DNA of 63,646 bases, counting the filler, from Olpidium bornovanus S191 (lineage: Eukaryota > Fungi > Olpidiomycota), in the NCBI GenBank assembly GCA_017911155.1. It is 25 parts of 25 records of this genome, joined end to end, with 100 filler letters (N's around TTAATTAATTAA, not from the genome) between each part and the next. Parts side by side here need not be neighbours in the genome. Positions count along the whole stretch, not along the records: positions 40,242 to 44,404 come from JAEFCI010000310.1; 24 more parts are not named here. One strand, written 5' to 3'. Position 1 is the first letter of the stretch. Each line of letters begins with the position of its first letter. Shown here one piece after another: positions 1 to 63,646 of this stretch. The notes below the pieces were generated by a model. That model was not told where the DNA came from, searched no databases, and saw nothing but the letters and a program-made list of their open reading frames with translations. The translations under genes and the position numbers were made by a program.

Positions 1-37
<37 letters not shown>

Positions 38-43
38 AACCAG

Positions 44-772
44 TTCGACGGGGGCAACCTCCTGGTCTCGTCTTCGCGCGACAACACCGTCCGGATATGG
101 AGGATGGATACCGGCGTCATCCTGTACGTGCTCGGAATCTTCTTCTCTCCCGCCCTGTGCCTGCACCTTGCCCCGGCGCACGACGGCCGCCTGGCCCTGG
201 CCGCTGGCTACGCAGACGGCAGCGTGAGGGCGTGGCGGGCCGCCGCCGGCTCAGAGATAGGCTCGTGGTCTCCTCCCTCGCGGCGCGGCGGCCCTTCTTC
301 GGGATCCTACGCGTCGGCCGTCCACTGCCTCCAGATCATCTCGTCGCCCGAGCCTCACGTCACCTGCGAGGCCATGGAGCGCAAGGTTTCGCCGCTGCCG
401 CCTTTCCTGGTCGCCGTAGGAACCGCGGACGGCTGGACCCGCGTGCTGGACCTGAACGAGGGCGACATACCCCTCATGAACGTCCAAGCTGACGTCTTCT
501 CCGTCTACTCCCTGGAAGTCGCGAGAACCGGCCGGTGGCTGGACGATCTCGAGACGATGGAGGCGGGCCAGGAGTGTCGGCGGCGGATCGCCACGACGCC
601 CGGCCACCCGGCCCCTGCCGACCTCCGAACCGTCGGCATGGAGGGCGTCCGGCGCGGCTGGGTCCTCCGCGACGGCGGCAAGTGCACCGGCGTCGAGCGC
701 AACGCCGACACCGACCTCCTGGCTCTTGCCGCATACTCATCGTACATAGAGCTGTCGGCAGCTGTGGCGTAG
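44..772 (+). CDS. WD40-repeat protein, C-terminal exon (partial)
   Basis: A CTAAC branch point and CAG acceptor at 36-43 precede FDGGNLLVSSSRDNTVRIWR, LAAGYADGSVRAW and VAVGTADGWTRVLD (WD40 motifs). Open to stop at 772. Confidence 0.75.
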   Translation, partial: FDGGNLLVSSSRDNTVRIWRMDTGVILYVLGIFFSPALCLHLAPAHDGRLALAAGYADGSVRAWRAAAGSEIGSWSPPSRRGGPSSGSYASAVHCLQIISSPEPHVTCEAMERKVSPLPPFLVAVGTADGWTRVLDLNEGDIPLMNVQADVFSVYSLEVARTGRWLDDLETMEAGQECRRRIATTPGHPAPADLRTVGMEGVRRGWVLRDGGKCTGVERNADTDLLALAAYSSYIELSAAVA

Positions 773-1071
773 AGAGGCGGCGCGATATTATAGTTTGAAG
801 TGTCGGGAGACGCCGAACGCAGGAAATTGCGGTTTTCTCGGGGCCTGGCCCGGGGGCGTCTGCTCCAAGCAAAACGGCGAAGATATGGGGACACTCCGGC
901 GACCGGGGGAAAAAATGCGACAAACCGGGCGGAGGGAAGCTCTTCCCTTCTCCCATCCGTCGCCGTTTCCCTCTCTGCCCGCTTCCTCCCAACCAGTACG
1001 TTTACACAACGCGGCTGACCGTTGGCCGCCGGTTTCCATTTCTATTATCGTCTTACTAACCCTGCAGCACT

Positions 1072-2169
1072 TCAGCTGTCGACCTTGCCGCACTTCGCCG
1101 CGCGGTCGGCCCACAGCTTCCGAATGCCGGGGACGTGCCCGCGGCCGACGACGGCCACGACCTTCAGCTGTTCTCCCTCCGGCACCCTGGCGCCGGCCCG
1201 GTCGGTTCCGGAAGCCACGTGCCACAGCCTCTCGAACATGTGTGCGTCGCGCGGGACGACCAGGTGCTGGTGCCACGGGGTCCCGAGCTCCTTGTCGACG
1301 AGGTGTGCGCGTTCCGTCTGCTCCGGGTCGTAGCAGCGCTGGGCGAGGCTCAAGGCGGGGAAACACAGTCCCGGCCAGAGCCGTGGAAGCGGCCGCCGGT
1401 AGTAGTCCCCTTCGTTCATGCCGGACGCCTCGGCGTGGCGGCGTATCCACAGGCGGACAAGGGACGCGTCAGACCACCTCGCGTCCGCGTTGTGGCGCGT
1501 CCGCAGCTCCTGGTGCCGAACCGCCGGGACGTCCAGGGACACGACCTCCGCGGAGACTTCGTCCGCCGCGCCGACGCCGCTCCACACCTCCCACCCGATC
1601 GGCCTGGTACCGGACAACAGCATTTTGAAGTACACGGTGGGCGGCAAGCCGGTCAGGAGCAACCTCCCCGTGTTCGCGACGACCGCCTTGCGGAACGAGG
1701 TGAGGACCTTCGGCGCCCACGCCGGCCGGCCGGCGCCGCCGCCGCCGCCGCCGTCGTCGTCGTCGTCGTACGGGAGGTCGGCGAGGTGGCGGCATGCCCG
1801 CCGCGCGCCGTCGGGGTGGGCGTCCTCGTCCTGCTCGACGGCGACCACGTGCGGGCGGACCAGCCGGACGAGTTCGCGGACGTACAGAGCCAGGACGGAG
1901 TCGCTGTGCTCGGTGCCGAGCAGGAAGACGCGGGCGCCCGTGCCGGGGTGGACGAGCGGGTGGTCGACGGCGTACCGGAACCACAGCCACCGGACGTCCC
2001 GCCGCAGCCGCGCCAGGTGGCCCGGCGGCGACGCGCGGGGCGGCGGCGGCGGCGGGCGGGCAAGAGGAGGAGGAGCGTCGTAGACGCACGAGGGCCGCGG
2101 CGGCGGCGGCCGGCCCCACCACGGTCCCGACGACGGGGAGGAAGCGCAGGAGGACGGCTGCTGGCCCAT
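1072..2169 (-). CDS. TraB/TIKI-domain (TRABD-like) protein
   Basis: Motifs VFLLGTEH, RPHVVAVE, VVSLDVP, PRDAHMFERL and VVAVVGRGHVPGI match the TraB/PrgY/GumN pattern (GTxH...VxE...RD/N..M...VVGxGH). Confidence 0.75.
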   Translation of the reverse strand: MGQQPSSCASSPSSGPWWGRPPPPRPSCVYDAPPPLARPPPPPPRASPPGHLARLRRDVRWLWFRYAVDHPLVHPGTGARVFLLGTEHSDSVLALYVRELVRLVRPHVVAVEQDEDAHPDGARRACRHLADLPYDDDDDGGGGGGAGRPAWAPKVLTSFRKAVVANTGRLLLTGLPPTVYFKMLLSGTRPIGWEVWSGVGAADEVSAEVVSLDVPAVRHQELRTRHNADARWSDASLVRLWIRRHAEASGMNEGDYYRRPLPRLWPGLCFPALSLAQRCYDPEQTERAHLVDKELGTPWHQHLVVPRDAHMFERLWHVASGTDRAGARVPEGEQLKVVAVVGRGHVPGIRKLWADRAAKCGKVDS

Positions 2170-2473
2170 GGCGGCTGTTTTCGCGAGGAGGAGGAGGAGG
2201 AGGGGGGGAGCGCCGTCCTCCGGCCGCCGCCGCCGCCGCTTGCCTGTTAATTGAGGCTGGGCGGCGGGCGGCGCGGGCGGCGCGGGCGGGGGAAGAAGGT
2301 CCGGGTGGCGGAGGGGCGCGGGGGGGTTCGTTTACGCAACGGCGGGTGGCGGGGAAGGTCTCGCCGGTTGGTTGTTGGTTGTGGTTTTGCTTTTTTTTTG
2401 TTTATTTCCGAACCGATATTAGGTTAGGGTCTTCCGAAGTTTTTTGTTTCTCGTTTTTCGCAGAAGTGTCACG

Positions 2474-2525
2474 CCACGTGACTGCAGCCTTACGCCACGT
2501 GACGGCAATCCTTAGCCCACGTGAC
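2474..2525. promoter_or_regulatory. Three phased CCACGTGAC (GTCACGTGG) E-box / Cbf1-type sites
   Basis: Exact 9-mers at 2474-2482, 2495-2503 and 2517-2525 (spacing 21 and 22 nt), upstream of the minus-strand TraB gene. Confidence 0.55.
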
Positions 2526-2664
2526 CGTAAGCACCCGTCCTTCCTCCGTTGGCGGCAATGCGCGCGCTCGCATCTTTTTTTAGTTTTGATTTTTTTTTTT
2601 TTTTTTTTCGCTCAGCCCGGCCCGTAACTTTTTTCTCTCTCTCTCTCCCTTCCCCCCTTGGCGC

Positions 2665-2701
<37 letters not shown>

Positions 2702-2867
2702 GAAAGCCGTTCTTTCCTCCCGCGTTTGCCCACAAAATCCTTCCGTCAGGATGTTGACAACGGCGTTTTGCCGGAAGACGCCGCCGCCCGTATCAAGCGA
2801 GCTCGTCAGGAACCCCTCCCCCCGACGTGCGACCGTCGTCAAACATCGATCATACCTTTACTGACAC

Positions 2868-2897
2868 TTAGGGTTAAGGTTAGGGTTAGGGTTGGGG
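2868..2897 (+). repeat. Short interstitial telomere-like repeat (TTAGGG-type, 5 degenerate units)
   Basis: TTAGGG TTAAGG TTAGGG TTAGGG TTGGGG. Confidence 0.55.
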
Positions 2898-3241
2898 GGG
2901 GGGGAGAGAAAAGACGCTCCCACGGGATCCGTGTCCGCGGCGGCGGAGGGAGGAGAGAAAAAAAAAAAGCCATTTTTCTTTTCTCCTCCAGGGCGCGCTG
3001 CCGGTTCCCCCCGACCCAGATTTTCCAACTAGTAGGGGGGGAATACGTTTGCGCGCCGGATTTTCTTTTCACAATGAAAATCCATTTTCTTCTTTTTTCT
3101 TTTTAAAAAAAAATGTTTGGGCGTCGCAGCGATGCCCGCCGCCCCGCGAGACGCCACGAGGAGTGCGAGTGCGCACGCAAAAAAGCGGGTTTTCTTCGTT
3201 CTCGCGCACCTCCGTCGGATTACCTGTCGGGTGGGAGGGGC

Positions 3242-3312
<71 letters not shown>

Positions 3313-3322
3313 AAAAAAAAAA

Positions 3323-3423
3323 ANNNNNNNNNNNNNNNNNNNNNNNNNNNNNNNNNNNNNNNNNNNNTTAATTAATTAANNNNNNNNNNNNNNNNNNNNN
3401 NNNNNNNNNNNNNNNNNNNNNNN
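3323..3423. other. Artificial contig-joining spacer (N-run + TTAATTAATTAA + N-run); first of 24, starting near 3323, 6477, 8595, 10873, 12611, 13823, 14990, 19264, 20415, 22612, 35068, 36400, 38319, 40142, 44405, 47114, 49170, 50286, 51596, 52876, 54852, 58910, 61248, 62423
   Basis: The same 12-mer, giving stops in all six frames, sits between N-runs every time. This is a standard pseudomolecule linker. Confidence 0.98.
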
Positions 3424-3740
3424 ACCCTCGATGTTGTCTGATTCGATCAACGTAAGATTAATGGCCATGGCACGCGAGAACGCGGAGCCCCGCGTGGTAA
3501 CCGCGCGGGAAGGGACCGGACGCACCGCGTCGACAGACGCGACGTCGAGGGACGGCTTGTGCCGTTGAACTGCCCTCCGCTCGACGTCGACGAGCATAAA
3601 TAGCGTCCCTTCCACTCCGTAGCTCGACTTCGACCCTAGACAACCTTACCAGACCGAACTTTACCTGAACTAGCTTTTCCCTTTCAAACTGCACTGTCAG
3701 CCCTCGTCACCTTACCTGTAGCACCGCCTCAGACCTGACA
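3424..3740 (+). mobile_element. 3' part of an LTR, apparently inserted antisense just after the gag of the neighbouring element
   Basis: ATAAATA TATA-like box near 3596, then a pyrimidine-rich R/U5-like tract ending in ...GACCTGACA at 3740. The gag ORF terminates inside it. Left end lost at the gap. Confidence 0.45.
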
Positions 3741-4938
3741 AGGAGAGGAATAGACGCAGAACCTTGCCGCAGTACACCGGCGGTGCAGGCGACGTGGAGC
3801 CCTGATTCTTTTGCCTTCTTCGGCTCCTCTGCTGTTATGGTGGGCTCGATTTTCTTGCCCTTTTCTTTCTTTGGGGAGCGGCAGTTGCGCGCTATGTGTC
3901 CCATTTTGCTACAATTGTAGCACTTGACACTTTTGAGGTCCCCTTTCTTTGCGGCTTCCCCAGCAGTGCCTGCGCCATTGACGGGAGTGAAAGTGGAGGC
4001 TTTCTTGGTCCCTCCGCTCATCACTCGTAGGTCACGCCTGGCAGCTTCTTGGACTGCTCCGAGGTCATCCAGGGCGGGCACCATCTGCATGACGCTGCGC
4101 CGCATGTCCACGGGTAGTCCCATATGGAACTTGATTATCCACGTGTGCTCATCCCTTGGGGTTGGATGTTCCATGTAGAGTGCATTGAACGTCTCAATGA
4201 ATTTCTCGAAGTCGTTGCCGCAGCTCTGCTGGCTTATCTCCATCAGCTTAGCTGTTGCTGCTTGGAGATGCTCCCTCGGGTGGAAGTTTTTGGTGAGCGC
4301 GTCTCGGAGTTCCTCCCAACGTTTCCACAGTAGTGCGGTCCCCCGCGGGTGCATCCTCGCATGGTTTTGCCAAAGCGTAGCGGCTTGACCTACGAGTCTG
4401 TTGACAGCCAAGTCCAGTGTTTCCTCGCTGCTAACCCAGCTTGTTCGGCGGCCATTTCCAGCTTGGTGATGAAGTTGGTCAGTGCTGCTGCGCCTCCGGT
4501 ACGTCGAGATTGCTCCCAACAATGTCCACGCCAAGAGAGTGTTGAGGTTTCCCTCCGGAGGCTGTGACCGCTCGTGTTCTTGCTTACTGCCGTGGTAGGC
4601 AGTAGTGTTCAGGTCATCATTGAGGAACCCTTCCACGCGTTCCGCGCAAACACGCTCTTTGTGGCGGAGCCATCTCGGTCATCCTGGACGGAGTTTACTT
4701 GGTCGTCCTCTTTTTCCTCTTCTTCTGCTTGGAGAAGGGCGGCTTCCATGTCCTTCATGCGTTCCTCTGCTCGCTCTCGTTGGGCTTTCTCCCGCGCCAG
4801 CCTTTGACGTAGGTCCTTGAGCTCCTCCTGGTGACGCTGCTCCGTTTCCTCTGTCATGTGGCGTTCCCGGAGCGCCTTCACGGAGTCCTTGATTGTCCTT
4901 GACCGCCTTGAGGTCGTGGACGCGGTCGTGCTCCGCAT
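3707..4938 (-). mobile_element. gag: LTR-retrotransposon gag (Retrotrans_gag-like domain + CCHC zinc knuckle), frameshifted
   Basis: LVGQAATLW...WEELRDALTKNF...KLMEISQ...FIETFNAL...KFHMGL, then CYNCSKMGHIARNC (CX2CX4HX4C). A coiled-coil N-terminal part lies in another frame (4609-4938). Confidence 0.85.
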
Positions 4939-5080
4939 GCGTCATACGCCTGGAGGTGTGTACAGTGGCGTCGTGCTTTCGCCCGCGAGTTCTCTTCCTT
5001 CCACGCTTGCTTCTCTCTTTTCCCTGGTTCTGCTTTGGACGGAGAGGAGGCGGTAGTTCTCTTCTTTGGAGTCGCGGGTT

Positions 5081-5293
5081 GGGCTCATAACCTGAACGAC
5101 AGACATGGGACCAAAAAAGACAAAGGAATCCGAGTGCGCAATGGAGGGACCAAGGATGGAGGGGCGGAGACGGCAGACGCCGGACGGCGGATGGCGGGGA
5201 CGCTGGAGACTGCACTGCGCGGTTCGGAACGCTGTAGAGTTTCTACAAACTTTCCGTTTGTTTTTTGTATGGCGTCGGCGTGCGGGATTTACA
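5081..5293 (-). mobile_element. 5' LTR (~5093-5293, TGTAAAT...GTTCA) with primer-binding site GGTTATGAGCCC (5081-5092)
   Basis: The minus strand reads ...TCA-GGTTATGAGCCC directly upstream of gag. This is the Ty5/copia-type half-tRNAiMet PBS. The LTR 5' boundary is inferred from the TG start. Confidence 0.65.
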
Positions 5294-6086
5294 GGGGGAA
5301 GAAAGGAGGGATGATTCCCGCAGGAGTCTGCACTGCCGGCCACGTCCGACCCCCTTTCCCCCTTTTTTCCAACATCTCCGGCTTTTCTCTCCGGGCGAGC
5401 GGGGGGAGGGGCACGCACAGGCAAGGGGCGAAGGGGGCGAAAATTCCGCGAGGGGGGAGGGCGGGGCGGCGAGGAGAGAGGGGGGGGGAGGGACTCACAG
5501 CGAAAAGCAAAACAGAAACACCAAAACCATCTCCCCATCCCCCTCCCCCCAAGCCGTGACGAAAAAGGTACGTCGAGAGCGCCTCTTGCCCGTGCGCTTC
5601 GGCTGTTCCCTTCCGGCTCGGCCCGTCCCGTCGCGTGCAGACGCGGAGGCTCAGGTGCGGCGGCCGCCGCACGACGCTTCCCCCTTCCCATCTGCGGCGT
5701 TTGGAGCGGAAGCCCCGTCGCTTGAGGGAAGGGGAGAGGGACGCGCCACAGGGTCAGGCGGCGGGATGGGGCTGGAGTCAACATGCTTGCGGCCCCCCCC
5801 CCATTAGTCGCGGAGTGTTCCGCATGGCCGACACGGCGGTTGAACGCGCGGTACCGCCGCATGTAGCCAAGTTGCTGGCCGTCCGCATCCGTGCGCCGGA
5901 GGAATAATCGCGAGCTTGCACTCGTTTGCCTTCCGCCTGCGGAATACCCTCCGGGGCCGGGACATTTGACACCGGGAATTTTACCTGCCAGGCGTTCCCT
6001 CTTCCGTTTCTTACTTCTCCTGCCGAAATAACGCCCACCATTTTGGTCTTGCTTCGCGCCTCGTCGCTGGGATCGCGTTAGCGGAA

Positions 6087-6320
6087 ATGGCGGCGACCAC
6101 GGCTGCCAAGCGGGAGAACGAGGTCGAAGTTGTCGACGAGGCTGAGAAAGTAGACACTGCGTCTGACTCGGACGATGTTGCGGAGGGAGCTGAGGGGTCG
6201 AATGAGGCACACGGGAACGCCCAGAGCCGTGCTGAAAAGAAGGCTCGCAAGGCCCTTTCTAAACTCGGCTTAAAGCCCGTTCCCGGTATTACCAGAGTTG
6301 CCATCCGGCGCCCGAGGAAC
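6087..6320 (+). CDS. EGD2: Nascent polypeptide-associated complex alpha subunit, first exon (truncated by gap)
   Basis: [33 protein letters not shown] is the NAC-alpha signature. GTGAGT donor at 6321. Confidence 0.93.
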
Positions 6321-6576
6321 GTGAGTATTTATCGTGGCCACGAGACAACTAGTAGCCTTACAACCCGGCGTAGTTCGACCGATATTCTGTCCGCTTTCGG
6401 TTTTATTTTTCTGCTCGAAACCAAAATTTTCGAGAGGTAACCAGGCGATTCCGGGCTCTGACGTGTTGTGCGCATGNNNNNNNNNNNNNNNNNNNNNNNN
6501 NNNNNNNNNNNNNNNNNNNNTTAATTAATTAANNNNNNNNNNNNNNNNNNNNNNNNNNNNNNNNNNNNNNNNNNNN

Positions 6577-7625
<1,049 letters not shown>

Positions 7626-7848
7626 TGCTTTTTTCTGCGAAACGGTGCGGGCCGGGTCGGTTCCAAATCGAAACAGGAGCATTTGGCAGCCCGTCGACGA
7701 AGCGGCGGGGTGACGGGGGGGGTGGAGGGGAAGAGGTTAGCAAGCGCGACCCAATACTCGCTTTCCTCCCCTGGCTTCTCTTCCAGGTGGAGCCCGCAGC
7801 GTACCCGCGTTGACGAGGCTGTGACGGGGTTTTTCCCGAGGTTTGTTT

Positions 7849-7884
<36 letters not shown>

Positions 7885-8314
7885 GCGCCGCTTTCTCGCG
7901 GTATTTTGCCGCCGCCGCTCTCTCTGAGGTGGCGCTCGAACTTCTCAGGGAAGAATTAAAAAAAAAAAAAAAAAAAATGAAACGGAAAATTTTTGGATTG
8001 CGGGTGGGGAACACGCGCGCACCGCAATTTTTTTTTTTTCTTTTTCTTCTGAGCCGCCACCCAGAACAACAACGCGACCCAAAGGAAAAAAAAACAAAAA
8101 AAAAAAAAAAAAAGAAAACGAGGGAGGGGTCCGGTCGAAGAACGAGTGACATGCGGCCCTCGGCGCTCCCGTGACGAACGGGGCGCGCGCGCAAAACGAG
8201 AGAGCGCGCGCCGGTCGGCGAAGTCACGCGCAGGCCTGTACCGGCTGCAATCTGGTGACCCGCAACAAGAAGCCCGCCGGCCCCCCGTTTTTTTTTTTTA
8301 TCCATTTCACCCCG

Positions 8315-8315
<1 letters not shown>

Positions 8316-8352
<37 letters not shown>
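8316..8352. repeat. (GT)n microsatellite
   Basis: Perfect GT dinucleotide run. Confidence 0.9.
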
Positions 8353-8357
<5 letters not shown>

Positions 8358-8551
8358 GCGTGTGTGCGTGCGTCGGCGGGAAAGGGAAGGGAAGGGAAGG
8401 GAGTGGGTGGGTGGGGGGGGAAGGCAAAAGAGAAGGCGGTTTACTCGCGGCGAAGGAACCGCGCGCCGCCTTGACGAAAACAAGCAAAGAAAAAAAAGAA
8501 AAAACTTCCCTCTCTGCGGAAAGCGAACCCAAACTCTCTTCTTCTCCTTCT

Positions 8552-8585
<34 letters not shown>

Positions 8586-8694
8586 CCCCAAAAGNNNNNN
8601 NNNNNNNNNNNNNNNNNNNNNNNNNNNNNNNNNNNNNNTTAATTAATTAANNNNNNNNNNNNNNNNNNNNNNNNNNNNNNNNNNNNNNNNNNNN

Positions 8695-10767
<2,073 letters not shown>

Positions 10768-10836
10768 TTATGTCGGAAGCAGAACGAGGTCAGCCCAAAC
10801 GACGTACTGGAAGCGTCGAAAATCGAGATGGCTGAC

Positions 10837-10872
<36 letters not shown>

Positions 10873-12047
10873 NNNNNNNNNNNNNNNNNNNNNNNNNNNN
10901 NNNNNNNNNNNNNNNNTTAATTAATTAANNNNNNNNNNNNNNNNNNNNNNNNNNNNNNNNNNNNNNNNNNNNAACTGTCCCGCCCCCCCCCTTTTTTTTC
11001 CTTTCTTTATACTGCGACAGCGGTTTGTCCCGCAGAGTGCCCCGGCGAGTTTTTCAACAGGGCGGCACAGGCCGTCGTTTGGACTTTCCATGTTGCTTTA
11101 CTGCGGGCGCACCATCGCCTTATTGTAAATCCCGAGACGATGGCAGCCCGTTTCGTTTCCGCCCCTCACGTTCTGTTCGTCCGGCCCGCTTGTTCGAGGA
11201 GAGAGCGTCGCGCCCCCAAGCGGCGCGGACTCCCGCGTCGTCGGAAACTACGGCAACTGAGACAAGCCGACAAACAGGTGTCTTTTTTTTCCGTTTTACT
11301 TCCATACGCCCGGAGCCCCGTCCCGTCCTCCTCGCCCCATGCCAACCGTCTGCGCTGCCGCGCCTTCCACAAAACGCGTGGTGTGAACGCGGGGGGTTGG
11401 GGAAGGGTTTATTTAGGGGCGCCGGAGGCGGCAGGTGCGCGCGCAAGCGGAAGGGGAGCGGCGCGCGAGTGACGTCACACGGCGTCGCAGAAGCGCGGTT
11501 GCGCTTTCCAGCTCGGGAGGAAGTGTCGGCTCCTGCTGGGCGCCTGCGTTCAAGATCTGGGTTCAAAGGTTCTATGAGAAGCCGTTGTCGGCGATGGATA
11601 GGCCCCAGCGCGCGCGACGACCGATGCGCCGCGCGCGATCGACGCCGCGAGGAGGGCGATAACTGAGAGAGCGAGAGGCGGGAAAAAGAGTTAGTTCATC
11701 CGAAAAGCGAAGGCCCCTCCCCCGCCATTTGCTTCGATTTGTTTTAATTTACACCTCCCGAGACCGCGCATAAAAGGGGCCCGCGCGTGCGAACCCACAA
11801 GCAGACCGCGCTTCGTAGCCACCCCGTTTTTTTTGAAATAAAAGGAGAATAAACTCGGTGCACCAGCACCAACGAAGGTCCGCCGGGCCCTGTTTCTCAG
11901 CATCAATCCCTCGACACCCGTCTCGGCAGCGTCGGCCGCCGCGCGGGGGTCGAAGCGCGATCGCCCGCCCGTTTCTTCGTCGAACCGCCTCGCGAGCGTT
12001 CGCCGCGTCGGCGGTGTCGGTTCGAGAGCGGTCGCCGAGCCGTGCAA

Positions 12048-12448
12048 AGGAGTGAAGCACGTCCCGTGACCGCACGACCGTCCCGCGCCCTCGGCGGGCC
12101 CGAAGCCGGCCACCCCTGCCACTCCGTCAATTCTCGCCCGACCGCGGGCGTCGTGAGGGACGACACCGTGGTAAGGCTCCATTTATGCGCACGGGCGCGG
12201 GCGCTCCCGCGTGTGCTCTGCGTGTGAGCTTGCCGCGCTGGTGTGTCCCGTTGTGCGGGATTACCGTGCGTTTGTGCCCATCGTGTGGGAACTCCGCGTG
12301 TGTGGAGACCCCACACGTGTGGAACGCGGTAATTCTCCAACGGGAAATCACACGTGACTGAAAGGAAACCAGGCACACCGGCTGGTGTGGGGAGCACTGC
12401 AGCTCACGTGGCGTCCCGTCACTTCGTGCGCCCCGTCAACACACTCCT
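12048..12448 (+). ncRNA. Candidate structured RNA or fold-back element (unassigned family)
   Basis: Ten nested complementary segments, with G-U pairs favouring the + strand, and no recognisable protein. See findings. Confidence 0.4.
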
Positions 12449-13410
12449 GCGTTGCCGGGACGCCGTGTGCGTGCCAACACACACGTACCTTGGGCGATAT
12501 CCGCACACCCGCGACACCTCGTTGCACGACAGCCAGCCCAATTTGAAACGCAGAATGTCATCATCTCGGTGTCAGCCCCTCCTCCAGCAAAGAAAGTGCC
12601 AAAATCCATGNNNNNNNNNNNNNNNNNNNNNNNNNNNNNNNNNNNNNNNNNNNNTTAATTAATTAANNNNNNNNNNNNNNNNNNNNNNNNNNNNNNNNNN
12701 NNNNNNNNNNCTCCCGCTGGTCAATGTCGGCTCAGGGGCTATTCGTGGCCGCGACGGAGCTGGCGACGGCTCCCGGCTTCGACCGGAAGCAGGCCGGAAC
12801 GCTGGCCTGGGTGGCAGCGGCTGCCGCCATGTCCATCGCCAGTGCCGCCTTCAGTTACCACGATAGCCCCTGGGCGCCGGTTTGCGCGGCGTTTTGCTCG
12901 CCGTCTGCCTCATGTGGCCCCCCCCCCCTCTCTGGCTGGCGTTTCACGATATAATAGATGCTCCTGACCCCCCAATTACATCTTTCCTCCGCGAGTTTCT
13001 CATTTTCCTCTCGTGTTCTACATTTCCTGCGGCCCGCAAATCCATTTTTTTTCTTCTTTTTTCACCAGAAAATAGAAGCCAAAAATGAACTTCCGGGAGT
13101 GTCTAAGGGTTTTTCTGAGCATTAACCACCTCCTGCATCAAACAAACCATTCGTTTCGGAAAAACGAATGTCTTCCTCTTTTCCGCCACCAGCACCCCTT
13201 CCACCTCCTTCCCCCACAAAGCTCTCCTGCACCGGGGGCGGGGGGTGAGAAAGCTGCGGGCAGTGGGCATCTTGCGCCGTTGATCACTGACCAGGCACCG
13301 CACGCAGAGCACGTGCCCGCACGCCAGCCGGATTCGGCTAAATGAGATGGCTTTTTGTCGGGGTTGGAAGCGGGCGGGAGGAGCGCGGTGGCGGCATCGA
13401 GAACGGGGGG

Positions 13411-13580
13411 GAAGGGGAGTGTTTCGGAACTACGCCCGCGAGGAGGATTTTCCCGCCCGCTAATTCCCTCACCCACCGCCCCGGGCCGAGGGAGGGAAGG
13501 GGAGTGTTCGGAACATGACGACCGCGAGGATGATTTTCCCGCCCGTCAATAACCTCATGCAGCGCCCCGGGCCGAAGGCG
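13411..13580. repeat. Degenerate tandem duplication, ~85-bp unit x2
   Basis: GAAGGGGAGTGTT(T)CGGAAC...CCGCGAGGA.GATTTTCCCGCCCG...GCCCCGGGCCGA starts at 13411 and again at 13496. Confidence 0.8.
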
Positions 13581-13993
13581 GAAATGAAGGAAAGGAAAAC
13601 GCCCGCGCGTGCTCACGGGATTGCTGTAATCCCGCCGCTGCGGAATGATCGTCATCATGCGCGTGCATGGGTAGGGTGTGGGGAGGGGGAAGGGGGGGGG
13701 GCATGGGGGAAGATGTCCACGTGGACCGAGAGGAAATTTCCGCGGCGAAGTGCTTCCCCGGTGCGACGTCTCGCCGCGGGTGCCGCCCAGTGTTTCCCGG
13801 ACGCCATATAGGGCGCCGGCCANNNNNNNNNNNNNNNNNNNNNNNNNNNNNNNNNNNNNNNNNNNNTTAATTAATTAANNNNNNNNNNNNNNNNNNNNNN
13901 NNNNNNNNNNNNNNNNNNNNNNAAGCCCGAGAAAGGGTAAATGGGAAGGTGTGTGCGCGGCGGAATCAGCGATCACCGTCTCCCGACCGTCCC

Positions 13994-14048
<55 letters not shown>

Positions 14049-14378
14049 GGAAAAAAAGGGAAAAAAAAAAAAAAAAAAAAAAATTATTGCCCCCGTTCCC
14101 CCCCCCCCCACCCCCCCCCCCCCCCCGCACCCCCCCCGCCCCCGCGCGGCGCCCCCCACACCCCCGCCCAAAAAAAAGGGAAACAAAATTTTTCTTTTTT
14201 TTTTTTTTTTTTTTTTTCCCTTTTTTTTTTTCCCCCCCCCCCCCCCCCCAACCCACAAAAACACACAAAAAAAAAATGTCGGATGCTCGAACCGGACCGG
14301 AACCGCGAGCTGAAAATGGGAGCAGGCCGGGTCGACGCTCTGGACGGTGTCCGAAGCCGTTTAGGCTGGCCCGGCCGG

Positions 14379-14989
14379 CTAGCGTAGGAAGGGAGAGCGG
14401 AAGGACGGCGAGCTGATCGACGCCCGGGGAGGCGGCGTGAGGGCGTCGAGCGACGGCGGAAACGGCTGCGGGCCGGGCTGCTCCTGCGCCGGCGGCGAGG
14501 CCCGCTCGCCCGTCGAAGACACGTGGTCGACGAACCTCTGGATCTCCGCTTTGCACTTCTCGCACCGCCGGCCGCCGACCGCGAAACACGCGCGGTTGAA
14601 TTCCGGCGAGAGCAGCTCGTTCAGGTGGGCGCGCAGGACGTCGACCGAGGGCACGGATTGGCCGCCGCCGCCGCCGCCGGTCCCCCGAGCCGCCGGCGTG
14701 TCGGCGTGGGTGCACATGAGGAACAGCTTGTGGATCACGAAGGCCTGGTTTTCCATCGCCAGGGCCGCCTGGTTCAGGATCGGCGTGAGTTTGTCGAGCG
14801 CGGGAGGATTGAGCGGCTGGCCAGTCTCCGGCGGCGGCGGCGGCGGCGGCGTCGCGCTCCGCTGCCGGGGGCGGGGCGCTTCCCCGCTCTCCGGCGGCGG
14901 CGGCGGCGGCGTCGCGCTCCGCTGCCGCGGGCGGGGCGCTTCCCCGCTCTCCGGCGGCGGCGGCGGCGGCGTCGCGCTCCGCTGCCGCG
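14379..14989 (-). CDS. Hypothetical protein exon; 5' part is a 60-63-bp coding tandem repeat (RQRSATPPPPPESGEAPRP x3)
   Basis: Open frame ...LDKLTPILNQAALAMENQAFVIHKLFLMC...LRAHLNELLSPEFNRACF... Repeat units begin at 14826, 14889 and 14949. No family recognised. Confidence 0.45.
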
Positions 14990-15222
14990 NNNNNNNNNNN
15001 NNNNNNNNNNNNNNNNNNNNNNNNNNNNNNNNNTTAATTAATTAANNNNNNNNNNNNNNNNNNNNNNNNNNNNNNNNNNNNNNNNNNNNCATGAATTTGA
15101 TCTGGGCGACGCTCCTTCCCTCTCCCCCTCTCTCTCTCTCTCCCTCGAGGACGCGCATTACGCGCAAAAAACCCTATTCGGAAAACGCTCTCTCTCTCTC
15201 TCTCATCTCTCTCATCTCTCTC

Positions 15223-15270
<48 letters not shown>

Positions 15271-15415
15271 CTCTCTCGCAGCGCCCGCGCGCTCTCGAAC
15301 ACACCCACCGCCGCCGCCACCACCACCACCACCTTCCGCCCGGCGCGCGCGCCCCTTGCCCCTCCCCTCCCCCCTCGGAACTCTCGAACCGGAGGAAAAA
15401 GAAAAACAAAATAAA

Positions 15416-17585
15416 ATGCGGAGGGCGGGAACTACGGCGGCGGCCGGGGACGCGGAGGGAGAAGGACCGAGAGCCAAAAGCGGCTACGGCGCCCGCGACC
15501 TTGGCGGCGGGGCCGCCGCCGCCGCCGCCTGCGGCCTCGTCGGCAGCGACTGGGTCCAGGAGGCGCTTTACGAGGTGTGGTCGGGCCGGGGGTAAAGGGC
15601 GGCGACGGTAAAAAGCGCCGTACTTCGCCTCTCTCTCTTTCTCTCTCTCTTTCTCTCTATCTCTTTCTCATCTCTTTCGCTTGCTTTTCTCCGAGATGGG
15701 ATCGCGGGAAACCGAGAGGCGCGACGTCCTCTCTTCCCCCCTTTCTCGACTCACGTTAACGTTTTCCTTTTTTTTTTTTTTTTTTTTTTTTTTACTTGCC
15801 ACGTTCATCTCAACCCCTCCCCCTTTCCTTCCCCTTCCCATCCCGGTTCGCGGGTGAATCTCAAAAAAACAAAAAAAAAAAAAAAAAAAAAAAAAGTCGC
15901 AGCGCGGGTTCTCCCTCGCCGGCCGGTTCAAGTTCTCCGGCAACGCGCTCCTGCCGTTCGACCCGCCGCAGTGGACGACCCCGCTCGGGACGCCGCCCCC
16001 CGCGAGGCCGAAACACCTGCTGGTGCCCTCCGAGGACGTCTGGGAGTGGGCAACAGTTGCGTGGGTTTTGCCGGGGCAATTTTTATTTTTTTGGGAGCAA
16101 GAAAGTCGACGACGACACACTCTCCCTCCAGCCTTTCAAACGGACTTTACGGTTTTTTTTTGATGCCTGCCGATAACACTTCTCTACCGCTCCCTCCTTT
16201 CGCTCGTTTCCGCAGGAGTGGCTGGTCGACATGCGCCTCAGTTGCGACCGCAACGGATGGCAGTATGCGTTTGTGAGTGGCGTTCCGGCTCTGTGGAAAA
16301 AAATAAAAGTTGAATCGCCTTTGCCTCGTGTGCGCGCGCGTGCGTGTGGTCGATGAGGTTATCATTAAAAAGGAAATTAACTCGCCTTCCCTTGCCTCCT
16401 TCCCACATCCCCACTCCCCCCTCCTCCCCCCCCTTTTTCTTTTCCTCCGTCCCTTTGCTTTTCATCTTCAACGCCGCCGAACACGTCTTGCGACAGGCCT
16501 TTTTTTCCAGGTGGCATCCGACTTGCGGCGGTATTCATCGATTTGTTCGGCGGCGAAAGTGGGTCCGTTTCCGCCGGATAAAGGTGAGAAAGTCGGTTTG
16601 TTTCTTTTTTATTTTTGCCCTTTTTCCTTTCTTTCTTTTTTTTTTTTTTTTTTTTCGCTTATCACCTGTCTGGAAAGCTTCGGCCGGATTCAAACGGTTT
16701 TTTTTTTGGTCGTTGTGGTTGTCGCCCGTGTTGAGCCACAAGCGATGCTCCAGCGTTCCGCTGAGCGGGAGGACATGGACGCCGCGCGGGACACCGAGAG
16801 GGTCATCACGGTGGCGTCCGCGGCCGCCTCGGCGACCCCTTCGGAGTTGTCGGGACCGACCCCCGGCAGCTGCGGCTTGCCGGCGTCGGCCGAAACCCTG
16901 ACGGAGCCGTCGTCCGCGGTCGGGCCAGCCAAGGGCGCGATCGGCGACGAACCGCAGGCGGCACTGCCGCCGCCGCCGCACAAGGCGGGGCTCGAGGCGG
17001 CGGACGACGCGGAATCGTCGCCGGACGCGATGTGGCGACGGCTGATGAATGAGTGCAGAATCGACCGCGAGCGGCTGGAGGTTCTGTGCTGCCTTTCGGA
17101 GGCGGTCCCGGAGGAGGTGGTCTCCAGGGTAAGTTTGCGGCGGGGCCGGCCCGCGCTAGGAGGAGGGGTGTGTGCGCGTGTGCGCGATGCACAGGCTACA
17201 AACGCGCGGAAAAACGAAGAACCCGTCGAATTTGAGAAAAAGAAAAGCAGAAGGGGGAGGGGGAGGAACAGGGCAAGCTATTTTTTTTTTATCGCGTCCA
17301 GCGGAGTTGCACGTAACTGAGGTTTCTTTTTTCTCTTTTTTAAAAACAAACGACTTTGTCCGGCTCTTTTGGAACGCACGAAAAAAAAAAAAAAAAAAAA
17401 AGCTTGACGACTGCCTCGCGGTCCTCGACTACAACCGGTCGCGCGCGACGTTCCTCCGGACCCTGCTGGAAACTTCGAAAGACGTCCGACGGAGAGTCTC
17501 GCGGGAAGGGACGCCGGAGCGGCGGGAGGTCGAGAGGCGCCTGGCGTTCTTTAGCTACTGGGCCGAGCTCGGCATCGGCGCGTGA
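15416..17585 (+). CDS. Dysferlin (DysF)-domain protein, Mug65/Spo73-like, multi-exon
   Basis: Exons encode EALYE / QRGFSLAGRFKFSGNALLPFDPPQWT...WEW / EWLVDMRLSCDRNGWQY / WHP...RFVRRRKWVRFR and the C-terminal RIDRERLEVL...LAVLDYNRSR. Confidence 0.75.
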
Positions 17586-17850
17586 GATCTTTCGCCGTAT
17601 GCCTTTTTTGTTTTCTCCCTTGCCTTGACGCATTTTCAACTGGTCCCCCCCACTTCTCTCCCTCCCCCCCGGCGCCCTCTCCTTCCACGTGTACTTGTTC
17701 AGCGGACCTCGTCACCGTCATCCATCGTGCAACTGCGAGATGTGGCCTCGAATTCATAGTGAAACAGGCTATAACATACAGTGTCCATTGTACATAAAAA
17801 AGCGGCTCTTGGCCCAAAATGCAGTTCTTTTTTCTTTTTTTTTTTTTTCC

Positions 17851-18372
17851 TTAAGTTTCCTTGACGACGACGTTGACGGTGACCCACTTCTCCGGGTCCT
17901 CGATACTCCTCACACGGTGGGCTTCCGTGACCTTGCACCCGCGGGAGACGAACATGGCAACAACCTCGTCCAGCGTGGTGAACACCTTGCTCTCGGGCGT
18001 CCCGCGCTCCGTGTAGGCCCAGTAGCAGACGCGACGAGGGCGGCGGCGGCTGCGACCGTTCGGGGCGGGGGGCGCCTCCGCCGACAGGACCGCGTCGACG
18101 GTCTCGACGAAGAGAGGGGCGAGCTCTTTGAGCCACACGCACTCGGCGGCCACCACGACGTCGGCGGCGGCGGGGTCGTTGGGGTACGAGTCCCGCTGGC
18201 GGGACAGCGGCACGGACCAGTCCAGCGGCTGCGGGTCGGCGGCCGAGCCGCGGCCGAAGGGGCGCGCGCCCAGCCAGGTCCGGCAGCGGCGGCGGCGGCG
18301 GTGAGGAGCCGACGACGACGACGACGACGACGAAATGCCCTCCGCCTCCGCCTCCTCCTCTTCCTCCTCCTC

Positions 18373-18403
<31 letters not shown>

Positions 18404-18835
18404 TCCTCCTCCTCCGCCTCCGCGTTCGGGGAGCGGCGGCGGCGTCGTCCCGCGTCGGCTTCGGCGGCGGGGCGCGAGTTGCGCCAGAGCCACCCGCCCG
18501 CGGCGGCCACGCTGGCCACGTCGGTGCACAAGACGCTCCCGCCGGCGAAGAAGGCGACGCCAAGGCCGAGCAGGCCGGTGCCGGAGCCGAGTTCCAGGCC
18601 CCTCCGGCGACGCAGCGGCGGCGGCGGGCGCCGCGGGCCGCCGGCGCCTCTCCGGGCCTCCGCCGCGGCGCGCGGGAGCAAGTAGTCCAGCAGGACCAGC
18701 GACCCCTCCCACACGGAGCTCGCCGTCGCCGCGGCAATCGTGTACCCCTCGTCGAAAAAGCACGGGTCGAAGTAGTCGTCGTCGTCGCCGTCGCCGCCGC
18801 CGCCGCCTCCCGCCGCGGGCCGCCCGCCGGTTGTT

Positions 18836-18869
<34 letters not shown>

Positions 18870-19002
18870 GCCCGTGGTTCTCGGACCCGATCGTCAGAGC
18901 GGCGGCGCGCGGCCGCAGCGAGAGCGTGTGGTAGATCGCGTCCCCGTCCGCGACGACGGCGAGCGACAGCCGCGTCGTCGTCGCCGGCGTCGCCGTCGCC
19001 AT
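17851..19002 (-). CDS. SAM-dependent lysine methyltransferase, family 16 (METTL21-like), single exon
   Basis: SSVWEGSLVLLDYL, LELGSGTGLLGL, VLCTD, LDW and DVVVAAECVW motifs; long poly-Glu/Ser/Gly insertions. Confidence 0.85.
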
Positions 19003-19180
19003 GGACGGGTTGCTTCACACTCTTCCCGTTCCTTTTTCCCCGCCGGAGCAAGAGGCGGCAGCCGGGGAGGGGGAACAAAAGTAAATAAATAAAAGAATAA
19101 AAAAATTAAAATGCCGAACGTATAGAGAGTCTCTTAACGAGGTCCTCCCTCCTCCCCCCCCCCCCCCCCCGGGGGGGGCC

Positions 19181-19221
<41 letters not shown>

Positions 19222-19377
19222 CGCGGGGGGGGGGGGGGGGGGGGGGGGGGCGCGCCCCCCCCGNNNNNNNNNNNNNNNNNNNNNNNNNNNNNNNNNNNNN
19301 NNNNNNNTTAATTAATTAANNNNNNNNNNNNNNNNNNNNNNNNNNNNNNNNNNNNNNNNNNNNGGGGGGGGGCTGCC

Positions 19378-19416
<39 letters not shown>

Positions 19417-19423
19417 CGGTGTG

Positions 19424-19611
19424 TGTTGGAGCCGAGCCGAAGAAGAAGGCGAAGAAAGGAGAACTTGTATTTTGTGTTTGGGGCGTTTGTTTACCAGTTT
19501 CGTCTGGCCCTATTTTATGTGGCGGTGACTAAGGACTCTACAAAGGGGCGACAGGGGGTTTTGGTGGGAGGCGCAGTGCCCTCAGTAGCTCGCTCCCTCT
19601 ATTTTCTAACA
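19424..19611 (-). mobile_element. Solo LTR with 5-bp target-site duplication GTGTG
   Basis: TGTTAG...TCCAACA on the minus strand. GTGTG at 19419-19423 and 19612-19616. Homologous to the LTRs at 19641 and 21898. Confidence 0.85.
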
Positions 19612-19640
19612 GTGTGTGCCGCTACCACACAGGCCCCCCC

Positions 19641-20090
19641 TGTTGAAACGAAGCCTGAAACAGGGGCTGAAACACAGCCTGAAACAAGGGGGATAGTACA
19701 CTGCGCCCACTCCTCATTCGTTTACCCCTGTTGCCCCTTTGTAGAATTCCTAGCTCCCCGCCATATAAAAATGAGCCTGGAGTAGATAGCAACGCCACGC
19801 CCCGTACACACGAAAATACAATTCTCTCCTGCCTCTTCGGCTTCTGGTTCGGTCTGCGGCTTCCAAAATCCAACAGGTTATAAGCCCAAGCGGACTTCCC
19901 TGCCCGCGATAATCTCCCAAAGCTCAGAAGCCGAGACGTAAACGCAGAAGAAGCGCAAGCGAAAAAAAAAAGGAGAGCCGCCTGTCGGCAAACTGCGCAA
20001 AAGAGAGCCGCCCGTCGGCAACTGCGCAAAAGAGAGCCGCCCATCGGCAACTGAGCAAAAGAGAGCCGCCTGTCGGCAACTGTGCAATAG
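19641..20090 (+). mobile_element. 5' LTR (19641-19873) + PBS GGTTATAAGCCC (19874-19885) + leader with four 29-30-bp tandem repeats
   Basis: TGTTG...TATAAAA...TCCAACA followed at once by the PBS. Repeat unit GAGAGCCGCCYRTCGGCAACTG at 19973, 20003, 20032 and 20061. Confidence 0.8.
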
Positions 20091-20162
20091 GAGAGAACTG
20101 TCAGTGCTAACGCGGAAAACCACCGCCCGCACTCCGTCAGGCCAAAGCCACCATGGACGGAT

Positions 20163-20414
20163 TGTGAAAGTTATGTGTTTCGCCGCGTGAGGGCGTTGTA
20201 TTGTACACAGGAGTTTACGCGTTATAAGGGAGTAGACATAAACATTGAGCGGTTCCAACTATACTGTCCAACACTCCCCCTTGTTGTGAACGGGTTCAAA
20301 CGAGAAAAAGAAGAGAAAAGGAAAGAAATAAATGTCAAGTCGAATAAATGGAGTGTAAACCAAGTGAAACAACACACTCGGTAAACTTCGGTCTGGGTAA
20401 AGGCTTGGTGAAAA
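20163..20414 (-). mobile_element. pol: Ty1/copia 3' end: RNase H C-terminus, PPT and 3' LTR start
   Basis: The minus strand encodes FTKPLPRPKFTECVVSLGL, then PPT AAGGGGGAG followed directly by TGTTGG at 20273. The far LTR boundary is uncertain. Confidence 0.8.
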
Positions 20415-21854
20415 NNNNNNNNNNNNNNNNNNNNNNNNNNNNNNNNNNNNNNNNNNNNTTAATTAATTAANNNNNNNNNNNNNNNNNNNNNNNNNNNNNN
20501 NNNNNNNNNNNNNNGGCCTGCCGGGTCTGACCGGCTCAGCCTTGGGAACAGTATGGGGGACAGTGGGGCTGCGTGGCGGTTGACCGGGCACTGCTTTCCT
20601 TCCATCCATCCTTCCGTCCTTGCCGGCATCGCGCGCGACCGGCATCCCTTCTTTTTTCTTTTTTTGCGGCAACCAGAAGGAAGCAATTGACAATGAAAAT
20701 CGGAGTAACGGTAACGGGGATTTTCTTATTTTTTGAGCTAAACTTAAACCTCGGATCCAGAATTGCTTTTCACGGAAACACCAGGGTAATGCCTCGACCG
20801 CGTCGGGTGTGTGTCGGCCGTCATGGGGCCGTCGCCGTTGCCATGGTGGTGCCGTCCCCGTGCCGTCGCCATCGCTTTCAACTTCGCCGTTGTGGTCGTC
20901 ACCGCCTGTGGTGCTGTCTTCGTCGCCGTCGTGGGGCCACCGCCGGCACCGTCATCGTGCCGTTGCCGTACTGGGGTTGTTGTGCCAGGGGGTTACCGTG
21001 GTATCCCCCCTCCCCCCCTGTCCCCCCCTGTCCCGCGGCGCTGCGATCTGTTACCCTGTCGTATTCTGTTCAGAGCCGGAAGGACGCGAACGCACGCACG
21101 CACGCACTCTCTCTTTCTATCCCGTCTTCTCTGGAGAGCGGATGTAATGAGTGAAGAATGAAAGAGCACGAGCGAGCGCGAGAGACAGAGAGAGAGAGAG
21201 AGAGAAGATAGAGAGGAAACAGCCCTCCATTATCATGGCTACCGGCAGGCGTATCATTTCGTTGGGTAATGGGTTTTTGGCAAGTTCCATATGGATACAG
21301 GGCAGTGGAAAACCCTGTTCTAATCTAAGATTGAAACTCGAGGGGGTAGTCAATTGTCAGAATGTGACCTTGTCACCACTGAGACACTTCTTGACATAAC
21401 CTATAAAGAAATGAAAGAATTTTATTTGTTTCGGGCGTGAAAACGGGGAAGGGGAGAAAAGAGACGTTGCCGCAATTTCTAGCAGACAGTAACGATTACC
21501 ACAATTACTGAAGCAGGAAGCGCATGACGTACCCAAAATCAGAGTCCTATTGGCAGTTTTCAGCACCCGCATCCGCGCAGTCCTGAGCATCAAGACTGTA
21601 GCATTGGTGGGCGTGGGCACCCATGGCAAAACAGGAAACCGCCGCGACAAATGCGCAGATATACGAGGCGACCTTCATTCTAAAGTGTTCCCGGTGATAT
21701 GTCCGGTAACTGCGGGGACGACTGTCAAGCAGATTTGGTTAGCCCGAGAAACTCAAATGACCTTCGAGCAGCTCCCTTTTCTTGTAACACATGCGTGCTA
21801 AGCGGAGCGTATCCGATTCGTTGCGTGCGAGTTGACGGAAACTCGAGGTGGGGG

Positions 21855-21890
<36 letters not shown>

Positions 21891-21897
21891 CGGAGGG

Positions 21898-22116
21898 TGT
21901 TGGAGCTGAGCCGAAGAAGAAGACGAAGATGCGGCGAGCACCGCGGGTTTGAAGGGACGGGACGAGGAGAAAGGAGAACTGTATTCGGTGTTTGGTATTC
22001 GGGGCGTTTGTTTACTAGGTTTCTCTGGCCCAATTTTATATGGCGGCGACTAAGGACTCTACTCAGGGGTAACGCGGGCTGCGTGCGCGCAGTGCCTACA
22101 GCCCCTTTATTCTACA
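21898..22116 (-). mobile_element. Solo LTR with 5-bp target-site duplication GAGGG
   Basis: TGTAG...TCCAACA on the minus strand. GAGGG at 21893-21897 and 22117-22121. Same family as 19424-19611. Confidence 0.85.
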
Positions 22117-22363
22117 GAGGGGGCCCGTCTTTTTATACCCGCGGAAAGGTGAGCCGAAGGATGCCCATCAGTAGTATCATACAGTAGTGGGCCGAAACGC
22201 ACTGCTTGGGAACGGCGCCGTTTAACATTGAACCCTGCCAAATCTGAACGCACTGCGTCAAAAACGCCGTTTAACCTGCCAGATCACACTTCGTAATGAT
22301 GGTTCGCCGCGTCGCCGCAGGCGACGTAGGCGAACCTAATTACCCGAGGTGAGACGGTTGAAC

Positions 22364-22447
22364 TAGCTTGGTGTGCGTTCCCATTTTTCATCGCACTCAC
22401 ACTCGCACACACCGAGTGTGAGTGCGATGGGAACGCACACCAAGCTA
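22364..22447. repeat. 84-nt near-perfect inverted repeat (MITE-like or hairpin)
   Basis: TAGCTTGGTGTGCGTTCCC pairs with GGGAACGCACACCAAGCTA, and ATCGCACTCACACTCG pairs with CGAGTGTGAGTGCGAT. Confidence 0.85.
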
Positions 22448-22577
22448 CATAGTGAGACCATCGTTCCCCGTAGGGTAATTGTGCAACTGACGGGGAACGG
22501 CCAGGAAGAAGTGGAGGGGGGGGGGGGGGGGGGGGGGGGGGTTTTTTTTCCCCGGGGGGGGGGGCCCCCCCCGGCGG

Positions 22578-22610
<33 letters not shown>

Positions 22611-22711
22611 ANNNNNNNNNNNNNNNNNNNNNNNNNNNNNNNNNNNNNNNNNNNNTTAATTAATTAANNNNNNNNNNNNNNNNNNNNNNNNNNNNNNNNN
22701 NNNNNNNNNNN

Positions 22712-23165
22712 CATGTCCCCAAGCCGCAGCTGGAAGTTCTGAACGCATCAGGAGGGGACGCGCAATGAGCTGTATGCGCTTGATGAAAGACAGCTAATCC
22801 GTTTTGGGCGTGCTCATACGGCACCGAGTATGTCAACTCGATGCCGGTTGCGGTGCAAAAGTCCTCGAAGGCTTGCGACCGAAATTCACGAGCGTTGTCC
22901 ATCTGAAGCATCTTTATCGGATATTCCAAGTAGTGTGCCCAGAATTTGAGGACCTGTGCCAGAGTCTTCGCAAAAACTTGGTTTCACGTCGAAAGGAGCG
23001 AGATGTGAGAAACTATGCCAGCAGCATCGACAAGGACAAAGAAATACCGGAATGGTCCCGATGCTGGGCGTATCGGTCCGCAAAAGTCTCCATGGATCCT
23101 GGAGAGCATAACCGGCAATTCTTGCGGGAACTTCCATTTGGAAGGGCGAGAAACAAATTTTCCCC
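22712..23165 (-). pseudogene. pol: Ty1/copia integrase core (rve), inactivated
   Basis: GKFVSRPS...RIHGDFCGPIRPASGPFRYFFVLVD...LLST*NQVF...MDNAREF...QNGLA, then a frameshift into SFIKRIQLIARPLLMRSELPAAAWGH. In-frame TGA at 22984-22986. Confidence 0.9.
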
Positions 23166-23819
23166 TCCAAAAAGCCTTCGGGTTTCCGGAAACGCCGGGC
23201 AGAACGGGGCCAAAAAGCGCAGCGGCCGCCTGTTCCAAGAAAAGCGGCGTCTCCGACGGCAGACTCGCGGCGGAGCTGCTGCTGGTCCTGCAGCCGGAGC
23301 GGCTTTTCCAGCTCGCCCTGCACGAGGCGCAAGCGGTCGAGAGCGAGGGCGGTGGCGCTCTTCCCGTCGTTGGGCACGGGCAGTGTAGTCCTCCTCCGGA
23401 GGTGAGGCGGGGCGGCGGCGGCATGGGCGGCGGCGGCGGCAACGGGCGGCGGCGGCGGGAACGGGCGGCGGCGGCGACGTTGCCGGTGGCGCGCGGGCGT
23501 CTGTGCACGCGCAGTGGTGACGGCGCGGCCAAGGCACGACGGCAACGGCGGCCGTGACTTTCTCTCGGCGAAGAAGCGAGCCCGGCGGAGAGGGCGCACG
23601 GCAAGCAGGAAGCAGCGGGAGAGCGGAATGGTGCTGATAACGTGTTGCGAAAAGCTTCTTTCCGTCTTCCTTCTCTCCTTTTGTTTGCGGTTTGACGAGC
23701 GGGAGGGAGAAGCCCACTGGAGCTCCCCTCGCGGTCTTTGGCATCTTTGATCACGTGACCGTAGAGCGCACTCTTCCGGTTCACAACAAAAACCAAGCCC
23801 AAAGTTTGAAGGATAGAGG

Positions 23820-24420
23820 GCTTTGTGGCTATTGGTGCATTATGGGCATTTGAGGTGTTTGACGCATTTAAAATATTTTGGGTCATTAGAATTTGTAGCG
23901 AGTTTGGGACTTTTAGGCATTTGGGACATTTGGGTCATCTAGGGCCTGGCCTGTGCGGGGTGTTCAGACTATGTAGAAAATTCTAAGCTTTTTGTCGAAG
24001 AAAAAAACAGGCCCAAATCATCTGGGGCAATTGGGTGCGTTTTGGGCGTTGGGGGCATTAGAGACATCAGGGGTGTTTGGGAAATTTGGGGTTCGGGGAC
24101 ATTTGGGACATTTGAGGCGTTCGGGGTGCTTAGGGCATTCAGGGCGTTTGCGACATTCGGCGCATTTGGTGCTTTAGAGGAGTTTGGGAAGTTCGCAATG
24201 TTCGTGGCATTTGTGGCGTTTGCCGCGTTCGGGCCTTTTGGGCAGTTCAGGTCGTTCAGACAGTTTGGGGGATTTAGCGGTTTCGCTGTTTCGGAGCTTT
24301 TTGAGCTTCAAGGATCTCTGCAAATTCACGCTGTGCTATTGGGCTTCCAGGGTGTTAGGGCCCTTTAGCGCTTTCGTCACTTTTGGGGCATTTGCCGCGT
24401 TATCCACATTTAGGATTTCC
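23820..24420. repeat. Degenerate 9-bp minisatellite (GGGCATTTG / GGGACATTT-like)
   Basis: Period-9 pattern that reads G-x-F or G-H-L on + and N-A-P-like on -. Confidence 0.7.
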
Positions 24421-24439
24421 ATGCAAGAAGTCATAAAAT

Positions 24440-25140
24440 CCAAATATGCCTTGGATATGCAGCTGAATATGTGTTAGAATCTGCCTCTAATCCTGTGCCG
24501 GAATCCGCCCTGGAATTTGAGTTGGTATCAGAACTAGGATCAGCTCGGAAATTTTCATCAGAATAAGTGTCATAATCTGCACCGAAATCTTTGTTAGAAT
24601 TTGCGTAGGAATCTGCACTGGGATCTGCATCACAATCTGTGCCAGAATCTGCCTCTGATTTTATGACTAATTTCGTTCGAAATGCAGCGTCGAAAGCTGC
24701 GTTTAATTCTGCCTCTAAATCTGCGTCCGGCTCTGCGTCGGGATCTTCGTCCGATTCTGTATCTAAATCTTCGTCATTTTGTTGGTCTGAATCTGCGTCC
24801 AATTCTGAATCTAGATCTCCGTTCGATTCTACGTCTAAATCTATGTTCAATCTTGCGTCTGAATCTTCGTCATATTTTGCTTTTAGATCTGCGTCGAGTT
24901 CTGCTTTTGAATTTGTGTCTGATTCTGCTCGGTAACTGCGTCCGATTCTGCGTCGGAGACTGCGTCAGATTCTGCGTCTGTATCTGCATCGGTTTCTGGT
25001 GTCGGATTCAGTGTCTGAGTCTGCATCAGGTTCTGCTTCTGAATCTGCGTCGGATTCTGCATTGGACGCGCAAAATCTGCTTCGGATATCGGATTCTTTT
25101 TCAAGTCTGATTTGATTCAGCTTCTGCATTTGTGTAGAAT
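24440..25140. repeat. Degenerate 12-bp minisatellite (GAATCTGCGTCA / GATTCTGC-like)
   Basis: Period-12 pattern that reads S/E/A-rich on + and D-x-D-rich on -. Related to 46500-47113. Confidence 0.7.
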
Positions 25141-25254
25141 TCTGCTTGTGAATCAAGGTGCTGCGCGCAGGATCGACGCTGCTGACATGGAAAGATCCTA
25201 GCGACCTGGCAGATCGACCTGAAATGTTCCAGAAGTTTCCCGGCGAGCATTGCA

Positions 25255-26275
25255 ATGCAGATACCGGGCATTATCGAGGATATGCCCACACCCGAAGGAG
25301 AAAAGCTGGCAAAAATGGTGGAGGCGTTTAAGGCCGGACCAATCGTGTACGCAGCGGCAATGGCAGGACCTGAGGCCAATCATTGTCGGGCGGCGATGCA
25401 GACCGATATCAACACGTTGAGAAGCTTCCCGCCATGGGAGCTCCTCTCGAAACCCATTGGTAGACAAGTATCGCAAGGAAAATGGGTCTGTAGGTGTCAA
25501 ATGAAACACGATGGGATGATAAACAAATATCGTGCAAGGTCTATGGAACGAGGCTTTTTTATTTGAATGAAATAATTGACCTCCACAATACAATCTCGCC
25601 TGTGGTGTCAGCAATGACATTGAAACCGGAGGCTGTGGAATCAATTATGTGGATGGCTACGAGGACCTGGCCGGCCTTCGCCTTTGCCGTAGCTTTTTAT
25701 CGCTCGTTTCACTTCGGTACCAACGGGCGCTCATTGGGGGCAGTGAAAGGATTTTACACTTCATATACAAGGTATCATGGCGCGTGGGATCACGCGTGGG
25801 ATCAGGTTTAACCGATGCGAGAAGAGCCGCGAGCTCGCCGCCTTCTGTGACGCGGACCGGACCGGATGCCACCAAACCAGAGCGTCAACGTCGGCCATGG
25901 CCGCCCTGTACAACAGGGCTCTGATACTATGGCGCTCGACGAGGCAGAATTGCGTTGCAGTGCTCTCCCGTGAAGTCGAGTTTGTGTCAGGATTCATGGA
26001 AACGCAAGAATTGCTGTCTCCGGTCAATCTTAAAAGCGATCGGCAAAACTGCCGTCAAGGAAGCAACAATACAACATATAGACAATACCGTCACGGTGGA
26101 GCTTGCGGGAAACGTCAAGGCTTTGAGGGAGAGCAAGCACATGGACATTCGGTATTACCTCCCCCAATGCATTGCCAGTGGGACAATAACTGTCGAAAGG
26201 GTCTCATCTGCCAAGAATCCCACTTATGTTCGCCAAGCTGTTGGCAAAGTTGGTAAAAGTTCACAGGGTTTATAA
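25255..26275 (+). pseudogene. pol: Degraded Ty1/copia RT-RNase H with large internal deletion
   Basis: YAAAMAGPEANHCRAAMQTDINTL...WELLSKP...GKWV...KYRAR, ISPVV, TR.P.FAFAV, AFCDAD...RAST, LILWRSTRQNCVA and SKHMDIRY. Multiple stops and frameshifts. Confidence 0.85.
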
Positions 26276-26864
26276 AGATGCGTGAGATACGTGAGGTCTA
26301 AAAAACTGCTCCGCCGTGAAAGGAGGATCTCGAAGGAAAAAACCGGCAAAATAAGGCAGTTTGGTGCAACCATGGCGTATACGAAATTTATAAAATTACA
26401 TTTCCCCATATAAAATGGAATGGACGGATATAGCGAGACGATTTCCATAGGAGCAAACGAAAAAAGCATCCTCTGCTTCCCATCTCGTTTCGGGTTTCGC
26501 ATCCGCGCACCTTCCGTCGTCGTTCGGAGCTGTTTAAGGTACAGGTGGGAGGACCCGGGCGGACACTCCGGCGGCACGTCAGGAGCCACGGGCGTCGAAT
26601 AGAAAGGGCCAGGGTCTCATGTGTGCCCTTCGATGCAGCCAGCGGTTAAGTACGAAGGAACTGTAAAAGTAAGGCAACAGAACCGGCAAGTGCACACGGA
26701 GCATTTTATTTCAAGCGAGTCTCCTCGCCAGTGGAAGGCATTAACAGTGATAACACTTACGTGTTTCTTTTACCACCCATTAACGTTTGTGACAATTTTC
26801 CTATAAATGTCCTCGGACACTCCGACGAAGACCGGCTTCTGGTCCCTAAATTGAAATTGACCTG

Positions 26865-29800
26865 TCAAAAACCGATCCGTCCTTCACCCGGTGATGCAAC
26901 GAGCAGAAACGGATTCCTCACATCAAACTTGGCTGTCCGATTACCTGGCTCGCGACTTAGACTTGGCAGAAATAGAAACACAGAGAGTAGGACGTGGGCA
27001 GGGGCGAACCCGAGCAGCCAAGCCGCTTCATAGAGCCATCGTGGGGAGAAAACTGTCCAGACAAACAAGTGGTTCCGAAACACCACGACTGAGAGTTGCA
27101 GGGCGGTAACCACGAGGCAACGGAAGGCAGTGTGCCGGTAAAGGTGATCCGCGATACGGCCCGCAAGATACCCTTCGCTGCCATCGTCTGACAGCTCGCC
27201 TGTGCTTGATATTTCCGACGTTGTGGACGAATCCCCAGCTCTCTTACAAAGCTCCGTAGTCAACGACGTCTTCGACAGAGCATCAGTCTCCGAAAAAATG
27301 ACGGGAGCAGTGGCCGACCACCACAGCGGGCCGGCCCAGTTTGACAGGAATGTAAGCAGACCCACGACGGCGGTGTAGCCCTGAACACCGACGTAGCTGT
27401 TACCGATATCGATGGTAGCCAGCGAGTTCGAACCTCCGAACAGGAAGAACGACGTTTGGGTCGCGACGAAAAGTGTGAGGCTCAACGTCGCGCGACACAC
27501 CGGCGACCTCACTGCGGCACGTGCTCGAACGTATAGCCATGTCAAGGTGGCTTGCGCGGTGCAAAAGCAGAACAGTACAGCGTTGTGTGGGCGGGAGAGG
27601 AGAATCAACAGAAGCGTAAGGGATGCGATATTGGATACGTGTGTTGACCTCCGAAATGACGTTCGGGACACGTTCTTAATCGCCATTGGCGGCACGGCGA
27701 CGTCGCCGATGACACCGACGGCGAGGCTGCAGGCGGTTGCGGTGTATGCCAGCCTCGCTACCGTCACCATGCTCCGCCTCTCACAGATCCCGAATCCCAG
27801 AGGTACGAGGGCACAGCCATCATCGACAACCATCCGATAAGTGGTGACCAAGTAAGAAGCCGACAGAATGCAGAAGAGATGGATGAGAAGCAAAACCATC
27901 CGCCTTACGCTTCGCACCTCGCGGTACGAAATCCACAGATGCCAGGCGCTCGCCGATGTCACAGCTGCCACGCTCAACAGGAATAGTGCCCAGGAAATCG
28001 CAGGATAAGTTGCTGTGAGGTAGTGCCTGACATCGACATCGTCCGCAAACTTAACACCTGTTGTGGGTCATCAGCAAATTTGCCATTCGACAGAAGGTCG
28101 GTCGTCAAAGCATCGTACCTGTTTGATTCCACGTACGCATGATGCGTATTAATCCCATCTGGACCACAGGAATAGCGGTGACCCAGTCCACTGATGTCAT
28201 GGCGGACACACTCCTTTCTCGAACACTACATGACGGTGGCATGGACTCCTTTAAATTCTCGGTAATCAAACCAAGGGTACGTCGAAAGCATAACTCACTT
28301 CTGGATCAACAGGAAAACCCAGCACGTGCTTGATACGAAGTACCAGAATTGATGCTCTTCTTCAATTAGGCTCGTCGCAAATAGAGACGCACAATATGAC
28401 ACCACCGTGATAATCCATGCATAGGCGGTCTCGGAACACCATCGTCGGCGGCGCGCCTCAAAAATCATTTTGACCGCGACGACAGATGTACAGATAAGAG
28501 ATATAGCGAATCCAGCGAAGAGGAGTTTCATGTCGTGGTTGCTGAACGACAGCGAGACGAGAGTACCAGCCTCGCTGAGAAACTGCAAATGCGACTTCAT
28601 TTTTGGCTCGGGAAACTCAGAAGGGTCTCTCCAGAAACACGAAAAATCAGCCGTTACCTTCTCATACGCGTACTGTGCGTCCTTAGCGGCTTCGGGGTAT
28701 CCGCATCTGGCTTTTGCATGCCAGAAAACTGCCATTTGCAACCAACAGACAAACCTTTCTGCAGAATTATGGTCCATCGGACCGCACTGCACCATGGGAT
28801 TTCGAAGAGCCTCGTCTGGACGCAGGCGGAGCGACACGGGTTCCCTGCGCAGGGCGGGCCACGCGTTGTATAGCACGCTCAGCATCTGATGACTGTTCAA
28901 TTGCATGGCACGAAGGAGGTCGGCCGCTGTATGCAAAACAACGTCAGTGGACAGAGCGGCAGCTGTTACCGGCGCCGGAACCATCAAGGCCAACCTGAGC
29001 TCTTTCGAAATATATCAGAAATTAGTTTTCCAAGGTTGTTGCGTGGGACCGGCAACCCGAATAGCATGCTAATTGTCGAGACCACGTCCACTTGCATCAC
29101 TCGAGGAAAACTCGACTCATTAAATTCCACTTGTCTTCGCATACCACGGTCGACACCGTCGGTTTGTTCCTCAAATGAACTGCTCATAAAGACGAAAATA
29201 GTAGAAACTTCTCCGGCCGAGGAACCGCCGTGATTTCCAACCTTACATTTTCTGTAAGCGTCAGAACTGATTTGCGAGCATGCTTCGTCACGCCCAAGCG
29301 AAGAAACTTGGCGAGGCGTCGTAAATAGGAGAACGAACCTCGTTCATTCCGTGGTCTCCGCACAAGATGAACAGGGTGGGCTTCGCGTCCGGGTCTGCCC
29401 GCATCTTTGACGCATCCGCGCGGGCGACTTCCTGGTACACGTTTTCCACCACCGCGTCCATCTCCTTCTGCTTCGGAAGCATCAGACGGCTTCCCGGTCC
29501 GGCCAGATGGCCAATATGATCTAATCCAAGATAGTGGAGAATCAATACATCCCAATCGCCGCGGATCAGTTCCGGTTTTACATGTCGCGTGACGTTCTGG
29601 TCAACCTCTACGGTGTCCTTTTTGGAGATTTGTGAGAAGCAAATGGTGAGAAGTAAAGAGCACAATCACCGCAGCGCGCTGCTTGAAAATAACGTACTCT
29701 TCGCACTTACAGAGACGTAAAAAGAAGTGGTGCCCTCTTCTCTTTCAAACATCCCAGGGAAGAGCTTTAACCACGTGTCGTCGCCGTAAAAAGCGATCGT

Positions 29801-30731
29801 CCGATTGCCGCTATGGACAAACTGTGCGATCCAGCTGTCCTGCCCGTTCAAAGACGACGACGTGTCGGACTCGGCAATGTTCAGAATTGCATCCAGGAAA
29901 CTGGGCACCGAACCTGGAGCGGCAGATTTACTTAGCCCCAAGGTCAAATCTACGTCAAAGGTGCGATGCCTGCACAGGTTTTCTTTTTTTTTCAACCCCG
30001 CGGAGTCAGGCGTGAACTGGCTCCTCACCGGTAGTCAGCGCCTTGATCCGCGGGAGTGTAACGGTCGGGGCAGTGGCCATCGCGGTATATCCATATGCTT
30101 TGCCCTCTGCAAGTAACCTGGTGAACTTGGGATTAAAGAAGTCTGAAGCTCCCCTTGCCTTCGGGAGCGCATGAAGGCAACTGACCGGCGAGTGAAAGTG
30201 AAGCCGGACTCGCTACCAAAGACAAAGTCGCTATGAACGTTTCGAGCAGTTAAAAACAAAGATGGGACGCGATTCGAGGAATACGTAAGGTGGATGAAGG
30301 CTTCCAGCGGGGCGCCGCCTCTGACAGATTTCTGTTTTAGCCGACGTCTGAGAGATCGACATTTTGCGCTTCACGCACCTCCGAAGAGCGTCCACCAGCA
30401 TGAACACCAAGCGACCAAACTGTGGGGCCAATCCGAGAGGGCCCGCCCCGACGGGAGTGCATCGGGCAGAGTGGTTGCCGTCGTGATTTGGCGCAGTGTC
30501 CAGCACCAGCTCCGGCGCCAGAGGCCACGGGTCGGTAAAAGACGCGAGCCCGGGTATCACCGTCTTGGCGGGAAAAAAACCCTTGGAGAACACGATCAGC
30601 GCGAGGGCCTGAGCTGCGGTTGCTGCCAGCACAAGCAGCAACTGCCGCCGCCACCGGGAATATTGGCGACGGCAAGGGCAGCGAGCGCACCGCAGCGTGT
30701 CCTCGCTCAGCGCGTCGCCTGCGTGGGCCAT
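26865..30731 (-). CDS. GPI7: GPI ethanolamine phosphate transferase 2 (PIG-G), multi-exon
   Basis: FSKGFFPAK, RLVFMLVDALR/DFV, FYGDDTWLKLFP, SFYV, DWDVLILHYLGLDHIGH, QKEMDAVV, GDHGMNE, PVPRNNLG, EEEHQFWY, FFLFGGSNSLATID, FRNHLFVWTVFSPRWLY. Confidence 0.95.
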
Positions 30732-31459
30732 TTCCTCGCGGGGGTAAGGGGAGCGAGGCGGCGGTACCGGATAAGAAGGTCGAAAAAATGTCGCAGTTTC
30801 GTTCGACATCGTGCATGTCAACTGCAGCTTGCATCTGGCACTCCACATTCCCCGTCCGCCACAATGCGCCTGCAGAAAGAAAAAGACATCTCTTTAACGG
30901 ATGGGATCGGCCTTCACGAGGACATTGTCACGACGAACAGGATATTAGAAAACCTTGCTCAACCGCCAGCACGCCCGGCTTTATATGCATATAACTTTTG
31001 ATCCCAAAGAAACACAGGGAGGGCGGCCCGACCTTCATGAAACCGACCATGAGAAACTCTCGCGAAACCGTTCTCCAGACCGGTGAAAAGGCTCGAGATG
31101 CGAACCGTGCCAAGCGCAAACTGCGGGCTCCTGCAGCAGAGTTCCGCGCCGCTTTGGAAACGTCGTTCCTTTTACGTCCCTATTCAGCTCAATGCCGCTT
31201 CACTTGGCCGTCTCATTGTTCGTTTGGTGTATGGAGAACAAGCGGCGTCGAGTGAGGACGATGCCCGAAATGTAAAAATATCCTCGGCGCGCAAACGCCA
31301 CCCCTCCGTTCACAGTCTACTTCCTTTGGGGTCAGCAAGGTCCACACTTGGCGTGCATTCCCAATCATTACAGGAAACTTGCTTCCAAGGAAAAACCAGA
31401 TTCCGATCAAAGCCGGCCGGGTTTCCCTTCCGGCTTCCGCCAGGATAAAAATATGGGGT

Positions 31460-34339
31460 TCACTGGGCAGGGATGGAACGCGCAAGGCGGAAATTGGAGA
31501 ACATAAAGCCGTATTTGCGCTGGTACCAGTTGCGGAAGGAACGGCGCTCCGCAATGCGCGGGTGGGTGGCCCACGAGGCGCCCAGCAAGACCTTTAAGCG
31601 AGTGACGGCGAGAAAACACGAGTGGTCACAAAACAATTTCCACTTAGGAATCGACGCCGGATTAACGTTTCCAGAGCGGGAAGGTGATAATGGGATTGAA
31701 TAAAGAGGGATAGAACCCACCGCATGCTTCTCGCCGAAATGGTCCTCACTGTAGCCGCGGTATAATTCGCTCGCCTTGAAGCCGTCGTACTTTTCCCAAG
31801 GCGTCCCAGTAATCTCCCATCCGTCAGACACAATCCCCAGGTTCTCCACCGCAGGACCCAAGGTGACAGGGACAGGATGCCAGGAGCGGAATCCGTAGTT
31901 ATCGGAAGAGGGAGGAGAGTAGTAGTTGGCGCGTAGCGTGGCGTACTCGGCCTCAGTCGGCAGCCGCGCGCCGTTCCAAGCCGCGTACTCCTCCGCCTGC
32001 GCCGCTGACACCGACACCGGCCAGTCGGCGGCGGTGGCCAGCGGGACGGGGCCAAAAGTCGTCCGGACACAAAAGCTGCTGTCCTCCGCGACTGTCCACG
32101 CCAGAGGAACAAGGTTTAAAGAGTTCTTGTGCGCGAGTAGGAAGTCGGCGTACTCGCCGTTCGTCACAGGCCTGCGAATTGCGGTACCGCATCAGCGCTT
32201 AAGAACCCCCAGGACGCACTACCGGAGAAAAGTAACCGGGAATGCAGGACCGTACCTCGACTGAATCTCGAACGCGGGAACGGTGATCGTCCTACTCGGC
32301 CTCTCGTTGTCCCAGCCGAGTTCGGCCGCAAACGCGGCGGACTGATCCAGGTCTGATTCTTCAGGGTCGTCGTGACCGACCTTTACAGTCCCGGCAGGGA
32401 TGGCGACGAATGTCGCTTTCGCGGCTGGCTGCTTGCCCGTTCCCCAGATCGGACGATGAACGTTGCAGGGGGGTTGGGCCCGCTCAAATTGAACGATCAC
32501 TAAGAAAGCCGATGGAAGGCATCAGATGGATCCATGATGGATATGTGTCGGGTCCGACCGCAAACGATAATTCCTCACTGTGAAGTATGGTTTCCAAATG
32601 CATCGCCTGGTGCTCGAAGCACATCCACAGAACGCGGGCCAACCTTTTGTCCGCCTTCCACTCCGTCTTATGGAGTATTTCCCGGACTCGTTCTTGCACC
32701 TTGATCCAGAATGCGTCAACATCGGACGCGGATGGCCAGCGCGACGGCACGCGGGAGTGGTCATGGCACACCGACGGGTCCTCGACGTCCGGATCGACGC
32801 CGCGATCAAAAATGTCCGCGAACTCCGGCGACCCGCTGAGCGGCTCCCGCAAATACCGAGACAGCTGTGTGTCGAGGAAGCCGGGGATGTGGCCACGATA
32901 AAAAATGAAAGGGTGACGAAGGCCGATCGGCTGCTCAAGCATGTCCTCCCGCTTGATCATAGTCTGTGTCACCAGGTCCCAGGCTTTCCAGAGCTCTTCC
33001 CACTCTTCCAACTCCGGCACCACCGAGGTCGTCGGCGAGAAGAAAAACGGTGGCTTTTGGCACAGGTGGAGATCGTACTCAGAGTTTGGATCGGCGATCG
33101 CGCCGAATCGGATCAAGCGGGCGTCATTAATGACCTGGGAAATCTCGCGGGGGGAATACTTGTAGCTGTACTCGACATGAATGCGTTCACCTGCTTTCAA
33201 GTGGATCTCGGCTGTTTTCTCCCCGGCAGACAGCCGAATGACCTGATCTTTCAGAGACTTGTAATAGGCCTCGTGACGCCCGGCGTCCTCGTTGTAATGC
33301 GCGTCATAGGCGAAATCGCGGCGGTCAATCAGCGTGTTTTCCCCATGGCCGCCACCCCCGAAAATTTCGTTCACATGGTCAAGTCCGTTCTGGAAGGAGG
33401 GTTTCGAATTAGAGATTATTGGATGAGATGCCGGTTTCTGTACGCTGACCTGCAACTATTCGCATAACAGCGTGCAGGAACGCACCATGATGAACTCCTC
33501 AGTAATGCCGGCAGGGTCGTTATAAGCTAACGTGATGCGCTGGGGATTGTTACGCCTGTCGGCACCGACGAGCAGTAGGTCGCCAGGATTCATGCACGCA
33601 TCCTGAACGCTGCGCAAAAACTCGCCGGCGGCACTGCGGCTGAGGTTCCCGATGCTTGACCCGAGCCAAATCACCGTCTTTGGCTCTGTACTTGGTAAAT
33701 GTTTGCCCACGTACGCCACGCCTTCCTCGTACGTGCCCAGTAGGCCAAACGTCTGTACGTGGTTAAAGTTGCCGAGCGAATCGAGAGCGCAAACCAGTTC
33801 TTCCTTGTCCAAGTCCAGGGCGTAATACGACACCCGCTTTTTGGCAGCGTCCAGTGCACGTAGAATAATGGCAGTCTTCGTGAGTGACCCGGCGCCCAAC
33901 TCAATGACAGCCGATTCGTCCGGGATATAAGTTATGATCTCCTGGATGTGATTTTGAAGAATGTTTGTTTCCGCTGCAGTTACTAATTTTTTTCGCGCCC
34001 CGGCGTGGATAAGGAAGCGAATAGATTGGTGGTGTTTGTGAAAGGCGATAACCTGAAACTGCGAGCGCTGCTGGGTTGAACTGGCAAAAAACGGCGGCGA
34101 TCCTTACAGTAGTACTCGCCAACCTCACGCGTAATCTGATCAAAGAGTTGCAGGCCGCGGTTGTTGTACAGGACTAACGTGGGTATGGACCTCAAGCCGT
34201 CCGACGGGCGCAGCGTCGTGAGCGACTCGAGAATCATTTCAGCGAGAGTCGTGTGGTGCTCATCGCTCCTTATATCAATGATTTGTGGTTTCAATGGCAA
34301 AGAATTCGTAGGGCCGTCGCTGGAGTGTGCCGCCGGCAT
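31460..34339 (-). CDS. EGT1: Ergothioneine biosynthesis protein 1 (EgtD-like methyltransferase fused to EgtB-like sulfoxide synthase), multi-exon
   Basis: IPTLVLY..RGLQLFDQIT, ELGAGSL.KT, WLGSSIGN, AYNDPAGIT, SYKYS, RHPFIFY.GHIP.FLD, FEHQAMHLET, GWDNERP, RLPTEAE, GASWATHPRIA.RRSFRNWYQ. Confidence 0.95.
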
Positions 34340-35895
34340 GTTTAGCTGCGACCGGTGGAATTTCGTAGTTTACTCCACGGTGAAAGCTAACGCGTTGCAG
34401 CGTGACGTTGCCGTCCAGAAACGATTCCCGGAGCAAAACTTCAGCAAGCGCCGCTGTGAGAGAAAAGAGCGCAGGCTGGCCAATACGAGGATAGTGTGGT
34501 CGACGTGCGGCAAGTCGTCCACGCGAAAAGCCTAAGTACGAAGAATGCCACGCGCAGTTTCGATTTGGAACAAAAGGAAGCGAACGCCGTTCAACTGAAA
34601 ACCAGTATTCCGCCTTCTGCCGCGGTCAAGAAGGATTTTAAAATCGTCTTCCGTTCGCCGAAGAGTTCGAGACAAACTAAGATCGCTTTCCGTCGACGAA
34701 GATCTCTTTCCCAACCCCCTGAAGCAAGCACGGGCGTAAACTCGGGATCGCCCGAACCAAACAAAAAAAATAAGAAAAATAAAAATAATAAAAAAAGAAA
34801 CATCGACGCTTGGGCGGAGTATGTTACCGGTGCCCGCACACTGCTTCTAGGTGAAGTCCGCTTTCCCGTTCGGACTCACCGGATGCGCGGCCTATGCAAA
34901 GGGGGGAACAACTTTGAAGGTGTGTTGCGAGCGGACAAGAATGTTCGTAAGCTTCGCGAGGGGTGTTCCTGCAACCCGGGCGGCGGCAGGCGGGATGTTC
35001 GGCAATAACACGACCCGGTCGGCGGGGTGTGGGGGAGGCTGTGCGGGAAAGGGGGGGGGGGGGGGGGNNNNNNNNNNNNNNNNNNNNNNNNNNNNNNNNN
35101 NNNNNNNNNNNTTAATTAATTAANNNNNNNNNNNNNNNNNNNNNNNNNNNNNNNNNNNNNNNNNNNNTGAGATTGGAGGTCTCCGTCGAGATTTTAGTGG
35201 TATCCGAAGAGGAGTTAATCGATCCGTTTCGCACCTCGCACAATCCCGATAAAACCTCGATCCGACCGTGAAAACCACCTTACGGGCCTGATCCCTCGTA
35301 ATAGGGACTTTTCGACCTGTGACAGGGTCGACGCCCGCGGTCGACCCCCGCCGCAGTCCGGTTCCTAAGCTGGCTTGTTTTCTGAAACGTTTTGGCTTTC
35401 CCTCGGCGTCACTCGGTGCTCCTACCGGGCGGTGGCCGGTTGGAGGCGGGGTCGGAAATTCGGTTGAGCATTTTTTTCTTCCGCGTGGTAAATTCCGGCC
35501 GGCGTGTCCGGCGAGCCCTCCTGACGCCGAAGTTTGTCGTGGTCGCCGCCGAAAGCTTCCCCGGTTTCCCCGCGCACCTGCGCCAAACCGCCAGCGGGTC
35601 TGACGAACACGCTTTAGAGTGAACGTCTTTGTCGGAGCTTCATGGGTACCCGACGTCGCCGAGACTTTGAGAGGTACGCCTGCAAGTCTCGCCGACAGTT
35701 GAAACCGTGGGCGAGGCAGACCGGTGGCAGCGTAAAACCAGAAGAGAAAAGCGCCTGGTGCCGCAACACCCACACATAAAAAGAGGCTAGCTGGGTCGTC
35801 GAAAGTGGGACCGCCGTCGCGCCGGCTGCACGGCTGCGTCAAGGCACCTCGCGCTCTCCCGCTGCACTTGAAGACGCGCGAAACAGGGCGCGACG

Positions 35896-35929
<34 letters not shown>

Positions 35930-36279
35930 CCCCCCCCCCCCCCCCCCCGCCCGCCCCGCCCCCCCCCCCCCCCCGCCCGCCCGCCCGCGCGCCACCCCCC
36001 CACGACGCCGGGTGCTTTCGCCGATCGCCCCGGCCCGCGCGCGCCGACCGCGACGCCGGCAGGAGCCGCGGTCATCCCGGCCCGCAGCAGCAGCCCCGCG
36101 GCGGCGGCAAGGCGGGGTTCGCCCCGCCGGGGAGCCCGGGGAAGCGACGAGGAGGAGCACGGGGGCCGGAGGGACCACGGACGGCGCGGCCGGCGGGGCG
36201 CGCCGCGCGCCGAGGCCTCCCCCCGAGGCTGCCGGCCAGACGCTCAAGGTCCCGGTTTTGTGAGTCCGGCGCCCTAATC

Positions 36280-36316
<37 letters not shown>

Positions 36317-37609
36317 CCCCCCCCCCCCCCCCCTCCGCCCCCCCCCCGGGCCCCCCCCCCCAAAAAAAAAAAAAAAAAAAAAAAACCCCCCCCCCGGAAN
36401 NNNNNNNNNNNNNNNNNNNNNNNNNNNNNNNNNNNNNNNNNNNTTAATTAATTAANNNNNNNNNNNNNNNNNNNNNNNNNNNNNNNNNNNNNNNNNNNNC
36501 CTGCCGTTACTCGGCAGGTTGGAGGAGTTTGGATAACAAAATGCCCTTTTCCAGGTTTTTTTTTTCCTCCTACGAGGGATTCTTTTCCCGGCTTAAAAGG
36601 GGAGCTTGTTAAACACGTCCACGTGGTGCTCCCTGGCCAACGGGTTCTGCTTTCGCTAACCCGGCTAAGCTTTTGATAACGCAATAAGTGTAAGCGGTAA
36701 ATTACTTGAGAGATGATCCCTGATCGCCGTTTTCCGTCCGTTTTGAACTTTCGTTTCCTGCTTCTTCTTCTTTTTCTTCTTGTCCTTTGTTTTCGCGGCG
36801 CGGGGTTATTTGCCGGAGCCAATGACGAGGGCGTGCGCTTGGGCGCAGAATGTCGCCTGCGAAGCCCGGCTCACCTGGCCCCCTCTATCCCCTCGCCCAC
36901 ATTCCGTCCGTCCGCACTCGCCTTCCTTTCGTTTTCTTTGGGGAAAAGCTGCCGTTGTTCCCCAACCACTGCGGCCCTTGGTCTTTAAAGGAAAGGCCCC
37001 GCTTCGCTCCGCCCTCTGACGTAGTTCAGGTGGGACGTCCGGAGAGGGGTTTGCTCTCCCTGCACCTGGTCGTAGGCGATTTTGTGGGTTAGGTCGGGCT
37101 TTTTTGGCTATCTATCAACCACCTGTTCAGCCATTCGGTCATTCGGCGATGCGCACCGCCGTAGTCGCCGCTTCCTCGATGAGCACGGCCGTAATCGCTG
37201 TATTCACGACGCGAGCCTCACAGCCATTCAGACCGCGCAGCCAGGTGAAATCTAAACCACGACTGGACTTGACTGAGCCGACTGAAGCGTATGAACTGCC
37301 GCGCGCCGTCGACGAGTTTTCGCGACGCAGTCCTCAACGACCGTGCTTCGCCGACGTTTTTCACTTCTTTTTTCTTTTTTTTCAAAAAAAAAAAAAAAAC
37401 TCCGTTCTTCCCCCCAAACCGTCCCCGCAAGGCCGCCCCAGCAGCAGCAGCCCAAAGCCCGGTCCGGGGCAGGCACCAACGAACACGCTGCGGCGCTTCC
37501 GCCTTCGGCCGGCGGCGCCACCTGCCGTCGAACCCGGCACGCACGCGTCCGGGTCTCTTTCTTCCGCCCGGCACGATCCCGAAGAGGTCTTCCGGAAGAG
37601 CGCGGTGCC

Positions 37610-38318
37610 ATGCCGTCCATAAAGCTCGCTTCTTCCACGTGGAACGCGGTCACCGCGGCGCTCGCCGCGGGCGCGGGGTCGCGCGCCCCGGCGGCCGCGG
37701 CGCAACTGCCACTGGACGTTCTCTCGCGGACGCCGTTTCTGGAGTTGAAGGAGCGGCAGCTGCAGTCTGCCGACTTCTGGTACCGCTTCGCGCTGATGAA
37801 GCCGCTGGTCGACGTGCGGCGGGGCGTGCCGGTGCACGTCCTGGCGACGAACGTTCTCTCGAGCCCTGAGGATAGCGTCTCTGTGCGGCGGCTCATCCAG
37901 CGGCTCAAGCCGTCGGTAGTGCTGCTGCAGCACACCCCCGAGGTGTGGAACGACGCTCAGAAGAACGATAAAGCGCGCCAACGGATCAAGAATTTCATCA
38001 AGGAGTTGATCCCCTGTGCGAAGGCAGCCCGGTCTCCGTTCCCGTCTTGCCGCCGGGCCGAGTTCCCCGGTCGCTTCACCGTGGAGGAGGCCCAGATCGC
38101 CTGCGTGAAGGAAGAGGAGGAACGCCTACTGCGGTTCTATGACGAATTAACGAAGGTTGACACCTCGAGCACGCTTCTACATCCTGATTTCGTCAGGTCC
38201 TGCCAACTGCATGGCAACATTCCAAAATGGGAGTGCTTTGTTGCCTTCCTGGAGGCGATTGAACATGGCATCGACCTTAAGGCCATCGACATGCCGCTTG
38301 AATGTTCAAAGAAACAGG
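37610..38318 (+). CDS. Divergent TraB-like protein (partial, runs into gap)
   Basis: VHVLATNV...SVRRLIQRLKPSVVLLQ and WECFVAFLEAIEHGIDLKAIDMPL parallel the TraB layout, but the GTxH and VxE positions are changed. Confidence 0.5.
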
Positions 38319-38418
38319 NNNNNNNNNNNNNNNNNNNNNNNNNNNNNNNNNNNNNNNNNNNNTTAATTAATTAANNNNNNNNNNNNNNNNNNNNNNNNNN
38401 NNNNNNNNNNNNNNNNNN

Positions 38419-39265
38419 CCAGATGAAAACGAACGTGAGCCGGGTCTCGCCCCGCGCGTACTCCAGGAGCTCAAGGACCTAATTACCGTCTTACTCAAGC
38501 CTGACGCGGCCTCCCGGCCGTCGGTGGACGACATCATGAAAATCATCGGCGACCGGCGGCCCAGGATGCGATCGGCGTCGTTAGATCCGCAGCACGTTAG
38601 TTTTTTTCTTTTCTGCTTTTCGGGTGCCACTCGTGCGAAAAGTTCCTTGGGAGGGACTGACCCGGGTTGCGCTCCCAGGGCTCGGCGACTCCCCAACGTT
38701 CGCGCGGGAGCGGACCGTATACGGATAGTTTGCAGATTCTTCCTCTGTCGCCGCCCCAGTCGATTTCGCCTATTGCGAACGGTCGGCTGGGCAAACAGCC
38801 GTCCGCGGAGGAAGACCGATGGACCGACGAGCGCCCCGCTTTTGTTAAATCAAGACTGCTGAACGCGGAGGCGGACGGCGCGGCGGCCCGCGCCACCGCA
38901 AGACGGCATATTCGCGCGAGGAGTACGCTGGACCCGTTCACGGGGAAGGCCCGCGCCCGCGTCGTCCAGGACCTGCGGACGAGCGAGCACGACGGCGGCG
39001 ACGTCCCGACCTCGGTCGCCAGCAGCGAAGAGACGGACTCGGCCTTCGGGTGGAGCGCAGACACGTCACTCGATTCGCTGCGCGAGAGAGCGGAGGCCTC
39101 TTTCCGCCGGCGGGCCAGTTCCGCACGGGACGCTGTGCCACCGGCGTTTGCGGACCCCCTGGCCGAGTTGACGAAACCGCCAGGCAGCACGCTGTGCCGG
39201 CGGAAAACGGAATCCAGAACCAAGAGCGCCAGTCCGGCGAGCCGGACGATATCGAACGACTTGAG
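38419..39265 (+). CDS. Protein kinase C-terminal lobe and low-complexity tail (partial)
   Basis: LQELKDLITVLLKPDAASRPSVDDIMKII is kinase subdomain XI. After an intron comes a long Ser/Arg-rich exon. Confidence 0.6.
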
Positions 39266-40753
39266 GTTTGTTTCCCCCCCCCCCCTTTCCACATAAGAAT
39301 GGGGCGAACGATACTGACAACACGCGGGGGACGTTCCCTTTCCTGGTCCAGCAGGCCGTGGAGCCAGTGGGACGAAGAAACATTCGCGGAGGGCGACGCG
39401 GAGCTGGCGCAGGTTAGGAGTCGCGCAAGCGAACGGCGTTGGTTGGCAAGCCGGGGAAACTGCGGTTGTCCCGATTTTGGTCTCGAGCTTTTGCAATCTC
39501 ACAATGCGCGCGCCTCGGACAGCACTACTACGGCCGGGACATGACGCTGATGCGCCGCCCCCGCAGGCCGGGCCGCGGCAAGTGGGCGATCATGCACAGG
39601 CTGCTGCCCGCCCCGGAAAACCCCCGTCCCGACGGTTTCCTGGCGTCAATGGGGCAGTACTTTGCGGCGGATACGGCTTCCGGAAAAGCGGCGGGCCTCG
39701 TCGTCGCTGGATTGATGGTGGGTGGATTTGTTGGATATGTCAAGGATCGAAGTCGCGCTGCTCCATTTGAGCGTTCTGCGCGTACGCCAGTACGCGCAAC
39801 CCTTTCGTGAACTAACAGTGGTGCGACCGGTACCGCTCCAACACCGGTCCTCTTGATAGATTGTCAGCTGTACGGCGACTTGCTACCCATACGCGCCGTC
39901 CCCGGGTGTCTTCTATCCGGTCGTACTGCTGGCATTGGCCCAGCTCTACAGGTCAGTAGTCTTTCCCGAGTTTTGTCCCGTTTGCAAAAATCGTTTCGTC
40001 CGGCGAGGATTGTTGACGGTACACCGCAAACGAGTTGATGACGGCGCCTGGTTTTTCCTCTCTGTCATTACGCGGGAAGACCCGACCTGTTCTTCCCGCT
40101 GTTGGCGCCTGCGATCTACGTCGCGTTCCTGTTCGTCATGGNNNNNNNNNNNNNNNNNNNNNNNNNNNNNNNNNNNNNNNNNNNNTTAATTAATTAANNN
40201 NNNNNNNNNNNNNNNNNNNNNNNNNNNNNNNNNNNNNNNNNCCCCCCCGGGGGGGCTTTCCCCCCCCCCCCCCCCTCCTTCACGACTCACCCGGGTGCGC
40301 AGACCTTCAGAGGATCGCGGCGCATTGATGTTACTCGGAAAACTTGCCTCGTAAATTGACCGCGGCGACGGATCAGCAAGGAGCGCGCTGCGTTCAAGAC
40401 ACACACTCGGGCGTCCGCGCAGATCGCCAAGAGTGGGGGGGAGTCGGGGTGGTGGTACATTCGAGGGCACAGGCTCTTCGGATGATCAGGTTCCTCCAGG
40501 GCGGCGCCACCACCCCCTCCCCCACACATACACACACACACTCCCCCCGGCACGGCTGGAATCCCGTTCGTTTTCCGCACGCGCAGCTCCAGCGTGGTTC
40601 CGCGGGGCGCGCGAGGGGCTATTCTGCTGCCTTCCGCGCCGTTTTCGTTCCGCGGCATGCGCAGGCGAGCGGGTAAAGCCTTCTGCGGCCCGATTCACCG
40701 GCGGATAAGGGGGACGGCGCCCGGCGGGGCCGCTTCGGGCGCAACGCCGGGGG

Positions 40754-40801
<48 letters not shown>

Positions 40802-40942
40802 CGCGGGCAGGGAGGCGGCGGGGGTCCGGTTCTTGCCAAAGTCGTGTTCACGTGCCCGTCCGCTCCTCTTTCCCCCAACCCCCCCGCCAGTCGACTTCCT
40901 GAGGCAGAACTCTCGCGGGCCCCCGGGAAGCGACGACCGGGC

Positions 40943-40983
<41 letters not shown>

Positions 40984-43234
40984 CACGGCGGCGGCGGCAA
41001 GGACGAAGGACGTGCCCGAAGCGAAAGCCCGCGGGCTCCGCGTGCGCCCTCTCGCCGCCGGACGCGGACCGTCCGCCTCGGGGGGCGCGCGATCGCGATC
41101 CGAGATCGTCACCCGCGACGCGAACGCTCACACCGCCGGGGAGCAAAAGACCGCGCGCCCCGCACACACGCTCGCGGGCGCCGCTTTGCCGACCGCGGCC
41201 GCCGTTCCGCGCCCGGCGCCGCGCGCACGGGGCTTCCTCCTTCCCCCCCCGCCCGCGCGCGTCACCAACGTGCCGCCGTGAGAGAGGACAGCGCTCCCGC
41301 CTCCGCCCGGGGCCTTCGCCTTTTGCGACGGCTCAGCCCGCGCCCCGCGATCTGATCGCGGGACGACGACTCGCGAAGCGCGGCCCGCCGTCCTCGGCGG
41401 CCGCCCCGGCGCCGCGACGCCGACGCTGCCGACGAACAGTTGAGCGCACACGACTCGCGGCGCAGCGTTGCCGGCTGCCAGGCTGAAGAACTCCTTGCCC
41501 CGCCACGACTGCTCCTCCTCCCCCAGGCGGCTGAGCAACGAGAAGACAATCGGCCGGCTTTTGCCGCACGGTGCTTACGCACAAAACAGCGGGCTTTCTG
41601 CCTGGAACGCGGAACGATATGAAGGGGTGGCAACGCACTTTCGTCCAGGCGCTGCGCAGCAAAGGCAAGTTGAGTTCTTGACCGCCCGTGGCGCTGGCGA
41701 GTTTCAATATTTTCCATTTAAAAGACAAAACAGACTTTCCTTGGAAGGCGTAACACGACTTTATGAACTAAGTACGGAAAACTGCATCAATAACCGGCAG
41801 TCAACAAGTTGTTCGTCCGGTCCGAGATTATGTTGTCAAAGCCTATTCGAGAGCATTTATTTACGAACACCGTGAGTGCTGCAATTTCGTCCTCGGACTG
41901 TAGCCGCATGAACGCTAAACGCAACAACCGTTGAGAAGCGTTTGACTATGCGATATCCTGACGCGGTCAGGAAGGAAGCAGGGTGATGTTTGCACCACTC
42001 ACAGACCGTTTATTTGCATGTACCGACGGCAGAAGGCAAATGGGTTACACAGGAAATTGTATCCGGGGTGCTTTTTCCGGCATCGAAACACGAAGCATTG
42101 CAGTTCCCCTCCCGTCCTCCCACGCTCTCCTGAGGGTTAAATTACATTAGGTATTGCGTGATATGTCTTGCAGGGCCAGATGTAAATTGGATGTTAGATT
42201 TCACGAGTGTTGATGTTTGGACGCAATCGCTTTCCAGTGCCGGGCGGCGGGATAAAACTGCTCATGGAATGTTTGCCGGCCGCCGCGTCCAAGCGAACCG
42301 TGCGGTGCGGAACCCGCGAGCCTGCCGGAATGACGGTGCGGTCGGCGAGGACGTCAACCGTCGAACGTTAAAGAGCTGAGCCGCTCCCAATCCTATCGCC
42401 TCAGACAGTTTCCGATCTTGCGTAGAACGTCATTCTCAGCCTCGGTGAAGTAACGGTACATCGTTGCTGTTTTGGGCACTCCGCCGTCACGTCCCGAACT
42501 ATAAATACAAAGAACTCGGGAGCTTGCGCGAATCGGCATTGGGACGCTCTTGCAGTCGTTAAGCCATACGCCAGTTAAGCCAACCGTGTCCACATATTTT
42601 TCTGGACCCGAAGTTCGCCGTAGCAGCCGGAGACAAAGTCTCCGCGGGGCTGGCAAAAAAAGGCTGGTTCGGCGGCGCGGGGCGCATTAGCTTTTGCCCG
42701 ATTCGCGGCAAAACAAACTTCTCACCCGAGCGTTCGTCGCCGGGTGCCGCATCGTCCGTCGGGAAAAAAAAAAGAAGAAAAAAAAGAAAAAAAAAAACTG
42801 CAAGCGACCGCACGCGGGAAGCGCCCGGCGCCCAACATCTTTCCCGGCACCCAATGACGCCAGAAACAAATTGCGTCGTAGTTTTGCGGGATCGCCGGGG
42901 AAACCTTTTGTATAATCCGGAACGCGGGCGTCGCCTAAAACCGATCTAGCCGAGTATGAAAAAGGGGAGCCGCCCCGTCCTCTCGGCGCATTTCGTGCAA
43001 ACGAAGATGGCGTGAAATTAGATGCCCCCCGGCGCAGACAGACGGTGGGTGGCAAAAGAACCTCAGCAAAAGCGGCGGGGCATATAAGGAATGTCCCGGG
43101 GGCGAAAACCCCGGGCGACTCACGCACTCCCACCTTAGTTGCCGCAGAAAACATACCCGAGTCGCAGGGCATCTCCTCACCTCGCCCCGCACGTCCCTCC
43201 GGCGCGAGGGCAGCCCGGGACCATCTTCCTCAAC

Positions 43235-44404
43235 ATGCTCTCCATCAAGCCGCTGCTGTCGGGCCTTCTGGTACCGGTTCTCGGGCTGCTGATGGCGGCC
43301 CGGGGGGAACCGGATTTCATACCGTCGACTTCGTACCTGGCGAATTCGATTTTTCTGGACACGCTCCACCGGGTCGACCCGTGCCTGATCGAAGAAGGAA
43401 CGGTTTCCGGGGCGGAAGTGCCCCGCCGGATCCTGAGGTTTGGGACGCTCATAACGAACCGGGGGACGGACGATTACATCCTGGGCGCCGTGCCACGGAA
43501 CCGGACCGGCGTCATCCCGCCCTGGTGGGAGTTCAGCACCTGCCACGGTGAGTTTTTTGGCCCCCCGAGAAAGCCAGGGTTTCGCGAACGGTTTCTTACG
43601 GTTTCTTCGGGCGTCTTGACGGCTTTTTCTTTTGTTGACGCGGCGCATTGACCTTTTCCCCCGGCACGCCCCTCCTCAGGCCATTGGGTACGCCAGCCGG
43701 CGACATTGAATTCCCGCGGGCGCCGACCGGTGACGTGTGAGCCACGGCTGACTGGCAGGCGCTTTACACTTTTTTCCGCAGCACTTCCTCGGGTACGCGC
43801 GTTACGCGCTGGTCGAGTACATTGACCCTCAAACTCGGGTAAGATAATCGGGAGCGAGGGGCGGAAGGGGGGGGAGGGGGGAGAAGGGGGGAAAAGGGAG
43901 CGGGATTGGTTGGATTATGGAACGTTTGCGAGCAGCTTTGGACTAACGGAAGAGACGGGATGACCGAGCAGCCGAGCACGGAAAACCTTACGATTGTCGC
44001 ACGCGGCCACAAAATGGGGTTCTGCGTCTCGGACCTCTTGGTAAGCCGACGGCTCTTATTTTATTTTTTATTTTTTTTTTTTTTTTCCTTACCGGCTAAT
44101 TGAGGAGTCGGGCTCTTTCTTTCCTTTTTTTTTCCTTCTTTTCTGCCGGCATTCTCACGGGCGCCCCGCAGTGCTCCACAGGGGTGCAACCAAAATTTAC
44201 TTGCACGTACCAGGGGATCAGCGCAAACTGCGGCGACATCTACCACGCGATGGTCGGTGAAGATGAGTGTTCGCGAGAGAAGGGGGGTGGTCGCAGTTCG
44301 CGGTGTCCAGGGAAAATTTTCTGGAAGCTCAACTCCGGCCCCGTTATCTTATCTATAAAAAAAAAACACCGCCCCTGTAAACCAGCTGGACGGCCAGTGG
44401 ATCG
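43235..44404 (+). CDS. LOX: Secreted lysyl oxidase (LOX) domain protein, at least 6 exons, truncated by gap
   Basis: Exons 43235-43547, 43680-43687, 43782-43838, 43936-44040, 44172-44252 and 44386-gap give a signal peptide, PDF, RRILRF...NRGTDD, WEFSTCHGHWH, RGHKMGFC, QGISANCGDIY and LDGQWI. Confidence 0.9.
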
Positions 44405-44599
44405 NNNNNNNNNNNNNNNNNNNNNNNNNNNNNNNNNNNNNNNNNNNNTTAATTAATTAANNNNNNNNNNNNNNNNNNNNNNNNNNNNNNNNNNNNNNNN
44501 NNNNATTTCGATGACGGGGGGATTTTATGTCGGCGTGAAGAAGTAAAAAAAAAGGGGCAGAAAATCAAAACAAAAGGGGTCGAAGGGAAAATTGATGAA

Positions 44600-45280
44600 G
44601 CTATGCAAGTCGAGGGAAATCCATGGAATTATGCTAGTCGATCTTGACGGGCGGAAAAGCAGGGGATTCTGCACCGACAGGATGTCGACACAACACCCGT
44701 CGTCGACGCACTCGCCCGCGCGACCATTTGACGCCGACACCGTGCGCCATGTCGTGTGCCTGTTCCTCCGCGGGTGCCAGCTTATCGCCCGTCAGTGCGC
44801 TCCTCAAACATTCCGGGGCCCCCCAACTCTTCACGGAAATGGCCGATGTCTTGGTGGGTCCAGACCCATCCCCCCTCGCGCGCGGGGTCATTGGCTTTGC
44901 TCCCGTCAATGTAGCGACGTTCTTCAGGGTTGAATGGGCGGTCGCTCTTCCCATCCAAGGCTGCACTGAAACTTGCTGGCGAACTCCGGGATTTACGCTC
45001 GGAAGCGAAGGTGTTGATGATTTGATGGTGCCCCAACATCTGGCGACAGAGGGTCGGCTTGACGTAGGCGTGATGATAACGGTACACCATGAAAAAGAAA
45101 GCCGCCGCAGCGTCCTCGAGCCTGTCAGTCAAGTGTCGTCAAGCTCCTCTCGCTCTGCTTCAAGGGTGAGAGTGAGCAGCGCTGACCAGCGACGACGCTC
45201 GGAACATTTGAGTGTTGCCAGGTGCTCCTTGTTCCATCCGGAAAACTCGCAATTTTGCCTCGTGGGGGCGGACCATGCCC
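44600..45280 (-). mobile_element. Possible degraded non-LTR retrotransposon (RT thumb / RNase H) fragment
   Basis: YHHAYVKPTL resembles the LINE RT C-terminus and RYIDGSK resembles the first RNase H motif. Interrupted by stops. Weak. Confidence 0.3.
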
Positions 45281-45285
45281 CCTGT

Positions 45286-45691
45286 TGACCTGTTCTCTAG
45301 TCTGTGCCCCTCTTGGAGTTGGCTAGGTTCAATGATTCCAGTGTGGAATAATAGAAGGGGCCATGGCGGCCGCGGCCATGCCGGCTTGCGGGCATGCCTC
45401 CTAGTGGTCTTAGGTGCATTCTGGAGGCCTGAAAGCGGCCTACCAAACAAGCCTATACCCAGTCTTGTCTTGTGCCTGTGGGACAAGCTGTGTGGATTTG
45501 AAGTCAGCCTCCATGTTTAAACTGTGCTGAAATGAGAAACCGTGTCCTACCTTGGCTCACAAAGCAGCTAAAGACTTGTTTTTTATTTTGCAGCCTGTCT
45601 CGGCTCGCCGCTCACCTGCCTGACCTACTCTGTAGTCTGTGCTCCTCATGGGGTTGGCTAGGTTCAATGATTTCAGAGTGGAATCATAGAA
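45286..45691. repeat. 71-bp direct repeat pair (45286-45356 and 45621-45691)
   Basis: 9 mismatches in 71 by manual alignment; shared core GTTGGCTAGGTTCAATGATT. Confidence 0.85.
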
Positions 45692-45695
45692 CTTA

Positions 45696-45811
45696 TTCGG
45701 GTTTTCGGGTTTTCGGGTTTTCGGGTTTTCGGGTTTTCGGGTTTTCGGGTTTTCGGGTTTTCGGGTTTTCGGGTTTTCGGGTTTTCGGGTTTTCGGGTTT
45801 TCGGTTTTCGG
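45696..45811. repeat. Perfect 8-bp tandem array (CGGGTTTT)13 + 2 degenerate units
   Basis: CGGG every 8 nt from 45698 to 45794. Confidence 0.95.
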
Positions 45812-45829
45812 TGCCGGGTCACGGCCGCA

Positions 45830-46110
45830 CCGCCGGGCGCCGCCGCCGGGCACACCGGGCACACCGGACACACAGGGCGCCGCCGCCGGGCACACCGGGC
45901 ACACAGGGCGCCGCTGCCGGGCACACCGACCGCCGCCGCCGGGCACACCGGGCACAATGGACGGCGGACACCAGACACCGGGCACACCGGGCACTGCGGG
46001 CGCCGCCGCCGGGCTCACCGGGCGCCGCGTCAAGGCAGCGCCGCCGGGCACACCTGGCACACCGGGCACACCGGGCGCCGCCGCCGGGCAAACCGGGCAC
46101 ACAGGGCGCC
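45830..46110. repeat. GC-rich 9-bp-based minisatellite (CCGGGCACA / GCCGCCGCC units)
   Basis: Repeated CCGGGCACA mixed with GCCGCC; reads G-T-P repeats in one frame. Confidence 0.8.
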
Positions 46111-46499
46111 CCCGCCGGCCCCACCGAGGCGGCACCGCCTGCCCCCCCGGGGGCGGCCGCCAGTCACACTGGGTGTGGCCCAGTAGAACTGCACGTGACC
46201 CTTCTGCACGCCGTGTGTCTAGCAGTGGGAGCCAGCGCAGTGGCGAACCAGCATGGTGGCACCACAGCCGCAATATCGGCGAATTTCCCGCACGCTGTGA
46301 GGCTCGGAATATTCCCGAGCCCAACGCCATCTCTGGAGCTTGCTCAACACGAGCTGAAAGAAACCCCCCACTAAGCAGCTGTGTACGGCCCTAAGGATTG
46401 CATGCAGAATCGTAGTGCCTGGCTAACCCCACCAGGAGCATAGATTAAGAATAGGACAGGCAGGCCCCACCAGATTCTTTCCTCCTTGTGACAGAACCT

Positions 46500-47113
46500 A
46501 TGTCAGATTCCGCATTGTAATATCCGTCAAATTCCTGGTCGTCATCCCCGTCAGATTCCTGGTCGCCATCCCCGTCAGCTTCCAGTTCAAAATCCCAGTC
46601 ATATTCCGTGTTGAGATCCTCGTCAGATTCTGTATCATGTCAGATTCTACATCAGAACATCCTTCGGATTCAGAGTCAGAATCCCCATCAGAAACATTCG
46701 CTCAGAACCTCCGTCAGATTCTGTGTTAGACTCCCCTTCAGATTCTGCATCAGAATCCTCTTCAGAATCATTCCCTCGGGATCTCCATCTAATTTTGTGT
46801 CAGCATCTGCATCAAAATCTTTGCAAGATTCGGCGTCAGAGTCCACATCAGATTCGGCAGCAGAATCCACACCAGATTTTGCATTGATCCTCGTCAGAAC
46901 CAAACTGAAAAATATTGTCAGAATCATTTCCTCAGAATCCTTGTCAGATTCTGAATCAAAATCCTCGTCAGATTTTGCTTCAAAATCCCCGTCTGATTCT
47001 GCGTCAGAATCCCCTCCAAATTCTGGTCCGAATCCCTCCAGATTAGCATCTGAATCCTCCTCAGAATTTGCATTAGAGTCCTGGTCAGATTCTGTTTCAT
47101 AATCACTATCATG
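46500..47113. repeat. Degenerate 12-bp minisatellite (TCAGAATC / TCAGATTC-based), same family as 24440-25140
   Basis: Period-12 pattern. Minus-strand translation KSGVDSAAESDVDSDAESCKDFDAD parallels SEADSGTDCDADPSADSYANSNKDFGAD at the first locus. Confidence 0.7.
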
Positions 47114-47213
47114 NNNNNNNNNNNNNNNNNNNNNNNNNNNNNNNNNNNNNNNNNNNNTTAATTAATTAANNNNNNNNNNNNNNNNNNNNNNNNNNNNNNN
47201 NNNNNNNNNNNNN

Positions 47214-47251
<38 letters not shown>

Positions 47252-47299
47252 AAAAAAATTACCTGCACACGCCCCACCTTCCCCCCCGCCGTCTCTAAA

Positions 47300-49169
47300 A
47301 TGTCGTCGTCACCTCCCCTGCCCCGCCACGCGCACGGCCCCCCGCAGTGCCTCGCCGCCGGGAAGGGGAGTCCTGGGCACGGGGTGGTAGGCACGTCAGA
47401 CAGCGGGAAGAGGAAGAGGAGGAAGAGGACGAGCCCCGCGATCCCGCGGTCGGAGCCCCTGCTGCCGAGGCCTGGGCGGATGGAGACTGTCGACCTGCGG
47501 AACCCCTTGCCGCGAAGCAACCCCGGCCTCGCCAACCTCGCCAACATCGTCGCGCGATGCTCGCGATGCGTGGCGGTCATCGGTTCGTGCCGCTGGGTGG
47601 GAAGAAGGGGGAGGTAGCTCGTCTCGCCCCCGCCGTCGGTCACCTCCGGATCTTAGGGTGAACAATAGTTACTTCCGCCTGCGCATTGACTTTTCCTGGC
47701 TCTCCTTCGCAAGGTGCGGGCGTTTCGGTCTCCAGCGGCCTGCCAGATTTCCGCTCGCCCGACGGCCTCTTTCAGCTTCTCTCCAGAAAGTACCCGAGGT
47801 CGATCGTCAGTGGCCGGGACCTGTTCGATGCCTCGCTTTTCAGAGTCAGTACTCCACCCTTGGCTCCCTCGCCCCCTCTCCCCCCCACCCCCCACCCTCA
47901 CCCACCCCCCGTTTGCGCCATTTTGCATTCTCCTTCCTTTATTGGGGATTGCTCAAAAAGTATTGTCCTGCGGCTACGCCGTCTCGCAGGACGAGACGTC
48001 TGCGAAACTGTTCTTCAACTTTGTGGGAGAGTTTAAGGAGCTGGTAGACAACGCGTCGTGCACGCCGACCCACTTATTCCTGCGGAAGCTGGACGAGAGA
48101 GGACAGCTCCTGCGGTGCTACTCCCAAAACATTGATTGTCTGGAGGAGCAGGCCGGCTTGGCCACGTCCTTCAGGGACAAGATTTCTACCACCAAAGAAC
48201 CTGAAGGCGAAAATACCAAAGGGCCCCGTCTTTTGGCTGAGCAGCGTAAGCGCGCCACGCGGAGGTCGGCGCCTGAGTCGCCGCGGGCGGTGCAGCTTCA
48301 TGGCAACCTGGCCAAAGTGGTGTGCACGCGGTGTAGAACCCGCCGGGACTTTGACGCGACGGTGATCTCGGCGTTCAAGAGCGGCTTGGCGCCGGAGGGC
48401 GCCGACTGCTGCGAGCACGAGTCTGCCCGATCCGCCGCAGGACTGCGGCCAAAAGGCGTAGGGATCATGCGTCCGGACGTCGTCCTGTACAACGAGTTTC
48501 ATCCATTCGGCGTGAGTTCTGTGGCCCGATTTAAAAATATTTGCCTGGCGACATGTTACCAGATACGCGCACCATTGCGAGCGGCAGCTAACTCGGCAGC
48601 GCGAAAATCGTCTTCTGGCCAATCTCCCCGTAAACCGCTTTTCCGAAACGCGGATTTTGCTGTTCGCACGCGAAAAAATTTCTATGTCCGATTCCGCCAG
48701 GAACGCATTGGCGATATCAGCACCGCTGACATCCGCAATCGGCCGGATCTCCTCCTGGTCATGGGCACGTCGCTCAAAGTCCCGGGCGTCCGACGGCTAA
48801 TCAAAGAGATGTCGCGTGCCGTGCGCGCGACTCAGCGCGGGCGGACCGTCCTGGTGAACCGCGAGCCGCCCGCAGACCTAGGGTGCTGGGCGTCGGTGTT
48901 CGACTACCTCGTTCTGGGCGACGCGGACGCCGCCGTGGATGCGTTCGAGGGCAAGTTGGACGGGTTGTTACGCGCGCCGGCGGAGGTCCCACGGGGAGAG
49001 GAGAAGGGCGAGGACGACGATGACTTCCAAACCTCCCGCGCCCGGCCGCATGTCAGGATGAAATCGCATCTTGGGGGTTTGGCACGCGTGGTGTTGGAAG
49101 GAGGCGCTGAAAAGTTCGGCGCGAATCCCCAACCTGTCTCCCCGCCTCCTCTGCCGAGTGGACACGGTG
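47300..49169 (+). CDS. HST3: NAD-dependent deacetylase, Hst3/Hst4-type sirtuin (3' end at gap)
   Basis: CVAVIG/AGVSVSSGLPDFRS, TPTHLFL, RCYSQNID.LE, QLHG, RPDVVLYNE, PDLLLVMGTSLKVPG, VLVN. Confidence 0.9.
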
Positions 49170-49437
49170 NNNNNNNNNNNNNNNNNNNNNNNNNNNNNNN
49201 NNNNNNNNNNNNNTTAATTAATTAANNNNNNNNNNNNNNNNNNNNNNNNNNNNNNNNNNNNNNNNNNNNAGGGGCCCCAACCCCCCCCCCCCCCCCCCTC
49301 TTCAGAAAACGTCCGGGATCGCGAAAAGGGCGCGGGCCTCCAGGAAAAGCCAAGGATCGAGACCGGGAAGGGGACGCGTTGGTTCCCCGGATTGGGCAGA
49401 GAGCGAAGGGCGGTACCACAGCGCGCGACAGCGACAC

Positions 49438-50242
49438 ATGTTTCTGGCCGTGCTGGTGTGGTCGCTGGCGCGGCGATTGCTCAGAGTCAACGCTCAGTCC
49501 AGCGCCTCGGCTTGGATGCTCTTCCCGCCTACGCGCTCGAGGTCTGATCTGTCGGGGAGTGGCTGCAAGGCTCCGGAATGTCCCGGCCCCTGCGATGGCC
49601 AATACAACTCGTCCGCCGCATCGGCTATTCCGATAGCCAGGGGAGAGCTGTTGCAGATCACGTGGCCGCGTAACGGCCACCCAGGTGCGTTCGCAACGTC
49701 AGTTCGAGGTGCTCGCGAAGGACCCGCCCGGAGCTGGGCATAGCCGGTGTCGATCGATCACGGCTTCCAAAGGTTTCGACTGGTTTTTTATTCCAGCTAA
49801 TTAGCGTACGATGACTTTTATTCTGCCCGATCGCGCCTAAACGGGCTGCACTCTTCGGCCTGGAAGGCGGCTTTATCCGGCTTTCCCTCGTGCCAGCCGC
49901 ATCAAGCGGGAACGCCACGGCGTTCGACGACGCCGCATCGCTGATCGTGTGCGCCGAAAGCGAATGGTTGGTGAGGCCTGCCCTTCAAAATGCCTGAGCG
50001 TTTCAGCAGTCGGCTGAACCTTGGAATTATCTTGTTCCTCGGCCAGCAGCTACCCGCCAAACCCAATCAACACGACGTCGAAGTTAACCGACAATGCGTT
50101 GTGCCGAACAACTTTCACTGTCCCTTCAAACGCGCAGAACGGCCCAGCCACGCTCCAATGGCTTTATTGGGGCGGAGGCCCCGTCATGGCACAGTACTAC
50201 TCCTGTGCCGATTTGCTAGTCGAAGGCGGCAGTGGTGGGTAG
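49438..50242 (+). CDS. Small secreted LPMO-like (copper monooxygenase fold) protein, 3 exons
   Basis: Exons 49438-49684, 49867-49966 and ~50050-50242. Hydrophobic N-terminus, WMLFPPTR, GPC, ITWPRNGHPGGFIRLSLVP, C..TFTVP...GPATLQWLYWGG, QYYSCADL. Confidence 0.6.
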
Positions 50243-50405
50243 AGAGAGAAGCCGCGCGATCTTTGTTTGAGAAAAGCCGGTGTGCNNNNNNNNNNNNNNN
50301 NNNNNNNNNNNNNNNNNNNNNNNNNNNNNTTAATTAATTAANNNNNNNNNNNNNNNNNNNNNNNNNNNNNNNNNNNNNNNNNNNNATTTTTTTTTTTTTC
50401 TCTTT

Positions 50406-50474
<69 letters not shown>

Positions 50475-50497
50475 ACAACGGCACAACGCCCATAAAG

Positions 50498-50586
50498 ATC
50501 TTTCAAGAGGCGGACATGGACGGCGACGACCGCCTGAGCTTCGTCGAATTCGAGCACGTCATCTCCCGCAGCGCGGATTTCGCGAC
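50498..50586 (+). CDS. EF-hand exon of a CIB (calcium- and integrin-binding)-like protein
   Basis: IFQEADMDGDDRLSFVEFEHVISRSADFA between an AG acceptor and a GTGAGT donor. The tail resembles the CIB1 EF(Q)HVISRSPDF motif. Confidence 0.7.
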
Positions 50587-50622
50587 GTGAGTGGCGACCG
50601 CCCACGTCCCCCCCCCCCCCCC

Positions 50623-50658
<36 letters not shown>

Positions 50659-52716
50659 CTGGACATCCCTCTGCGTCGCTGCAACGCCCTCTCTTCCCCC
50701 AGGCCGTGCACCTACGTTGCTTTGAAGCGCCGCCCTGTGTTTTTCTTCGACGATTTTATTTGCTTCTGCGGCAGTCGGCCCCTCACAGTTGCGCGATTTG
50801 GGTTGTGTGCCGTCAGTCAACCCCCGGACCCTCCCTTTCCTCCGACGACGATGAAGACGAGTCGGCTCCGCCAACAACGACGGTAATCTTCGTTAACTTA
50901 TTCATGATCTCGAGAACTTTCGTCGAGACTTACTCGCTCATCTCTTCCGAAAGCCTGGTGCCGCATAACGCCAAGCCGGTGCTCGCAGCCGTCAGGTGTA
51001 CAGACGATCCCACGCAGTGGTGCAGCGTAGAATATTCATGGCAAAACAGCGGTGAGCCGCGGACAAGAAATCGTTAACGTATTGTGAGCCCAAATCGCGG
51101 CCACCCTGTTACCCGGCCGCACAAACGAAAATTGTGCAAGGAAACAGTGACGCCCGCGACTTTAGAGGAGAGGTCAGACGAGCAGAGTGAGGAGTCCACC
51201 ACGACGAACGGGCGATCCGACGTTCCGTCTGCAGTTAGAGGCTCGTACGCGGGCACAAAGCATGACCATGGCGGAAAAGTAGATGCTAGGAGCAAGGGAT
51301 GCAACTCTCTCCTGCGGGAAAGGAGCCTCGGTTCGGCTGGCCGCCAATCCAGTGTTGTAGCGGGAATGATTCAAATGTCACGCAATAAAAAAAAATGCAT
51401 GTTCACGGTTCGACATCTCCGCATTTTGTCGTCTGATCTGCGCGTGATCCTTCCTTTCCAAAGGCTTTCAGCTTGCTTGGTTTGAGCAGTGATTGCTTGT
51501 GGTTGCTTGGGGGATTAGGGTATGATATGCCAAGATGGATGGATTAGTAGTAAATGGACTCTTACACCCTGATTTCTATTGCTTACACCAACATGNNNNN
51601 NNNNNNNNNNNNNNNNNNNNNNNNNNNNNNNNNNNNNNNTTAATTAATTAANNNNNNNNNNNNNNNNNNNNNNNNNNNNNNNNNNNNNNNNNNNNGCGGT
51701 CACGACTCTGACGACGACGAGTTCTGACAAACGCCCCGAATAGCTTCGGCTTTTGAGAGCAGTGCAATTGGCGCCTCGAAACTGTATGCACATAGATTGC
51801 CGGCTACGATCTCATGGGGGACTCGACTAGGGTCCCACTCGGTCGTTTCGCAGTAGAAAGTGAGGAGCGTAGTGCTGGAATAGGAAAGCGCCGTGGCCAC
51901 ATCAACGGATATTTTCCTGGGGAGCTTGAAATTCTGGCCAAGTTTACGCAGGAATGTCCGAGGACAACAGGAAGCATGCCGGGTCCCGTTACGAAATGTA
52001 CCTCATTATGAATACTTTATTGAGTAAGTGTGCTCGCCGGAGCCCGTGATCTGAGTTCGACTCGTCACCTCCGGCGGTGATGAATTTACGGTAGGGCAAA
52101 TCAGCCGCCGTCCGGAACAGGAATCTCTGCTGTCGCCAAAGAGCCAATAACCCATCCAGCCCGTCACGCCCCTCCTAACCTCCTCCCTGCCCCTTTTCCC
52201 CGCCGCATCGTTTGCGTCGAAAGAATTTATTAGGGGATTCGCGAACGGGAACCCAGTTCCCTTGCCCGGTTCAAGCGGTGTGTAAAGTCGCTTGTTTGTC
52301 CCTCCGCAGGATCATCGGCTGTGCGAGCCGCACGGCACCAGGCCCGTGCAAGCCCCGTCGTACGTACGCGAGGAGCCACGTCCTATACGGACGTCCCTAC
52401 ACGTGGTACGGACGCGGTCTGGACCTCGGGTTCCCGAAGAGGGAGTCACCGTCGCGCCAGAGATCGGGGCTGACTGCCAAAAAAAAATTTTCGGAGATTT
52501 TTCGGGGCTTTCGGGGCCCACACCACGAGTCTCCGAGGTTGACCGACACCCTCCCGTTTGAGGTGTCATCATCACAGGGCGACACGGGACTCCTGTTAGA
52601 GCGCCGTCGAGCGCATCGTGGGGCGATTTGTCGCGCGCGCATATCCGACGCGCGCGGAAAACGTCGACCCGGCAAAGATGTTGCCGCTCGTCCTGGGCAG
52701 CGGGTGCCTTTGGCTT

Positions 52717-52754
<38 letters not shown>

Positions 52755-52975
52755 TGGGGAAGGGGGAAGAGGACTTTGCTGAAAAAAAAACGACAAGGGC
52801 AGGGAACGGCGGAGAGGGATTCGAAGTCGCGACATGTGCAGGGGAGGGGGATCAGGGGACGGCAGCCGTGCGGAANNNNNNNNNNNNNNNNNNNNNNNNN
52901 NNNNNNNNNNNNNNNNNNNTTAATTAATTAANNNNNNNNNNNNNNNNNNNNNNNNNNNNNNNNNNNNNNNNNNNN

Positions 52976-54414
52976 CATGTCGACGGCCAGTCGAATGCCG
53001 TAGTCTTTGACGGCCTGGTCATCGTCCTTGATGGGCTCTAGTGCATCCCGGATAGTCTTCGGAACAAAAGTCTTCGACATCGTCACCGCCCGGTGGAAGC
53101 TCCCGTAGCTCTGAATGGGAAGTATCCCGGGGACAATGGGGACACTGACGCCTATTTTTACGATGATCGCTTATTATTCCGCGCCGGTCGCCGACGGGCA
53201 ATAACCAAGCGGTGCTGCACGGTGACATACCGATGGCGCGAACATCCTCCACCCACTTAAGGAAGAGATCGACATCGTAGAAAAGCTGGGTGACGATGTA
53301 GTCGGCACCGGCGTCCACCTTCTCCTTCAATCGGCAAAGGTCATCCTCTCTATCTGGATTTTCAAAATGCACCTCCGGATATCCGGCTGTGTATCACGAG
53401 CGTAAAAAGAGAATAAAAAAATCTCAGCGGACGCGTGTCTCTAGCGCCGAGGTTTGTGCTCGGGGGGCCACAGGGCGTTCTTCCATTACCGACGGCAATT
53501 CCGAAATAGTCGCCGTACTGATTTCGAATGTACCGAACAAGGTCTGCGGCATGGCTGAAGCCGCCCTCGGTGGCCGTCCAGGATTCCTGACCACGCGGAG
53601 GATCACCTCTGAGAGCGAGGATGTTCTGGATGCCAGCATCCTTCGCTTCTTTCAGGGCTCGGTCAATCATATCTTTGTGCATGTTCGTGCAAGTGAGGCT
53701 GCAGTTGGCAACAGCCAACTCGGCGTGTGAGATTCAAAAACCGGGATCTCAGTGGCAGGGAGCTTTCCGGCGTCGGGTGACGTGGGTGGGGGTGGGTATG
53801 CACTGGGCAAACCAAAGAGCGGCGGGCTGCGGGCACATACTGCATGCAGGTTTCGAGTCCGTAGACCGACTGAGCCGTGGCGCAGATTTCCAGAGTGAGC
53901 TGCGACGTTGAACCACCGGCCCCCCAAGTAATGTCGATGAACTCCGGGCCGAGCATGTACATGCGCTCGATCCGGTCATAGAGATTGATAATACCCTTGT
54001 TTGGGAATCCGGTGGGGGGGCAAGCAGCAAATGAGAACTCGTGCCGGCCTCCCAGACACGCGAATCGGGAAAGTTGTTAAGCGGTGCCGAGACGTTTGTA
54101 AGTGTAGTTCCCTCGGGGGGGGGACATCGCGCACCTGAGAAGTCTTTGGAGGGAAGTACTGCCGCGGCGTGCAAGAGGGTTAACGTGCGAGATGGGTAAG
54201 CGGACCCGGCAGCAAGACAGCGAGCGCTTCGTGCGATGCCGAAACCGGGGAGAGGGAGGGAGGAAGCGGAGGGGGGGGGGGAAAGGCGGGCAGGTAGAAA
54301 ACCGGGGGGTGTAGGGGGGGCGAAGGGGACAAGAGATAACGGGAGCGGAAGACGAACTTCGAAAGACCACGTCGGCCTGCTCTCGCGCTTCGCCTCTCGC
54401 AGCTTGTCGATGAT
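52976..54414 (-). CDS. MET13: Methylenetetrahydrofolate reductase, N-terminal exons (partial)
   Basis: IIDKL...TWSFE / YFPPKTSQ / [12 protein letters not shown]...[10 protein letters not shown] / LTCTNM...[10 protein letters not shown] / GYPE...[19 protein letters not shown] / [12 protein letters not shown]. Confidence 0.95.
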
Positions 54415-55128
54415 CTGTCGAGAACACGCGGCAGAATCGCGAAGCGGAATAAGAAACGAGAAAAAAACCGCGAGAGTCTCCCGCCGCCGCCGCCTGGCAT
54501 TTGAAACCTTCGAGTGTAATCCAAACAGTCGCGCGCCGGAAGAAAGGCGGATCTAGGCATCCGGCGGAGCTCCCGCGCGCTCCCGCCGCCTCCACGCCAT
54601 AGGAAGTGAAGGGAGCGAGGGGTCGGGGTGTCGGCGGGGGGGGGGGGGGGGCCCGGGGGGGCCCGAGGGGGCCGCGAGAGAAGCGAAAAAAAAGAGGGAC
54701 ACCAGGTGCTTCAACTGCAACAAAATGAGGCGCGTGGCGCGGGAGCGTCAATCACCTCGAAAAGAAAAAGAGGAGCTCTCCGGTCAAGTGGGATGTTGGG
54801 GGGCGAGAGAAAGGACAAAGACGAAAACAAGGAGCACAGCCCCCCCCCCCCNNNNNNNNNNNNNNNNNNNNNNNNNNNNNNNNNNNNNNNNNNNNTTAAT
54901 TAATTAANNNNNNNNNNNNNNNNNNNNNNNNNNNNNNNNNNNNNNNNNNNNCGTGCGTGTGTTTGAAGACAGGGTAGATCTGCTGCGAGTTTTAATTTCC
55001 GGGCCGGAGAAAACACCGTGAGTATAGTGTTAACGCGAACAGCTCAGCCGTGAAGTCCGAGTGTGGGGCATGTGCGTTCTTCTTTTCTCGTTTTCTCACC
55101 TTTAACAACTTTCCACTTTTTTCGTTAG

Positions 55129-56057
55129 TTATGAGGGCGGACTGTTCTTGTTCGATGTACAGTTCCCCGCAGACTTTCCGCGAACACCGCCAGTACTCTA
55201 TTTCCATTCTTGGACCGGTGGGATCGGCAGGTCCGTGTTTGAGGAAGGGATCGCAATCCTTCCCTGTCTTCCTGTCATTGCTTAACGCCTTGATTGATGT
55301 TGCGATCATGCCGGTTTGCTAACCGCTGACATCTGGTCCTTTTCAGGGCAAATCCAAACCTTTACGAGGATGGAAAGGGTGCATTTTTTTGTTTTGTTTG
55401 ATTGCCTTTGTCCATACTCTGCCTCTGATGCTTTCTAATTGTTTTCCTTGCTCCATTGACCAGTTTGCTTGAGCTTGTTGAACACATGGCACGGGCAAGG
55501 CTCCGAGTCCTGGCGTCCGAGCAGCACATTACTGCAGGTAAGAACAATGGCAGTTGCAATTCTCCGACAGGTTGCAAATGACTGGGACTAAGCGGTCGAG
55601 TTTCTCATCCAGGTGCTGATATCCGTTCAATCACTAATTCTGGTTGCCGAGCCGTACTATAACGAGGTGAATCGTGGTTTCAGCTGCTATTTCCCTCGTT
55701 CTTTCAAAGAGGGGACCTGACGAGTTTGTGGTCGGACCGTTGTGCGTTTGCCGCCAGGCCGGCTTTGAGAAGTTCGTCGGAACCGACGAGGCGGCGGTGA
55801 ACTCGCCGGTGTACACAGAGAAGGCCTATATGCTTTCGCTTCGGAGCATCAACCACATTCTTGCGAACCCGCCGCGACCGTTTGAGAGCGAGGTCGACAG
55901 GTGGTACTTCGCAGAAGGAATGCTGCGGCGCGTCCTCGAGCGAGCGCGGGCAGTTGTGGCGCGCAGCGAGGAGTCGCCGCAGATCCGCCTAGGGACCCGT
56001 GAGCACATTGGCGTCGTCGAGTCCGTGAGCACTGGTGCGCTCAAATTGACCAAGGTT
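55129..56057 (+). CDS. UBE2O/BIRC6-like ubiquitin-conjugating enzyme, C-terminal UBC exons (partial)
   Basis: YEGGLFLFDVQFP.DFP.TPP.LYFHSW / NPNLYEDGK / VCLSLLNTWHG (catalytic Cys) / VLISVQSLILVAEPYYNE / AGFEK...YTEKAY. Confidence 0.88.
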
Positions 56058-57954
56058 CGTTAGGCGGGGGTTGTTTCGCGGCTGCTCTTCTTTTTTTATT
56101 TTTCCTCAAGCCAGTAAAACCGTTTTTTCGGTTTGTGATCCTTGAGCATCGATGCGTTATTCGGCTAACCTGCAGACTGGTTCGGAATTGTCTTTCGTCC
56201 TACGCGGTGGATTGCCGGCCTTCTACAAAGTCTATCGTGCGATCTCTCGAAGAAAAGGCCAGCCGCCACGCGTTATAGACTTTCTTTGCGTGTCCCGCAA
56301 GTTTAACCCGCTCCCCCTCCCCCCCCTTCCAACCCCTTTTTTTTGTGTGTCGTATCTCCAGCCTCGAAAAGGCGCCACAAATCTACCAAACATTCTGCGT
56401 ACCCACTCATCCACGTACTGCGATTTGGGCCAAAATCTTTGTCGCGTCGTCGCAGAACGTGCCTTTTCGGATGCGCCCCGTAAAAATGGCAGCGGACGGC
56501 CCCACTAGCGACCGAGGAGCTTTCTGAGAGTCGCGGGTGTCTCGTGGTGACCGAGTTGAGAACCCGCGGAAGGTACAGTTCTTACAGTACAGCGGTACAG
56601 TGCAGCAAAGCAGCGGACGCCGCTCATCCCCACTCTATCTTTGCCTGCTAAAGGTCTATTTGTTTGGTTGTTTATTTTGCTCCTTTCTGGCAGAATTCCA
56701 CCAGCGAAAAATCTCGGCTCTCCGTGCAATGGTTGCTCGCCGTAGACACACACACGCGCGCACACAAAAAAAAAAATAATAATAATAAAATAAAAAGTCA
56801 CGGAAAACGAGTGCCCAGAAGAGAGAAAAATAAAAATTTGTTCGTGGAGCGGGGAAGAAAGGGGGGGGGGGGGGGGGGGAAGACAGCGGTTAACACGCGC
56901 GTGATGCGCGCCTTCCCCTAACGCGGCGGGGGAACTTCGGACGTCCTCTTGTCGCACGATTTCCCCGCGTAGCAGAAACCCTCAGAAAACGAAAAAAAAA
57001 AAAAAACCAAGAGAGAAAGAGGATGAAAAAAAGAGTGTTGACGCGCTCAAAGGGGTATGTATTCCTGGCGTCCGAATCTTCGCCCGCGAAGCCGGCCTTC
57101 CCCCGTGGGACAAGTTTTAGCGTTCTGGTATAACGCCGGATGTTATGTACAATGTGCGAATGTGGTGCAATGGCTTTTGCGTTATGGCACGCACGGAGGC
57201 GCCCAAAGGTGACAAGTCGGCCGCCAGAAGCCAGGAAAATCTGTTTCTCCAACCCTAGGGGTGCCGCCCTTGACTCACAGACAACGTCCGAGACAACAGG
57301 CGATACATATGCCGCAAGAAGAGCATCTCAAGCCTCGCCCGACGGAAGAGCGAGCCAAATACTGTTTGCTCCCGCAAACGTGTGCATCATTAGCTATTCG
57401 CCGACGGATAGGCCGTCCGTTCTGGGGGAGTTGACAGGAAACGTTGGAAATACGGCGAAATGGCAAGAAGGGCCCAGCTAGCCGTGCAACTAGCAACGCG
57501 TGTAGTGATTGAAGCCTTACATCGTCCGAAATGGAATAGAACGTAATAAAAAAAAAGTGCGGACATGTCGCCCCAGAAATTCCCGGTACAGACAATGCGT
57601 ATTTTGCGGGAGTTTGCACGAAAGCATCGGAAATCATTTCTTCAAAAGGACGTGGGTTCCCTCACGCGTCCCCAATGAGATTGGCTAGTATTGGCTGGGC
57701 GAATGATTTGGTCCGTGACCCGACGCACCTGTTGACCAAACTCCGCATGTCCGGTCATGACCGGCCGCTGACCGGCCTTTTAGGGCGAGATTTCGCGCCG
57801 CTTCAAATGCTGCACGAAAACAAACCGGCGCGCTGCGTGGAAAAACCGCGGGAGACCACCCGATAATCTGCGAAGCGCCAAAAGGCGAACCCGTCCACCA
57901 ACATCACGATGCGTTGGTTCCCCCAAACGGCCGTCACGTAACCCATGCCCGCCT

Positions 57955-58909
57955 TCAGGCGACGAAGACGATTAACAGGATGGCGGTCATGAGCAGAGCG
58001 AGGACTAGGAGGACGGTGCACAGCAGCTTGCGCGATCGCTTCTGGTGCCCGCTCGCTCTCGTAAGCTCCTCGGCGGCGTTTCGCACGTTGACGCCAATGT
58101 TCGAGACGTTGGTCTCGATGTTGTCTACCAGGGGCAACGTGCGCGTCGAAGCGTCACATGAGGGAGCAAATAACACGCAAACCATCAACAAAACGCCGCC
58201 GGTCTCAAAGACCGAGGGAACTCGAGCAAAAAAAAAAAAAAAAAAAGAGAGAGAGAGAAGCGGCAAAAACTGAAGCGAACGGTTAGGGAGCTGGGGGGGA
58301 AAAGGAAAAAAAAAATTTTGCGTGGAAGAAAGCGCCGGAAATACGGTTATGGGTTTAGCCCAAACATACCTATCAATGAACCCTGCTGGCCGATGATCCT
58401 GCCCAACTCGTTGAAGACGCCGTTAAGCTCGGCTATGCCTTGTGATACGTTCTGGATCTCCCGCTCGCGTTCCTCTATGATCGCCTCGTTGTAGTCAACC
58501 TCGTTCTCGAGCGCTTGCACTTGAAGTCTTTTTTACCCAACAGGCCCAGGCAAAAGGTAAGATATGAATCAGCGTCGCCGCGACCGTCCATGTTTCGCAA
58601 CGTACAGCCGACGCGCTTTCACCTTTGTTCGGGACGAACTAACAACGGCTCTTCCTCGGCGTGCTGATGACCGCCGTCGCTGGACTCACGCGAATACGTC
58701 AAACGGAATGAGATATGCCGGCTCCAAAAAGTTGGCGCGGAACACGCGAAGATTCCGATGCGTAACTCACTACTGATCATTCCTGATTGCATGCGCCTTG
58801 GACACCGCGACGCACTGCCTGATCCTCTCTATTGACCGGCGTTGTGCGATTTGGAACTGCTCGACCGCGCGCTGGAAGTCGCGTGAAAGTTTCTGCTGTT
58901 CCATTTTTC
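57955..58909 (-). CDS. PEP12: Endosomal/vacuolar syntaxin (Pep12/Stx7-like), C-terminal exons
   Basis: QQKLSRDFQ.A..QFQ.AQR; IIEEREREIQNVSQGIAELN.VF.ELG.II.QQGSLID / NIETNV...AAEEL..AS..Q; C-terminal transmembrane helix. Confidence 0.9.
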
Positions 58910-59163
58910 NNNNNNNNNNNNNNNNNNNNNNNNNNNNNNNNNNNNNNNNNNNNTTAATTAATTAANNNNNNNNNNNNNNNNNNNNNNNNNNNNNNNNNNN
59001 NNNNNNNNNGGGCTCCAACGACGGAGGCCCGCATCGCGGAGGGAGGGCGCTCCGAGGAGCGTTCGGGAAAAAGGGCTACCAGCGACGAAGATTCGCGCCG
59101 CGGAGGTAACTGCGCTCTGAGATCGTCATGGAGACGCCGTTGCTTTTGACGGCGAGAGTTGTT

Positions 59164-59309
59164 GGGCTCATAATTTTTGAGAAAAAGAAGGGTACAGCGA
59201 TAAAGAGTCCGCTGCCCCGACGCCGACCATTGCTGAATGCTTCCTTTGTATTGTAAAAGAATGGTGGTGAGGAAGGTAGGACGGTCTGCGGAGGGGTCTT
59301 TAGTTTACA
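59164..59309 (-). mobile_element. Possible short LTR (59178-59309, TGTAAAC...CTCA) followed by PBS-like ATTATGAGCCC
   Basis: Same TGTAAA start and TTATGAGCCC motif as the element at 5081-5293. No coding region seen. Confidence 0.35.
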
Positions 59310-60329
59310 AAGGGGAAAAAGCCACGTTCTCCACAAATCTACCGTTTGGCCCCGCCGCCCACCGCTTTTCCCTTTGTCTCTGGGCCTTTTTTTTTGTCCA
59401 AGTTTTCGTTTCGAAAACAAAAGAAAAAAAACGAAATTGAAAACGAGACCCTCTCCGAGGTCCAAAAGATGGGGTGCGTGGAAGGGGGGGAGAGGGGGTG
59501 CGACTCGTCTTTTCTTTCCAAGAAAATCGAAATTTTTATTGAAAAACTTTGCCTACTTCTGAGATTTCAAAAAAAAGCGTTATAAATCCGAGAGAGAGAG
59601 AGAGAAAGAGAGAAAGAGAGAGAACTGAAGCAAAAAAAACCAGGAACTGAGGCAAAAAAACAGTTCGGATCCCCACGGGCTTGCCTGGCGGATTGTGCGG
59701 TGGAAGAGAAGGGAAACGGGATGGGAAGAGTAAAACTTTCCAAAAAAAAAAGAAAGCTTCCCGCACCGAGTGTAATGCCAAAAAATGAAAAACCCCAATC
59801 GGTAAACATAAAAAATGCAAATTTGCTTAGGTGCGCGGTGTGTGTGCAAGGGGGGGGGGAAGGGGCGGTGCGAGAAAAAGGGAGCGGCGGGAAGCGGCGG
59901 GTTTCCCGTGATTTTTCTTTTAAAGAAAGCAGTCCTCCGTCCCTGGGGCGGACAGGGGTGGCGGGTTGGGGGGAGGGGGGGTGGAATGTGGCGGGAGTGT
60001 GTGGCACCGGACGCTTCCTCAGAAGCAAGGGTGGTTGACGCGCTCCTGGCGTTCGCGGCCCTCGAGGCGGTAACCGCGCCTTTCGAACTTGGTTTTGGTA
60101 ACGGCGCGGGGAAGGGACCGTCGGGGTGGGCGACGTGGAGAAACGAAACAAACAAAGTTATTTTCGGGGCGAGCGGGCGCCGGGGGGAAGGGAAAGGGGG
60201 GCGTCGGGGTGGTTCCCCATTTTTTTATTTTATTTTATTTTATCTTATTTTTCTTGCTCGTTTAAAACTAAAAGGCGGCGTCTTTCCTGCAGAGGGGGAA
60301 AAAAAAAAAAAAAAAAGTCGCCCTCACCT

Positions 60330-60955
60330 CCTCGAAGCTGATGGGATCGGCCTTCTTCCCCTCCCGGACCGTGGAGCCGTGCACGACGGTCTCGTGGATC
60401 GGCTGCTCGGACTTGACGCGGACGGGTTGGATGACCTCGCGGTAGACAACCGGTTGGATCTCCTCAATGATCTGCGTTTTTTTTTTTTTTTTTTTTTTTT
60501 TTTGTTTATCATCAGAAGTGAGAGAACAAAAAAATGAATTTTTCGAGGTTGATTTGTTTTTTTTTAAAGTTCGGGGCGTTATGCCCCCCCTCCTTCCCCT
60601 CACCCCACCCCGGTTTAAAAACAGAAAAAAAAAACTGATATGGAGGAAAAAACAACAAAAAAACGGTTCGACACCGTAACAGACCCTGGCGCGAATGCGC
60701 TCCCTGATGACCGGCTCCCTGCGGATGGTGATCTTCTCGGTGCTCTCGCCCTCGGGGATCAGGGCCCCGGACGGGTAAAGCTTCCTCTGGCGCTCGTAGC
60801 GCTCGAGGTTGTCGGGGCTGGAGTTAAAGGACGCGCCGCGCTCAATGGGCTGGAGGGTGTTGTGCTCCTCCTTCTCCTCGAGCTTCACGATGTGCTTGAC
60901 GGGCTGAATCACTTGGCGGATCTCGGTCGTGTACCTGTTGCGGTCCACAACGTCC
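60330..60955 (-). CDS. Fungal 'allergen'-like V/I/E/Q/P-rich protein, internal exons
   Basis: TTEIRQVIQPVKHIVKLEEKEEH...REPVIRERI / IIEEIQPVVYREVIQPVRV..EQPIHETVVH...PISFEE. Function unknown. Confidence 0.6.
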
Positions 60956-61134
60956 TAATTTGGATGTTCGGGATTTGCCCCCGCCCCCACAAAAAAAAAA
61001 TCGACGACGAGCAGTCAAGCTTGGTCTGGTTTGATTCGTTCCCCCCCGCAAACACACACACACCCCGCCTCCTCCAGGCAAAGCTAATATAAACGGGGCA
61101 AGGGGTCCGATCCGTCCGCCTTTTTTTCTTTCTT

Positions 61135-61179
<45 letters not shown>

Positions 61180-61677
61180 CTTTTTTTTTCTTTTTTTTTC
61201 TTTTTTTTTCTTTTTTTTCTTTTTTTTTTTTCAGCTGAGAATTTAAANNNNNNNNNNNNNNNNNNNNNNNNNNNNNNNNNNNNNNNNNNNNTTAATTAAT
61301 TAANNNNNNNNNNNNNNNNNNNNNNNNNNNNNNNNNNNNNNNNNNNNCATGCTTTCGTGGATTTCGGTCGAGGAAGCTTGAGGTTGAACCTGTGTGAATT
61401 GGAATTCGTAATTCTTTGCAAAGACCCAATGTCACCCCTCCGCTGCCCAGAATATCCTCTATAACGCCGTGCACACACGTTATTACAAGGACCACGGGAC
61501 TCGCGTTCGCAAAGTTTTTGGCGACAAACGGGTGATTCTCAATTTGCCACATTTTTTTGTCCACCGGTGACTCGCTTCCGTCGGCGCCGAGACTGCTACG
61601 AGCTAACTGCCAGCATCATCGCAGATGGATGCAGTGTTTTTCGGCAAATTCAGAGACGTCAAGATCAACCACCGCCC

Positions 61678-61780
61678 CATCAGCAACAGATCATTTGCAC
61701 TCAGGCGGCGTGGGAGAGGGGGGGACACCTCATCAGCAACAGATCATTTTCACTCAGGCGGCGTGGGGAGGAGGGGGTCC
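61678..61780. repeat. 53-bp tandem duplication
   Basis: CATCAGCAACAGATCATTT.CACTCAGGCGGCGTGGG at 61678 and 61731. Confidence 0.85.
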
Positions 61781-61965
61781 TCCCACAGCCACGCCCAAAA
61801 AAGCGTGTTTTTCTTTATGGTTCTCAATCTATCAACAGACACATACATATGTTGATCAATAAATAAACGTGAAGGAGCTGAATGGGGGGAATCCCCGGGA
61901 CTGGACGTTGGGGTGGGGGTGGGGGAGCGGGCGACGGAGCCCGTTTTTCTTCGCGGCCCGGAGTT

Positions 61966-62127
61966 TCAGTACTCGTTGAGGCGGTCGAGGACGGCGTTCA
62001 TGCTGGGCCGCTTCAGAGGGTCGGCGTCCCACATCTGCGAAATCAGAACCAGGAGGTTTGACGGGTAGCGGCGGACGAGCTTGTCGAGGTTCGGGCGGAC
62101 GTTGTTGTCCCTGACCTGCTTGTAGAG
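61966..62127 (-). CDS. Last exon of a tyrosine-kinase-like (TKL) protein kinase
   Basis: LYKQVRDNNVRPNL...YPSNLLVLISQMWDADPLKRPSMNAVLDRLNEY* has the TKL/TK-style W-x-x-D-P-x-x-R-P subdomain XI. AG acceptor present. Confidence 0.75.
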   Translation of the reverse strand, partial: LYKQVRDNNVRPNLDKLVRRYPSNLLVLISQMWDADPLKRPSMNAVLDRLNEY

Positions 62128-62238
62128 CTGTCGGGCCGGGTGAATTTTCGCGAATTTTAGACGAGACGCGCGAGGGAGAGAGGGGCGGAGGAGGGGGGTC
62201 AGAGGAGGTTGGGAGGGAGAAAGAGCAAAACGGCGAAG

Positions 62239-62275
<37 letters not shown>

Positions 62276-63400
62276 AAAAATGCCTCTTACCTGGTGCTCC
62301 GACATGGAGGTGGCAGCACCGGCGGCGTGTCGTGCCGTACCTGGTGGTCCATACGCCGGGGGAGTTACGCTGTGACCGACTGTTGAACGAAACCGGAAAG
62401 CGTCAGTCGTGAGCGGTGGTGAANNNNNNNNNNNNNNNNNNNNNNNNNNNNNNNNNNNNNNNNNNNNTTAATTAATTAANNNNNNNNNNNNNNNNNNNNN
62501 NNNNNNNNNNNNNNNNNNNNNNNCATGTACGTTTCACATATAAACTTGTATCCTTGCTGTCCCATTTTCCAACAGAATGTCGCGCGGCGGCGGACAGCCA
62601 GGCAGGGGTTGCCTAGGTGGGAGGGTTGGGCACGCGGCCCTGACCGCGGGGCCCCGCTGCGCTCGACGTCCTCCCGGCTTACACGTTCGTCGGGACGACG
62701 CAACCCTCCAGCCGCAGACTCGCACGAATGAAAGCCAGTTCTGCTTTCACCGGCGGCGATTTTTGCGAGTCCAACGCGGACTCGCCAAAAAAAAAAGGCC
62801 GGTTGCCCGGACTGGCGCCGCAAGGACGCGAGGCTATGTATTTCTGGCCCGGGCGCGGCCTTTAACCTGGAGATCCGTCACCGAAACCGACCATCGCGGC
62901 GCTCCTAGAGGCCGATTACCGCAAACGCAGCCGTAGTCCTCAGAGCAAAGACCAAACGGTAACACTGTCGAGATTCTCCCACTCTATTGCTTCTTATCTC
63001 GCCTTCTGAAAACCAGGATCACTGGGATAATCGAAACTGGCTGGGCTAGTCAAAGCTCAATGTTTCCGACCGGGATCACCACAGTTTGCGACAAATATAG
63101 GCACTGAAGGCTAGTTTGCCCCCGCTGCAGCTGCTTGCGCCCCCTTCCTCCCCCACCCTTCCAGTAGAAGCTGCAAGCGGAATATATAGATATATACATA
63201 TACACATATATGGTAGGCCCAATCAGTTTTGAGCGTATGTGACGTACAATCTGATGGTATTCGCGACTCTAGAAGCGTCAGAAGCATTTACTTTTTTGCC
63301 CTGCGAAGAAGCACTTTCCGGCGGAAGACCGGACCCCAAAGAAATCGCACCAATTTTATCCTCCAAGATAACGAATTCGAAGACGTCAAAATGGAGCCTG

Positions 63401-63643
63401 TCACGAGAGTTGCACCACCTGAGGTGATCCGGCCTCCGCTTTCTCGTCGAAGTTGTGCGATGCGTCCCTGGATGCATTGGGGGAGTCTGCGTGTGACGCG
63501 TCACCGGAGTCCCCGACAAAACTGTCATGACCGTCGTCCTCTTCCTCCTCCTCCTCCTCCTCCTCCTCCTCAACATTGGAATCGCCGGAACTGGTGGCGG
63601 ACCCGGGATCGTCGTCGTACTCGGGCCCACCGGCTTTGTCCAT
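63401..63643 (-). CDS. Possible acidic low-complexity exon of an unknown protein
   Basis: Poly-Glu/Asp frame encoded by (GAG)n at the window edge. No family recognised. Confidence 0.25.
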   Translation of the reverse strand: MDKAGGPEYDDDPGSATSSGDSNVEEEEEEEEEEEDDGHDSFVGDSGDASHADSPNASRDASHNFDEKAEAGSPQVVQLS

Positions 63644-63646
63644 CCA

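Follow-up and report, generated by a model that had tools for sequence, protein, structure and literature searches.

Collagen and elastin, the substrates of animal lysyl oxidases (LOX), are absent from fungi (PMC4448552), and what LOX does in organisms without these proteins is a real open question, which bears on the origin of the chemistry of the animal extracellular matrix. What, then, is the gene with LOX-like motifs that lies in DNA assembled from Olpidium bornovanus S191, and does it reveal a new biological system? The window analysed here is a stretch of 63,646 nucleotides (filler included), and the gene lies in one of its pieces, positions 40242-44404. The original prediction took it for a secreted, apparently catalytically intact LOX in a fungus, which would imply either an undescribed fungal system for cross-linking lysines or an effector acting on host proteins. 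As detailed below, the gene is a further, rather divergent LOX of an already known fungal type and not evidence of a new system. Its particular features, as predicted from the DNA, are the loss of one pair of cysteines (C579-C695 in human LOXL2) and an 8-nt microexon carrying the central copper histidine.

Gene model and the copper-motif microexon

One gene is recognisable in piece 40242-44404, on the + strand and at the right-hand end. Starting from an ATG at 43235, a model of six exons runs to the piece edge at 44404, and its product so far comprises 182 amino acids (aa), reading in order MLSIKPLLSGLLVPVLGLLMAARG..WWEFSTCHGHWHF..ARGHKMGFC..NCGDIYHAMLDGQWI. All modelled splice sites consist of GT donors and AG acceptors, the five introns measure 94-133 nt, and the modelled exons contain no in-frame stop. 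GC3 of the exons is 0.80 compared with an overall intron GC of 0.54, which is a clear coding signal. A putative TATA box (TATAAGG, 43083..43089, + strand) can be read 152 nt upstream of the ATG. The motifs listed in the original prediction, i.e. a hydrophobic leader, WEFSTC-H-G-H-W-H, RGHKMGFC, CGDIY and LDGQWI, are all present in this model, at the coordinates given below.

Exon 1 (43235..43547, + strand, 313 nt) covers aa 1-104 plus 1 nt. It opens with the start codon and the predicted signal peptide (aa 1-~22/24, 43235-43306) and then encodes the N-terminal half of the LOX domain, including residues D27, C50, T56, C103 and H104 (43544-43546). Its donor reads CACG/gtgagt. The microexon GCCATTGG (43680..43687, + strand, 8 nt) completes Gly105 and encodes His106 (43682-43684) and Trp107. 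Exon 3 (43782..43838, + strand, 57 nt) starts with H108 (43782-43784) and continues with FLGYARYALVEYIDPQTR. Exon 4 (43972..44040, + strand, 69 nt, PSTENLTIVARGHKMGFCVSDLL) carries K140 (44011-44013), the predicted lysine precursor of the lysine tyrosylquinone (LTQ) cofactor, together with C144, and exon 5 (44172..44252, + strand, 81 nt, CSTGVQPKFTCTYQGISANCGDIYHAM) carries C150, C160, C169 and the predicted LTQ tyrosine Y173 (44241-44243). The donor of exon 5 (ATG/gtcggt) is weak, yet it gives the exact family spacing Y-x3-L-x-[C]-Q-W-I, and reading through intron 5 would keep the frame open to the piece edge but lose QWI. The start of exon 6 (44386..44404, + strand) encodes LDGQWI, in which G179 replaces a nearly invariant Cys, and is cut by the piece edge straight after QWI, whereas relatives run on for ~60-70 domain residues (DITD...FPE..NN). 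The visible piece is thus very probably the 5' three-quarters of a spliceosomal gene with six or more exons. The microexon and the weak intron 5 donor (GTCGGT) are predicted splice choices, and we find the resulting model credible.

The H-x-H-x-H copper motif requires that splicing include the microexon at 43680-43687, bordered by cctcag upstream and gtacgc downstream, which then links the end of exon 1 (...TGC CAC G) to the start of exon 3 (CAC TTC...). Among the frame-keeping candidates in the 234-nt gap between these two exons, this microexon is the only one to give the family G-H-W, and the corresponding pattern (AG-NN-CAY-TGG-GT) was found in 61 of 200,000 shuffles of the gap (p about 3e-4). 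The resulting sequence CHGHWHF is identical in the Rhizophlyctis rosea homologue. When the annotated exons of three relatives were mapped onto their DNA, this Gly codon was found to be split by an intron in Rhizophlyctis as well, with the break shifted by one base in the 3' direction. Hyaloraphidium displays a microexon of 5 nt located three residues further downstream, and Gonapodya an exon of 14 nt just upstream. Tiny exons around the copper motif are thus a feature of these LOX genes.

In the 3 kb upstream of the gene (40242-43234), the only features seen are homopolymers, one trinucleotide repeat and a segment of very high GC content. Neither a tRNA nor a Pfam match at the cut-off among the ten longest ORFs was found in this region, and its single Rfam match is far below threshold. 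Since there are only homopolymers and simple repeats, with no tRNA, Rfam or Pfam match at the cut-off, there is no second gene or partner upstream.

Family assignment, catalytic residues and leader

A Pfam-A search with the 182-aa protein returned Lysyl_oxidase (PF01186) as the sole match, with no other Pfam domain at E <= 1. The match scores 75.2 bits (the gathering cut-off is 20.4 bits), with an E-value of 7.2e-21, and covers profile positions 51-156 of 204. Among solved structures, the only significant single-sequence match is human LOXL2 (5ZE3), with an E-value of 8e-10, and LOXL2 is matched at 6.9e-41 when the query is a profile combining the protein with ten relatives. These matches are far beyond chance and confirm that the encoded protein is a member of the LOX family, so that the identity first proposed from motifs alone is borne out by both PF01186 and LOXL2.

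Residues were mapped using an 11-sequence family alignment (the encoded protein and ten relatives) and a profile alignment to LOXL2. The columns of C50, C103, H104, H106, H108, K140, C144, C160 and Y173 are invariant in the 11-sequence alignment. The copper site C103-H104-G-H106-W-H108 aligns with CHRHYH of LOXL2, H104, H106 and H108 corresponding to H626, H628 and H630. The LTQ precursors K140 (in RGHKMGFC) and Y173 (in CGDIY) correspond to K653 and Y689. In LOXL2, the roles of the metal ligands, the LTQ residues, the paired cysteines and the Asp of the Ca2+ site are documented (PMC5899467, PMC9180022). For the Ca2+ site, the N-terminal ligand column is the only one visible (D27, corresponding to D549), and four of the six LOXL2 ligands (E722, D724, N727 and N728) map beyond the piece edge. 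Catalytic intactness is therefore shown for the visible three-quarters only, in which all metal and cofactor residues are present in aligned columns; the last ~60-70 aa of the domain lie beyond the edge.

The visible part contains six Cys, which account for three of the four LOXL2 disulphides in this part of the domain: C50-C103 (C573-C625), C144-C160 (C657-C673) and C150-C169 (C663-C685). Both partners of the fourth, C579-C695, are gone, being replaced by T56 and G179, and both are kept in 10 of 10 aligned relatives. A pairwise phmmer alignment that paired C50 with LOXL2 C579 was rejected as a shift by six residues, brought about by the absence of the second Cys; the profile gives C50 = C573 and T56 = C579. 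ES1, a helical segment lying along the gap that K653 presumably crosses to reach Y689, is anchored to the domain core of LOXL2 by the C579-C695 bridge (PMC5899467). Two relatives, P0003 and P0082, lack the other pair (C663/C685), yet still score as PF01186, so the C579-C695 bridge is not a defining feature of the family. The loss of cysteines as a pair, at T56 and G179 here and likewise in P0003 and P0082, argues for a folded protein that is probably under purifying selection, rather than for decay.

This bears on whether there is an active LOX at all. The gene could be a pseudogene or a decaying copy, or its model could be partly wrong. Indeed, it runs off the piece edge, beyond which a later stop, a frameshift or an extra domain may occur, the model hinges on the 8-nt microexon and the weak intron 5 donor, one nearly invariant disulphide is absent, and the collections searched yielded neither an identical protein nor a close one. 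However, the exons are free of in-frame stops and have a GC3 of 0.80, all splice sites are GT..AG, no visible catalytic residue is missing, the two cysteines disappeared together, and the microexon restores the exact family G-H-W (p about 3e-4) at a spot where microexons are annotated in relatives. We thus regard the absence of an active LOX as very unlikely.

The N terminus displays a leader composed of K5, a hydrophobic core (aa 6-22) with Kyte-Doolittle values of 2.1-2.65 over 11-aa windows, and AARG, and homologues bear comparable leaders. It abuts the catalytic domain directly: homology starts at ~aa 25, and neither a propeptide nor the four SRCR domains are found ahead of it. Secretion via this signal-peptide-like leader is well supported and probable. 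The nearest environmental relatives, P0009 and P0042, have a C-terminal hydrophobic helix, and the corresponding region of the present protein, beyond the piece edge, may hold a similar anchor. It is highly probable, in our view, that the product is a secreted, single-domain LOX-family enzyme of the type known from chytrid and monoblepharid fungi.

Relatives and source of the gene

An exhaustive HMMER search of 1.84 billion representative proteins with exon 1 as the query gave 77 matches, none with more than 48% identity. The top match, P0001, as well as P0030, are translated simple repeats rather than LOX and were discarded. A word-indexed homologue search with the spliced protein gave no match, relatives being found there only with an alignment as the query, and close relatives of exon 1 were likewise absent from the metagenomes scanned. 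The named proteins among the best matches all come from zoosporic fungi, either Chytridiomycota or Monoblepharidomycota. In GenBank, those of Chytridium lagenaria (KAI8852583.1) and Cladochytrium replicatum are named "Lysyl oxidase", that of Zopfochytrium polystomum (KAI9357007.1) "Lysyl oxidase-domain-containing protein", and that of Blyttiomyces "Lysyl oxidase 3". Further relatives come from Irineochytrium, Nowakowskiella, Rhizophlyctis, Quaeritorhiza and Phlyctochytrium, and, in Monoblepharidomycota, from Gonapodya and Hyaloraphidium, the protein of Hyaloraphidium curvatum (KAI9005565.1) being likewise entered in GenBank as a lysyl oxidase. In the family alignment, the encoded protein is 42-47% identical to named relatives over 182 aa. 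Long LOX proteins of Bacteroidota, which bear T9SS signals, come close to these values, with 40-46% identity over 157 residues.

A bootstrapped NJ tree of 82 sequences and 143 columns, which is a crude method, groups the named chytrids in a clade with 67% bootstrap that excludes the encoded protein. The sister group of this clade, at only 30% bootstrap, consists of the encoded protein and two unnamed environmental proteins (P0009 and P0042). The placement "in a fungus" rests on the nearest relatives, which are chytrid proteins, and the tree does not prove it. This position outside the named-chytrid clade, and an identity of only 42-47% to any chytrid protein, would suit a non-fungal origin, either from another LOX-bearing eukaryote (an amoebozoan or other protist) or from bacterial contamination. 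The five spliceosomal introns rule out the bacterial option. In addition, the best-scoring named or JGI-eukaryote proteins (P0006, P0078, P0002, P0003 and P0079) are chytrid or chytrid-like, and the placement of introns and microexons around the copper motif resembles that in chytrid and monoblepharid genes. We therefore consider a non-fungal source unlikely, though it deserves to be kept in mind, and our best guess is that the gene comes from a zoosporic fungus or a near relative.

The relatives also bear on the suggestion that the protein is a secreted effector modifying host proteins or amines during parasitism. The predicted secretion would fit such a role, and one relative is from an algal parasite, Quaeritorhiza haematococci, but most other named relatives are free-living saprotrophic chytrids. 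Moreover, the piece contains neither effector-type features nor host-related context, and no evidence for a role on host proteins. We regard an effector as a remote prospect.

Nor does the sequence support the claim that the gene implies an undescribed fungal lysine cross-linking system. As early as 2015, Grau-Bove et al. described LOX genes from two zoosporic fungi, Spizellomyces punctatus and Gonapodya prolifera, and remarked that fungi are without a collagen-based extracellular matrix (PMC4448552), and chytrid homologues already carry LOX names in GenBank. Furthermore, the sequence is silent on the substrate, and an archaeal member of the family accepts a wide range of free primary amines (PMC6452851). 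Genomic context is of no help in this respect. Nothing recurs among the genes that flank three chytrid LOX genes, so that gene context is not conserved and gives no clue to the substrate.

Proposed function and comparison with known LOX systems

By analogy with characterised LOX, the secreted protein would be loaded with Cu(II) and would then process its own Y173 and K140 into LTQ. The LTQ enzyme would oxidise primary amines to aldehydes, releasing H2O2 and NH3. The amines in question may be those of lysine residues in extracellular proteins of the wall, the cyst or an adhesive, in which case the aldehydes would condense into cross-links. Extracellular amine oxidation is well supported as the predicted activity, and peptidyl lysine of wall, cyst or adhesive proteins is the most likely substrate. 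We found no evidence of activity or substrate for any fungal LOX in the literature searched. Peptidyl lysine is favoured because the LOXL2 site is surface-exposed, because cyanidiophyte LOX is tied to a walled/endospore state, and because the enzyme is predicted to be exported. Indeed, the copper site and Y689 of LOXL2 are solvent-exposed, which suits peptidyl lysine (PMC5899467). In cyanidiophyte algae, LOX is expressed mainly in cell-walled diploid cells (PMC13353863), and Cyanidium secretes a LOX-like protein (PMC6508830).

The main rival to cross-linking of protein lysines is an active enzyme that would oxidise primary amines that are free or small (polyamines, amino acids, amino sugars or aminoglycoside-type compounds) for nitrogen scavenging, for the production of H2O2 against competitors, or for detoxification. 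Recombinant LOX of the archaeon Haloterrigena turkmenica (HTU-LOX) is Cu-dependent and sensitive to BAPN, and has a relaxed specificity, readily oxidising many free primary amines, among them taurine, glycine, aminoglycosides and polymyxin, but also lysine polymers (PMC6452851). A preference for free amines would also be in keeping with a bare catalytic domain lacking substrate-docking modules, and with a similarity to Bacteroidota LOX nearly as high as that to chytrid LOX. On the other hand, the residues matching the solvent-exposed copper site and Y689 of LOXL2 (PMC5899467) are conserved here, and expression of cyanidiophyte LOX goes with the cell-walled phase (PMC13353863). Overall, free-amine oxidation has an appreciable minority chance of being the true activity, and oxidation of peptidyl lysine in wall, cyst or adhesive proteins remains the preferred reading.

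A more far-reaching proposal is that the gene, along with P0009 and P0042, represents an unsampled eukaryotic LOX lineage beside the chytrids, from a zoosporic fungus or relative with no proteins among the collections searched. The ES1 segment of its product would be untethered, and the enzyme would cross-link the matrix of a fungal wall, cyst or adhesive through lysine aldehydes. We hold this to be rather improbable. If true, such cross-linking would be a chemistry never demonstrated in fungi. As it stands, the gene adds one divergent data point, a simple, predictedly secreted LOX with all visible catalytic residues, and LOX function in fungi is better addressed in complete, annotated chytrid genes, for example those of the transformable Spizellomyces punctatus.

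Among known systems, the closest are the LOX of chytrids and monoblepharids, which, like the product predicted here, combine a signal peptide with one PF01186 domain. These proteins share with the present one the motif series LPDF/PDF..DPCL..RFGT..CHxHWHF..GHKxGFC..QGI..C.D.Y..QWI, and their genes are similarly intron-rich, with introns or microexons around the copper motif. In contrast, the encoded protein is only 42-47% identical to them and falls outside the named-chytrid clade in the crude tree, it displays EPDFIPS where relatives have LPDFxPD, and it lacks the C579/C695 equivalents kept by the ten aligned relatives.

Animal LOX and LOXL1-4, as represented by LOXL2 (PDB 5ZE3), have the same catalytic domain, with the H-x-H-x-H copper site and the LTQ Lys and Tyr. 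LOXL2 and the encoded protein also have in common three disulphides (C573-C625, C657-C673 and C663-C685), besides an Asp in the Ca2+ site. However, the encoded protein has neither a propeptide, as in LOX, LOXL1 and LOXL5, nor the SRCR domains of LOXL2-4, nor the C579-C695 bridge, and its copper motif reads WEFSTCHGHWH, compared with WIWHDCHRHYH in LOXL2. The motif of human LOX is WEWHSCHQHYH. Prokaryotic LOX, both those of Bacteroidota and HTU-LOX, share the bare catalytic domain, but Bacteroidota LOX are proteins of 600-1000 aa that have additional domains plus a T9SS sorting signal and are encoded by genes with no introns, whereas the present gene has five spliceosomal introns.

The LOX-like protein of the red algae Cyanidium caldarium and Cyanidioschyzon merolae is a secreted, non-animal eukaryotic LOX tied to a walled/endospore state (PMC6508830, PMC13353863). 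It belongs to another lineage, is not among the closest sequence relatives found for the encoded protein, and comes without enzymology linking it to wall cross-links, but it is the best available precedent for a possible role in the cell wall. A different comparison is offered by the "lysyl oxidase" of Pichia pastoris (PPLO), a copper quinoprotein that this fungus secretes and that can oxidise peptidyl lysine. PPLO has an unrelated fold and cofactor, being a member of the copper amine oxidase family, in which TPQ is formed from a single Tyr. That family is mentioned alongside LOXL2 (PMC5899467), and its TPQ-type catalytic domain gave no match in the Pfam search of the 182-aa protein. PPLO and the encoded protein would be alike in the way they work, but the latter matched only PF01186.

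Gene structure of the lysyl oxidase homologue

The six-exon model of the lysyl oxidase (LOX) gene (plus strand, 43235-44404) includes a predicted microexon of only 8 nt (43680-43687), which bears the central copper-ligand histidine. In three relatives, introns likewise break up this neighborhood. In Hyaloraphidium, a 5-nt microexon (L001 3450-3454) is annotated three residues downstream of the corresponding place, the Gonapodya homologue has a 14-nt exon just upstream of it (L003 4504-4517), and an intron in Rhizophlyctis (L002 3558/3643) interrupts the same Gly codon as in the window gene, one base later. Judging by these predicted and annotated exons, the copper motif in the window gene and these relatives is a spot where tiny exons cluster. 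Close to the edge of the piece, intron 5 (within 44253-44404) has a weak donor, GTCGGT. If this intron is retained, the frame stays open up to the edge of the piece (ORF 44100..44456) and the QWI strand is lost. The gene may have an intron-retention isoform.

Upstream region and base composition

Upstream of the LOX gene, GC content shifts sharply from 72-78% (40842-41591) to about 48% (41592-42191). Among the ten longest ORFs of the 3 kb upstream of the gene, none in either segment reaches a Pfam cut-off, and this stretch looks gene-free. At 43083-43089, 152 nt ahead of the LOX start codon, it carries a TATAAGG that may serve as a core promoter element. Long simple tracts occur both here, i.e. 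C16 (40260-40275), A44 (40754-40797), (ACG)15 (40943-40987), and an A-rich run (42764-42797), and within the gene itself, where a G-rich run lies in intron 3 (43856-43898) and a T-rich run in intron 4 (44056-44086). Homopolymers as long as these are uncommon for DNA of 60-78% GC and could point to assembly-prone or nucleosome-excluding regions.

Cysteines and relatives of the predicted protein

In the window protein, both cysteines of the human LOXL2 C579-C695 bridge are replaced, by T56 (43400-43402) and G179 (44392-44394). Two Gonapodya-like JGI proteins, P0003 and P0082, are without both C663 and C685. From these alignments, disulfides seem to have been lost pairwise in the LOX family.

In a crude neighbor-joining tree, the closest neighbors of the window protein are P0009 and P0042, LOX proteins of about 270 aa from ENA/JGI/Logan contigs. 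Because both have an insertion following the CLSG motif and a hydrophobic helix at the C-terminal end, their sequences suggest a membrane-anchored LOX subtype. Two other matches, P0001 (1526 aa), which had the top score in the representative search, and P0030 (792 aa), were rejected as spurious. Both are translated tandem repeats that align again and again with the query's leader region, and neither is a LOX relative.

Five Bacteroidota LOX-family proteins (P0016, P0018, P0019, P0046, and P0083) are 600-1000 aa long, many with T9SS sorting domains. They share 40-46% identity with the window protein, almost equal to that of chytrid LOX, a closeness that touches the bacteria-to-eukaryote transfer scenarios of Grau-Bove et al. 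(2015).
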